Origin: Narcine bancroftii
Lineage: Eukaryota
NCBI RefSeq assembly: GCF_036971445.1
Contig: NC_091472.1
Span: forward strand, 91,636,001-91,700,000
Reading direction: 5' to 3'
DNA: 64,000 nt
The notes beneath the pieces are model-generated. The model had not been told where the DNA came from and did not search any database. It worked only from the letters and a program-made list of their open reading frames with translations. The position numbers and the translations under genes were made by a program. Of the stretch, positions 1 through 64,000 are shown in pieces (position 1 is the first letter of the stretch; every line of letters begins with the position of its first letter).

Positions 1-1435
1 TCATTGGCACAACTCTAGTCCTCATGTTAAAAAATGGTAACTGCAGATCTCCAAAGTTGAGTAAAAGCTTAGAAGCAAGCCAAGCTTAAACTGAACTATG
101 GGCCATTGTTTCAGAAAATTGCTGAATAATTTAAAAAATGGTCGAGTAAATTGCATAAAAATGAATATTTTTCCACGAGTGCAATATTTATTCCAATCAT
201 TACCTATTGATATTCCTAAAAATTTTTCAAGATTCCAAATAAAATTATAAGGAAATTTTTATGGAATCATAAAATGTCAAGGATTTCTATGGAAAAATTA
301 ATGTGGAGATTCGAATTGGGAGGTTTACAACTTCCAAATTTTGAATATTATTATAAAGCAGCCCAGTTATTTCTTCCTTTTTTGATGAGGGATAAAAATG
401 GCTTGGGTTACTATAGAAATTAATAAGATAGGTGAAAAAGAATTGGAGGAATTTTTATATAAATGGAATGAGACATTATTAATGGGATAAGTAGGTACAT
501 CATTATTAGGCCATTTGGTTAGAGTGCGGCATAAGGTACATATGTACGTAGTATGGATTAGGGAGGAAGCCAGTGGTGCAAAATAAGTTGATCCCATTTA
601 TGTTGAATAATATAAATTTTATTAACTGGTCAAAAAAGAAATAGTCTATTAAAGATTGTTATCAAGGTAGATATTTAATGACATTTGATCAATTGAAAAT
701 TAAATAGGGAATACAAAATAATACAATATTTGGATATTGTTAATTAAAAGCTTATTTACAAGAAAGATTAACCACCTCTTATTTATTGATGAAATAGGAA
801 CAATGATATCAAATCCAAATATTAAAAAAGTTTATATCTGTGATGTATTTATTACTTTTAAGGGGTGTAAAGAAGAAAGATTTATATAAATCGAAACAAA
901 GGTGGGTAAAGGATTTGGGTATAGATGTAACTGATAGAAATTGGGCACAAATATGTTATTATAGTATGAAAAATACAATAAATGTCAGATATAGAATGTT
1001 ACAGTATAATTTTATACATCAGTTATATTTTACAACACAAAAACTCAATATATTGAAATTAGACATTTTGGATAAGTGTAAACAGGATATAGATACTTTT
1101 TTTTTTACCTTCTACATGGACATGTACCAATTTGAACTCTTTTTGGACCAATTTAATAGATTTTCTTCAACAGGTAATGGGTGTTAGACTCCTGAGAAAT
1201 TCTATGCTATTTCTTTTGGGGTATATTTCAAGAATTAATCCAGATTTAAAGTTGGATTAGTTTCAAAATAAATTTTTTAAAATTGCACTGGCAGTTGCCA
1301 GAAAATGTGTAGCTGTTTCATGGAAATTGGACATGGACTTAGTATTAGATAGATGGCATGGTGAAATGTGAAATTGTATATCTTTGGAAAAGAATAAATA
1401 TAATAATTTTTTGAAAATTTGGTTTCCATATATGC
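1..1435 (+). mobile_element. L1/Tx1-clade LINE, decayed 3' part of ORF2; the 3' UTR probably continues at 2468-2680 and 8735-9000, ending in AATAAA plus an A-tail
   Basis: Broken translations GRVNCIKMNIFPR, GGLQLPNFEYYYKAAQ, RYRMLQYNFIHQLY and LKIWFPYM are typical fish L1 ORF2 C-terminal motifs; many stops and frameshifts. Confidence 0.8.
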
Positions 1436-2459
1436 CAGGGGTGTCAAACTCAAATTCACGGAGGGCCAAAATTAAAAACTTGGACTAAGTCGAGGGCCGA
1501 ACTAAATATTTATTGAAAATTTTCAACAACATCTGCATGTTTTCTCTTCTTTCAACAAATGTAATGTTAAACTTTTTCTTATTAAAATAAATGTTTAATA
1601 ATAGTTTTGGATAAACTCTTTCCAGAAGCATTAACAAATGAGAAATAAAATATTCAATAAATAATATTTCTCTATAGAGGATTTGTCAAATGTTGCTAGT
1701 GTGCTGTCGAATAGTAAAATTTGAGGGCTATTGAGAATGTGGGAGAATAACATGATTCCTGAAACAATCAAATGGGTGACTGACTGTGGGCATGAACTCT
1801 AGCAGGGTTATTTGCCATGCCCTTTTTCCATTGGCTCAGATATCCTTTGATTTACACACTTTTCAAGTTTTATGTCTAATGAGCTTGTATCCAGGTGCAG
1901 GACCATTTTTAACCAGGAATATATTTATCACTGTGACATGAAACTATTGGAAGATCGTTTTATCCTGAGATTAAAGTTCATAATACTTACTCAGGCCTGT
2001 GTGCGGGAGGGCGGGGTTTGCGGGCGATCGGGTTGGACAACGACAGTGTGGGGGCATCAGCTCTCGCTGCAGAGCGGCATCTCGGCAGATCAGTGGCCCC
2101 GTCACCGTGAGTCGTGGGTCGGCCTGCGGCAGGGAGGGGGAGTGGGCAACGGTCTGGCAAGGTCAGGCCCGAGGCCTCCGGTTCCGGGAGCTGGGAAGCG
2201 GCCTTGGCTTCCCCTGACACCGGCCAGGCCCCAAAACCAGAGTCCACAGTGAGACCCTGCAACGCAAACAGAGGAGGTGGGGGCGATTAGCGGGCTGATG
2301 CCAATGCATTCTGGGATTTGTAGTATTAGCAGTGCATGCGCTATACTGGCGCGGCAGCCAGCGGGCCACCTCTAATACATTTTTTAAATGATCTTGCGGG
2401 CCAAATATAATTATATCGCGGGCCAAATTTGGCCCGTGGGCCAGAGTTTGACATGTGTG
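1436..2459. mobile_element. Non-autonomous hAT (Charlie-type) DNA transposon
   Basis: Ends CAGGGGTGTCAAACTC / GAGTTTGACATGTGTG; perfect 8-bp TSD ATATATGC at 1428-1435 and 2460-2467; no transposase ORF recognised. Confidence 0.88.
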
Positions 2460-2583
2460 ATATATGCGAAAGATTGGTGTTATATCTTTATAAATATTTA
2501 TATTAAGTTAATTGGTAAACTATGGTTCGAGCTTTGTCACTCCCTGGCCTTACCTCATCTTATTTTATTATTGTTAGATGATT

Positions 2584-2584
<1 letters not shown>

Positions 2585-2654
<70 letters not shown>
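2585..2654. repeat. Compound (TA)n(CA)n microsatellite
   Basis: Directly visible dinucleotide run. Confidence 0.97.
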
Positions 2655-2657
<3 letters not shown>

Positions 2658-2945
2658 TTTGATCAAGTATTATATATTATACTGTAGTGATATGATTATA
2701 TGTACTGGCAGGCCTGACCTCTGGGTGTCCTCCTACCTTGGCTCCTCCCTTAGTCCTGCCCATGTGACCCTGTGCCATAAAGGTCGAGTCCCCTCTCCTT
2801 CCTGCTCATTCCTAGCCTTGGACCCGAGCCAGCAGTCTCTAGTACAATAAAGCCTATTGTTCCCCTCAGTCTTTGTCTGTGACGTTATTGGGGCTACTGA
2901 TAGCGCCCAACAATTTATTGTACTAGATTTTGGAGGTCTGCGGTA

Positions 2946-4001
2946 ATGGAGAAATTGCTGTGCCCAGAACAGCTAGAAGTTGACCCCCAAGTCCCAGGTT
3001 CTTCGGTGCTCTTCAAGCAGTGGATGAACTGCTTCAACAACTTCCTCAACGCTGCTGCTGAGGTGATCGACTCTGATGAGAAATTAAAAATCCTTCAGGC
3101 ACGAGTCAGCCAGAGGGCCTTCCTGACCATCCAAAGCAGTGCGACCTACAACGAGGCGATGGCTGAACTGCGGGCGCTGTACAAGCCTAAAGTGAATGTA
3201 GTATACTCCCGTTACCTGCTTGTGTCCAGAAAACAACAGCCTGGTGAATCCACTGAAGAGTTCATCCGGTCCCTGGTCACATTGGGAAAAGACTGTTTGG
3301 GGGAACCCACGGCCACAACATCCCTAACCCAGTGCATAGAAGAACTGATTCGAGACGCCTGCGTATCGGGTCTGAGGTCAGATTATATCCGGCATCGACT
3401 CCTCAAGGAGGACCCGCTCCCACTCAAAAGGGCTATCGACTTTATCAGGACTTTAGACTTGGCCCAGCGCCAAGCGGTGTTGATTGCGGGCAGAAGTGAG
3501 CCATCTCCGTATGTTCCACTGCGAGGGCCTTTGGCCTGGGACTCAGCGTCAGGCATTACCGACCCAACCATGGCTGCAATTACACCGATGGCATCGTCGA
3601 GATGCAACTTCTGCGGGCAGTCCAAGCATTTGCAATGCCTCTACCCCGTGAAGGGGACTAAGTGTTCAGGCTGCATGAAGAAGGGCCATTACCAGAAGGT
3701 CTGCAGGTCCCGACCACAGTCCAGCGCAGTGTGCATTCCAGAGGAGCTTCCGGCACTGACTGCATGCGTGGTAAGGGGAGCGCCATTTTGTCGGCATTCG
3801 CTCCCAACCTCAGTACCTCGGCCTACCACCCCAATGATGTCACTTCTGACTGCCATGACTCCACTTCCTCCTTCTTCCTCATCGAACTCTGCATGGTCAA
3901 CATGGAGGTCGTCATCTTGGGAAGGCCTCCCCACTGATGACAATGATGAAGGGATGCCTATCCTGGCATCGGTCACTCTGAATCAAGCTAGCCTCACCTG
4001 A
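2946..4001 (+). CDS. Gypsy Gag-like ORF (351 aa) with zinc-knuckle region
   Basis: Open ORF right after the 5' LTR; RKQQPGESTEEF MHR-like motif, IRDACVSGL, a CCHC knuckle CSGCMKKGHYQKVC and a degenerate one CNFCGQSKH. Confidence 0.75.
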   Translation: MEKLLCPEQLEVDPQVPGSSVLFKQWMNCFNNFLNAAAEVIDSDEKLKILQARVSQRAFLTIQSSATYNEAMAELRALYKPKVNVVYSRYLLVSRKQQPGESTEEFIRSLVTLGKDCLGEPTATTSLTQCIEELIRDACVSGLRSDYIRHRLLKEDPLPLKRAIDFIRTLDLAQRQAVLIAGRSEPSPYVPLRGPLAWDSASGITDPTMAAITPMASSRCNFCGQSKHLQCLYPVKGTKCSGCMKKGHYQKVCRSRPQSSAVCIPEELPALTACVVRGAPFCRHSLPTSVPRPTTPMMSLLTAMTPLPPSSSSNSAWSTWRSSSWEGLPTDDNDEGMPILASVTLNQASLT

Positions 4002-4012
4002 TCTCGAACTCC

Positions 4013-6833
4013 ATGATGTGGATCGAGGTGAATGGGCATAAAACAAACTGTTTCGAGCACCCTGATGTGGTCCAGAGACTCTACCTCCCAGTCCAACCCA
4101 TGACCAGGACTGTTTCAATGGCTGCAAGGGACCAACAGACCAGTATCCCGGGGTATTGTGTAGCGTTGCTGACGGTGGGGGGGGGGGGTGAGTGTTATAA
4201 CGATTTATACCTTGCCTCTGCATGCCGATCCTCCATGGGCCTCGACTTCCAGAGTCAGTTCAGGAGTGTGGTGATGGCATTCAGGGGCTCCCAACCACCG
4301 CTGACCTTCCACAACCACCAGTCCCCAGCACTGCCTGTGGTCCCAACACTCAGTCTCTGGCACTGTCCTGCAACCTCACAACTCTACAGGTGCCCCCCAA
4401 CCCCCGGCACTGTTCACAAACCTCACCCTGGATTGCAAACCAATCGCCACCAAGAGTAGGTGCTATAGTTCGGAGGACATACAGTTCATCCAGGCTGAGG
4501 TTTAGCGACTCCTAGCAGAGGGGATCATTGACCCTAGCACCAGTCCTTGGAGGGCGCAGATACTCGTGGTCAGAGGTTCGGGCAAGCCCTGGATGGTAAT
4601 TGATTATAGTCAGACCATCAACTGCTTCACCCAGTTGGACGCATACCCACTACCCCGGATAGCCGACTTGGTCAATAAGGTCGCTAAGTACAGAATTTTT
4701 TCGACCATTGACCTCAAGTCGGCTTACCACCAACTCCCCCTCCATCCAGCCGATCGAATCTATATGGGTTTCGAGGCGGACGGGGAACTTTTCCATTTCC
4801 TGCGGGTGCCCTTCGGGGTTACTAACAGTTTTTCTGCCTTTCAGAGAGTGATGGACCAGACGGTGGAGGAGCACAAGCTGACGGCGACGTTCCCCTACCT
4901 TGACAATGTCACCATCTGCGGCCATGACCAGCTGAAACACGACACTAATCTCGCAAAGTTCTTGCGTCTGACCAAGTCCCTCAACTTGACATACAACAAG
5001 GACAAGTGCATGTTCAACATGGAGCGCCTGGCTCTTCTTGGATGTGTCATGGCACATGTTGTCATTGCCCCTCACCCAGACCAAGCGACCCCTCATGGAG
5101 CTCTCTGTCCTAAACACCCTGAAAGTTCTTAAGAGGTGCCTGGGGCTGTTCTCATATTATGCACAATGGGTGCCCAACTACGGCGATAAGGCCCACCCCC
5201 TAATTTGTATGACCACCTTTCCATTATTGGCAGAGGTCCAGGCTGCTTTTGACCAACTTCAAGGAGACATTGCTAAGGCCACGATGCATGCCGTGGATGA
5301 AACCGTCCCCTTTCAGGTGGAAAGCGATGCCTCCGATTTTGCACTGGCCACCACATTAAACCAGGCAGGTAGGCTAGTAGCATTTTTTTCCCGCACCCTG
5401 CATGGTCCAGAACTCCAGCACTCCTCCGTCGAGAAAGAGACTCAAGCTATCGTTGAGGAGGTGCACCACTGGCAGCGCTACCTAACCAGTAAGAGATTTA
5501 CCCTGTTGACTAACCAGAGGGCAGTGGCCTTCATGTTCAGTGCCAAACAACGGGGTAAGATCAAGAATGACAAGATCCTGAGGTGGAGGATTGAATTGTT
5601 GACCTACAACTATGATATCTTGTAGCTCAATGATCACCCCCCCACCTTCGGATGCCCTATCCCAAGGGACATGCGCCAGCACGCATCTTGATCATCTCCA
5701 GATCCTGCACGACAATCTGTGTCACCCCGGAGTCATGAGGTTGTACCATTTTGTCAAGACACGAAACCTCCCATACTCCGTAGAGTATGTCCGGTCCACG
5801 ACCAGATGCTCCCAAATCTGCACCGAGTGTAAGCCTCAGTTCTACTGGCCAGAAAAGGCACCCCTTATTAAGGCCACACCCTTTCGAATGACTTAGTGTC
5901 GATTTCAAGGGGCCACTCCCGACCACAAATAGGAACGCCTACTTCCTGACAGTGGTGGACGAATTCTCCAGGTTCCCCTTTGCAATTCCCTGCCCGAATA
6001 TGGCCTTGACTACGGTCATCAAGGACCTGAGCAATATCTTCACTCTGTTCAGGTACCCCAACTACATTCATAGTGACTGGGGGACCTCGTTCATGAGTGA
6101 GGAGCTGCGACAGTACTTTTTGGCCAGAGGCATAGCCACCAGCAGGACCACCAGCTGTAACCCCAAAGGTAATAGCCAGGTGGAAAGGGAGAATGGCACT
6201 GTCTGGAAGGTGACGCTCCTACCCCTTCGGTCCAAATTTTTGCCAGTATCCCGCTGGCAGGATGTCCTGCCTGAAGTTCTCCACTCCATCTATTCATTAC
6301 TGTGCACTGCTACTAACACTACCCCACATGAACGCCTTTTTGTTTTTCCTAGGAGATCGGCGAATGGTTCTTTCATCCCTCCCTGGCTGACAACCCCAGG
6401 GCCAGTTCTGCTTTGGAAGCATGTCAGGGGCCATAAGATGGACCCACTGGTTGAAGCGATGCACCTCATACATGCAAATCCTCAATACGCATTTGTGAGG
6501 TACCTGGATGGCCATGAGGACACTGTGCCAATACAAGACCTGGCAAGGGCTGGAGACCCTGAGACTGCCTTGCCGGCTACTGACCACGCCACAAACCCGA
6601 TTGTGCTGCATCAGAGCATGACCCTGGAGCCTGAGCTGCCTGCCTTGCAGCCGAACATTCAGGCATCTACAGCAATGGAGGACTTCCCAGCACTCTGGGA
6701 GTCCACTGCTAGCACCCCATCTCAGATAGTCCCTACACTGGATGCTCCCCTGTCAGTCCCCTCTCTGGAGGAATGCCGTATGGACACGCTGGTTCCACAG
6801 CGGTCCAGCAGACAGAGGAGGCCGTCCGTGTGA
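4013..6833 (+). pseudogene. Gypsy pol (protease-RT-RNase H-integrase), frameshifted
   Basis: RT motifs IDYSQTIN, IDLKSAYHQ, PFGVTN, YLDN; RNase H VESDASDFAL..VAFFSRTL; integrase HDNLCHPG..C..C, VDEFSRFPF, IHSD, QVEREN; split over several frames. Confidence 0.9.
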
Positions 6834-7253
6834 TTCAACCTCTAGCAAGAGGTATCTGCTTTCTCTCGCCGCTTGTAATAAGTGATAATACTGCGGCTGT
6901 TGTGCTTACTGTATTGTTATTGTTATAATTGTTGCTGTTGTCACCCCCGGTTTTGTTGTCTGTTTTCCAGGTATCCATTTTTTAAAAGAGGGGTTGAATA
7001 TAGTTAATATGATTATATGTACTGGCTGGCCCGCCCTCCAGGTGTCCTCCTACCTTGGCTCCTCCCTTAGTCCTGCCCATGTGACCCCGGGCCATAAAGG
7101 TCGAGTCCCCTCTCCTACCTGCTTATTCTTAGCCTTGGACCTGGGCCAGCAGTCTCTAGTACAATAAAGCCCATCATTCCCCTCAGTCTTTGTGTCATCA
7201 TTTGGGATACTGATAGCACCCAACATATACAGTAGTGTTTTAGTTCATCATAT

Positions 7254-8734
7254 GTTCTCCCAGAATCACAGTGTGGCTTTCGCGCAAACAGAGGATCTAC
7301 TGACATGATCTTTGCCCCCAGACAGCTCCAAGAAAAGTGCAGAGAACAAAACAAAGGACTCTACATCACCTTTGTTGACCTCACCAAAGCCTTCGACACC
7401 GTGAGCAGGAAAGGGCTTTGACAAATACTAGAGCGCCTCGGATGCCCCCCAAAGTTCCTCAACATGGTTATCCAACTGCACGAAAACCAACAAGGTCGGG
7501 TCAGATACAGCAATGAGCTCTCTGAACCCTTCTGCATTAACAATGGCATGAAGCAAGGCTGCGTTCTCGCACCAACCCTCTTTTCAATCTTCTTCAGCAT
7601 GATGCTGAACCAAGCCATGAAAGACCTCAACAGTGAAGACGCTGTTTACATCCGGTACTGCACGGATGGCAGTCTCTTCAATCTGAGGCGCCTGCAAGCT
7701 CACACCAAGCCACAAGAGCAACTTGTCCATGAACTACTCTTTGCAGACGATGCCGCTTTAGTTGCCCATTTAGAGCCAGCTCTTCAGCGCTTGACGTCCT
7801 GTTTTGCGGAAACTGCCAAAATGTTTGGCCTGTAAGTCAGCCTGAAGAAAACTGAGGTCCTCCATCAACCAGCTCCCCACCATGACTACCAGCCCCCCTA
7901 CATCTCCATCGGACACACAAAACTCAAAACGGTCAACCAGTTTACCTATCTCGGCTGCACCATTTCATCAGATGCAAGGATCGACAACGAGGTAGACAAC
8001 AGACTCGCCAAGGCAAATAGCGCCTTTGGAAGACTACACAAAAGAGTCTGGAAAAACAACCAACTGAAAAATCTCACAAAGATTAGCGTATACAGAGCCG
8101 TTGTCATACCCACACTCCTGTTCGGCTCCGAATCATGGGTCCTCTACCGGCATCACCTACGGCTCCTAGAACGCTTCCACCAGCGTTGTCTCCGCTCCAT
8201 CCTCAACATTCATTGGAGCGACTTCATCCCTAACTTCGAAGTACTCGAGATGGCAGAGGCCGACAGCATCGAATCCACGCTGCTGAAGATCCAACTGCGC
8301 TGGGTAGGTCACGTCTCCAGAATTTAGGACCATCGCCTTCCCAAGATCGTGTTATATGGTGAGCTCTCCACTGGCCACCGTGACAGAGGTGCACCAAAGA
8401 AGAGGTACAAGGACTGCCAAAAGAAATCTCTTGGTACCTGCCACATTGACCACCGCCAGTGGGCTGATATCGCCTCAAACCATGCATCTTGGCGCCTCAC
8501 AGTTCGGCGGGCAGCAACCTCCTTTGAAGAAGACCGCAGAGCCCACCTCACTGACAAAAGACAAAGGAGGAAAAACCCAACACCCAACCCCAACCAACCA
8601 ATTTTCCCCTGCAACCGCTGCAACCGTGTCTGCCTGTCCCGCATCGGACTTGTCAGCCACAGACGAGCCTGCAGCTGACGTGGACATTTATCCCTCCATA
8701 AATCTTCGTCTGCGAAGCCAAGCCAAAGAGAAGA
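7254..8734 (+). mobile_element. RTE-clade LINE (BovB/RTE-1-like), 5'-truncated
   Basis: LPESQCGFR, QLQEKCREQ, FVDLTKAFDTV, GMKQGCVLAP, LLFADD, C-terminal CNRC..SRIGLVSH; tail CCAAGCCAAAGAGAAGA; a few stops. Confidence 0.92.
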
Positions 8735-9002
8735 TATTTTATATTAAGTGAATATATTCATATTTGCAGAAGTTAACATAATTAGGTTAAGGTAATATCC
8801 AGTAATGTTTATACCATTAATCTATTTTGTTTTCTCTTTATTTTTCTTCTTTTTTTCTTTTTTCTTGTTTTCTTTGGGTGGTTTTCTCTGGGGAGTGAGA
8901 AAAAATATGATAAAACAGCATGTATTGATTTTGATTTATAATAATTTGGCGATGTATGTACTTTTTTACATGTGCCAATAAAATAAATTTTGAAAAAAAA
9001 GA

Positions 9003-9110
9003 ATGCAAGCCTAGCTCTCTTATACCTGCACCAATGAAGCAATTAAACATACCTGAGTACTCACAAACACTTATGGAACCAAATATCCCAAACAATATGG
9101 TGCCCTGAAA
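9003..9110. mobile_element. Tc1 fragment related to the element at 48848-50407
   Basis: GCAAGCCTAGCTCTC..ATACCTGCACCAA..CAAATATCCCA aligns by eye with 50143-50228. Confidence 0.7.
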
Positions 9111-9259
9111 TGGAGCCCTGCTCACTATTGGCACTCTTATGAAGCCCTGTCCTGATACCTGGCTCCCGTGCACCAGTCTTCACAGGCAGCTTGTCTGAGA
9201 GGCCCTGCTTTTAATTAAGTTCCTAAATCCTGACACTCTGTAAAACCTTCATAGAGGAA

Positions 9260-9960
9260 ATACATCAGGATCTTGCTTTGGATAGAGCACTTGAATTCCA
9301 ATACAGGTTTTGTTTTCCATGGAATGGTGGAGACAGGGGAGAACCTGATTGAGGTAAACAAAATTAAGAGATAGAGATAGGGTGGATAGTGAGAATCTTT
9401 CCTCATAGAGGTGTCAAAAATCAGAAGGTTCAAGGTTTGTACTGCAAGGGTTTACATGTCAAGTGACATGTTTGCCTTTATTGTAAGAGGGTTGGAGTTT
9501 AGAAATGGTAAAATTTTTGCTGCAATTGCACACCTGTAAGTACTGTGCAGAGTTTTGGTCTTTGTGTCAGAGTGACAGTTAGATCCATATTCTTTGTATG
9601 TTTATAAGAATGAAATGTGGTTTTAGTGAAACATTTAAGATCCTTAGGGGGCTTGACAGAGTAGATGTTCACTCATTGGGGAATCTTGAAAGATGGGACA
9701 CAACTATAAGATTAGAGGGTGGCCATTTAAACTAAACTGTATTGGAACTCCTTTACTCAGAAGCTTGTGATTTTCTGGAATTCTCTACCCTGGAAGATTG
9801 TGAAGGCTGGACCCTACTTATTTAAAGAGGACATAGATAGATTTTTGAAAGATCAGGAATAGAGGGCTATGGGGAATGTGGACAAAAGAGGTGTAGGGGC
9901 CTGGGACAGATCAGCCAGATCATATTGAGGCATGAAAGGCTGATTGGCTCCTGCTCCTGT
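9260..9960 (+). mobile_element. Old CR1 3' fragments
   Basis: Decayed CR1 3'-end signature sequence; boundaries approximate. Confidence 0.55.
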
Positions 9961-10249
9961 TTTCTTTTCCGGTGTAAAGTGGATGGGGGGGGGTGGGGGG
10001 GAATGGGGGACACTTTGGAGGAGATTGGAGGAAGGGTCTTTGTTCAGAGAATGTTCAGAGCCTAGAATCAGAGGTTAGTGGAGATCTGGATTCTCACAAC
10101 ACTTCAGATGTAGAATTGTCTTTGAAACAGAAAAGTGTAAAAAATTACAGATCATGTGCTGGTGAACAGAATTTGTGCAGATAAAAACTCAATGGTCAAC
10201 ATGGACATGGTGGGCCAAATGGCCTGTTTCTGTGCTGTATAATTAGAGC

Positions 10250-13200
10250 CATGGTGGTCAGGTCTCTGACACAGAGTCTGGCCCTGTGTCTAAGAAAGGG
10301 AGGGAGAAGAGACAAATTGTGAAAGGTGATTCAATAGGGAGGGGAATGGATTAGACATTCTGTGGAAGAGATTGAGAATCCAGGATGGAATTTTGCTTCC
10401 CAGGTGTCAATGTCTGAGATGGCATTCTCAAGAAGGAAGGTGAGCAGCCAGATATCATGGTCAATGTAGGGACCAAAATGACATAGGTATGAAAGGAGAT
10501 GAAATCTTGCTTAGAGACTTCAAGGAGTTAGGTGTGAAGTTGAAGGACAGGACCTCCAGGGTTGTGATCTCAGGATTGCTATTCATCTCACATGCTAGTG
10601 AGGTTAGAAATAGGAGGATCATGCAGCTTAATATGTGGCTAAAGACATGGTGCAGGAGGGAAGGCTTCAGGTTTTTGGATCATTAGGCTCTCTTCCAGGG
10701 AAAGTGGGACCTGTTCTGATGGGATGGTTTGCTTCTGAACTGGAGGGGAACTAATATCATAGCAGGAAGGTTTACTAGTGTTTCTCCGGGGTGGAGGAGT
10801 TTAAACTAGATTTGCAGGGGGTGGGAACCAGAGTGCCAGAGCAGATAGAGGAGTGGAGGAGGGAAAATATGATGTTAAGACTGCATTTTCTCGACAGAAA
10901 TCAAAGGGCTGAACGTGGCGGAAATGTTCTCAGGTGATCTATTTCAATGCAAGGAGTATTGTAGGAAAGGCAGATGAGCTTAGAGCATGGATTGGCACAT
11001 GGAATTATAACATTGTGGCCATTGGTTGCAGGAGAGGCAGGACTGACAGCTCAATGTTCCGAGGTCCAGTGTTACAGATGCAATAGAGGGGGAGGGATAA
11101 AAGGGGGAGAGGTGGTATAGCTAGTAGGTGAAAGTGTCACAGTAGTGCTCAGACCGAACAGACCAGAGAGCTCATCTACTTAAGCTATATGGGTGGAACT
11201 GAGGAATGGGAAAGGTATGATTATGTTAATTGGATTGTATTACAGATACCCCCAATAGTCAATGAGGTGAAGGAGAAAATCTGCAAAGAGATAGCAGACA
11301 GTTGCAGGAAACTTAAAGTTATGATTGTAGGTGACTTTAACTTTTCACATATTGACTGGGACTCCCAATGTGTAAAAGGGCTGGATGGCTTAGAGTTTCT
11401 CAAATGTTGTCTAAATCATATATCAAAGTACCAACTAGAGAGAGTGCAATACTGTGTCTCCTATTAGGGAATGAGGCAGGACAGGTGTCAGAAGTATGTG
11501 TAGGGGAGCACTTTGTGTCCAGTGATCATAATGCCATTAGTTACAAAATAATTACAGATAAGGATAGGTATGGTCCTCGGGTTGAGATTCTCAATTGGAG
11601 AAAGATCAATTTTGAGGAAACGAGAAAGGATCTGGAAAGCATGGATTAGGGCAGGCTGCTTTCTGGCAAGGATGAGGTCTGTAAGTGGAAGGCCTTCAAA
11701 AGTAAAATTTTGAGAGTAGAATTTGTACATTTCTGTCAGGATTAAAGCCAAAGTCAACAGGCATAAGTAACCTTGGTTTTTGAGGGATATTGGGGATCTG
11801 GTTAAGAAGAAGAGGGAGGTGTAGAGCAGGTATTGGCAACAAGGAGCAAATGAGGTGCCTGAGGAGTATAGAAAATGCAGGATAAATCTCAAGAGGGATA
11901 CCTCTAGTGCTAAAAGGAAATATGAGGTTGCTTATGGCAGACAAGTGAAGGAAAATTCTAAGGGCTTCTACAAGTATATCAAAAGCAAAAGGATGGTAAG
12001 GGATAAAATTGGTACTCCTGAAGATCAGAGTGGTCGACTATGTATGAAGCCAGAAGAGATGGGGAAATCTTAATTTTTTTGCATTGTTATGTACTCAAGA
12101 AACTGGCACAGAGTCTAGGAAGTGAGGCAAATAACCAGTAAGGAAGCCTATACAAATTAAAAAAGGAAGAGGTCTTGCTGTCTTAAAGGAGAATAAATCC
12201 CCAGGGTCTGCCAATGTATTTTCTTGGGCCCTGAGGGAGGCTGATGCAGAAATTACAGGGCCCTGGCAGATATACTATATATGCAGTTGTATAGGACGAC
12301 TCTGTATAGGATGACCCTGGAATTTTCACCTAAAATGTTGTCCTGTAACACACCGTTTAATGCCTGAACAGAGACAACAGCAGTTGGACCAAGTGGATGG
12401 ACCCTGTGGATAAGCGTTGAGACTTCACAAATAACTAATGAGATGTGCAAGATTACATCGGAGCCTGCAGGAAGATAGCGGCAGTGTTGTGTCCATCATC
12501 AAGGTAAGACTTTTAGACCCCCTTATAAAGGACGAGCCAATTTTAAGGTGAATTTTTTAAGTTTTGTGATTATCCTATACTACAATATATACAGTATTTA
12601 AACTGTCCTTAGCAACAGAGATTGGAGGGTCACTCATGTTGTTTAAAATAGGTTCCAAAAGTAACCCAGCAAATTATAGGCCGGTGAGCCTGACTTCAGT
12701 AGTAGGTAATTTATTGGAAGATATTCTAAGAATTGGATATATAAGTATATGGATAATCATGGACTGATTAGGGATAGTCAGCATGGAAGGTCGTGTTTAA
12801 CAATCTTATAGTGTTTTCGAGGAGGTTACCAGAAAGATGGATGAAGGAAAAGCTGTGAATGTTGTCTATGTGGAAATAATAAGGCCTTTGACAAGGTTCA
12901 ACATGGAGGTTAGTAAGGAAGGTTCAGTCACTCTGTATTCATGGTGAGGTAGTAAACTAGATTTGACCTTGGTATTATGGGAGAATGATTTCCTCTCTGA
13001 CTTGAGGCCTGTCACTAGTGGTGAGCCTCAGGGATTGGTGCTGGGACCATTGATGCTTGTCATCTATGTCAATGATTAAGATGATAATAAGGTAAATTGG
13101 ATCAGCAAGTTTGCAGGTAATACTAAGACTGGAAGTGTTGTGGACAATGAGGAAGTCTTTCAAAGCTTGCAGAGATTTGAACTAGCTAGAAAAATTGTCT

Positions 13201-13945
13201 ACAAAATGGCAGATGGAACTTAACGCAGACAAGTGTGAAGTGTTTCATTTGGAAGAACAGACCAATGTAGAACATAGGTGACGTGCCAGAGGGCATTGAT
13301 CGAGTTCTACGGTAGGGCACTGAGGAGTGCAGTAGAGCAGAGGGATATGAGAATACAGATACATAATTCCCTGAAAGTGATGTCACAGGTAGATAGTGTC
13401 GAAAAGAGAGTTTTTGGCATATTGGCCTTCATAAATCAAAGTATTGAGCAGTGGGGTTGGGATGTTATGGTAAAATTGTATTAGACATTGGTGAGGCCAA
13501 ATTTGGAGAATTATGTGCATTTTTGGTCACCTAACGACAGCAAATATATCAATAAGATTGAAAAGAGTTCAGAGAAGATTTACGAGAATGTTGCTGGGAC
13601 TTGAGAAACTGAGTTACAGGGAAAAGTTAAACAGTTTAGGACTTTATTCCCAGAGTGTAGATGAATGAGGGAAGTTATGATAGAGTGGGTGTTATGATGG
13701 GTGTGGATAGAATAAATGCAGATAGACTTTTTCAACTGAGGTTAGGTGAGATATAAATCAGAAAGCATGGGTTAAGGGTGAAAGGAGAGAAGGCAGGGGG
13801 AACATTAGAGGGAATTTATTCACACAGAAAGTGGTGGGAATATGGAATGAGCTGCCAGCTGAAGTAGTTAATGTGAGCTCAATTTCTTTAAGTAAAATTT
13901 GGAAAGGTATGTGAATAGGAGGGGTGCAGGTCAGTGGGACTTGGC
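10250..13945 (+). mobile_element. Near-full-length decayed CR1 LINE with SGNH/GDSL-esterase ORF1, APE endonuclease and RT
   Basis: ORF1: GDS, VNVGT, SRVVISGLL, NMWLKTWCRREGFRFLDH. ORF2: YFNARSIVGKADEL, IVGDFNF, SDHN, NYRPVSLTSVVG, PQGLVLGPL. Many disablements; ends approximate. Confidence 0.88.
12275..12594. mobile_element. pogo/Tc2-like MITE inserted in the CR1
   Basis: Imperfect TIRs CTATATATGCAGTTGTATAGGA / TCCTATACTACAATATATACAG; TA duplication on both sides; CR1 sequence resumes across it. Confidence 0.7.
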
Positions 13946-13982
13946 AGAATAATATTTTGGAACCGACTCGAAGGGTCAAAGG

Positions 13983-14311
13983 GGTACAAGGACTGCCTAA
14001 AGAAATCTCTTGGTGCCTGCCACATTGACCACCGCCAGTGGGCTGATATCGCCTCAAACCGTGCATCTTGGCGCCTCACAGTTTGGCGGGCAGCAACCTC
14101 CTTTGAAGAAGACCACAGAGCCCACCTCACTGACAAAAGGCAAAGGAAGAAAAACCCAACACCCAACCCCAACCAACCAATTTTCCCCTGCAGCCGCTGC
14201 AACCGTGTCTGCCTGTCCCGCATCGGACTTGTCAGCCACAAACGAGCCTGCAGCTGACATGGACTTTTACCCCCTCCATAAATCTTCGTCCGCGAAGCCA
14301 AACCAAAGAAG
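13983..14311 (+). mobile_element. RTE LINE 3' fragment (young family)
   Basis: Near-identical to 8405-8730, with the same CCAAAGAAG tail. Confidence 0.92.
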
Positions 14312-14589
14312 TTCTGTTGGGCATCACAAAGATCACTGTTTTTGGGCTTGGTGTGTGCCATATACAAACAAGCTAACACAGCTTTCTGCATTGCATCACT
14401 GAACACATTTTCATCACCAGCAGTTAAATCTTGTATGTCCAAAGTATGCTTTGTTAATATGGATATAGTTTGTCTTTGACCTGCCTATCCCCACCTCCCA
14501 TTGAGACAGCATTCTAGACCTGGTCAGAAGTTGTACAGAGACAACACTGGATGATGCTTGGAGATGCACAAGAGACTGCAGATGCTAGA

Positions 14590-15186
14590 ACCAACAGTAG
14601 TGAAGTGCAGAAAGTAAACTGCTTTAAGTTCCTTGGTGTAAACAACTCCAGTAACTTGCACTGATCTACCCACATCAATGCAATATCCAAGAAGTCAGAA
14701 GAAATTTGGCTTATGACCTGCATCCCTCAGCAATTCTACAAGTGCACCATTGAAAGCACCTTATTAGGATGCATGGTATGAAAACTGCTCTGCCCAAAAC
14801 CGTAGGGAACTGCAGCAGATTGTGAACATGTCTCAGGCCATCACATATACACCCTTTCCCTATTTCAACTCCATCTTTCACTCCTACTGCCTTGGAAAAG
14901 CAGCCAATGTATTCAAAGACTCATTCAACCCTGGCCACACACTCTTCAGCCATTCCCATCCGGAAGAAGATTCACCACTGTGTGATTACGTGCCGTCAGA
15001 TTCAAGGATGGTTTCTTTCCCATTAAACCTCAAAATTGTAAAATTATGCTGCCTTTGCTCTGAATCAAAAGATCTCTCTCTGTAACTCTTCAGTTTTGTA
15101 CTGTGTCTAAGATGTCTCACTGGTCTTGCAAAACAACCTCCAAAAATGCATCTTGGTACATATGACAATAAACGTGAACTTGAATC
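14590..15186 (+). mobile_element. Rex1/Babar-like LINE 3' fragment
   Basis: FKFLGV and TIESTLLGC remnants; tail GACAATAAACGTGAACTTGAATC. Confidence 0.6.
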
Positions 15187-15194
15187 TGTAGGAA

Positions 15195-15490
15195 ATAACA
15201 ATCTGCTGGAGGAACACTGTTGATTCAGCATCATCAATGGGAAGAAAAAAAAGGTTGATGTTTTGGTTCAGAAACATCGTCGCCAGAGAGTGCAGAGGGG
15301 AGATAACCTGGATAATGAGGACCAGATGGGAGGGGTTGGACAGAAGCCAATAGGGGATTTGTGAAGGGGGTGGCTGGGTGAGAGGGTAGATTACTGGTTA
15401 TCTTCCCTCTGCACTCTAAATTTTGATGAAGGGCTCTGACACGAAACATTGACCATTCTTTTTCTCCCATTGATGCTGCTCAATTGTTCT
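15195..15490. mobile_element. Penelope-derived short inverted (pseudo-LTR) repeat
   Basis: CTGCTGGAGGAAC.. and TTGATGAAGGGCTCTGACACGAAACATTGACC arms, related to 59140-60130. Confidence 0.5.
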
Positions 15491-15649
15491 TTGCATTGGA
15501 TGGTACTTGGTGCCAGAATATAATTAGATTGCCTAATTTGAGTGGATTTTTGAAGTGTTGATTGCTGCATGTAATCTCCAGGAATAAACAACCCAACCTT
15601 GTTTTCCAAAGCAAAGTAATTTTTAAGAACTGTTTCAAAAAAACAGAAA

Positions 15650-15825
15650 GCGGCACGGTTACTGTAAAGATTAGCCCAAGTTATTACAGCAACCTGGGTT
15701 CAAATTCAGCACTTACTGTCAGGATTTTCTACCTTCTCCCTGTGTGTGCATGGGTTTTCCCTAGGTGTTCTGGTTTCCTCCCACCCTCCAAAAATGTATG
15801 GAGTTGGGAGGTTAATTGGCCAGTA
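15650..15825 (+). mobile_element. V-SINE/HE1-like SINE remnant (related remnants near 51100-51200 and 61920-62060)
   Basis: Box-B-like GGTTCAAATTC and V-domain-like TGCATGGGTTTTCCCTAGGTGTTCTGGTTTCCTCCCAC. Confidence 0.6.
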
Positions 15826-15951
15826 CAGGTTTCAACAGCTGGAATCAGCTTTGACCGTGTTGTTCTGTTAGATTTTTTTAAATCTGTGACTCCCAAGAAG
15901 ACTTGGTAAACACAAACCATAAATCTTAATTACGTGTCTTCATATGATGTA

Positions 15952-15957
15952 TTTATT
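15952..15957 (-). terminator. Probable ovol2 polyadenylation signal
   Basis: Minus strand TGTAC-AATAAA followed by GT-rich GGTTTGTGTTT, about 610 nt after the stop codon. Confidence 0.55.
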
Positions 15958-16569
15958 GTACAAAGTTTTGTAGGATTTTTAATGGATGGATATCCATATT
16001 TAAAATTTCCAAAGTTCATATTAAAAGAAACTTGCACCAAATTTTGGTTTTCTTTTAGGAATGTTTTATTCTGAAAATTCACAAATCTATAGTTGAATAT
16101 AGCTGCACACCATGGAACAAAATGTACCCAGAACAATTTTTTAAAAATGAAAGAACAAAGAGGAGAACTGAAAATCAAGGTGAGGCTTCTAAGATTAAAA
16201 CCTGTTGAGTAGTGGTGAAATTCCACTGTTCAGACACTTAGCCCGATGTTAATTATCCTTCAAAGTAGCTGAAAGAGTCAAACGACTTGGGTCAAAATGT
16301 AAGCACCATCACCTTCCCCAGGCAGAGGTAGAAGGGTAAAGAATCCATACTTGACTGCAGGGCCCCAAATCTTGAGAATTAATCTCTTTAAAAAGATTTG
16401 CTCTGGTCTCAGTGTATTAGCATCAGCCTGAAAATCTCTGATTCTTCTACCTGGCAAACAGGTTCCAAGATGATACACTAATAATTCCTGCTGTGTTTAT
16501 TATCTCCTTGGCACTGATCACTGAGGTCAGGTTTGAAGCTTCATTATAGGCACTAATCGTCCTTTGCTC

Positions 16570-16914
<345 letters not shown>

Positions 16915-18349
16915 TTAACTTCTCATCCACTGCTACAAATGACCTTCTCTGTAAATATTAGACTCTCCCTGACTAAAGAAAGCATTTGGGCAAGAGGTAT
17001 TTATAAGTCCTCACCCTTGCTCCAATGCTGCGAGAGGCTCTAAAGTGAGGTTGTTTTTCTGACCAAGTTTTAGAAGTAAACCAAACCTCCTGTAACAGGC
17101 AGGAATAAATTGCAAGTATGTTGAACATTGTAAATGGGTGGGGGGGTGGGAGTTTACAAGAGACATACCAATGGAGCTGGGATGCCAGAACTAAACAATT
17201 AGGAGAAGGTATGCCATTTGGCTCTTCAGGTTTGTTCCGCCGTTCCTCAAAATCATGGCTGGTGTTTCTTTTCAGCATAATTTTCCTGCTCTATCCCTCC
17301 ATTCCCTCAGTACCCAGAAACCTGTTGCTCTTTCAATGCACTCAGTGACTGAGGTTCCACAGCCCTCCCACACCATCCCCCCTGCCCCCCGAGGAGAGAA
17401 TTCCAACGATTCACCATCCTGTACGTGAAGAAATTTCTCCTCATCTCAGTGCTAAATGGCTTTCCCCATATTCTGAAACTAACCCTAGTTCTAGACTCCT
17501 CAGCTGGAAGAAACATCCTGCATCCAGCCTAATGATCCCTGTTAGAATGCTGTAAGTTTCAGTGAAACCTCCTCGTATTATTTTAAACTCAGAAACACAG
17601 TCTAATCTATTTGATCTCTCCTCATGTGTGGTGTATCCTCTATTCCTGAATCAGTCAGGTGAATCCTTGCGACATGCTTCCAGAGGTGAAAGAAGAGACA
17701 GAATAGTGTACTGGTGAGAATGTGGCTGCCACAATACAAAACGGGTTTAATAGGCAGTGTTATCAATACCACTGAACCGGTCAGAAATTTGTTACTTTCA
17801 GTCCCCATTCCCTCTGTGGAAAAGACAAACTCTTTTTTAAGGTAAGCAGGCCTAGAATGTACATAATACTTGAGGAGTTGGTCTCACTAAAGGTGTGAAA
17901 GGGAAGATAATTAGAATGTGGTTACTTTTTGAGGAGTGCCTTGAGCCACACTGGCCCCCAGTTCAGGTCACATTGCAATCTTCAGATCTGGGACTTGGCT
18001 GGATTGCTTGGTGCCTTTATTCAACTGAGTACACAGCGTGGTAGGTACTTTCAGGAGGAGAAAGAATGCCAAGTCAGCCTTGCTCATGGATCATTAACTG
18101 TTGAAACTGAGGCAATATGGAAATGTCATAAAAAATCTTCTTGTTCTTTGTATTCACCGGACATCTGAACATTTGTCAGGAGTTCTGTTGCACGCAATAC
18201 ATCCAATAATGTAAAGCATGAAATCCACAGTAAGATGCTATAACAAGGAGGAACACAGAGGTGTAAAGATGCAATTTGGCAATGTAACTCACCTATATTG
18301 AAACAACATTGACCAGTTGTCCAATCATCAGGGTTTTGGTACCATGGAC

Positions 18350-18880
18350 ACGCACAGTCTCCTCGCCCTCCTCTCTCCCATCTCATCCAATCTCTCCAGA
18401 TCCCTCTTTTCTGCAACACCCAAACTGCCTGACCTCTCTCTCCCACTCTGTCCAATCTCCCTGGACTCCTCTCTGTGCTCTATTCTCCTTGGACCCCTCT
18501 CTCCAGCTCTAATCTTCCCAACCCTCTCTTGATGTCCAAGCTCCTTGGACCCCTCTCACCTACTCTGCCAAATCTTCCTGGACCCCTCTCTGCTGCTCTA
18601 ATCTTCCCAACCCCTATCTCCCATTCTGTCTAATCTTTCTGGATCCCTCTCTCTCACTGTTTCTGAATCCTTCCCTCCCACCCTGTCCAATCTGCTGACG
18701 CTACTCTCTCCCACTCTGTCCTATCTCCCTGGACCCCTTTCTCCTGTTCTGTCTAATGTCCCTGAACCCCACTCTTCTGCTCTATTTAATCTCCCTGAAT
18801 CACCTCTCCAGTTCCCTTTACATACATTGGACCACTCTCTTTCCCATTCTGCCCAATCTCCCTGACTCCACTCTCCTGCA
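18350..18880. repeat. Degenerate pyrimidine-rich minisatellite in ovol2 intron 3
   Basis: Recurrent ~30-nt units like CTGGACCCCTCTCTCCCACTCTGTCCAATCTCC. Confidence 0.75.
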
Positions 18881-21151
18881 CCTTTTGCACATCCCAGTCA
18901 TCTGTGCTGTAATGGATTTTCTCAGTGTGTTAATTGCCCTGGTGTAGGCAGGAGGCAGGTGAATTGGGTGGAAGTTTATGGGTATGCAACAGAGAACAGA
19001 TTACAGGAAACTCAGGAATCTGAAGTGTAACCTTTTAGTGTGGCTGATATTTGGAACAAGGTGCTGGAGGAGGTAGTTGAGTCAGATACTATTGAAATAT
19101 TTAATAAACATTTGGACGGGTACATGAATAGGATAGGTTTTGAGGGATATGGGGCAAATGCAGGCAGGTAGGACTAATGTGGGTGGGACATTTTGATCAT
19201 TGTGGGAAAGTTGGGATGAAGGGCCTGTTTCCACACTCTATGATTCTATAAGAGAGGGACTGGACCTAATGAGATTGCTGTGGGAGTTGGCATGAATCTA
19301 AGAGACAAAATAGCTTTTATCGACATGAAAGGGAAATTTGAAACAATTGAATATGGCTGTAGAATACTGGGCCTTTGCCCATTGCCCACAATTTTGTCCC
19401 ACATTAGTTTCACAGAAGATAATCAAACTGTATGAAATATGGGTATAAAACAATTTTTGGCCAAAGTTGAGGAATTGTGGATTTACTCTTAAATTTGTAT
19501 CGTTAAAATGGCTGTGCCTTTACCTGCAAAACATTGCTCACTAATTCTGAAGTGAGCAATGAGAATTGTCAGCACAACACAAACCACAACATGTTCTCTT
19601 CTGAGCACCTTCCCAGGTTGGAATCAAAGGGAAAGAAGGTGGCATTAAGTCAAAACAGCCAACAGACACTAATTACTGTAATGATTGAGGAAGCTGACAG
19701 AAGATCAGCCCTAGTTACATTATTTCAAGTATTACTTGTGCTAATCAACAGTTCTCCCAACAGATTATGGACAAAAAGAACTTTGCAGCCATAGCTAAAA
19801 TTTTAGATGGAAATAACATTTTGGCAACTAATTCAGCCCAATTTTGCACTGTCTGAAGGGTTTGAAATACCAGATCAGCACCAATGCTGCAATTAGGACA
19901 AAAAATCCTAAATAGTTCTCCACTGTTCAGTTGTGGCAATATTTGCTCTGTTCCCAAGAACAAATGGGAACAAGCTGTGGTGTTGATGTAAAGGAGGTAA
20001 TTGAAGGGCCAGTCCAATCAGCGTGTATTTGGATGTAGACCCAGATGTGGGTGCAGGGTAGATTGGCAGTGTTTGCAATGTTACAAACTTTGTTGAGTGA
20101 TCAATGCTCCATGTTTCAATCATAGACCTTGGAGGACATATGTAAACTAGTGTAATGGATGAACTAGTGGCAGGTGACCTTCAGTATAGTGAAATGATCC
20201 ATGGAATCCTGGGTATTATAAACATGGAGTGAATATGTAGGACCAGTGTAAAGCTCTGGTTAGGCCACATCAGCTCCTGGATTGGGGGGTGGAGGGTGGG
20301 GAAGGTTTACTAGAATGGTCTCAGAGAAGAAGGATTGGACTGGATAAGCAGGGCTTGTTCTCCATGGACAAAGGAGGTTAAGAGGAGATTTGACTGAGCT
20401 ACAAGATCATTGCTGGTGCTACTAGGGTAAATAGAAGCTGTACCCATTCATGGGTGGTCCAGGGAAAAGGGGACATAAGTTTAAAGGATAGCCAGAAGGC
20501 ACTGAGGAGGAGTGAGGGAAACTTGTTTTACCACAGGGAATGGTGAAGATCCAAAGTCCCACTGCTATAAATTTGGCAGAACAGAGACAAACAGATTTTT
20601 CAAATGGAACAAATGAGGAAAGAAAATAACCTGCAGGAGATGGAGAATAGTTCTGACAGGATGTCTGTGTAAAACAGTGCTTTGGAATCAAGCCAAAGAG
20701 CCTCTTTCTGGGTCGTTTTAAATAGATATAATTTGTGCTAAGATTTTATTGATAGCTAAATAAAGGTTGTAAAATACACATAACCTTTGGACAGAAGATG
20801 AAATACAAAATATTTTAAATGAGAATTTGATATTAAAAAATCTGCTTTAACTCAAAATATTTTTGTGAGGCATTGTTTGATATGCGATTTGACAATAGGA
20901 TGGTTGCTGTTGGACAGCACAGCACAACCCCGTGTTCATGTAGTGGCCTCTCCAGGGCACAAGCCAGGGCAGAGTTGATATTGGGATCGTCTGTTGCCCA
21001 TGCAGTGGGACACCCCCCTTATCCCTCTCTCCATGCTAATGACAGATCCAAAGGAAGGACAAAAGTCGATACAGTTTGGTACCAGCAGCATCGCAGGAGT
21101 ACAGCTATCAGCCGCCTTTGGGAATGACTCCAGATTTTTCCTCGGGGTTTA

Positions 21152-21586
<435 letters not shown>

Positions 21587-23242
21587 CTATTACGGGGGAA
21601 AGGGGGAAGCGAAATATCCAATTCAATACACCGTTAGAACCAGATTCTGAGCACCGCAATTCCCAACAAAAGGTGGATACAAATACCCAATGGTTTTCAT
21701 AGTTCTTACAATAATACAAGAATGTCTAAAAGAAGAGCAGCAGCGTGATCCTGGAGAGCCTATGCAGCTTTAGATTAAAGGAGACTTCGCGGAAGTTGAA
21801 AGGGTGAATCTTTGCTTTCTCTCCCCACCGACAACCACCATTTCCAACCACCAAATCGGTCCTGCTACAACACCATCCACTCTTTTTAATATTAATTTTT
21901 GAAGATCAATTTACATGCAGTGACACTTAAAATTATACAAGGCTAATTGAACTAATTTATATGTGGTGTTACACAAAACATAATTGACTTACAGTTAATA
22001 GTGGAAAGTCTATAATTTATTATAAGATTGTACTTCACACGTGTGGAGTGTGTGTATGTGTAGCGTATTGTATTATTGAACGTATAATGTTGAGAAACGT
22101 GAATTAAATTTAATACGTGTAGTCTGAATTATAGGTATTGTTAATATGTATAATCTGAAATAACAACTGGAATTACATATAACACTCTCGCTGAAATTAT
22201 ATATGAATGACATATTTGTAATGAACATTGCTTTCTATATTAAATATAAAATAATCCATGTTCAATCAGTTCTCTACTATTTCCAGGGGCATTGGACAAT
22301 CTAAATTCTATAATATTATAATTTAATGTCTATTCAGATAATTCGGATTGGCCCACTTTTTTGCAAATTTGATAAACCTATTTAAATGCTTTGGTAAATG
22401 AACAAATGATTGAAACAATAAATTGGATCACACACACAACTGAAATAATGAACGCAGAACGCTTTATACACATTCCATGTTGAATTGATGCACAATCGGA
22501 TAATTTGGATTGTCCAAGACACTAAATTCTTCAGAGCCAATTGAACTTGCTTCATACCTTTAAAAGAACGTGTAATCGTATCTAATGTATATTAACATTA
22601 AGCCAAATAATACAAATTGCATTATGTATTAAGAGATTCAACAATTTTACTTTATGTATTTATCAATTAAATAATTTATGGTATTCAATTGTATGTATCT
22701 ATATATATTTCTTTTAAAGTACAAATGTTTGACATCTAAAACATGTACAGAAAATGCTCTGAAACGTTAAATCTATTTCTCTTCCTGCGGGTGTAGTTTT
22801 AACTTAACATAACGTGTAACGTTATATGAAAAGGTAATGTGTATCACAATTAATATTATTTAATTAATATTTAATACCGTTTTTTATTATTCATTATATG
22901 CACATAAGTACTTTCTGTTTTGATGTTTAATATGTAAACGTTCAATTTAATACCTTAATATTAAATAGAATGCTTTTTAAATTTCTAGTAGAATGGGTAC
23001 AGTATTTAATAAATTGAAGAAATTAATTTTTGTTGTACACATTTTTCTACTCCGAGGTGAATTAAAACAGTACAATTCTGTGGTTCTTCACCTCACTGTT
23101 TCTGGTCAGAGTGCGATTTTAGGGGTCATTGTGTGATTTTATTTTTGCTGTCTACACATCAGTTCAGAACACCAACTAAGTTTTTTCTCCCTTTTGCCAA
23201 GTTCGATAATGATTAACCGGAGTCTGGGGAGCTTGGGCTTAC

Positions 23243-23442
23243 CTTGATTTTCGTTCGCAAAACGTTGTGCTTTTTGAATTCCGACCCCAGAACTTGCTCC
23301 TCCACATTCTCCTGGCCCGGTTCGGTCTTGTAAGGAAGGCGGCGCTCCTCTGAATCGTTTAACAGTTCGTCCAAACCAATTGTTCCGGGTGTTGTGTCCT
23401 CGGTTGTTTCTTCTTGGTAACTCGAGAAACGATTCAAAATGA
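23243..23442 (-). CDS. ovol2: OVOL2 coding exon 2 (acidic linker)
   Basis: Acceptor TTTTCCATTTCCAG; 200 nt open, ending LRTKIK|GTAAGC; phases fit exons 1 and 3. Confidence 0.88.
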
Positions 23443-24111
23443 CTGGAAATGGAAAACAAATCCCTAACACAATGGTGCACCGTGCAGGGAGATCGTTGGA
23501 GGGACCGTTGGTGCTTAAGAGTCGTTTGAACAATGGGCTGAGATGTTTTTTTTCTTGGCTTGTTTGAGTTCTGGGTGTTGTCTCACTCTCCGATCAGTCT
23601 CTGACTGAAAGGAATGCAACATGATACCCGCCATGAATTCGACCCTCGATCGGCGCCCGTGCAAGGAAGCGGGGCCCCGGGTTCCGTTATGTTTACGTTG
23701 GGAAGTTGCAGTGACGGGGTCTCCGTTTACTAGCCCGCCTGGTGACTGATGGAATGTAAACACCGTCTACCCTTTTGTGGGACTCCTGTGAGCGGGGGTA
23801 TTGTAATACACCTTTAAAAGCGCACTGTCCCTTCCTGAGATGGCAGCCCGCTCAAATGAGAGCGAGAGGTGACCTGTCCTCGGTTCAAACGTGGATCAAC
23901 GTGACACTACGCGCCTTTCCATCTTTATTACCTGTTGGACTTTATGTTCAGTCTGAGACTCTGGGAGAGACTAATTGAAGAAGATCATTAGTCCTTGGCC
24001 CTGCCTCCTTTTTGCCCCTCTTCCCTCTGCTCTCTTTGCCCCTCCTCTTTCCGAGCTGGCCCAGCGCTCGCTCCCCTCACCCCGGCCAAGCCCGCTCCCC
24101 GTTTGCTTCAC

Positions 24112-24211
24112 CTGGTATGTAGGTGTCGGCGCGCTCCTCATCCGGTAGTTCATTCCAGTCGCGGATCTCGGGATAAGGTTCCTTCCTTTTCACCAGGAAA
24201 GCTCTGGGCAT
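24112..24211 (-). CDS. ovol2: OVOL2 coding exon 1 (SNAG domain)
   Basis: GCCATG Kozak; MPRAFLVKRK SNAG motif and WNELPDEERADTYIP; GTGAAG donor. Spliced total 786 nt = 261 aa. Confidence 0.95.
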
Positions 24212-24620
24212 GGCTGCAGGCGCACGGGCGAGGATGGAGCAGAAGCCGGATCCCCTCCTGCTTCCACCTGACCCCTTTTTTTCATCCAAACCGGATCCTT
24301 CCAAACTAAGTCCCAAGTTCCAGGTGTCTGGCAGAGGCCGATCGCTGAAGTCTCCGTTCCTTCAACGGTGTTTTTTTCCCCAAAGGGGTTGGGGAGACGG
24401 ATTGTTAAGCAAAAGACCCACTCCCCACCTGGCCAGCTACCTTTGAGCTAACAGGAAAAGTTTGCTTCTGTTATTGAAAATACAACAGGAAATTTGCAAG
24501 GGCGCATGCGTGCTGAGAAAATAACGGTGTCAACAAGCCCTTGTACCTGTCCGACCGGTTGGTACAGCCTTGTCTTGTTCCCTGCCCCTCTTATGCACGG
24601 ATGTTTGCGAAACGATCAGC
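24212..24620 (-). promoter_or_regulatory. ovol2 5' UTR and proximal promoter (CpG-rich)
   Basis: CpG-rich; GRHL-like AACCGGTC (24553-24560), E-boxes at 24321 and 24426, OVOL-like CCGTTA (24522-24527), NRF1-like GCGCATGCG (24502-24510). TSS not determinable from sequence. Confidence 0.6.
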
Positions 24621-27600
24621 GATACAGACCTTTGTGAGGGTTTTCGCGCACCTTTAATATCAGAATAGGGATCTCTGGGCAAGGAACCAGGCAGGAATTC
24701 TCATTGAAAACCCTTTCACCTTAATGTGCAAAATTCGTTCATCCGAAGTTTTCGCTATCTTTGTCCTATGAAGTGCTGAGATTTTATTTTCCTCCAAAAT
24801 TCAGACTTGCAAGCCAGGCGATTTGGGAGAAAACGGTGTGGGATTTTCCAGTGTTAGATTGCATCAGGTTTGAGTGCATAAACAGCCAATCGTGCTGCAT
24901 ACCTGGATTTTTTTTTTAAATGCCTCGAAGGGCTTTGCAGACGTTTACCACCCTTCCTGTCAAGATGAAATCTGAGATCAGATCAGCTCTTGTAATAAAA
25001 ATGGTCGGTCAGTGCGAAAGGCAAACGTTTTATTGGATAGTAGGAAAATAGCGCTGCTTCTCTCTCCCCAGTTTAAATCCGCCCCACGCCTTCGGAAAAT
25101 CTGATGCCAGAGAACAAGGATCGCGTGTGAAGTTGTCAATGGTGCGTGTTTGTAACCCAGAAGAGACTGCAGAGCGGCGGTTTGTCGGGGTGACAATGCA
25201 ACTCGTTAATTGTGAGGCCACAATTTCTACTGAACCCCCCCCCCACCTCTGATCGAGACGCATGGGTTCATTTGTTTAGCAAATTGTCCGTAGCTTGTTT
25301 CGTGCATCATGTCAAGTTCCAAAGCTGTTGATCATAAATTTCAATGTGAAGAAACAGCCAAACCCAACCCCACCTTCACCGCCGCCAACGTCATTTCGGT
25401 TTCATTCAGATGCCCTTTTTCACCATACACTAAGTGGCTAATAACAATACGTGGTTTCGATCGCTGCCCTATAAAAAAACGACTTTTACTTTGATAAACT
25501 TACACCTCGGTTGGTCTGAATAAACAAAGTAATGGTAAACATACAGGGCTTGTCCACTCCTGTTTACCACCTAATCCCGACCCTAGCCCCTAGTAACGGT
25601 TTAGGAATTTCCATCTGCAGGCAAGATGCGTATTTGATCCCGCCAGATTTCACTCACTGACAGGCAATAACTGTTTTGCTCTTGGTTACCTGTGAATAGC
25701 AGGGGGGGGGGGGGGGGGGCTGCTGGCGAGAGCGGCCGAGGCCAAGAAGAGCGAAAGAACGCGATAAGGGAGATCACTTGGTGGTGGCAATTGTTGAAGA
25801 GCTTCAGAATGTTCAAAGCAAAAGGCACTGTGCAACCGTTAGGAAATGATCGGATAAAGCACACGAGCAAATATTTTGTAACAAGCGAAGACTTCTTGGA
25901 ACTTTTGCTTAAACTGAATGAAGAAAAGATATTGGCTTGTGTGGAAAACTGCGTGGGGAGCTTTCCTTCCCCTTCAGAAACAAACCGCGTGTCGGATGCT
26001 TATGAGTGGCATTTTTATTTCCAAGTTACATCATTGCTGTTGGTTTGTTGGCATGGCAATAGGAAGGAGCAGAAGGAGATCCAAGTCATCCGCGCCATGA
26101 CAGGTACCGATGAATGTCGAATCAACGTGCCCAATCCGCTCAACTCGCCCCTAATATAAGAACATGAACGGCAGGGCTGCCCCTAGAAGATCAATGGGGA
26201 AACTCTCAATTACAACCTATCAACTCCCACTTCAAAGGGATAACAGAGTTGCTCCAAAGTCCGCAATGTTGACACCTGCGAGCGTTGGCATCACTAAGGG
26301 GTGCGGAGGTGCGGTCCGCACTGGGCGGCACCAGCAGAGAGGGTGACAACAAAATGAAAATGATGGTGCAGTTTCAGAAGAAATGTATTGTTTTTTTAAA
26401 AATAAAAATATCTCTGTAGTTAGTTCTAACAAAAACATTTTTCGTCAGCCCAGTTTATATGTATCAAGGCTAAAACTCGAGGCTCATTTACTTTTTGAAC
26501 CTTCTTATGCGTTCCAATCAGAGCTGTCATTGTTACCCAATTACAATGACGCTTCGAATCACGTGGTTTCGCTCTCACGCTACAAGCCCATGCTGTTGTT
26601 TTCATTGCTGCTTTTGTCAATTTTTCTGGTGTTTTAGCTACAATATTGTGGTAATTAGTATTTGAGAATCTATATCAATAACTTTTTTGAGAATGAAGTA
26701 GTAATTAAAGGAAAAGAAGGAGAAAAATAAAAAAAAAGGTTTCTGCTCAGTTACTAAGTTTATCTCACTACTATTACCATTATATGAGATAGATGGAATT
26801 CCAATTTACTGGAGGAGGCCCGTGGGTGGGTGACACCACGAGTTACCAACCCTAGTGACACCACTGCCTGCAAGGATACTGAAATCAGAGTTAATGCTTC
26901 AGGCCAAAGAACCTTCATCAGAACAGTGTTCACAGTAAAAGGTCAGAGAGACATCTACAACCTCAAATGTTAACCCTTTTTCTTCCTCTGGTTGTTGTCT
27001 GACCTACTGAATATTTCCAACATTCTTTCTTTAATTTTAGATCTCTAGCATTTTCAATTCTGATTTTCAAAGATGCACAAGTTTTACCCTTATAATGCTC
27101 ATGTGTATTGAAGAACTGAATGGATGGAGAGTGAGGTAAATGAGAATGGAATGAAGATGAGCCAGAGAGACTGTAATAAATTGGATAAAACTGACCACTT
27201 GGTAATTGCAGTGTTACAATGAAGGAAGTAAACAATGAAGAGCTACATCTAATTTTTACATCACAGGATCTATGTGTCGAATTATAATGAACCACAGTTT
27301 CCATCAAAGATCTGTCACATGCATATTTAAATTGCATGTGGGTCGCTAATATTTGCGAGTTTGCATCTTACTGGTTTCTGAGAGTGCATAAATAGTTTCT
27401 ATGCATTTGTTATGATGCATGACCATAAGTACGGAGGAAGAAAATGTTGGCTTGCTAGAAATATTCAGGCAGCCACACAAACATAAATGGTGATCTATTT
27501 CCAAGGGTAGAATGATTAGAAAGAAATCTGCTGATAGTGCCTGCTGCCCTTGTCTTTCTTTGCAGTAGAGTTTGAGGGGTTGGAAAATGTTTGTGAGCTT

Positions 27601-28892
27601 TTACTACAAGAGATGTGAATAGCATGTTTGACATTTCTGGGAAATTCAGGAGGAATGAAGGATTAGAATGCACCATAGTCAAAATTAATAAGAAGTTGAG
27701 ATTAGAAAAGGTAATGTCACCAACGACTGATAAATTTCAATGACCTAATAGCTTTTCAGGGTTTTTTTTTAAATAAAGCAATAGAAAGTCACAAATGTTT
27801 TAGTTTAAGATTTCCAAAGCTGTTTTGATTCAGGGATTTTTTTTCCTTTTGGTTGGAAAATTACAATTGTGAGAAAGGCGAGACAGAAATCAGGGTTATA
27901 ATCTTAAATTATAAAGCTCATAATTTCAAATTTGTTGTGTTTAATTTCAGGAATGATCAGAGTGATTGATCACTTTGAGAAAATAAAACTGATTAGAGAC
28001 TCAAAATGGATTTGTCTCTTCTGGCTATCCACCCCATAAGATGATGATGGGTCCTTTCAGTCAGTTTGTGGGGTTTGATATGAGGATACCCCACTCCTCA
28101 GAAAGGAACAGTGCGTGCATGAATGGATTTAGGTGAGTAAGGGTTGCACAGGTCTAGACTCAACCTCTCGACATCCCCTCCAAGATCCAGTGGCATGGCG
28201 AGGTCCAAGGCAGCTGGAGGGTGTTCTGTTGCAATGACTGAGCTTCAATGCAGGGGATGCCCTTTCCATGCTTCATAGCATGTTTGCTAGATGGCTGTTG
28301 ACCCTACATGAGGATACATCCGGCCTTTAACAGATCTTGCTTATCATCCTGCAGGATGTCTAGCCACCTTCGATGGATTTGTAAAGATTAGATGATTACT
28401 TAATAATCTCATTGAACTTTTGAGGAGCTAATAAATGAATATATTTTCATGCATTGGACTTTCAGAAGGCACTTAATATAGTTCCATACAAGAGATTGTT
28501 ATTTAAAGTGAACATTGTGGAATATAAGACGATTGCTTGGCTTGGTTAGGACAGAGAAGGAGATAGAAAGCAGGGTGTTATGTCAATACCCAAATTAGAA
28601 CTGATTAGTGGATCTCAACTGTAGAATGTATTTATTTACATAAACCAATTTGCTGATGATAAAAAGATCAATGATGTAGCAAATGGTATAGATAGATTAC
28701 AAAATTACAATGATACATTGATATAGATTAAAGGAGCAGGCAGAACTGAGGCAGATGGATTTCAGTGAAGATAATTGAAAGGCTATTCATTTAAATGAAG
28801 AAGAGAAAACATCTGAAGTACTGAAATGGTTGGGGTCTGTGTATAGCATTCATTAACATGTCATCATTATATACAAACTGGACAAAAACATT

Positions 28893-29703
28893 CTTCTTCT
28901 TTGGCTTGGCTTCGCGGACGAAGATTTATGGAGGGGGTAAAAGTCCACGTCAGCTGCAGGCTTGTTTGTGGCTGACAAGTCCGATGCGGGACAGGCAGAC
29001 ACGGTTGCAGCGGCTGCAGGGGAAAAATGGTTGGTTGGGGTTGGGTGTTGGGTTTTTCCTCCTTTGCCTTTTGTCAGTGAGGTGGGCTCTGCAGTCTTCT
29101 TCAAAGGAGGTTGCTGCCCGCCAAACTGTGAGGCGCCAAGATGCACGGTTTGAGGCGATATCAGCCCACTGGCGGTAGTCAATGTGGCAGGCACCAAGAG
29201 ATTTCTTTAGGCAGTCCTTGTACCTTTTCTTTGGTGCACCTCTGTCATGGTGGCCAGTGGAGAGCTCGCCATATAACACGATCTTGGGAAGGCGATGGTC
29301 CTCCATTCTGGAGACGTGACCCACCCAGCGCAGCTGGATCTTCAGCAGTGTGGACTCGATGCTGTCGACCTCTGCCATCTCGAGTACTTCGACGTTAGGG
29401 ATGAAAGCGCTCCAATGGATGTTGAGGATGGAGCGGAGACAACGCTGGTGGAAGCGTTCTAGGAGCCGTAGGTGATGCCGGTAGAGGACCCATGATTCGG
29501 AGCCGAACAGGAGTGTGGGTATGACAACGGCTCTGTATACGCTTATCTTTGTGAGGTTTTTCAGTTGGTTGTTTTTCCAGACTCTTTTGTGTAGTCTTCC
29601 AAAGGTGCTATTTGCCTTGGCGAGTCTATTGTCTATCTCATTGTCGATCCTTGCATCTGATGATATGGTGCAGCCGAGATATCTCGGCTGCACCATATCA
29701 TCA
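28893..29703 (-). mobile_element. RTE LINE, 5'-truncated, with fold-back 5' junction
   Basis: Uninterrupted 248-aa RT C-terminal frame; (GAA)n tail; TSD ACAAAAACATT at 28882-28892 and 29703-29713. Confidence 0.93.
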
Positions 29704-30289
29704 CAAAAACATTAATGGAATGGAATTGGTGATTGGTTCATGAGGATCAGGAAAATCTTTGGCTGTTTCCAATGCAGACCCACTGAATGCATGTGCAAAT
29801 CAATAACTTATTCTTTTGTCAGATCACATTAGTATATATTACCTATAATAACCAGATCTGCCAATCTCCATGTCCCCAACCCTTTCACTCTCGGCCTCTC
29901 CACATCCATCTATATTTGCTTATGCTGGGCATCAATTAAATGCAATTTTTCACTGTTTCAGAGTTCTGAAGACCTTTATTCAGATGTAGCTTCAATACTG
30001 ATCCATAGGGAATTCAATCAACAGCATCCACACTCAGTTTCAAGGTTTGTATGTCAAGTCCTGTTTAAAATCCAAGTATGTAGTGTCTATTATCCCATCA
30101 TTACACAGTTTTAAGCGTGTCAGCCGCAGCTCAATTGGCAATTGGTTCAAATCTTCTCTGGAAACAAAATTGACACACCAGGGATGAAATTGCACTGTTG
30201 AAAACTATCATTGTGAAGGACAATAAACCAAGAGCCTGTCTGCCCTGTAAGAGGATGCAAAGCCTCCCAGATTAAAACTTTACCATAAT

Positions 30290-31235
30290 GCAGCACTGTT
30301 ATGCTCAGCACTGGCGCTCTGCAGGGCTGTGAGCTCAGCCCACTTTTGTTCATGTGATTACTTCATCAGATCCAGCTCCAATAGTGTCATTAAGTTTGCA
30401 GAGTTGGCTTCATCAGAAACAATGATGAGTTCCACTGCAGAGAAGAAGAGGAAAATCTCATGATATGGTGCAAGAGTGACAACCTGAGTCTCAACATGGA
30501 CAAGACAAAGGAGATGATCATGGACTTCCGGAGGACCAAGAATGGCTACCATCCACTGCACATCAACAACTTTGTAGAAGAGAAACCTATTGTGGACATA
30601 CAACATCTCCTCACTTGTCAGGAAAGTGTACAGTGTCTGTATTTCCTGGGAAGACTGAAGAGAGCAAGACAACTGACCACCATTATGTCAACCTTCTATG
30701 GGAGCTCTATTGAGAGTGTCCTGATCAGCTGTATCACAGTGTGGTACAGTTGCTGCAGAGAAATATATCAGAGGTCATTCTACAGGACCATAAGAGTGAC
30801 GGAAAAGATCAATGGAGTCTCCCCCCAACCCATCCCCCCTCCACCACATCGACGTGATGTATCAGGATCATTGTCTGAAGAGAAATCATTGAGGACCCCT
30901 TCCACCTTGCACATAACATCTTTCAGCTGCTCCCAATGGGAAAGAGATACAGGAGTATCAGAGCCAGGACCAACAGGCTGAGGAACAGCTTCTTCCTATG
31001 GGCAGTGAGAATGCTGACTGACCAAAGGAACTGTTCACAATAACCATCCGAGACTCTCATATCCATTAAACAAATTTTTTTAAATTTATTTGTGTATATG
31101 AATACTTATCCTGAATATGTATTGTTTGTCTGTATGAGTGTTGTGTGTGTGCCTGCATGTTTTGCACCGAGGACTGGAGAATGCTGTTTTGTCGGGTTGT
31201 ATTTGTGCAATCAGATGACAATAAACTTGATTTGA
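30290..31235 (+). mobile_element. Rex1/Babar-like LINE 3' part
   Basis: GALQGCELSPLLF, WCKSDNLSLNMDKTKEMIMDFR, IESVLISCITVWY; tail GACAATAAACTTGATTTGA. Confidence 0.75.
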
Positions 31236-31914
31236 TTTTTTTAAAATTTGACTTAAAAGAAAAACAAAGCTGAAGAGGGGATTAATAACTAAATAATGGC
31301 TTTTAATATTAGTTGGACGACAGCTAATATCACCTGAGTGTTTGAGGAAAATAGCTTTGCACGTACAGTATTGGATGCATAGTTCCCCATGTTTCAACAG
31401 TGATTACTGCAAAAAGTGTTGAATTGACCACAAATCTCTTTTAATTGTGAAAAGTACTTAACAAATGAAAATTTTGCTTTTTATTGAAAGCAGTTAATTG
31501 TCAAACATAATCTCTCACCCCAAAAGCCATGTTGGATACTGCCACCAACGTGTCCTGCAAGATTATTTTCTCCATTGTCCTTTGAATTGTTGCAAGATAC
31601 TTAATCACAAATGATGTGAAATGTATAAATCTGTTGAAATGCCAGTGTAAAGACAGTCAGGGTTCCAGCTGTGTCAGAGGAGGTGGGTTCTAGTTCTGTT
31701 CTAGAGTTTGGTGCACAACATTGTAGGTCCATAATTCAATTCAGAAATGAGGATGAGTGTGTTCCTGGAGAGTAAATATCTTTTAAATTAGGAATTAAAC
31801 CATTGCCCCATCTACTCTTTTGTGTGAATGGAAATGATCCCACAGCAATATTTCAAAGGATAACAGAGGAGTTATCAATATTTGTTTCACTTCCAACATA
31901 TCTAAAATACAATT

Positions 31915-32760
31915 TACAATGCTGGTCAGATTTATTTGTAGATAGTATGACTACCTTAATTAATTCTACATATAGACTGATTTATTATAATTTTCTGTGC
32001 CAATTATATCTCACACCTCAAAAGATACATAAAAATAAACCAGAATTTTCTTTTAGGTGTGGTATAGATGTTGGTATTTTTTACATTCTATCTGGTTATG
32101 CATGAAATTAAGACCATTCTGGATAGAATTGGAGAAATGTTGACAAAAATTGTGGGGTGAACTTCCCTCTAGACCCAGAATCATTTCTTCTGGGGAATTT
32201 GGCAGTTATACAAGTTAACTTCTCCAGAAGTAAATCTAAATTTATTAAAAATTTTGTTGTCAATAGCCAGGAAATATATAGCGGTAACATGGAAATCCAA
32301 TTCCCTACTTCATAATTGATCATTGGAACATGAAAGTACAAAGTTGTAATCCCCTTGAGATTACTTATAGTTTTAGGAATAGATAAAGTATGTTCATCGA
32401 AATTTGGCAAACTTATTTAGATTTGCTTAAATGCCCATATTGTATAACATATTTTGATATTTGTCAATTAGTTATACACCTTATTAGAAATGTAATACTT
32501 TTAAAATGATGTGACTCTGAGATGTCAAACCTTGCTCCTGTACCTTTATCTTTCTTTTTATCTCTCTCTATTCCCTGCTGTCTGTTCCCTTTTCTTTTGA
32601 ATCTGGGGAGGGGACGCTGGGAGAAGAGGGACTCTCCTTTCCTTTTTATTTTTTTCAAACCTTATGAATGTTTTTCTATGATTTAATATTCAATGTATTA
32701 TTGTTATTATATTAATTGAGTCCTATATTCTCTTAAAACTTAAATATTCAAACAAACATT
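31915..32760 (+). mobile_element. L1 3' fragment
   Basis: YRLIYYNFLCQLYLTPQK and a KIW end motif; similar to 960-1430; ends approximate. Confidence 0.6.
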
Positions 32761-32966
32761 TCTAAAATACTGATAATTTGCCCATGATCACATTGCCGTT
32801 TGTGGTACACTTGATCTGATCAAATTATTATATTTCACCAACACTTTGTTAGTTATAAAGCCCATATAGATGATACTGAAAAAGAGTTATTTTTTTCTGT
32901 TATGTCCAGCCAAAGTGGGTCATGTCTTATGAGAGACATTTGCTAGATGAAGTTTTAATGAAGGGC

Positions 32967-33251
32967 TGTGGCAATGCACATTCTTGTAGGGGAAAACCAG
33001 CCCCACTTATCACGCATGGTCGGCGGGACAGATGCAGTAAGGATGGCATCGCGTAACTGTCTCTTCCGGTCCAGACTGGAAGATTGCATTTGCACTTGCG
33101 TCATCGGGATGTAAGCGTCGGGATGTTAGGAGCGGGACTGAGAAGGGGCTTAAAAGCTGCAGTGGGAGATTCAAATTAAAACAGTCGTGACAGCGGAGCT
33201 CACAGCCTGTTGTCTCAGTCTCTTCGCTGTGCTCACTCACAACCCGCTACA
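32967..33251 (+). mobile_element. Solo LTR
   Basis: TGTGGC..GCTACA termini, 4-bp TSD GGGC, internal CTTAAAA and ATTAAA; CpG-rich. Confidence 0.75.
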
Positions 33252-35455
33252 GGGCTATCGATCTGAAATATCTTTGTTCTCTCTGCAGATGCTGCCTAAC
33301 CTGTGTGTATCTCCAGTATTTTGTTTATTTATGATTTCCATCATCTGTAGTTTTTTGTTTGGAGAATTACATTGAATTTATTCAACAGCTTCTTAAATTT
33401 TACTTCTCTGTGGAGTTTGCTAGATAGTCCCTTCCATAGACCATGTTATTAGCCACAAGGTAAAAGGATTGCAAACATTAAGTTATAGTACATCATTTCA
33501 TATTGGAGATCTACTCACTCATGTCATTTTTTAATGTGTATTGTGTGTGTATTTGTGTGCACCATAATCCAGAGAAATGCAGCCAGATGAAAATAAACGT
33601 ACTTGATCATGGATAGAAAAGCTGCTAGTTGCTGCTGAGCATATGGACCATGAAAATTCCAATCCAGATAAGTCAATCTAGTGTGGGCATCAATTGATGT
33701 CTCTCAATGTCCTTCATCTTTGAAAAAAGATAAAAGCAAAGTTCCTGCCTCTGAGTACTACCTAATAGTCCTTCTTGCAGGAACGTGCTTGTGTATAGGT
33801 ATTGAATAAAGGTGGGAGCGAACATACTGAAAGGGTGTTGTTCATTGGTAAATACTTAAACAACTTGCACGTTGCCTTAGACTAGATGCAAGGGTTGGCA
33901 GTTGCAGCATACGCATCAAGACAAATCGACTTTTAATGTCTTGAATCAAAGGAATAGCTCAGATCTCCCTTTGTTAAAGAGAGCAATGGTTCAGTTCAAG
34001 AATTAATATTTATGATTGGTAAAGAGCATTTTTACAATGAACAAAATAGATTCATGGGTTAGTCAGTCACTCAACCCATGTATCATAGCTACTCAATTCA
34101 AATGATGGCAGAGTCCTACTACTAAAAGTCAAATCATCAGAATTATTGGCTGGATGTACTCAGCTCTGATTAAATAAATAAACCACACATAATCCAAGAA
34201 AAAACATGAGTTCAGTTGAGGTAATCACAAAATATATTTCAACCATGCAGCTGATTTCAATTTCTTGATATTTTTGCTAGAGATCCTCTTTATAATATTC
34301 TTACTTATTGAATAGAAACATAACTTCACACTTACAACTTGATGATTTTGTGCACTCATCAGTGCTCAAAGTCCATTGAACATAAAAAATTGATAGGTAA
34401 GAAAGAGACCAACTGGCACATCAAATCTGTTCAAATCTACTTCATTCATAGTTGGTTTGTGAGCATTGCTGGGCAAACCGATGTTTATTGTCCATCCATT
34501 AATGTCCTTGAGAAAATAATGATGAGCCACCGTCCTGACCCACTGCAATTGTTCTGGTTGAGGTACTCCCACAGTGTTGTTGACTTCCAGAATTTAGATC
34601 TGGTGATGATGAAGGGCTGGTGATATATTTCCAAGCCAGCAATAGTGTGCAATTTGCTGGTGTTTTCATAAAGCTGAAGCCTTTGGGCTTCTTGGTGGTA
34701 GAAGTCAGGTTTGCAAAGTGCATTCAGAATGTAATTTGCTTGCAGATGGTACACACTACAGCCACAATACACCGGTAGTAGAAAGGAGTGATTAGGGTAA
34801 TGGAAAAGCTGCCACCCAACTCAAAACTTCCTCACCCTCTTCCTAAGCTATACAAGCACTATGTTTAGATTTAAAAAAAACAAGAAAATTCCAGAGTTAA
34901 TAATACCTTGGGCAATTTCTCAACCACTCCCTATTACTGCTCATTGTTGTTTTCTTTCAGCCTGTGACCAAGCTTTTCATTTTCTCTGGATGGCAGTCTT
35001 GCTATCACTTTCCAATCTGATGGTTAGCTCCGTGTCCAAAATAATTTGCTGTTCCTCTGCCAGAAGGCCAGAGAAAAGACCAACACAAATGTTAACATTT
35101 CAGTGCAATTCTCAGGGAGAGCTGTATCATTGAATTACTCATTTTTTAATGATAAAATATTAATCCAAAGCTCTTTCTGCTGTCTCAGATGACATAATAT
35201 GAGAAAAAGCAAGAAATTTTATGAGTGTTTTCTGAGATAGTATTAGTCCCTCAATCAGCATTACTAAAACAGAAGTAAAACACTTTGAACTGGAGGAACA
35301 ACAGAATTTATGGAAACTTAGATGGTTGTAAAGGTAAAGGTTTCATTATTGTCAAAATACTACATTTAGAATGTAACATACATGAAATTCTTTAACTTTG
35401 TCTACCATAAGAAAGATAGGGAGCCACCACTTTGTCAAGTGCCCTCACAGAAATG

Positions 35456-35529
35456 AGGCCCCAGCAAGGAACCAATTCGTGACCCCTGGTTTACAAGACC
35501 AGTGCTCTAAGTACTGAGCTATTGGAGGC
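35456..35529 (-). pseudogene. tRNA-Thr(TGT)-derived sequence (pseudogene or SINE head)
   Basis: Minus strand GCCTCCAATAGCTCAGTACTTAGAGCACTGGTCTTGTAAACCAGGGGTCACGAATTGGTTCCTTGCTGGGGCCT; intact anticodon arm CTGGT-CTTGTAA-ACCAG, but D-loop GG and T-loop TTCG are mutated. Confidence 0.8.
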
Positions 35530-36968
35530 TCCACCTATGTTTCATGTCACTTAGAAGAGAGATTGGATCAGTAAACCTCGCATCCATCCTTACATGGAGT
35601 ATATATCTTGAAGTTTAAAAAAAAGCCACAGTCATATTTTCCTAAGGCTACTATCAAGAGACTAGTAAAATATGAATGCCATTACAAGGTTTAAATGAAA
35701 GCATAGTTGCATTTAACTTGAGTCTAGGTAAATTTATGAGGGATCAATGTTTAAAATGTAACAACACAAGAAGCAGGAATAAACCATCTGGCCCTCAGAG
35801 GCTGCTCCCCCACTCATCAAGACCATGGCTAATCTTCCAACCTCGAGCTATTCTCCTGCACTATTCTCCCTTCTTTGTTTCCTATATTATATTGATGGAT
35901 TAGATGGAGATGGGTGAAAAGAGGATCACGTTGAACATTAATACTTTAAATTCTTTAAATTAATTCATTAGGCATAGGCTAATGAATTAATTGGTTTCCA
36001 ATTAATACCTATCTTTATATGCCTTGGAAAGAAAGCAGTTTATCAGCTGGTGCAGTTCTGATGGTAATGATGTACAAACAGTGTTCGATAGAAATTCAAG
36101 GATTTTGGTTAGTGACAATAAAGAATTAACAGTGTATTTCTAAAACTGTGTGTGTCTAACCTTTGAGGTAGAGTAACCTTGAAACAGGAACAGGCTTATT
36201 ACCCTATTAAATAAGATCACAACTGAGCTGTAACTCAACTCCATATACCAGTCTTTTTTCCTAAAACCCATGACACTCTGACTTAACAAAAATCTATATA
36301 CCTCAAATATGGAGGTAATAATTGATTTTGCATCATTTGTCATTTGTGGAACAGAGTTCCAAATTCCATCATTCATCATGTATAAATATGTTTTTTATAA
36401 TAGAGCCTATTTCTCAGGGAAGGGAAATCTAAACTAAAATGCTATGGTCGCACTGTGTCGTGATGAGAGAAAGAAGTAGTCTGACTGGAATGGCGACAAG
36501 CTGGAAAAGCTTTACTGGTTTTTCATGCACACGTTTTCAAAAAAACATTCCCAGGAAATCTTGCATATCTCAGGAGAGAAGTGATGTCCATGGGGCACGT
36601 GATTTTTCGAGCCGGTTCCACATGCATTTAGGTGGGCCGCCACATGGGCCTCCCCCAGAACCAACAATAGGAGGTGAAACGCCCGGTGCCTGAGCTTGCA
36701 CTGGCTGTTTGGGTGGTCACCCTCGACTTCGTGGTGCAAACCCCGTTACCAACCAGTCGAGGTCCAGGTGTGCTGGCTTGGGATGGTTGATAGTAAATGT
36801 CTCTTCATGTCTGCCAAGGTCCAGGACACAAGTTATGCCATTGTGGTGTACCACCCTGAATAGCCCTTCGTAGGGCCACTGTAGAGGAAGTCTGTGCATG
36901 CCTCTCTGCACAAAGACATATGCACAGTACTGTAAGTCCTTGGGCACAAAGATTGGCATAGTACTTGT

Positions 36969-37666
36969 CTTTGGCTTGGCTTCGCGGACGAAGATTTATG
37001 GAGGGGGTAAAAAGTCCACGTCAGCTGCAGGCTCGTTTGTGGCTGACAAGTCCGATGCGGGACAGGCAGACATGGTTGCAGCGGTTGCAGGGGAAAATTG
37101 GTTGGTTGGGGTTGGGTGTTGGGTTTTTCCTCCTTTGCCTTTTGTCAGTGAGGTGGGCTCTGCGGTCTTCTTCAAAGGAGGTTGCTGCCCGCCAAACTGT
37201 GAGGCGCCAAGATGCACGGTTTGAGGCGTTATCAGCCCACTGGCGGTGGTCAATGTGGCAGGCACCAAGAGATTTCTTTAGGCAGTCCTTGTACCTTTTC
37301 TTTGGTGCACCTCTGTCACGGTGGCCAGTGGAGAGCTCACCATATAACACGATCTTGGGAAGGCGATGGTCCTCCATTCTGGAGACGTGACCCATCCAGC
37401 GCAGCTGGATCTTCAGCAGCGTGGACTCGATGCTGTCGACCTCTGCCATCTCGAGTACTTCGACGTTAGGGATGAAAGCGCTCCAATGGATGTTGAGGAT
37501 GGAGCGGAGACAACGCTGGTGGAAGCGTTCTAGGAGCCGTAGGTGGTGCCGGTAGAGGACCCATGATTCGGAGCCGAACAGGAGTGTGGGTATGACAACG
37601 GCTCTGTATACGCTTATCTTTGTGAGGTTTTTCAGTTGGTTGTTTTTCCAGACTCTTTTGTGTAGT
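36969..37666 (-). mobile_element. RTE LINE, 5'-truncated (young family)
   Basis: Near-identical to the other copies; TSD TAGTACTTGT at 36959-36968 and 37663-37672 (microhomology with the element end). Confidence 0.93.
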
Positions 37667-37669
37667 ACT

Positions 37670-37905
37670 TGTAATGCGCGTCGAAAGAACCAAGTCTTTG
37701 GTCCAAACCAAGGCTTTTATTAACTAAAAGACTGGAGCATATCACAAGTAGGTCGACCAGTCCAGAATGACCTGGTCTGGCTAGGAGCAATCCTTTAAAA
37801 CCTGCCAGTAGGTGTGGCTACACTCTCAACCAATCACAATCATCCTACACTACCATCTGTACATATGTACGTATACACATTGGTGATAGAATCTGTACTA
37901 TCACA
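37670..37905 (-). mobile_element. Solo LTR
   Basis: TG..CA termini, flanks GTACT/GTACC, minus-strand TTTAAA and AATAAA. Confidence 0.65.
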
Positions 37906-40900
37906 GTACCATGGCGGGAGATTGGGATCAGGGCTAGGTTCCCGAGCCACTCATCCAGTTTGATGAGCATTTCTGATGGCGCATCCTCCTGCCCGCAAGC
38001 ACCATGGGGGGGGGGGGGATTCCATATACCAACTCCACCAATGAAGACTTCAGCTCCTCCTTGGGACCTGTCCGGATGGCGAGCAGCACCCAGGGTAGTT
38101 CATCTACTCAGTCTGGTCTGTGAAGGCATGACATTAGGGTGGCCTTTAAAAGCCTGTGGAAGAGCTCGACCAAGCCATTTGACTGTGGGTGATAGGCCAT
38201 TGACCAGTGAAGCTGTGTTTCCAGCAAGTGCAACAGTGTGGTCCATAGTGCGGATGTGATTAACATATTCCTATCCGAGGTGATGTGAGCCAGGAGGCCG
38301 AAACGCGCCACCCAGGTGGAAACTGGCACATGACTCTGTGGAGGCGTCTGCAAGGGGAACCACCTCGGATCATTTTGTGAATATGTCCACCATGGAGAAC
38401 AGGTATCTCGCTCCACTTGGCTCTGGCAGGGGGCCCACAATGTCCATGTGCACATGCTCGAATCTTCGCTGTGTAGTCTGGAAGGGCTGGAGCGGGGCCT
38501 TCAAATGCTGCTGCACCTTGGTGGTTTGGCAGTCCATGGAAATTCTGGCCCAGTGCCTGACCCGTTTGTGGAGGAATTTACGGTACATCATCTTCTGGCC
38601 TGCTGTTAGTGTCCTCCTGATGACTGATATCTGTGGCACACTTGTGACTTTTTGAGCTGGTTCGATATACACTTAGGTGAGCTGCCACAGGCAACAATTT
38701 AAGGTGGGAAGGGAAAGATTTAAAAACTACCTAAGGGGCAACTTTTTCCACACAGTGGTTGGTAGGTATGTGGAAGAAGCTGCCAAAGGAAGTGATAGAT
38801 ATGGATACAATTACAATGTTAAGAAACCTTTGGACAGATGCATGGACAGGAAAGGTTTGTCACAAAATGAGCTAAATGTGGGGGGAATGTCACGTGATGA
38901 CATGGGGTTAGACTTTGAATCCCTTCTCTCTCTCCGAAAAAGTTAAAAAAGGTTGAAGTAGTTAAAAAAAAGGAAAAGTTGTCGGAAGACCTAGTGAACA
39001 GTACAAGATGTCACTAAAGAAAGACAAAACACCTGTTACTTTCCAAGAAATTGAACAAGAAAAATAGACAGATAAAGAAAAGAGGCCTACCTTGTGCGCA
39101 GAGCACAAAAAAACGGAGGCAATTTTTAAAAAAGCCCAAGAAGCTCCCAGATCCAGTGATCAGGATGAAGACTGAGAAGAACAGGAATTACATCTAGAAC
39201 AAGGAATTATGGTCAAAAAGTCAGAAAAAATTAAAGAAACTTGTATATCTACAGCTGAAATGAAGAAATACATGGAAAATTTTCAACAATCTTTGGTGCA
39301 ATTAACAGTAGAAGTTAAAAAGTGCAGTGAGAGTATGGTTCAAAATAAGAACTTTACAAAGAAGGTGGATAAAAAATTTGAAGTTGTTGAAGAGAAAATT
39401 AAAGGAAATGAATATGAAATTCAAAATGTTAAAGAACAGATGAAAAAAATTCCAGCTGAAGCAGCTGCAACAAAAGATCAACTAAGTCAAAAAATGGACA
39501 TTTTAGAAAATTTTAGTAGAAGGAATAACAAAAATTGTTGGACTTAAAGAAGGTGTGAAGGTCAAGACATAAAGAGGTTTTTGCAATGTTGGATTCTGCA
39601 ATCTTTGGGGCTAACTGAATTTCAAGGAGACATTGAGATTGAAAGAAAGCATAGAGCATTATGACCGAAGCTGCAACCATGTCCAATTCTGGTCAAATTA
39701 CTTTGTTATGAAGTGAGAGAAAAGAGCTTGGAACTGATGGCAAAGCAAGTGAAAGAAAGACAATCTCCATTCATTTATAATGGAAATAAGATCTTCTTTT
39801 ACTCTGACATAAGTTTTGATTTGTTGGAAAAAATGAAAAGAATTCAATGCTGTTAAAAATGTGTTGTGGAAGAAAGGTTACTTTTTTTTGTTCTAAGGTA
39901 CCCGGCAGTTTTTGTTCATGTTGGGAAAAATAGATTTTTTACGAAACCCAGTGACGAAAAGGTGTTTGCAGATTCATTGCCTGAGAAAGAGAGGCAAGAA
40001 GTGAGTGATGTTTGAAATGAGAGATGATGCAGAAGGATTATAGAGAGGGAAAGAGCAAATGTTAAAAAAAAAAGTTTTTTTGAGAGAGCAAATTTTAGGG
40101 AGGAAAGTTTTTAACCTGAAAGGTCCATAAATGAGTAAAAATTTGTAATTGGCAAAGACTGTATAGATCCAATACAACAAGAGACAGTACAGTAATTCAA
40201 GAGAGTTTGTTGGGAATGTAGGCCTAACTTCTAAGGAGTCACGAGTGCTGGTGTGGTTTCGACCGCAACTCCTATAGATCAGGGTTTTAAGAATGTATCA
40301 TTAATAATGTATGCCTTTGATGGTGGTTGTTGGGGGGGGGGGGGGGGGCTTTCTATCCTTTTCTGTTTTTCTTTCTTTTCTCTTTTTCAAATCACAAATA
40401 TTCCAAAATATAATATTAGGATTTTAAAAATGAGAGAGAGAGATGGGAGTGGAAAGATGGATGTTTACTAGATTTAGTAAAGTGATGGCTGGAAAATTGA
40501 ATTTTATTAGTCTTAATATTAATGGGATACAGAATCAAATAAAGCAGAAAAAATATTAGTGTATATAAAAAAGGGAAAAATAGATATTGCCTTATTCCAA
40601 GAAACACATTTGACAGAAAAAGAACATGAAAAATTTAAAAAAGATTGGGTTGGAACTGTATTAGCATCTTCATTTAATTCAAAACCTAGAGGTACAGAAA
40701 TATTGATAAATAAAAATTTACCAGGGAAAATACTAGATACAATTGTAGAAGTAGCAGGCAGATATGTTATGGTAAAGATTTATTCAGAATAATGGACCTT
40801 AATTAATGTATATGCACTTAATGTAGATGATGGTAAATTTTTACAAGATATCTTTATGCAATTATCAAATGCTAAGGGAATAATATTAGGGGGAGATTTT

Positions 40901-42011
40901 AATTTTACTTTAGACCCTAAAGTAGATAGATCAGGAGATAAAATGATGAAAAATAAAGTAGCTAAAATTGTAATAGATGTAGTAGATATGGGGTTAGTAG
41001 ATATTTGGAGAAGAATCCATCCAAGATCATTATTTTTATTCTTTTTGGCATAAAACATATTCATGAGAACAAAAGGTTGAATATCGAACGTGAGCTCTAT
41101 CTCATTATTCACCTCTAATTTTATCAATTTTATTAGAGGAAGAACAAAAGACAGGTTATAGGTGGAGGTTAAATACAAAATTACTGAAGAAAAAATAAAT
41201 TTGTGACTTTATGAGTCAACATAAATTCCTTTCTTGAAACTAATAATGATTCAGTAATGAGTAAGTTTGTAATATAGAATTCTATTAAGGCATATTGAAG
41301 AGGTCAAATAATAAGTTATATTTCAAAAGTAAAGAAGGAATATATGAAATAAGTAGATCAGTTGGAAAAAGAAATAATGAAATTGGAGAAGGAATTACAA
41401 GAGAAAAAAATGAGGTGAAAATAAAATTGTTAGAATCAAAAAAATTAAGAGTTAATACAATAAAAATATAGAATGGAGGGGGATATAATGAGATCGTGAC
41501 AAAAATATTATGAATTAGGTGAAAGGGCTCATAAAGTAATACCATGACAATTAAAAGGAGACCAAGTTTCTAGATCAATAATTGCCACTAAGTAAACAAC
41601 TGGTCAAATTACTTATAAAACACTGGAAATAAATGATAATTTTAAAGAATTCTATGCTAAACTTTATCAATCAGAATCTTTGAAAGATGATAATAAAATA
41701 GAAGAGTATTTGTGACAAGTTAAATTACCTGTGTTAGACGAAGATTGTCTTATATTTTTTTGAAATAGAAGTCTATAAGTCCCTGATGTCATTACAGAAT
41801 AACAAAGCGCCAGGTGAAGATTGCTTTCCATCAGAATTCTATAAAGAATTTAAAGAGTTATTAGAACCTGTATTAATGGGGGTATTAGACTAAATGAGAA
41901 AGGTACATGACCTACCAGAATCTTCTAAAAAGTGTTAATCACAGTAATTCCGAAGAAAGGGAAATATTATTTACAACCTTCTTCATACAGACCCATATCA
42001 TTATTGAATCC

Positions 42012-42689
42012 TGTTATGAGCCCAGAGAACTCCAAACCCCAGCAGCAAAAGACAAATAGTTATTTAAACAAAAGTTGCTTTTAATTATCTTTAAATATGA
42101 AAACAGGATCACACTTTAACTTATCACTATTAACTTAACTAACCTAACTTAACCCCCTTTTACTTCTAAGTGCACATATATGTAATGAGTATGTAAGTTT
42201 AGAAAAGTTCTTTAATTCACAGTCCAATCTCACTTCTCATTCCTCCAAGTTTACTGTTTACAGGCTATTCTTATACTGTGCAGAGAATTTAACATTTATG
42301 AAGTTCATCAGACTTTGGTGCTTGAAAGGTAAATGGTTACTGCTCAGGAAGATTCCAGTTGGTTTTCAGAGAGTGATTTATTGTTCCTCGGCACAAACTG
42401 GTCCCTTTTAATCAGCCATGTCAGTGTCTTGCCGAAGAAACTTGCCCCATCAGGGTTTTCCAGTTGATAATCCCTTTCTTTCAGGTCACCACAGTGTTCC
42501 TATTTGTTTCTCTTATTTCAAGTGAAATATTAGGCAGCCAGTCCTCTCCTCTCACATGAACCACAAGGGCTTTGACCAGGCTGAACTAAGCACTCACGAC
42601 CCGTCTTCCAAATGGGGTTTTTCTACAAGCTTTCCAGCTTGTGCTGTTCCAGTCCCAGTTGCTGCTGCTGACTGTAGCACTGCAGAACT

Positions 42690-42723
<34 letters not shown>

Positions 42724-43751
42724 AGAGAGAGAAAAAAAACCTGTTTGACTCTTTCTGCTTCGAAAACCACAGGACCCTTTTAGAACAGCAAGCTGCACTC
42801 CAGTCAGTCTGTGGCTCCGATCTACTCTTCATCTGTTGATTTTTGAAACAACAATCCATTAGAGAAGTCTCCTGGACACTCCCCAAAGTTTTGCAAAGTC
42901 CCCCAGGAGCTGCCTTGTCTGGCTTGAGCAGAGCTCTAGTATTTTAATTGAGATCTATTTTGAAATGTTTGTATGTGGCCTACACTAAAAAAAAACCTTC
43001 CCCAATTTATCTCCCAAAAACATATCTTCTTCTTCTTTGGCTTGGCTTCGCGGACGAAGATTTATGGAGGGGGTAAAAAGTCCACGTCAGCTGCAGGCTC
43101 GTTTGTGGCTGACCAGTCCGATGCGGGACAGGCAGACACGATTGCAGCGGTTGCAAGGGAAAATTGGTTGGTTGGGGTTGGGTGTTGGGTTTTTCCTCCT
43201 TTGCCTTTTGTCAGTGAGGTGGGCTCTGCGGTCTTCTTCAAAGGAGGCTGCTGCCCGCCAAACTGTGAGGCGCCAAGATGCACGGTTTGAGGCGTTATCA
43301 GCCCACTGGCGGTGGTCAATGTGGCAGGCACCAAGAGATTTCTTTAGGCAGTCCTTGTACCTTTTCTTTGGTGCACCTCTGTCACGGTGGCCAGTGGAGA
43401 GCTCGCCATATAATACGATCTTGGGAAGGCGATGATCCTCCATTCTGGAGACGTGACCCATCCAGCGCAGCTGGATCTTCAGCAGCGTGGACTCGATGCT
43501 GTCGACCTCTGCCATCTCGAGTACCTCGACGTTAGGGGTGTGAGCGCTCCAATGGATGTTGAGGATGGAGCGGAGACAACGCTGGTGGAAGCGTTCTAGG
43601 AGCCGTAGGTGGTGCCGGTAGAGGACCCATGATTCGGAGCCGAACAGGAGTGTGGGTATGACAACGGCTCTGTATACGCTTATACAACGGCTCTGTATAC
43701 GCTTATATCTGTATATCTATATACAATACAAACACAGCATAATCTGTCACA
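42012..43751. mobile_element. Probable long solo LTR (about 1.06 kb without the nested RTE) inserted in L1 ORF2
   Basis: TGTTA..TGTCACA termini; it splits the L1 motif LLN|MDYKI; TSD degraded. Confidence 0.6.
43026..43706 (-). mobile_element. RTE LINE, 5'-truncated, with tandem-duplicated 5' junction
   Basis: Near-identical to the 36969-37666 copy; (GAA)n tail. Confidence 0.93.
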
Positions 43752-46171
43752 ATATGGATTATAAAATTGTGTCAAAATTATTAGCTAATTAATTAGTTAA
43801 ATTTTTACCAAAATTAATAAATATGGATCAAATGGGTCTTATGAAAAATAGAAGAGCAGCAGATAGTATAGTTAAATTTTTAAGTTTGATAAATATAGCA
43901 CAAAATAGAAAGATATCTGCAGTAGTGTTTGTGTTAGATGCAGAGAAAGCATTTGATAGACTGGAATGGGATTTTTTGTTTAAAACACTTAATGTTTTTG
44001 GGATTCCAAATACTATTGTAAATTGAATAAAAGTGTTGTATGATCAGTCAAAAGCAAAAGTGGATATGAATAGACAAATATCAAAACCTTTTTTATTAGA
44101 AAGGTCTTCAAGACAACATTGCCCATTGCCACCTTTTTTATTTGCATTAGTAATAGAGTCATTAGCAGAAATAATTAGAATTGATAAAGAAATTAAGGGA
44201 TTGAGATAAGTAATAAAAAAACATAAAATTAGTTTGTTTGTGGATGATGTTATAGTATATTTAACAAGACCAGAAATATTTTTGAATAAATTGAATATGA
44301 GATTAAAAGAATATGGATTAGTATCGGATTATAAAGTTAATGTCCATAAAGGTGAGGTGATGCCTCTGGTGGATATGGATTATTCACAATGTAAAAGATT
44401 GGCAAAATCTAAGTGGCAAAATGAAGCAATTAAATGTTTAGGAATAAAAATTATTAGGAATATAAATAATTGATTTAAGTTAAATTATTCACCACTATTG
44501 AAAAAGATAGAAGAAGATCTGAGAAGATGGAATGATTTACCAATAATGTTAATAGGATGGGTGAATTGTATTAAGATGAATATTTTTCCTAGAATACAAC
44601 ATTTATTTAAATCGTTACCCATTCATGTACCAGAAATAATTTTTTGGGTTTGAATAAAATTGTACGAGAATTTATTTGGAAAATTAAAATGTCAAGAATT
44701 GGTCTCTAAAAATTAACATGGAAATTTAATGAGGGAGGACTAAGATTATCGAATTTTAAAAATTATAATAAAGCAGCTCAATTATGATTTTTTTGTCCTC
44801 CTGTTATCAATTGGGTGAGAAAACAGCTCGGGTTCAGGTTGAAATGAATAAAATTGGAGCAACTATCCCAGAACAAATTTTGTATAAATGGAATAGTGAA
44901 TTTTTTAAAGGAAATATGGAGTACCAATTCTAAAACATATATTGAAAATATGGAATGGAATTCATATGGAGAGAGGGATTAAAAATTATAAATTACCTAA
45001 AATGTTTTTAAAACAAAATCAACTTATTCCTTTCACTTTGAATAATTCTTTATTTGATAATTGGTATAATAAAGGTATACAGAGAATAAAAGATTGCTTT
45101 TTTTGGATTAAAAAAAACTTTTGAGCAATTAAAAGATAAATATAATATACAAAATAATACAATTTTTGCACATACTCCCAGAACAAAGTCAATTTGAAGG
45201 TATAATAACAGATGCACCTATTATTAAGAAATTTATTACTAATATGTATATAAAATTTCAAGAAACTACAAGGAAAAAAAATATATAAATCAAAATTACG
45301 ATGAGAGAAAAATTTAAATATACAAATTCAGGAGGAAGTTTGGTCAAAACTGTCAAGAAAGTGTTACAAATACAGTTAATGCTAGATATCAAATGGTTCA
45401 GTATAATTTTCTTCATCAATTATATTATACTCCACATAAATTGAATGGGCTTAATTCTAATTATCTGGCTAAGTGTTTTTTGATGTACCAATGAAATAGG
45501 GACTTTTTTACATTCGGTCTGGTCCTGTGAGAAAGTGAAATGATTTGAGTGTATTGTTAGGACAAATTATGAAGATAAAAATGCAAACAGATCCAAGAAT
45601 ATTTTTACTTGGGAATATATATGAAAAAGATATAAAACTGAAATTGGATAAATATCAAGAAATTTTTAAAAAATATAGCAATAGCAATGGCAAAGAAATG
45701 TATAGAGGTAACATGGAAAACAGAGTGTGGTACAATTAGACAGGTGGAATATTGAAATGGAAAATTGTATACCTTTAGAAAAAATTACATATAGTTTAAG
45801 AAATTGAATTGAAAACTTTTATAAAATTTGGAAACCATACATGGATTTTATCAATAAAATTCCATCCACTTTTCCACCGTACTCACCCCTCTCAATTAGA
45901 AATTATAAAAAATAATCAGTGAATATTATATATGTTAATAATATTATATATGTAGAAGTAGGTGTTCTTTTCTTTCTTTTGGGGAATAGGGATTGGGATG
46001 AATTTTTTTGTATAATTTTGTATGATTTACAATAATTACTGTATTATTGAATCTTTTTTGTATTGATACAAATGAGCTGAATGTAGGCACGTTAGACCAG
46101 CTGGAGTAGATAATTTGGTCAGCAGAGACAAGTTGGGCTAATGGGCCTGTTTCATGCTGTAAAACTCGATA

Positions 46172-47492
46172 GCCCCTTTCACACTGGCACTTGAACCCAG
46201 TAATTAACTGGTATTTTACCGGTTCATATACCAGTGTGAATGCTCTCAAACTGGTATGAGAGCTCCAAATTGATCCAGGAATTAACTGCCAAGGGAGAGT
46301 GTGTCATTGCCGATCTGTTTCAAATCAGCTCCAATGTGAATGAGTGACCTGGAATGCCTGGTCCCATCACTGACGCGCTGATGATGTTCTTGCGTGAGTG
46401 GGAGGTTCTTAAAGAGGCAGGGAATAGAAAGACCAAAAAATGTTTTTTTACTCAGCATTTCTCATGATCTTAGACTCATTTGCTTTTTCCAAAAAAATGG
46501 CTTAAAAATATCCCCCCAATTTTATATGCCAGATTGAAATCAGGGTGATAATGGTGAGTAATTCTGACATTAATGCTGTTGGTCCTCACACTGGTCATTG
46601 TTGTGTTGAGAAAGTGTCAGGTCCATGAGAGATAAGTCTGGACACAGGGTTTGCTAACAAAAGCTTTTTTTTATCAACACACAATTAATAGAAGAGTGTG
46701 GGGAAAATCATAGCAGGAATGAAACACACACACACGCACAATTTATAAAAGAGCATGGAAAAATGCGCACAATTTAATAAGACATGCACACACAATGTAT
46801 AAAGGAATGTGGGAAAATACATGCATAAATTAATAAAACATATGCACACAATTTATAAAAGAGCATGGGAAAATCTACTGCAAGTATTGATCTATATACC
46901 ACCCTAAGTAATCCCTTACTAATCACTACTACCTATCATTGGGGGCTGGTGGTGTGCTGTCAGTAGGGGAGCAGGGTGGTGAGCTTCAGACTGTTCAATC
47001 TGAGGACAAGCCCACAGACCAGCTTGCTCACAATCTGGTAGACCTAGTGTCAAATCTTTGTGCTTTATGAATGCCATCACAATCTGGCAGACCTAGTGTT
47101 AAAATCTAGGGTTAGGCCTTCCCACACTTTTATTGTTTTATTGCTGCTACCACTTTCCCACGCTCGCTATGAACTGTGCGTGCATACGTGCGTGTGTGAG
47201 TGTGTTATCCCCGATACCATTTTCCCACACCCGTCTTTGGTAACTAAAATCATTTCATACAAAATGCACTGAGTCATTGCTTTTGAAACCCATTGAATCT
47301 GTTTTCTCAGTCATTAGAGCCAGACATAGACCCCCCCCCACCTGAAGAGTGAGGGGCTGGAGTGAGGCGTGGGTGATCTCCTTATAGAACAAAGTATTCG
47401 CTGCCTGTGAGTACATATGTCACTCAGATCGTCGCCACTGGATGTTGGGCTCCCCTTAGCTCCGTGATACTGGGTTGGTAATGTGAAAGGGC
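46172..47492. mobile_element. Possible PIF/Harbinger-like non-autonomous element with internal tandem and inverted repeats
   Basis: GCCCCTTTCACA ... TGTGAAAGGGC termini; sub-terminal CAGTGTGAA repeats; TSD unclear. Confidence 0.4.
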
Positions 47493-47696
47493 ACTGGAAC
47501 TAGGTTTTCTTGGTTCAGTGCGATCAGCCCTTCAGATTCTAACCACCCCTGAATGAAAGATCAAGCTCAAAAATCACCATACCAATCAATCTTGGATTTT
47601 TGGAATCAACTGTTTTAAGCTATATTTGATTTTTCTTGACACCTTAAATCAAATCAGCTCTCAAGTTTCCAAATTCCAGGTAACATTTTAGTTAGG

Positions 47697-47896
47697 TGTA
47701 GTGAAGTGGGATTCACTAGAAGTGTGCTGTACTGATAACTAGTCCCGCCTCCCGACTTCTCCCCCTGGTGCCCATATATAACTCTGCCTAAACCCAGAAC
47801 CCCTCTGAAGCCTGTTCGTGAAGCCTACCTGTGTTTTAAGCTAATAAAAGTGTTTGTTCTCCCTCCAGTCGAATGTGAGCTTTTATCTACGCTACA
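47697..47896 (+). mobile_element. Solo LTR (Gypsy-type)
   Basis: TGTAGTG..CGCTACA termini, perfect 5-bp TSD TTAGG, TATATAA box, AATAAA. Confidence 0.85.
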
Positions 47897-48847
47897 TTAG
47901 GCAATCTCTTCAAATAATTTAACTTTTGGATAAATCTGTGCTGTACTTCATCAAGGCACATACTTCTTTCCTAAGATTTAGTACCCAGAACCACATAGAT
48001 GTTTATCGCCTAGTCTAACCAGGATTTTGCATATCTCATTATTGTCCTGTCCTCTAACTACAAGTGCCATCATTCCATTTGTCTTCTTGATTACTTTCTT
48101 TTTCTGTCTGTGAGATCTATGTACATAGACCCCTAGATCTTTTTGCTTTCATGTTTTCACCATTTGGAAGGTCATATTTTTTTCTTTTAAGCCCTCAATT
48201 TTTTCCATATTGGAATCAAATTGCCACAGATTTATACAGCTGCTCCTTCTGTTTATATCCCTGTAGATCCATAGAACACAATAGCACTGAAACAGGTCCT
48301 ATGGGCCTTCTAGTCTGAACTATTTTTCTGCCACATCCCACTGATCTGCACCCAGACCATATCCCTGTGTACCCCTCACATCCATGTACCTGTCCAAACT
48401 TTTTTTTAAATGTCAAAATTGATGCTGCATTTACCAATTCTGCTGGCAGTTCATTCCACATTCCCACCACTCTCTGCATGAAGAAATTCCCTCTATATTC
48501 CTTTAAACTCTTCAATGTTCACCCATGTCCTCTAGTTTTATCTCACCTAATCTCAATGGAAAAAAAACCTGCTTGCTTTATTCTTTTTACCCCAACATAA
48601 TTATATACCTCTATCAAATCTCCCCTCATTCTTTTGCACTCCAGGGAATAAAGTCCTAACCCATTTAACCTTCAATTCCCAGCAAAATCCTTGTAAATCT
48701 CCTGTAGTTAGGTGAACAAAATAGCACAAATACTCTAAATTTGTGCTCACCAATGTCTTGTACAACTTCACCATAACATCCCAGCTCCAATATTCAATGG
48801 TTTAATTTATGAAAGCCAATGTGCCAAAAGATCTCTTTAAGACTCTA

Positions 48848-50407
48848 CAGTGCCCTCCATAAAGGTTGGGACAAAGACACTTTTTCACTTTATTTGCCCC
48901 TGTGCTCCAGTTTTAAAGTTGTAGTCAAACGATTCACATGTAAATAAAGCACACATTTCAGATTTTATTCAAGGTTATTGGTATACATTTTGGTTTGACC
49001 ATGTAGAAATTACATTATTTTTTAAACATAGTCTCCTTATTTCAGAGCACCATAATATTTAGGACATAGCAATAGTATGTATATTAATTAAAATAGTCAC
49101 GTTCAGTACTTTGGTGCATATCCCTTACATGTAATGACTGCTTGAAGTCTGTGATTCAGATATTAATTACCAGGTGCTGAGTATCTTCTCTGGTGATGCT
49201 CTGCTGGGCATCTACTCCAGCCATCTTCAGCTCTTGCTTGTTTTGGGGGATTGTCCCCTTATGTTTTCTCTTCAGTGTATGGAAAGCATGGCTCAACTGG
49301 AATTAGATTGGTTGACTGACTTGGCCATTCAAGAATGCTCCAGTTTTTAAGCTTTGAAAAACTCCTTTGTTGGTTTTAGCAGTATGTTTGGGATCATTGT
49401 CTTGTTATAGATGAAGTGCTGTCCAATGAGTTTGGAGGCATTTGCTCGAACTTGAGCAGATGTTTCTATAAACTTCAGAATTTGTTTTGCTACTGCCATC
49501 AGCAGTAACATCATCAATGAAGATAAATGTGCCAGTACGTGTAGCTACCATACATGCCAGGCCATCACAGTCCCACCACCATGTTTCATTGATGAGATAG
49601 TATGCTTTAGATCTTGGGTTGTTCCTTCATGCCTCCACACTTTGCTCTTGTCATCATTCTGATACAGGTTGATCTTGGTCTTGTCTGTCCACAAGATCTT
49701 TTTACAGAATTCTGCAGGTTCTTTTAAATACTTTTTGGCAAACTGCAATCTGGCCATCCTGTTTCTGTGGTTTGCATCTTGCATGGCAGCCTCTGTATTT
49801 TTGTTCATGAAGTTTTCTGCAGGCAGTAGCACATTGACACCTGCTTTGTGGGAGTATTTCTGAGGATTTTTCTTCATTATGATGAGAATTTTGTCATCAG
49901 CAGTGAAGGTCTTCGTTGGATTGCCAGTTGCTTTGTGATGACTGAGTTCACCAGTGTGCTCTTTCTTCTTAATAATGTTCCAAACAGTTGATTTTGGTAA
50001 TCTTAATGTTTGGGCAATATCTCTTACTGTTTTATTCTTGTTTTTCAGCCTCATAATGGCTTCTAACTTTCATTGACACAACTCTGGTGCTCATGTTTAA
50101 AAATGGCAGCTATAGATTTCAAGGGTGATTAAAAGGTAAGAAGCAAGCCTAGCTCTCATACCTGCACCAAATGAAGCAATTAAGCATACATGAGTATTCA
50201 CAAACACCTGTGAAGCCAAATATCCCACTATTTATGCATAAAAAGTGCTGTAATTTCAATATGGTCAAACCAAAATAACTTTGAATAAAATCTGGAATGT
50301 GCACTTTAATCCAATGTGAATTCTTTGATTACAAATTTAAAACTGTGGAGCACAGGGGAAAATAAAGGTACAAAGTGTCTTTGTCTCAAACATTAAGAAG
50401 GGCACTA
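48848..50407 (-). mobile_element. Tc1/mariner transposon with long TIRs and a decayed transposase, inserted in a minus-strand CR1 3' end
   Basis: TA|CAGTGCCCTCC..GAAGGGCACTA termini with long imperfect inverted arms; HTH region DIAQTLRLPKSTV, WTDKTKI, KHGGGTVMAW, DNDPKHT, WPSQS. Confidence 0.9.
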
Positions 50408-51499
50408 TGGTGCCACTTTTAGGGAATTATGCCTCTGTATTCCTTGATCCCTCTGTTCTACAACACTCCTCAGTGCCCTACCATTTACAGCGTATGTGCC
50501 ATTTTGCAGCCCATTTTTCCAACTGGAAATTGAAATAATGCAAAAAAGAACGAAAATGACAGAAACACTCAGTCTAAGTTGGCATCAGCAATGAAAAACA
50601 GAACTTAACATTTTTGTTTGAAGACCCCAAAATGTTTTCAGTTTCTCTTTGCATTGGTTCGGCCCAACCTGTTGAGTGTTTCCAACATTTTCTGAAATTA
50701 CCACAATTCTAGTTTCTCCCATTTGAGGAAATATCCACATAACATCTGGACTGTCAGTATCGACAGAATGTTTAAAAATTACCTTCTTAACTCCAGTGAA
50801 TGAAGGTCTAATCCATTTATTTGTTTCTTATTCATCTCAGAAATCATTGCTGAATTATTTTGAAAATAAGAATGGCCTTCCTTAAAATTGGAGACAGGTT
50901 GTAGTCTCAACATCTATAACAATATTTCCACACTTTTGCAATTCATCTCCTTGACTTGTGTCATTCTAACATTTTCTGTTTTAATTTCAGGTTTGCAAGT
51001 TATAGTTATTTCCTTTTGTCTACAGTCTTCATTCAATCATGAATCAACATGGCAGAACATATTACAGCTTGGAGAACTGCTGATTCACAATCTCCAACCA
51101 CCCAGGATTCAATCGTGATCTCGGGCGCTATCTATGTGGAGTTTGCACGTTTTCCAATATAAACATGGGCCTCTCCTCCAGGTGCTCTGGTTTCTCCCAG
51201 ATTCCGTTGATATTTGACCTCTTGTGTCAGTGCGTTGCAGCATCTGGAGAAAAGTTGTGATGCTACTGTAAATGTGTCCTCATCAGCTAGCAGAGAGGCC
51301 TATTTTCACCGTGTGTGTCTCGAACATGGGAGGGCATTCCAGTCAATGCCAACTGTCTGAGTTGGTGGTGATATGTAATTACATATCACCACAGAGTTAT
51401 CCAAATAATTCTGCTTCCCTCAACATTATTTATCATTCTGCAGGTTTTTGGGAATCATGTATCTAATTAAATACTGATAGAATGATGCACTCCAGACAA

Positions 51500-52250
51500 T
51501 TTCAAAGTTGCTCCCGCCTGCTATCCGTGTCCTCCGCGATCTGCCGATGACGTTTCACTTTCGCTTGGCTAGGCCTGGGATCCGTTTCCGCGCTCGGCTG
51601 CGCATGTCTAGATTCACGCTCTCGGCGTTCGGCTGCCCGCGCCTTGGTCGCTATGGTAACGGGCCGGGTCTTTCCTTCCTCCCTCCCACCCCACCCGGTC
51701 AGGACGCGGGATGTCGACGGTGTCCAAGGTGGTCCTCGGTGTTTCCGCTGTATTGACAGCAGGGACGGTGGCTGGAGTTCACCTCAGGCAGAAGCAGGAG
51801 AGGGAGGTTGGTCTCAGATCTAGGATCAGAATGAGGCCTCGGACCGGAGTTTGTGGTCTTGCGCCTGTTCGCCGGTAACGGGCAAGACCTGCTGGTTGGG
51901 GAGGGCCCGGGAAAGGTGAAGGTCGGAGCACGTGACCTGACGCGGGGAACCCTTGCCCTGGCACGTTCGGCCGTAGGAGCGCGAGCCTGCCTCCCACTGC
52001 CGTTAATCGGTCCGGCAGGCGGGAGCCACGGCCGAGGATCGTCCGGACCGTGGCTTTCGGCCCACGATCCCCACACCGCGCCTTTGTTCCGGGCGTTTTC
52101 CGTATTAAACGTTTGAGAGGCTGCTTCTTTCGATCTTTACCACGTGTTTTATTGGAACAAACCCCAGTAAATGACGTTTTCGGAACATGGGACTGGAGTG
52201 CGGGGTTAATGCTGAAGAGGAAGGAGGTCGAGCCTATTCTTGTAAATTGT
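51500..52250 (+). promoter_or_regulatory. CpG-island promoter of pet117/kat14
   Basis: Sharp CpG/GC enrichment around pet117 exon 1; RFX X-box-like GTCGCTATGGTAAC (51647-51660); NRF1-like TGCGCATG (51599). Confidence 0.75.
51711..51806 (+). CDS. pet117: PET117 cytochrome c oxidase chaperone, coding exon 1
   Basis: MSTVSKVVLGVSAVLTAGTVAGVHLRQKQERE|GTTGGT, recognised against vertebrate PET117 MSRSSKVVLGLSVLLTAATVAGVH. Confidence 0.92.
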
Positions 52251-53664
52251 CCGATGCTGCCCAATGTTTATGTGGCAGCCAATGTGTTTGGTTTGAAAAA
52301 CAAAACCTAATCATAGTATTTGTCTCCATTCTTCATATTTTTCCTCTCGTTAGAAGGGTGTGTTGTCAGGACGACATAAAGTTGGTAGCTTGTATGCTCG
52401 CAGCCCCTCCTGAATGAATACATTTGTTTCAACTTTCTACAAGTTGTTGATCTTGAGTGGAATTTTGGAAGCTCTTAATTAATAAATATCTGGGCTGTTT
52501 GCACTTGGCTGTGACACTGCAGAGTGAATGCATAGAACAACACAGCAAGACCCACTCTTTGACCCATCTGTCTGAGCCAAACATGATGTTAAATTAAACT
52601 AAAACTCTGCTACTTGTGTATGATCCATTTCCTGCATTCGTGTAACTATCTAGAAACCTCTTAAATAATATTGTTCTGTTCACATCACTAGAGCAGCTGA
52701 GACACCTGCAGTCTCAGTGTGTGTATTTTTTAATAAAAAAATGGCCCTGCAAATCTACTTCAAACTCACCCGCCCACCCCCTCATCTTAAGTGCCTGTCC
52801 TTTCCTATTTATTTTTACCAAGGAGAAAAAGAATGTGGCTGTCTTCCCTGTCAATTGGTCTCATAATTTTATAAACTTCACTCAGCCTCTGACACTTCAG
52901 AATAAGGGAGACCAAATTGACTACTGTGATCTACCCCTCATTATAGGTTAATGGCAAAAAGAACCTAAAGAGGTGTTGATGCACACCCAAAACAAGATAC
53001 AAGATGGAAATTAAGGAGAGTGTTTGGAATTATTGCCCCAGTGGACATGAGGTGAATAGCTTCCCCATCATAAATTTAAGAGATGCAGAATAAAGATGAG
53101 TAGAAATCAATTGTATCCACCACATACTTGCTTTCCATATATGATAAAGACATTCTGAAAGATGGTCTAAATTGTGAGCTTAATCGTGCCTTGAAATAGG
53201 AAGAGGGGAAACGTAGCAGTAATATGGTTAATTTTATTATTAGTAAGATGGAAAGTATCCTTTAGATGTCAAATTGTGTGATCAGCAGCAAACAAGTTGC
53301 CAGTATGAGAGACATCTTGAACCAATCTGGTTGGATGATGGAGGGGACAGGCAAGGGTTTCATTTGGTGTGTTCTATATTGGAACCAATATCTTTGGAAA
53401 GAGCAGACAAATCCTCATAATTAAAATAAAACTAGGACCATTGAGGGTTATAGTTTCTAGATTATTGCAAATAATCATGTGCAAATTGTCAGGGGGATAT
53501 AGAGATTAGGTAGGTTAATCAAGTGGCTGGAGGCATTTTATGGGAAAATAAAGTTCCATTATTTGATCAATTTTAGGATGGTAATAAACTAACAAGATGA
53601 TATTCATTGTTATGTTAGCTTGTGAATGTTGCAATAAGACTAAACCCCTTTTCATTTACTGTAG

Positions 53665-53829
53665 AGATTACGAGAAGGGGTTTACAGAGATCTGGAACGA
53701 CAGGAGCGCAAGAAAGAAAATATTCGGATCTTGGAAGAACAGATCAGTTTGACTAAGAAGCTGGAAGCAGAACGACTTGGGCAAACTACCTTGTCTTCTG
53801 GGAGTTCTCAACGAGCTGGAAAGCAATAA
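53665..53829 (+). CDS. pet117: PET117 coding exon 2
   Basis: Acceptor TTTTCATTTACTGTAG; RLREGVYRDLERQERKKENIRILEEQISLTKKLEAERLGQTTLSSGSSQRAGKQ*; phase 0; total 86 aa. Confidence 0.92.
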   Translation, partial: RLREGVYRDLERQERKKENIRILEEQISLTKKLEAERLGQTTLSSGSSQRAGKQ

Positions 53830-54008
53830 CTTGCGTTTTATTGACACAGTTTGATGACTTTGGATGCTTAATTGATGATGGATATTTTCCCTTATGCTGG
53901 GAAGAATACAAGAGAATTAATTAACTAATCGATTAAAGTGTAAAAAGCTACTCCTAGTTGTTGGATGAATCTATCTGTAAACTCTTTCTATGCCAAAAGT
54001 TTAGTAAT

Positions 54009-54273
54009 ATGGAAGATAATGGTGAGACGAAAAGCTTAACTGCTCGCCAAATGGATGAATGCACAAGAATGGCTGCCTCCGAAGGTTTGGAGGAAGGAGA
54101 AGTTGAAGGGGAAACTTTACTCATCGTTGAATCTGAGGACCAAGCCTCAGTGGATCTGTCCCATGACCAGAGTGGGGATTCATTGAACAGTGAACTAGGT
54201 GATGAAGGGGATGTGTCATGGACAGAAGAAATGTCCTATTATTGTGACAAATGCCAGAAGTGGATACCTACAA
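54009..54273 (+). CDS. kat14: KAT14/CSRP2BP (ATAC-complex acetyltransferase), first coding exon
   Basis: MEDNGE..SEGLEEGEVEGETLLIVESEDQASVDLSHDQSGDSLNS..YYCDKCQKWIP; donor GTACGT. Confidence 0.93.
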
Positions 54274-56162
54274 GTACGTCTGTTTCTGAACATCTTTAAT
54301 AGTGATGTTTTTAGTTAGTGTGGAATAAGAACTTCCATTTTAATCTCCTATTGCGTTCAAAGTTAAATGAGAAATAGAGTGGTGAGTGTATAAAATTTTC
54401 TTATTTTACTTTGTGTTTTCATATAGAATGGATTGCTGGGTTGAGGCAAGTACCGTGCAATGTTAAAGAAAACATTGGATATATACATGGATAGAAGAGG
54501 TTTAGAGGGATATAGGGCCAACACAGGCAAGTAGGATGAGCATGGGTGGGATATTTTGGTTGACATGGGCAAGTTGGGCTGAAGGGCCTGTTTCCACACT
54601 TAGTGAGTCTATGATTTGCTTCTAAATAGAGCAGAACTCTGGAACTTCATGGTGAAGCTGTTTGGAGGTAGCTGAATGTGTGAAAAGAATTAGAATTTCT
54701 TAAGCAAGGTATTTAGGGTGTTTATACCTATGGTTGCAGCTAAATAAGATATTTTGATGTTTGGAAATGTAGAGAGTCAACAGTTTACAAATAGGACTTC
54801 CGCTTGCACTATTTTTCATTCTTGTGATCCATAAATCATACTGTGATTTTAAAAAATGGTCAAGTGAAGGGAAACGTTACACTGAAAAAGCTGTCAAATT
54901 CTGGGAAATGCCTAATTGAATTTCCAGACTGATGCAACCAAGCTAAGAATGATTATTTTTCATTCTGTGTAAGTACATCTTCAATTAGATAATGCTGATA
55001 TGAACAACATTATACAATCTGATTGGTCAGTGGAGTGACTCTGTGACTATTGATTGCTAATATAACTAGGTTACCAAAGTGGTCAGGGATTTGGTTTAAG
55101 CCTAAGAAAGTGGATTTCCACAATAATAGAATATTGGTTGCAGAAATTCTTATTTTTCTAAATAGAGTTTAAAGTACTGCAGTCACTTTCCTTTTGCATC
55201 CATCTTTCAGGGATAAAATAGAGAGATTGCAGAACAATTTATCTAAGATGGTTGCTTCCGGCATCTGCTGATGTTAAATTTGATGGGATAATTCAATAGA
55301 AATCTTGGACATAAGCCTAAAAGAGGATGTAGAGGTTCTTGGGTTAATTATTTAGTAGCCTGTGAACTCTTAGTTACTGATGTCGGAACCTGTTTTATTC
55401 TGGATTCTTCAGGAGTTCAAGGGGTAAACAACTGACAAAAGTTTACATTTCCATGAAGGTTGAAAGGACAGGAATGTTCCAGCCAGTATGTTCTGAACAA
55501 CATTCCTTCACGGTAGCCTAACCCCAATTCGCGAGGGCTGTGGCAAGGGGCTAAAATATATTGTTTTGTGAGTGAATCTGCTGGCAACTAATCCTGAATG
55601 TGTTTAAAAAAAGGCTCGTAGTTCAGTTCTTGTCAATCTATGGATTTTAGAAGTGTTGTGACTTGAAGCTAGTATTCAGGGGTATTCTGATGGGGCAGAT
55701 AACTTTGTCAGGTATAGAAAAAGATTGGATGCACCAATCTTAGCCACACTATGATAACTGATCAAAGAAGCAAAGAGAATAGGGTTTTTTTAAAGCAGCA
55801 AGCTATTTTATAAATTGCATAGAGTGAAAACATGATACAAGTAGAATCAACAGTAACTTTCAAAAGACAATTGAAGGTGATGTTTACGGTGCTATGGAGA
55901 CAAGTAAGCAGTATTAACTGGATGACATTCAAAAAGGCATAAGTGATGGGCTAAGTGTCACCATCCATGCGTATCATTAATGTGAAATAGGTTTTACAAG
56001 GAAAATATAGAGTTTGGATCTTGTCATAGTTTAGAAAGATGCCATTATAAAAGTAAGTTCCATCACTAAAAAAAATTAATGGAATAAAGGAATGCAAAAA
56101 AAAATTCTCTTTGTATTTGCCAATTTAAATATGACATTGTGCAAAAACAACATCCTGTAGAT

Positions 56163-56859
56163 CAGTGGTTCCCAATCTTTTTTATGCCCTGCACCCCTAA
56201 AATTTTTTTATATGTTCTCGCACCCCTTAAAGTAATAATTTATTTAAGAATAAAGATGAAGGTGACCAAAACAAATTTGCTTAATCAATTTTTAATAATA
56301 TATAAACAAAAATGAAACATATGGAAAAGAAAAAATATTACAACAAATTAAAAGTTGCATAAACCCTACAAAAAAAATTAAATTTTCATCCATGCATGAA
56401 ATTTCTTTTAAAAACTTAAAGAACTGATGTTCAAATGTTCATAAGCCAATTTAAATTTAATGACTCGTTTGTTCCTGTTTATTGCTTGAGTTTTTCAAAA
56501 CGTGGCACTTTTTTGCTGATAGCAATCCACATGTCTGCCTGTGCACCCAAGCGATTTCTAGATTTTGTCTTGATTGACAAAAGGGTACTAAATTCAGACT
56601 TGCATAAGTATGTCGTCGTGAATGGGATAAGCACAGTTAGTGCTTTTTCACAAGTCTTGGAAACATGTCCATTGCCGAACACCAATATTGTTCTAAAGTT
56701 TTGCTTTCAAACTGCATTTCAAGAACACGATTTGTGCGCAGTTCAATAAGATCTTCCTTCAGCGCTTCATCATCTGACATATTATCCAAATTGAAGGAGT
56801 ATGGATTTATAAAAAAAAAACTGAAATGTTATCTCGCACCCCCTGGGTGGGAAACCTTG
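56163..56859 (-). mobile_element. Internally deleted hAT (Charlie/Buster-type) with transposase C-terminal remnant
   Basis: CAGTGGTTCCCA / TGGGAAACCTTG ends; perfect 8-bp TSD CTGTAGAT; LIPFTTTYLCKSEFSTLLSIKTKSRNRL dimerisation motif. Confidence 0.88.
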
Positions 56860-57440
56860 CTGTAGATGATACTGAAATGTTCAGTAGGTTGGGTAACATT
56901 TGTGGAGAGAGCAACCTGAATCTGAAACGTATTGGTTCTCTCGCCATAGATGTTACCTGATGTGCTGAATATTTCAGCTCTTTCTGTTTTTAGTACTCAT
57001 ATTCAAGGGATTGTTAACATGTTCATAAACCAAAATGGCACTTTTTAATTGTTTTATTCTTTGTAAATAATTTCTGTGAATCTATTGAGAAAAATATTGT
57101 AAAGTTGAGCACAGGATATAAATGAAGAGACTGAAGCAAATATGTAGTGTGTGCTATTGGAACATGTAAAATGTTACAGTGATGTGTTAGGGTAGTTGAA
57201 GAGAAAGATCTTTCTCCATTCTAAATCCAGAGCAAGTCTTAAAATTGTTGCAACACCTTTACACAATGAAATCTGAATACAGTTTTTTCTTGAGCTTGTC
57301 AGGATGTGTCCTATACTTTTTAGAATGGCTTGACTTGGAATATTTTATTACTATGTAGAGCAGTTACTTTATTACTTTATTGATGGCAATCACTTTTTTT
57401 GGTCAACCCGACTGCATTTCCTCCCCTTATTCCCTTTCAG

Positions 57441-57562
57441 CTCAGTTGAGAGGAGAGCACCCCAGTTACTTGCGAGGCGATAACTTCTTCCGATTTAGTT
57501 GCTCAGACTGTGCAGAAGATCAGAAGGAGCACTTTGAAAGACTGAAACTCACGTGGCAGCAA
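57441..57562 (+). CDS. kat14: KAT14 coding exon 2
   Basis: TCCCTTTCAG acceptor; QLRGEHPSYLRGDNFFRFSCSDCAEDQKEHFERLKLTWQQ; GTAAGT donor. Confidence 0.95.
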
Positions 57563-58134
57563 GTAAGTATGTGCAAAAAGTACCCACATGGATTTTGTTT
57601 TCTGAATAAAATCTCTTGCCATTTTGCAATTTTGGGCTAATTTTCCTTACTTGTTTGTGTTTCATTATCTCCAATGTTCTATATTAGACATGATGTTGAA
57701 AAACAGGAAAATATGGACGAGTTAGCTGAACACCCTGTTGCTGGAAGTTGTTGGAGTCTATAATTGAAGAAATATCTGATCATTTAGAAAGGCTTTATCT
57801 AATCTGACCATGTTAAAATGGTTTAATGAAAAGAAAATCATGTGAAATAAATTTGTAAGCATTCTCAGAGAATATAACACATGGTGTAACTGGATTTCCA
57901 TAAATCATTTGGCAAGGTGCCCCATAAAAGGCTGCTGTACAAGATAAAAACATACAGTATGGCAGGGTTTATTAACGGTTTGAAAATTGGTTGTTGCATA
58001 TCAGATAGAGATTTGGATGAATTTTTTTTCAGACTGGAAATATGCAACCAGTGGAGTTTCCCACTAATTTTTTGGCCCTCAATTTACTATCTATATTAAT
58101 GATTTGGAAGAGGGCATAGATTGTAAGATACTCA

Positions 58135-58795
58135 AGTAAAAATACAATGAAGGAGAAACTCAGCAGGTCAGTGTTCTTTATATAGCAAAGGTAAAAATAC
58201 ATAACTGGGGTTTCAGGCTTGAGCCCTTCAAGGTATGGAAAAATGTCAGCAAGTGTCCAAACAAAAGAAAAGAAGGGAGGCGTGGCTGCAAAGGCAGAAG
58301 GTAATAGGTGGAGAAGGGAGGGAGGGGACAGCAGTAAGGAAGGGGTGGAGGAATGGCTGGGTAAATAGAGGGAAGGGGGAGGAGAGTTGGAAATGGGAGG
58401 GGGAGAGGAGAGCAGGTTAGCAGAAACCAGAAAAGTCAATGTTAATGCCATCTGGCTGGCGTTTTTTTTAACCCGAAGGACATAAGGAGGAATTCAAACA
58501 ATCCAACGGGGATTATGATGGCTGTCTTTGGGATGTCCTCTGGGTGAACTGGGATCTGGTCTTAGCCCCTGATGAGGTCAACCTTTGAAAATCAGGTGGT
58601 GTTCCTCCAATTTATAGGTGGTCTTAGTGGAATAGTACATAAGGCCATGGACATCTTCATTGGAAAGACTGGGTGCAGGTTGGACAATCATTTCGCTGAA
58701 CACCTTCATTCCGTTTGCACCAGTGACAGAGACCTCCCAGTAGCCAACCATTTTAGTTCTGTATTGCAGTTCCATACTCACATGTCCATCCTGTC
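58135..58795. mobile_element. Rearranged Penelope-like fragment (minus part, captured Gypsy piece, inverted plus part)
   Basis: 58135-58460 is the reverse complement of about 59760-60125; the plus part reads IGKTGCRLDNHFAEH..LPVANHF. Confidence 0.75.
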
Positions 58796-59139
58796 TCAGT
58801 GGTATGAATGATCTTTAAGCACGACCAGATTTCCAGTTGCTTTATTTATAATTTAAACAATACTATGGCAAAATCCTTTTCTTTGTTAAACTCCAATGCA
58901 AAGTTCATATTTGCCAGGTTCTTACTCTGTAGTCCCTCAGTGGTCCAATGACTCTACTGACAATAACTATTTACTGGAACTCTTCTTAAGGTTTAATAAT
59001 AACCTTCCAATGGAATCAGGTACATAATGGATAAAGAAAAATATTGTGAGAAAAAATATCTGGGAAAATGGTGACTTTATTTTGCATAATACATACTGTT
59101 ATGTAATTTATAATTTATACGTTGTGTGACTGGGTTGCT

Positions 59140-60130
59140 CTTGAGAAGTCAAATACGAAAATCTGCAGACATTGTGATTGAAGTAAAAGTACAAAGCTGG
59201 AGAAATTCAGGAGGTCAAACAGTGTACTTTATATAGCAAAGATAATGATAATGACCAACGTTTTGGGCTTGAGCCTTTCATCAACATATGTTTTGATCTG
59301 CTCATTTTCTCCAGTTTTGTGTTTTTGTTCTTCAAAGAGTTGGTGTAGACTTGTTTTTTGTTTATGCTTTACTGTTCTCTGATTCTTTGGCTGTAAGGGA
59401 AATTTGGGACATTGAGGTTATGAAAGGTACTATGTAAATCATACTTGCGCCCACACCTCCCTCATCACAGTCCGGGGCAACAAATAGGTCTTTCAAGTGA
59501 AGCAACATTTCACTTGTGTATTCACAGAATTGATTTACTGCATCCAATGTTCCCTTTGTGGCCTTCTCTATGTAGGAGAGACTGGATGCAGACTGGGAGA
59601 ACACTTCGCTGAGCACCATCGCTCTATCTGCACCAGCGACAGAGACCTCCCAGTACCCAACCATTTCAGTGTCACACTCCCATACTCACATGTCTGTCCA
59701 TGGCCATGTGTACTATCCCACCAAGATTACCTGCAAATTGGAGGAACAACAACTGACATTCCATCTGGGAACTCTCCAGCCAGATGGCATTAACATAAAC
59801 TTTTCTGGTTTCTGCTAACCTGCTCTCTTCTTTTCCCCTCCCCCTCTCCCTTACCTTCATCCTTTCAGCTCTCTTTTTCCCCATTCCCTCTCTATTCACC
59901 CAGCCATCCCTCCTCCCCTTGAATGCTGCTGTCCCCTCCCTCTCTTCTCCACCTATTACCTCCTGCCTTTGTGACCATGCTTCTTCCTCCCCCCCCCCCC
60001 CAATCTTTTATTTGGATGCCTGCCCACATTTTTCCATACTTTGATGAAGGCCCCAAGCTTGAAACATTGGCTATGTATTTGTACTTTCACCTGCTGAGTT
60101 TCTCCAGCATTGTGTTTTTACTTCAACTAC
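59140..60130 (+). mobile_element. Penelope-like element 3' part: GIY-YIG endonuclease plus pseudo-LTR, with an inverted pseudo-LTR upstream
   Basis: FTC..LIYCIQCSLCGLLYVGETGCRLGEHFAEH GIY-YIG motif. Confidence 0.85.
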
Positions 60131-60228
60131 AGATTTTCATTGTTTAATTCTGTAAATGCCATTCTTTTTCCATGAGCTCCCATGTGCTGTCGTGTTTGAT
60201 TGAAGTTTTTGCTTTCTCTTTGTTTTAG

Positions 60229-60350
60229 GTTGTGATGTTGGCAATGTACAATTTATCGTTGGAAGGGACTGGACGCCAAGGTTACTTCCGTTGGAAAGAG
60301 GATATTTGTGCTTTTATTGACAAACACTGGGCTTTTTTATTGGGAAATAG
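60229..60350 (+). CDS. kat14: KAT14 coding exon 3
   Basis: TGTTTTAG acceptor; VVMLAMYNLSLEGTGRQGYFRWKEDICAFIDKHWAFLLGN-R; GTAAAT donor. Not in the ORF track. Confidence 0.95.
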
Positions 60351-62552
60351 GTAAATCCTCATCTCACAGACTATAAATGATCTGATACCTGAAAAATAGT
60401 AAATGTTGGGGATATTGTGAGAATTGAGTTATGCATAAGTAAAATGGTGTTTCAAATTTCCCTAATGTACTCTGGTTTGAGACAAAACAGTAACTTGAAT
60501 TTACTGAGTATTTCTAACACAATGTCAATCAACAGTTATGGAGAATTGGATTGTAAGCATATCTTAAAACAGTTATATATATATACGTCTTTATTTTGGC
60601 ATTTAAGCACTTGTTCAATGTTGACGAAGCTGTGTTATTTGCTGTTTGAAAAATGTAAATTTGGCCTCACCGGTAAATTTTATACCATGCTAATAAGTAA
60701 ATTAAATTGCTTCCAAAAAGGAGCATGAAATGGGTTTAATCAGAAATTGTTCTGAAAATTTACAAGGCTTGCATTTTCTGGGTCAAATATCTGATGCTCC
60801 TTGCTTTCATTCTAGTTCCTCAGACTTTTCTGAGCCATATTTTCCATTTGATGTCACTGTCTGTACAGTCAGTTTAGCAGTTGCTCCTTTCAATTAATTT
60901 CTACATCTTCTAATACTGTAACTACACTCGGGAGTTCAGAGGTCCCTCCTTTATCCCCGTGGAATGTCTGACCATTTATTTTTTTGACAACTATTTACTG
61001 AGCAAAATACTACAGAAAATTGGCAGTGCATGCTGCATGGCACTAATTTCCTCTCATCACATTAGATTTTCTGATTTCTGTACATGCTTCTCTGTCTTAC
61101 TTGAGTAATTGAATTCTGGTTTCAGTCAAGTTTTAGAGATGCTGTGTCTTACTCCTTTGCACTATTTCATCAGTATATATCACCATTTCAGTCTGTTCCT
61201 GTCTGTACCATGCCATTTTGTTCTCCCAGCAATTCCAACCTTAACCATCACTCTAGTTTGCCAATACTATTTAGGAGCACAGTTGCTACAGACAGTGTAC
61301 ATGCCTGCATTTAAACCTGACCTTGGGTTTTGTCTGTGAAGAGTTTGCATGTTCTTTTTGACTAAGTTATTTTTCCCACTGGTACTTTGGATTCCTCTCA
61401 TATATAAAAGACATAATGGTTTGTTGGTAAATTCCCTAGGGCGATTGGTCGAAGGAGAATGAAGATGGAGTTGATGGGCATATAAAATGTAATGCACCAT
61501 CTCAACAGACAAGTGTAAGGGAATCAGGAAGTATGGAGTTAGTTCAGAATGTTAAACTGAGATAGAAGGTCAGTCATGAGCTGAATGACTTAATCACAGT
61601 TTGGTTTCTTGCATTATGAATGTGATAGCAGGAAATCAAAGCAGATATTAGTGTATAAATGAAGATTCAAAGATCTCTAATTCCCACCCAGTCATGTTTT
61701 TGGTTCAAATAAGTGTGCCTTGTTTCATGAAGGGAAAAACCTAAAAAAAGTTAATAATGTTTACTGAATACTAATACTAAAGACCAAACCAAATAAAATG
61801 TCCAAAATTAAAGTACAAAGGCTTGTGATTGTGTGAAAAGTTATTGAATTCCCAGGTTATAGTGGTATTTTCTATGTTAATTTTTCATTTAGAGATGCAA
61901 CCCGGTAACAGGCTCTTCTGGCTCATGAGCTCGTTGTGCCCAAATATACCCATGTGACCAATTAACCAACTAATCCCATATATCTATGGAACATCAGAGG
62001 ATACTGGAGCATTGGAGGAAACTCACACAAACATAGGAAGAACATACAAACTCCTTAAAGTCAATGTACATTAAAGGAAGCTTAACATCACTTTTTAGAA
62101 AATCATTTACTTTCACCAAAATTTTAAGTATTGTCAGTTTTTGTGAAAGGGCTTGCTCGTTGAGAGAAAATACAGCAAAAAAAAATTGACAAAATAGAGA
62201 AAATTTGTGTGTTATGTTGAAAAAGTAGTTTAAATAAAAACATAGTTGATTGTGATGTTTAGCTTGCATATGGGATAACTGAGGAAAAAAAATTGCTCTA
62301 TAAAAGTAAATTGTAACATGCCAAAATATCTTTAAACATTGAAAATAAAGTGGCATTGCTAGCAGTCATGTCCATAGGCCAAAAGATGTGGGTTCATGCT
62401 CCGGTCCAGAGTACCTAATCTAACTTTAGTTCAGTCCTATCCTAAGCACTGTCCTTTGCATGAGGCAGGAAAGTGAAGCACCACTTTTCTTCTGATGTTG
62501 ACTACTTTTTTATTTCTGTGGTTTTCTGAACCTATGACTCTTTACATTTTAG

Positions 62553-62734
62553 GAAAAAGACCTCAACTTGGTGGAGTACTGTGGCAGGCTGCCTCTCTGT
62601 GGGCAGCCCAGTGTACTTCCGCTCTGGCGCTCAGCAGTTTGGTGAACCAGGTTGGTGGAAATTGGTGCACAACAAACCTCCAGTCATGAGGCCAGAAGGG
62701 GAGAGACCATCAAGCACCACATTGAAGACGAGAG
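62553..62734 (+). CDS. kat14: KAT14 coding exon 4 (gene continues past the window)
   Basis: TTTTAG acceptor; KKTSTWWSTVAGCLSVGSPVYFRSGAQQFGEPGWWKLVHNKPPVMRPEGE; GTGGGC donor. Confidence 0.94.
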
Positions 62735-64000
62735 GTGGGCTTAGTGTTTTTTATAAAGGAGGAATGATGTTGGTAAATCAATTGGTATATCTCCAATTTT
62801 TCAGATAGGTCTTGGAAGTTTTTAAAGCTACTGTGAAGGTTAATTATGTAGTAGGATTGTAGTCTGATGAACTGGGTAATAATTAAGAAATAGTTGATAT
62901 CAGAAAAAATTCTCATGCCTCACTGATGATGTTGTGAAAGATTTCTTCCCTATATCTGTACATCTCATGGATGTTGATTCAGTTTGTACCTTCATATTGT
63001 TTTAAAAAGGTGAGTTTATGCAAAATTTCTATCCCTGTTGACTCCATTATTACATATGTTATTGTAAAGGCTTATCTCCCTTAACATTTTGGAAATATAT
63101 TGAAAAAGATTTGAATAGTGTTTAACTGTTGTCTTAGATCAATTTAAGTCCAAAGTAAGAAGTTTTGTCTTGGAAGATTCTTATTATAAATGATCAGTGA
63201 TGTATATCAAAAAAAGATGTGAGCGCAGTTTTAAACCTTAATCACCTATTTTGCCACTTTTACTTAATTGAAAAGAAAAAAAAAGTGCAGAACTCTTCTG
63301 TTAATATTTTATTTCTCTTTCTGTTATCTTTCTTTTCCCGTCTCTGAAAACATTGGCCCAGAAACTGGACCTTGATCTTATTAAGTGACAACATAGAAGG
63401 CATAGTTGGGCCCATATTTGGAGATTATCATTCCTTTCCCCAAATAATGTGTATTAGATAATTTTGCTAAGTGTTATTGATCATTTATTAAATAGGTGTA
63501 GGCTCTTTGTGTACTTTTAGAACCTCTCTGAAATTAGGAAACACATCAATCCTGGGTTTGCTTCACTTTGGAATCCTAGTCAAGCAACTACCACCAAAAA
63601 ATACATTTTAGAATACTCCTTTTGAATTAGGAGTAACAGGAATATTCCCACTAACTTTTCTTCCATGCTGGGAATGAACTTTGTCCCAGTAGGATCACTG
63701 ATCAAAATAAAACAGGCAAACTGCCTTTGGCGAAATGGCGGGTTTCTCTTCGTTCTGACCAAATGGTGTGTTACTGTTTTCTATGTCATTGTTTTCTCTT
63801 AGGATTGGGGTGTGGTTCCATAAAATCTGGTGATTAAAGTTCATGTGTGAGTTGCCAACAGGCTGTATTTTTAAGTGGGAAACATTGAGGAAGTAAATCC
63901 TGTGCTCACCTGATTTCCACGCTCAGTCAATAAATAGAACAGTAATCCTGTTTGTTTGGCTCCTGAAACTCAGTGCAATGCTCAGTTATAATAGCTTTTA

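What the first reader, a model, noticed from the sequence alone, without database searches (positions are those of the whole stretch)
2838..2927. Gypsy element lacks a tRNA PBS and has a perfect 14-nt complement to its own LTR over the poly(A) signal
Seen: after the 5' LTR ends (CA, 2912) there is no TGG tRNA-type PBS. One base later, TTTATTGTACTAGA (2914-2927) is the exact reverse complement of TCTAGTACAATAAA in the LTR (2838-2851; also 7155-7168 in the 3' LTR), and the match is perfect although the LTRs differ by roughly 10%. Known: Tf1/sushi-type chromoviruses self-prime by annealing the first bases of the transcript to the PBS. Inference: this element looks non-chromoviral, and the paired segment includes the AATAAA and lies about 30 nt past a plausible start (CATAAA at 2776, Inr-like CTCATTC at 2805). 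The same stem could (a) supply a tRNA-independent primer after cleavage or from the RNA 3' end, and (b) hide the 5'-LTR poly(A) signal while leaving the 3' one free. This would be a different self-priming design from Tf1.
Basis: partly seen in the sequence, partly recalled or inferred. Interest (0 to 1): 0.75.

Follow-up and report, generated by a model that had tools for sequence, protein, structure and literature searches.

The report
Self-priming Gypsy retrotransposon clade in animals
This decayed jumping gene, like 37 of 41 testable relatives, has no tRNA docking site and instead carries a stretch that pairs with its own end-repeat, so the whole animal group likely starts copying itself with a piece of its own RNA, a trick proven so far in the yeast element Tf1.

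Summary
Observation confirmed. A decayed 4.5-kb Gypsy element (2683-7225; 5-bp TSD) has no TGG site; 2914-2927 perfectly complements LTR 2838-2851 (background maximum 8-10 nt). The feature is clade-wide: 38 of 42 testable loci (25 families) pair at 11 or more of 12 positions, against 0 of 169 internal control windows and 0 of 19 LTR pairs of other Gypsy lineages. Sequences differ and covary (0 of 10,000 permutations reach the observed pairing). The duplex ends one base from the LTR's CA, where a primer 3' end must sit, and is followed by a second stem. These elements form one RT clade without chromodomain or GPY/F-type domain. Best reading: tRNA-independent self-priming with Tf1-like geometry and a mostly 11-18-nt primer (inferred; start site and cleavage unmapped). 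The 'different design' is only partly supported: the upstream TATA/Inr pair occurs in 2 of 25 families, and only 15 of 25 have a canonical poly(A) hexamer in the duplex, so signal hiding is possible but secondary. Clade name untested (Cigr-1 is a recalled lead). This scan reported the same signature before on other DNA. New variant of a known kind.

The parts
2678..2682 (+). Target-site duplication TATAC, left copy
   Evidence: 5-bp TSD in 10 of 16 LTR pairs tested, none resolved in the other 6
2683..2912 (+). 5' LTR, 230 nt, TG...CA
2776..2811 (+). CATAAA (2776-2781) and Inr-like CTCATTC (2805-2811): possible promoter of this family, spacing 32 nt; not conserved across the clade
   Evidence: sequence; 2 of 25 families have such a pair
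2838..2851 (+). Predicted self-primer segment, ending in AATAAA (2846-2851)
2852..2906 (+). Predicted second stem starting directly after the primer end (2852-2860 with 2896-2906)
   Evidence: fold; a stem of 4 bp or more at this position in 19 of 25 families against 11.8 expected
2913..2913 (+). One-base spacer between LTR end and primer-binding position
   Evidence: A in 22 and T in 3 of 25 families
2914..2927 (+). Primer-binding position, complementary to the element's own LTR, no TGG
2946..4001 (+). Gag region from the ATG, with two zinc-knuckle-type motifs (one degenerate in this copy); ends at an in-frame stop
3992..6833 (+). Decayed pol (protease region, RT with YLDN, RNase H, integrase; several stops and frameshifts); no chromodomain or envelope hit
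6984..6998 (+). Polypurine tract
6999..7225 (+). 3' LTR, 227 nt; its copy of the segment (7155-7168) is predicted unpaired
7226..7230 (+). Target-site duplication TATAC, right copy

Best explanation
This is a dead copy of a compact animal Ty3/Gypsy lineage whose primer-binding position pairs with its own LTR instead of carrying a tRNA-type site, and which likely primes reverse transcription with a piece cut from the 5' part of its own RNA. Shown: the pairing, its conservation with changed letters across 25 families, its position one base from the LTR end, and its restriction to one RT clade among the elements compared. Inferred: transcription starts at or a few bases before the paired segment; that segment (14 nt here, mostly 11-18 nt in relatives) folds back over a 24-70-nt loop onto the primer-binding position; the RNA is cut just after the terminal AAA, at the junction with a second stem, probably by the element's RNase H as in Tf1; the new 3' end is extended through the spacer into U5 to make minus-strand strong-stop DNA, which transfers using the remaining R sequence. 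As a by-product the 5' AAUAAA is predicted to be buried and then removed with the primer, while the 3' copy stays free.
For: Geometry: the segment's 3' end pairs with the base next but one to the LTR's CA, as a primer end must; CA precedes the spacer in 24 of 25 families and TGG follows in 0 of 25. Conservation: 38 of 42 testable loci pair at 11 or more of 12 positions, 0 of 169 internal control windows do. Covariation: 22 different 11-mers among 25 families; positions 4-11 pair in 193 of 200 cells against a permutation mean of 121.0 (max 152, 0 of 10,000), positions 12-14 in 56 of 75 against 33.4 (0 of 10,000); three or four pair types at several positions. Within the host's own family, contigs show A for T at 2924 (25 contigs, 27% of depth in run X1) and loose ends put T for A at its partner 2841 (42 contigs), unphased. 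Specificity: 19 LTR pairs of other Gypsy lineages show at most 6 nt of self-complement and 18 have TGG; the self-complementary families fall in one RT clade, SH-aLRT 100. Second stem after the primer end: summed length 105 against 89.4 +/- 5.4 in dinucleotide shuffles, 0 of 300. Short U3: only 52-55 nt from LTR start to primer end in L036, L061, L074; pairing stops at exactly 11 nt in L036, L061 and L072, and L061 has TATATA 28 nt before that start. Precedent: Tf1 pairs its first 11 bases with the PBS and RNase H cuts between bases 11 and 12 (PMC7175516, passage).
Against: No start site, cleavage site or cDNA end was observed; all mechanism steps are by analogy. The first base of the perfect run is T in 11 of 19 families with runs of 10 or more (A 5, G 3), which is unusual for a Pol II start (recalled), and no promoter motif is conserved at a fixed distance upstream. 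In this family a TATA-like/Inr-like pair points to a start near 2808, 30 nt upstream. Misses: L024 has no match of 10 of 12, L037, L047 and L074 reach 10 of 12; L154, a long-branch row inside the clade, has only 5 nt. Partners were chosen by maximising pairing over 12 nt, families are not phylogenetically independent, and the tree is the quick search only, without a chromovirus row. No host tRNA set could be searched.
Confidence: 0.63

Rival explanations
1. Self-priming with a longer primer: transcription starts further upstream (near 2808 here) and one cut after AAUAAA releases a capped fragment of about 44 nt that pairs only through its last 14 nt, like a tRNA.
For: CATAAA and an Inr-like motif 32 nt apart in this family and 33 nt apart in L001; paired length varies from 10 to 18 nt and its first base is mostly T.
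Against: Such a promoter pair in only 2 of 25 families; three families have only about 40 nt of LTR upstream of the segment.
Confidence: 0.13
2. The primer-binding position pairs with the 3' LTR copy of the segment (7155-7168) in the same or a partner RNA, and a cut or trimming after the AAA gives the primer from the RNA's 3' end.
For: The 3' copy is identical and predicted unpaired; pairing reaches upstream of the conserved AG at positions 11-10, into bases that a 3' copy would always contain.
Against: The local 5' hairpin is strongly favoured (z -3.9). A poly(A) junction at the segment has no upstream signal: 0 of 25 families. Cutting there would leave little R for strand transfer (inference).
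Confidence: 0.08
3. The helix is regulatory only (hiding the 5' poly(A) signal, or controlling Gag translation or packaging) and priming uses something else.
For: AAUAAA is fully paired in the 5' fold and free in the 3' fold; AATAAA or ATTAAA overlaps the duplex in 15 of 25 families; the Gag start lies 14-82 nt after the start of the site. HIV-1 regulates polyadenylation with a hairpin over AAUAAA (PMC2645353, abstract start in listing).
Against: 10 of 25 family representatives lack a canonical hexamer in the duplex and 4 families carry one outside it; a masking helix need not end one base from the LTR's CA; no other primer site is visible (TGG 0 of 25).
Confidence: 0.1
4. The site binds a tRNA half or another host RNA, and the LTR match is incidental.
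For: Half-tRNA primers exist in Copia lineages (PMC6317226, passages). Host tRNAs could not be searched.
Against: The site changes from family to family in step with the element's own LTR; no Rfam match at E up to 10 over 2660-3000.
Confidence: 0.03
5. Chance inverted repeat or a local rearrangement in this one copy.
For: AT-rich 14-mer; the copy is old and broken.
Against: Background maximum 8-10 nt; same arrangement in 38 of 42 loci.
Confidence: 0.01

Closest known systems
Tf1, Tf2 (Schizosaccharomyces pombe), Tj1 (S. japonicus) and the Tf1/sushi group: self-primed Ty3/Gypsy elements (PMC7175516, PMC4600332, PMC5341516; passages read)
   Same: No tRNA site; LTR segment complementary to the position just after the 5' LTR; primer end next to the LTR end; an adjoining RNA stem (for Tf1 known to me from paper titles in reference lists).
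   Different: Different lineage traits (no Chromo or SH3_Tf2-1 hit, two Gag zinc knuckles, single ORF of about 1,200 aa, short LTRs, RT often YLDN); paired length 10-18 nt rather than a fixed 11; the segment ends on a poly(A)-signal-like hexamer; nothing tested experimentally.
Predicted self-priming plant elements: Tcn1 chromoviruses and TAR (Houba/Osr-1) Copia (PMC6317226, passages read)
   Same: Self-priming called from the same kind of evidence (10 bp or more of LTR complement starting 0-5 bp after the LTR); TAR shows the trait is not confined to chromoviruses.
   Different: Plant hosts; TAR is Ty1/Copia; this clade is Ty3/Gypsy with named relatives in sharks, rays, insects and a coral.
Cigr-1 clade / Mag lineage of animal Gypsy elements (PMC6238403 passages and supplement rows; details of Cigr-1 recalled, not read)
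   Same: Recalled for Cigr-1: about 4 kb, LTRs near 245 bp, one ORF of about 1,200 aa, Mag/SURL-like Gag; these match the clade's anatomy.
   Different: No reference sequence was available, so identity is untested; the tRNA-primed elements that I took as Mag-like fall outside the clade. I found no description of Cigr-1's primer site.
HIV-1 polyA hairpin and foamy-virus poly(A) control (PMC2645353, PMC3694450; search listing and abstract start only)
   Same: RNA structure over AAUAAA as a way to favour the 3' over the 5' poly(A) site.
   Different: Those viruses are tRNA-primed (recalled) and the hairpin is in both LTR copies; here the masking strand exists only at the 5' end and is the primer-binding position.

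Membership tests
Ty3/Gypsy LTR retrotransposon | LTRs, TSD, PPT and gag-PR-RT-RH-IN order | tested here: met
   best PDB match Ty3 RT
Tf1/sushi chromoviruses | PBS position complementary to own 5' LTR, no tRNA site | tested here: met
Tf1/sushi chromoviruses | Chromodomain and/or GPY/F-type (SH3_Tf2-1) domain after integrase (Tf1 itself lacks a recognisable chromodomain, recalled) | tested here: not met
   no hit in the window integrase or in 6 of 6 clade polyproteins, while three Gmr1-like controls do hit SH3_Tf2-1
Tf1/sushi chromoviruses | RT groups with chromoviruses | tested here: inconclusive
   no chromovirus row in the tree; window RT scores 94 bits against Ty3, below non-chromoviral controls at 173, 168 and 102 bits, which argues against closeness
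Tf1-type self-priming mechanism | Primer is the first bases of the transcript | not testable with these tools
   only contigs available; they cannot show RNA ends; motif evidence mixed
Tf1-type self-priming mechanism | RNase H-dependent cut at the end of the paired segment | not testable with these tools
   RNase H domain present; cut not observed
Tf1-type self-priming mechanism | Supporting R-U5 RNA structure next to the primer duplex | tested here: met
   predicted only: stem directly after the primer end in 19 of 25 families, above shuffles
tRNA-primed Gypsy elements | TGG-starting PBS 0-4 nt after the LTR | tested here: not met
   0 of 25 families against 18 of 19 control LTR pairs
Gmr1 clade | Integrase upstream of RT (PMC3587641, passage) | tested here: not met
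Cigr-1 clade / Mag lineage | RT/RH groups with Cigr-1 or named Mag references | not testable with these tools
   no reference sequence obtainable; supplements of PMC6238403 list names, and the search found no YLDN string
Cigr-1 clade / Mag lineage | Two Gag zinc knuckles, single ORF near 1,200 aa, short LTRs (features recalled) | tested here: met
   two knuckles in 54 of 58 full-length homologues; LTRs 152-301 nt, elements 4.0-4.6 kb

The most novel reading that the evidence does not exclude
A widespread animal Gypsy clade evolved self-priming independently of Tf1 and built the primer's 3' end on its own poly(A) hexamer, so that one helix is a switch: unpaired, the 5' signal ends the transcript early; paired, it is hidden and cut right after AAUAAA to release a primer that in some families (this one included) is a longer capped fragment or comes from the 3' repeat, used by a reverse transcriptase whose YXDD motif often reads YLDN.
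Probability: 0.2. Interest if true: 0.75.

Novelty: new variant of a known kind. Interest (0 to 1): 0.52.

Why it matters
Self-priming has been demonstrated in fission-yeast Tf1 and predicted mainly for its chromovirus kin and one plant Copia lineage. A large non-chromoviral animal clade (sharks and rays, insects, coral among named relatives) with the same logic points to repeated, independent loss of tRNA priming, bears on the open question whether hairpin/self-priming or tRNA priming is ancestral (raised in PMC3601003), and predicts elements that escape silencing by 3' tRNA fragments. It is directly testable, because young relatives with 99-100% identical LTRs exist (L003, L004, L044). It also gives annotation tools a second type of primer site for elements now scored as having none.

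Tried and rejected
No whole genome is held for the window, so neither copies nor host tRNAs could be searched; the window has no tRNA gene and tRNAs found in G001-G004 lie mostly on long bacterial contigs and were not used. No RNA holder listed with certainty; RNA-guess runs are contigs and show no start, end or canonical splice joint. Viral contigs gave no relative. Rfam: nothing at 2660-3000. A 3'-splice-site-like tract seen by eye upstream of the segment in several LTRs is not above dinucleotide shuffles (20 of 200 reach it): rejected as a finding. A conserved TATA or Inr position: not found. Pairing beyond position 14 is not significant overall (positions 15-18: 666 of 10,000 permutations). 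Two chromodomain loci in G003 had no RT match and could not serve as chromovirus references. The careful tree did not finish; the quick tree was used. The Atlas search of Gag gave only generic retrotransposon Gag clusters. Searches used an anchor that presupposed the LTR-end motif (32 copies, 18 families); they were superseded by the unanchored search. Literature searches showed no paper describing self-priming in this clade; the library lacks Repbase Reports, GyDB and most subscription papers, and I recall (unverified) that some Repbase entries call fish Gypsy families self-primed.

Full report
Observation. The window holds one Ty3/Gypsy element at 2683-7225: LTRs of 230 and 227 nt (203 of 226 aligned positions identical), TATAC on both flanks, a purine tract at 6984-6998, and no further copy in the window. 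Gag starts at 2946; RT, RNase H and integrase are recognised by Pfam in separate frames, so the copy is broken. After the LTR's CA come one A and TTTATTGTACTAGA (2914-2927), the exact complement of 2838-2851 and 7155-7168. The longest complement to the LTR in 4,039 internal and about 59,300 outside 23-nt windows was 8 and 10 nt. That the match survived 10% LTR divergence needs no selection: probability 0.23 for two copies, 0.11 for three. [quoted passage not shown] Folded from 2838, the duplex forms in both minimum-energy and centroid structures (z -3.9), with a second stem directly after it; the 3' LTR copy of AAUAAA is predicted unpaired.

What the element is. The closest named proteins are uncharacterised polyproteins of sharks and rays (62-69% RT identity), followed by insects and a coral; 683 proteins passed E 0.001. 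Full-length homologues are single ORFs near 1,200 aa with two zinc knuckles in 54 of 58. No Chromo or SH3_Tf2-1 domain was hit in the window integrase or in 6 of 6 clade polyproteins. The window RT scores 94 bits against Ty3, less than three control RTs (173, 168, 102). In a quick IQ-TREE of 65 RT rows the 17 self-complementary families that gave an RT segment, with the named proteins, form one side of a branch with SH-aLRT 100 against 24 control rows; one further control row, L154, fell inside on a long branch. The tree has no chromovirus row and the careful search did not finish. Control labels: Gmr1-like from integrase-before-RT order (PMC3587641 passage), CsRN1-like from a PBS like that of GyRex2 (same paper), Mag-like recalled. 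Cigr-1 is a recalled lead for the clade's name; it could not be tested.

Relatives. I examined 90 loci from metagenome and MAG contigs plus the window. 47 of 91 had a Gag N-terminus; 5 were dropped for having under 130 nt upstream (L011, L013, L060, L084, L089); of 42 tested without any anchor motif, 38 had a complement of 11 or more of 12 between the 100 nt before Gag and the sequence upstream, against 0 of 169 internal windows. The four others were L024 (none), L037, L047 and L074 (10 of 12). Three dropped loci (L011, L013, L084) and L072 show the pairing by eye. The 42 copies form 25 families at 80% identity; with the first id of each as representative (L077 set on the register next to the LTR end), positions 1-11 from the primer end pair in 22-25 of 25, positions 12-14 in 21, 20 and 15, and position 17 onward at swap level. 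Permuting sites among families gave 0 of 10,000 at positions 4-11 (193 of 200 against 121.0) and 12-14 (56 of 75 against 33.4), and 666 of 10,000 at 15-18. CA precedes the one-base spacer in 24 of 25, TGG follows in 0 of 25. Caveats: the partner was picked by best pairing over 12 nt, and families are related. In 19 LTR pairs of other Gypsy lineages from G001-G003 (some near-duplicates) the self-complement was at most 6 nt and 18 had TGG. L154, inside the clade by RT, has only 5 nt; it is an older copy with 92% identical LTRs.

The host's own family. Contigs of four runs (two organisms) show an abundant family with more LTR than internal depth. A for T at 2924 is seen in 25 contigs of X1 (27% of depth) and 11 of X8; loose ends at 2842 (42 contigs, X1) read T for A at the partner 2841, and loose ends at 2923 (4 contigs, X8) continue complementary to that variant. 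This fits a compensated subfamily, but the two sides are not phased and 252 difference rows were not shown.

Mechanism. The duplex ends at a fixed place, one base from the LTR end, in nearly all families, and is followed by a conserved RCCT-like stretch that begins a second stem (19 of 25 with 4 bp or more, 11.8 expected; summed length 105 against 89.4, 0 of 300 shuffles). That is what a cut site at a helix junction would look like, and it parallels Tf1, where the first 11 bases pair with the PBS and RNase H cuts after base 11 (PMC7175516 passage). Where transcription starts is open. For a start at the segment: three families have only 52-55 nt from LTR start to primer end, pairing stops at exactly 11 nt in L036, L061 and L072, L061 has TATATA 28 nt upstream, and G at position 10 and A at 11 are conserved in an Inr-like context. 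Against: pairing usually extends 2-7 nt past that A, the first paired base is mostly T, no promoter motif is fixed in position, and this family has a TATA-like/Inr-like pair pointing to 2808, shared only with L001. A primer from a poly(A) junction at the segment lacks an upstream signal (0 of 25). Poly(A) masking fits this copy's fold, but the hexamer is canonical in 15 of 25 families and 4 families have a canonical signal outside the duplex; I treat it as a by-product or second role.

Comparison and novelty. It works like Tf1/Tf2/Tj1 but does not meet the chromovirus domain tests, so I do not file it in the Tf1/sushi group. Self-priming has also been predicted for plant Tcn1 and TAR Copia elements by the same criterion (PMC6317226 passages). 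Nine searches showed no description for this animal clade; Repbase Reports, GyDB and subscription papers were out of reach and may already note it. Papers seen: passages only of PMC6317226, PMC7175516, PMC5341516, PMC4600332, PMC6934838, PMC6238403 (plus a search of its supplements; one PDF and one slide file unreadable), PMC3587641, PMC8220671, PMC2864245, PMC5006619, PMC7472051, PMC5443660; passages and one of seven parts of PMC3601003 (supplements listed, not read); listing and abstract start of PMC2645353 and PMC3694450. Earlier notes of this scan report the same signature in other animal genomes, including a ray-like one; they are not independent evidence and I had recorded my reading before seeing them. 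Verdict: real, clade-wide, new variant of a known kind; interest 0.52.

Noticed in passing
window 4890-4910 and homologues P0001-P0120: The RT catalytic motif reads YLDN rather than YXDD in the window, in 67 of 120 homologues (48 DD, 5 unread) and in 15 of 17 family RTs (2 unread), including families with near-identical LTRs. No paper found for 'YLDN'.
   Followed up: partly
window 2790-2815 and 6950-6971; L011, L013, L025, L068, L084 LTRs: Pyrimidine tract plus YAG, like a 3' splice site, upstream of the primer segment and before the purine tract; not above shuffles across families. A spliced Gag RNA remains possible and untested.
   Followed up: partly
window 7260-8330: Broken non-LTR reverse transcriptase fragments directly right of the element; RTE-like by recalled motifs.
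   Followed up: no
G001-G005 (L081-L090, L121-L160): Several bacterial MAGs contain megabases of animal-like repeat-rich DNA with many intact Gypsy elements (146 and 144 matches in G001 and G002): assembly contamination.
   Followed up: partly
L066:1-140: A clade relative with a 14-nt self-complement that does not end in TAAA and has a 79-nt loop; its Gag N-terminus was not matched, so it was outside the counts.
   Followed up: no
L121, L122: Gmr1-like elements (integrase before RT) with a SCAN domain in Gag.
   Followed up: no
L042:4789-9203: An LTR pair of the L004 family lies in opposite orientation around the match, suggesting nested or inverted insertions.
   Followed up: no
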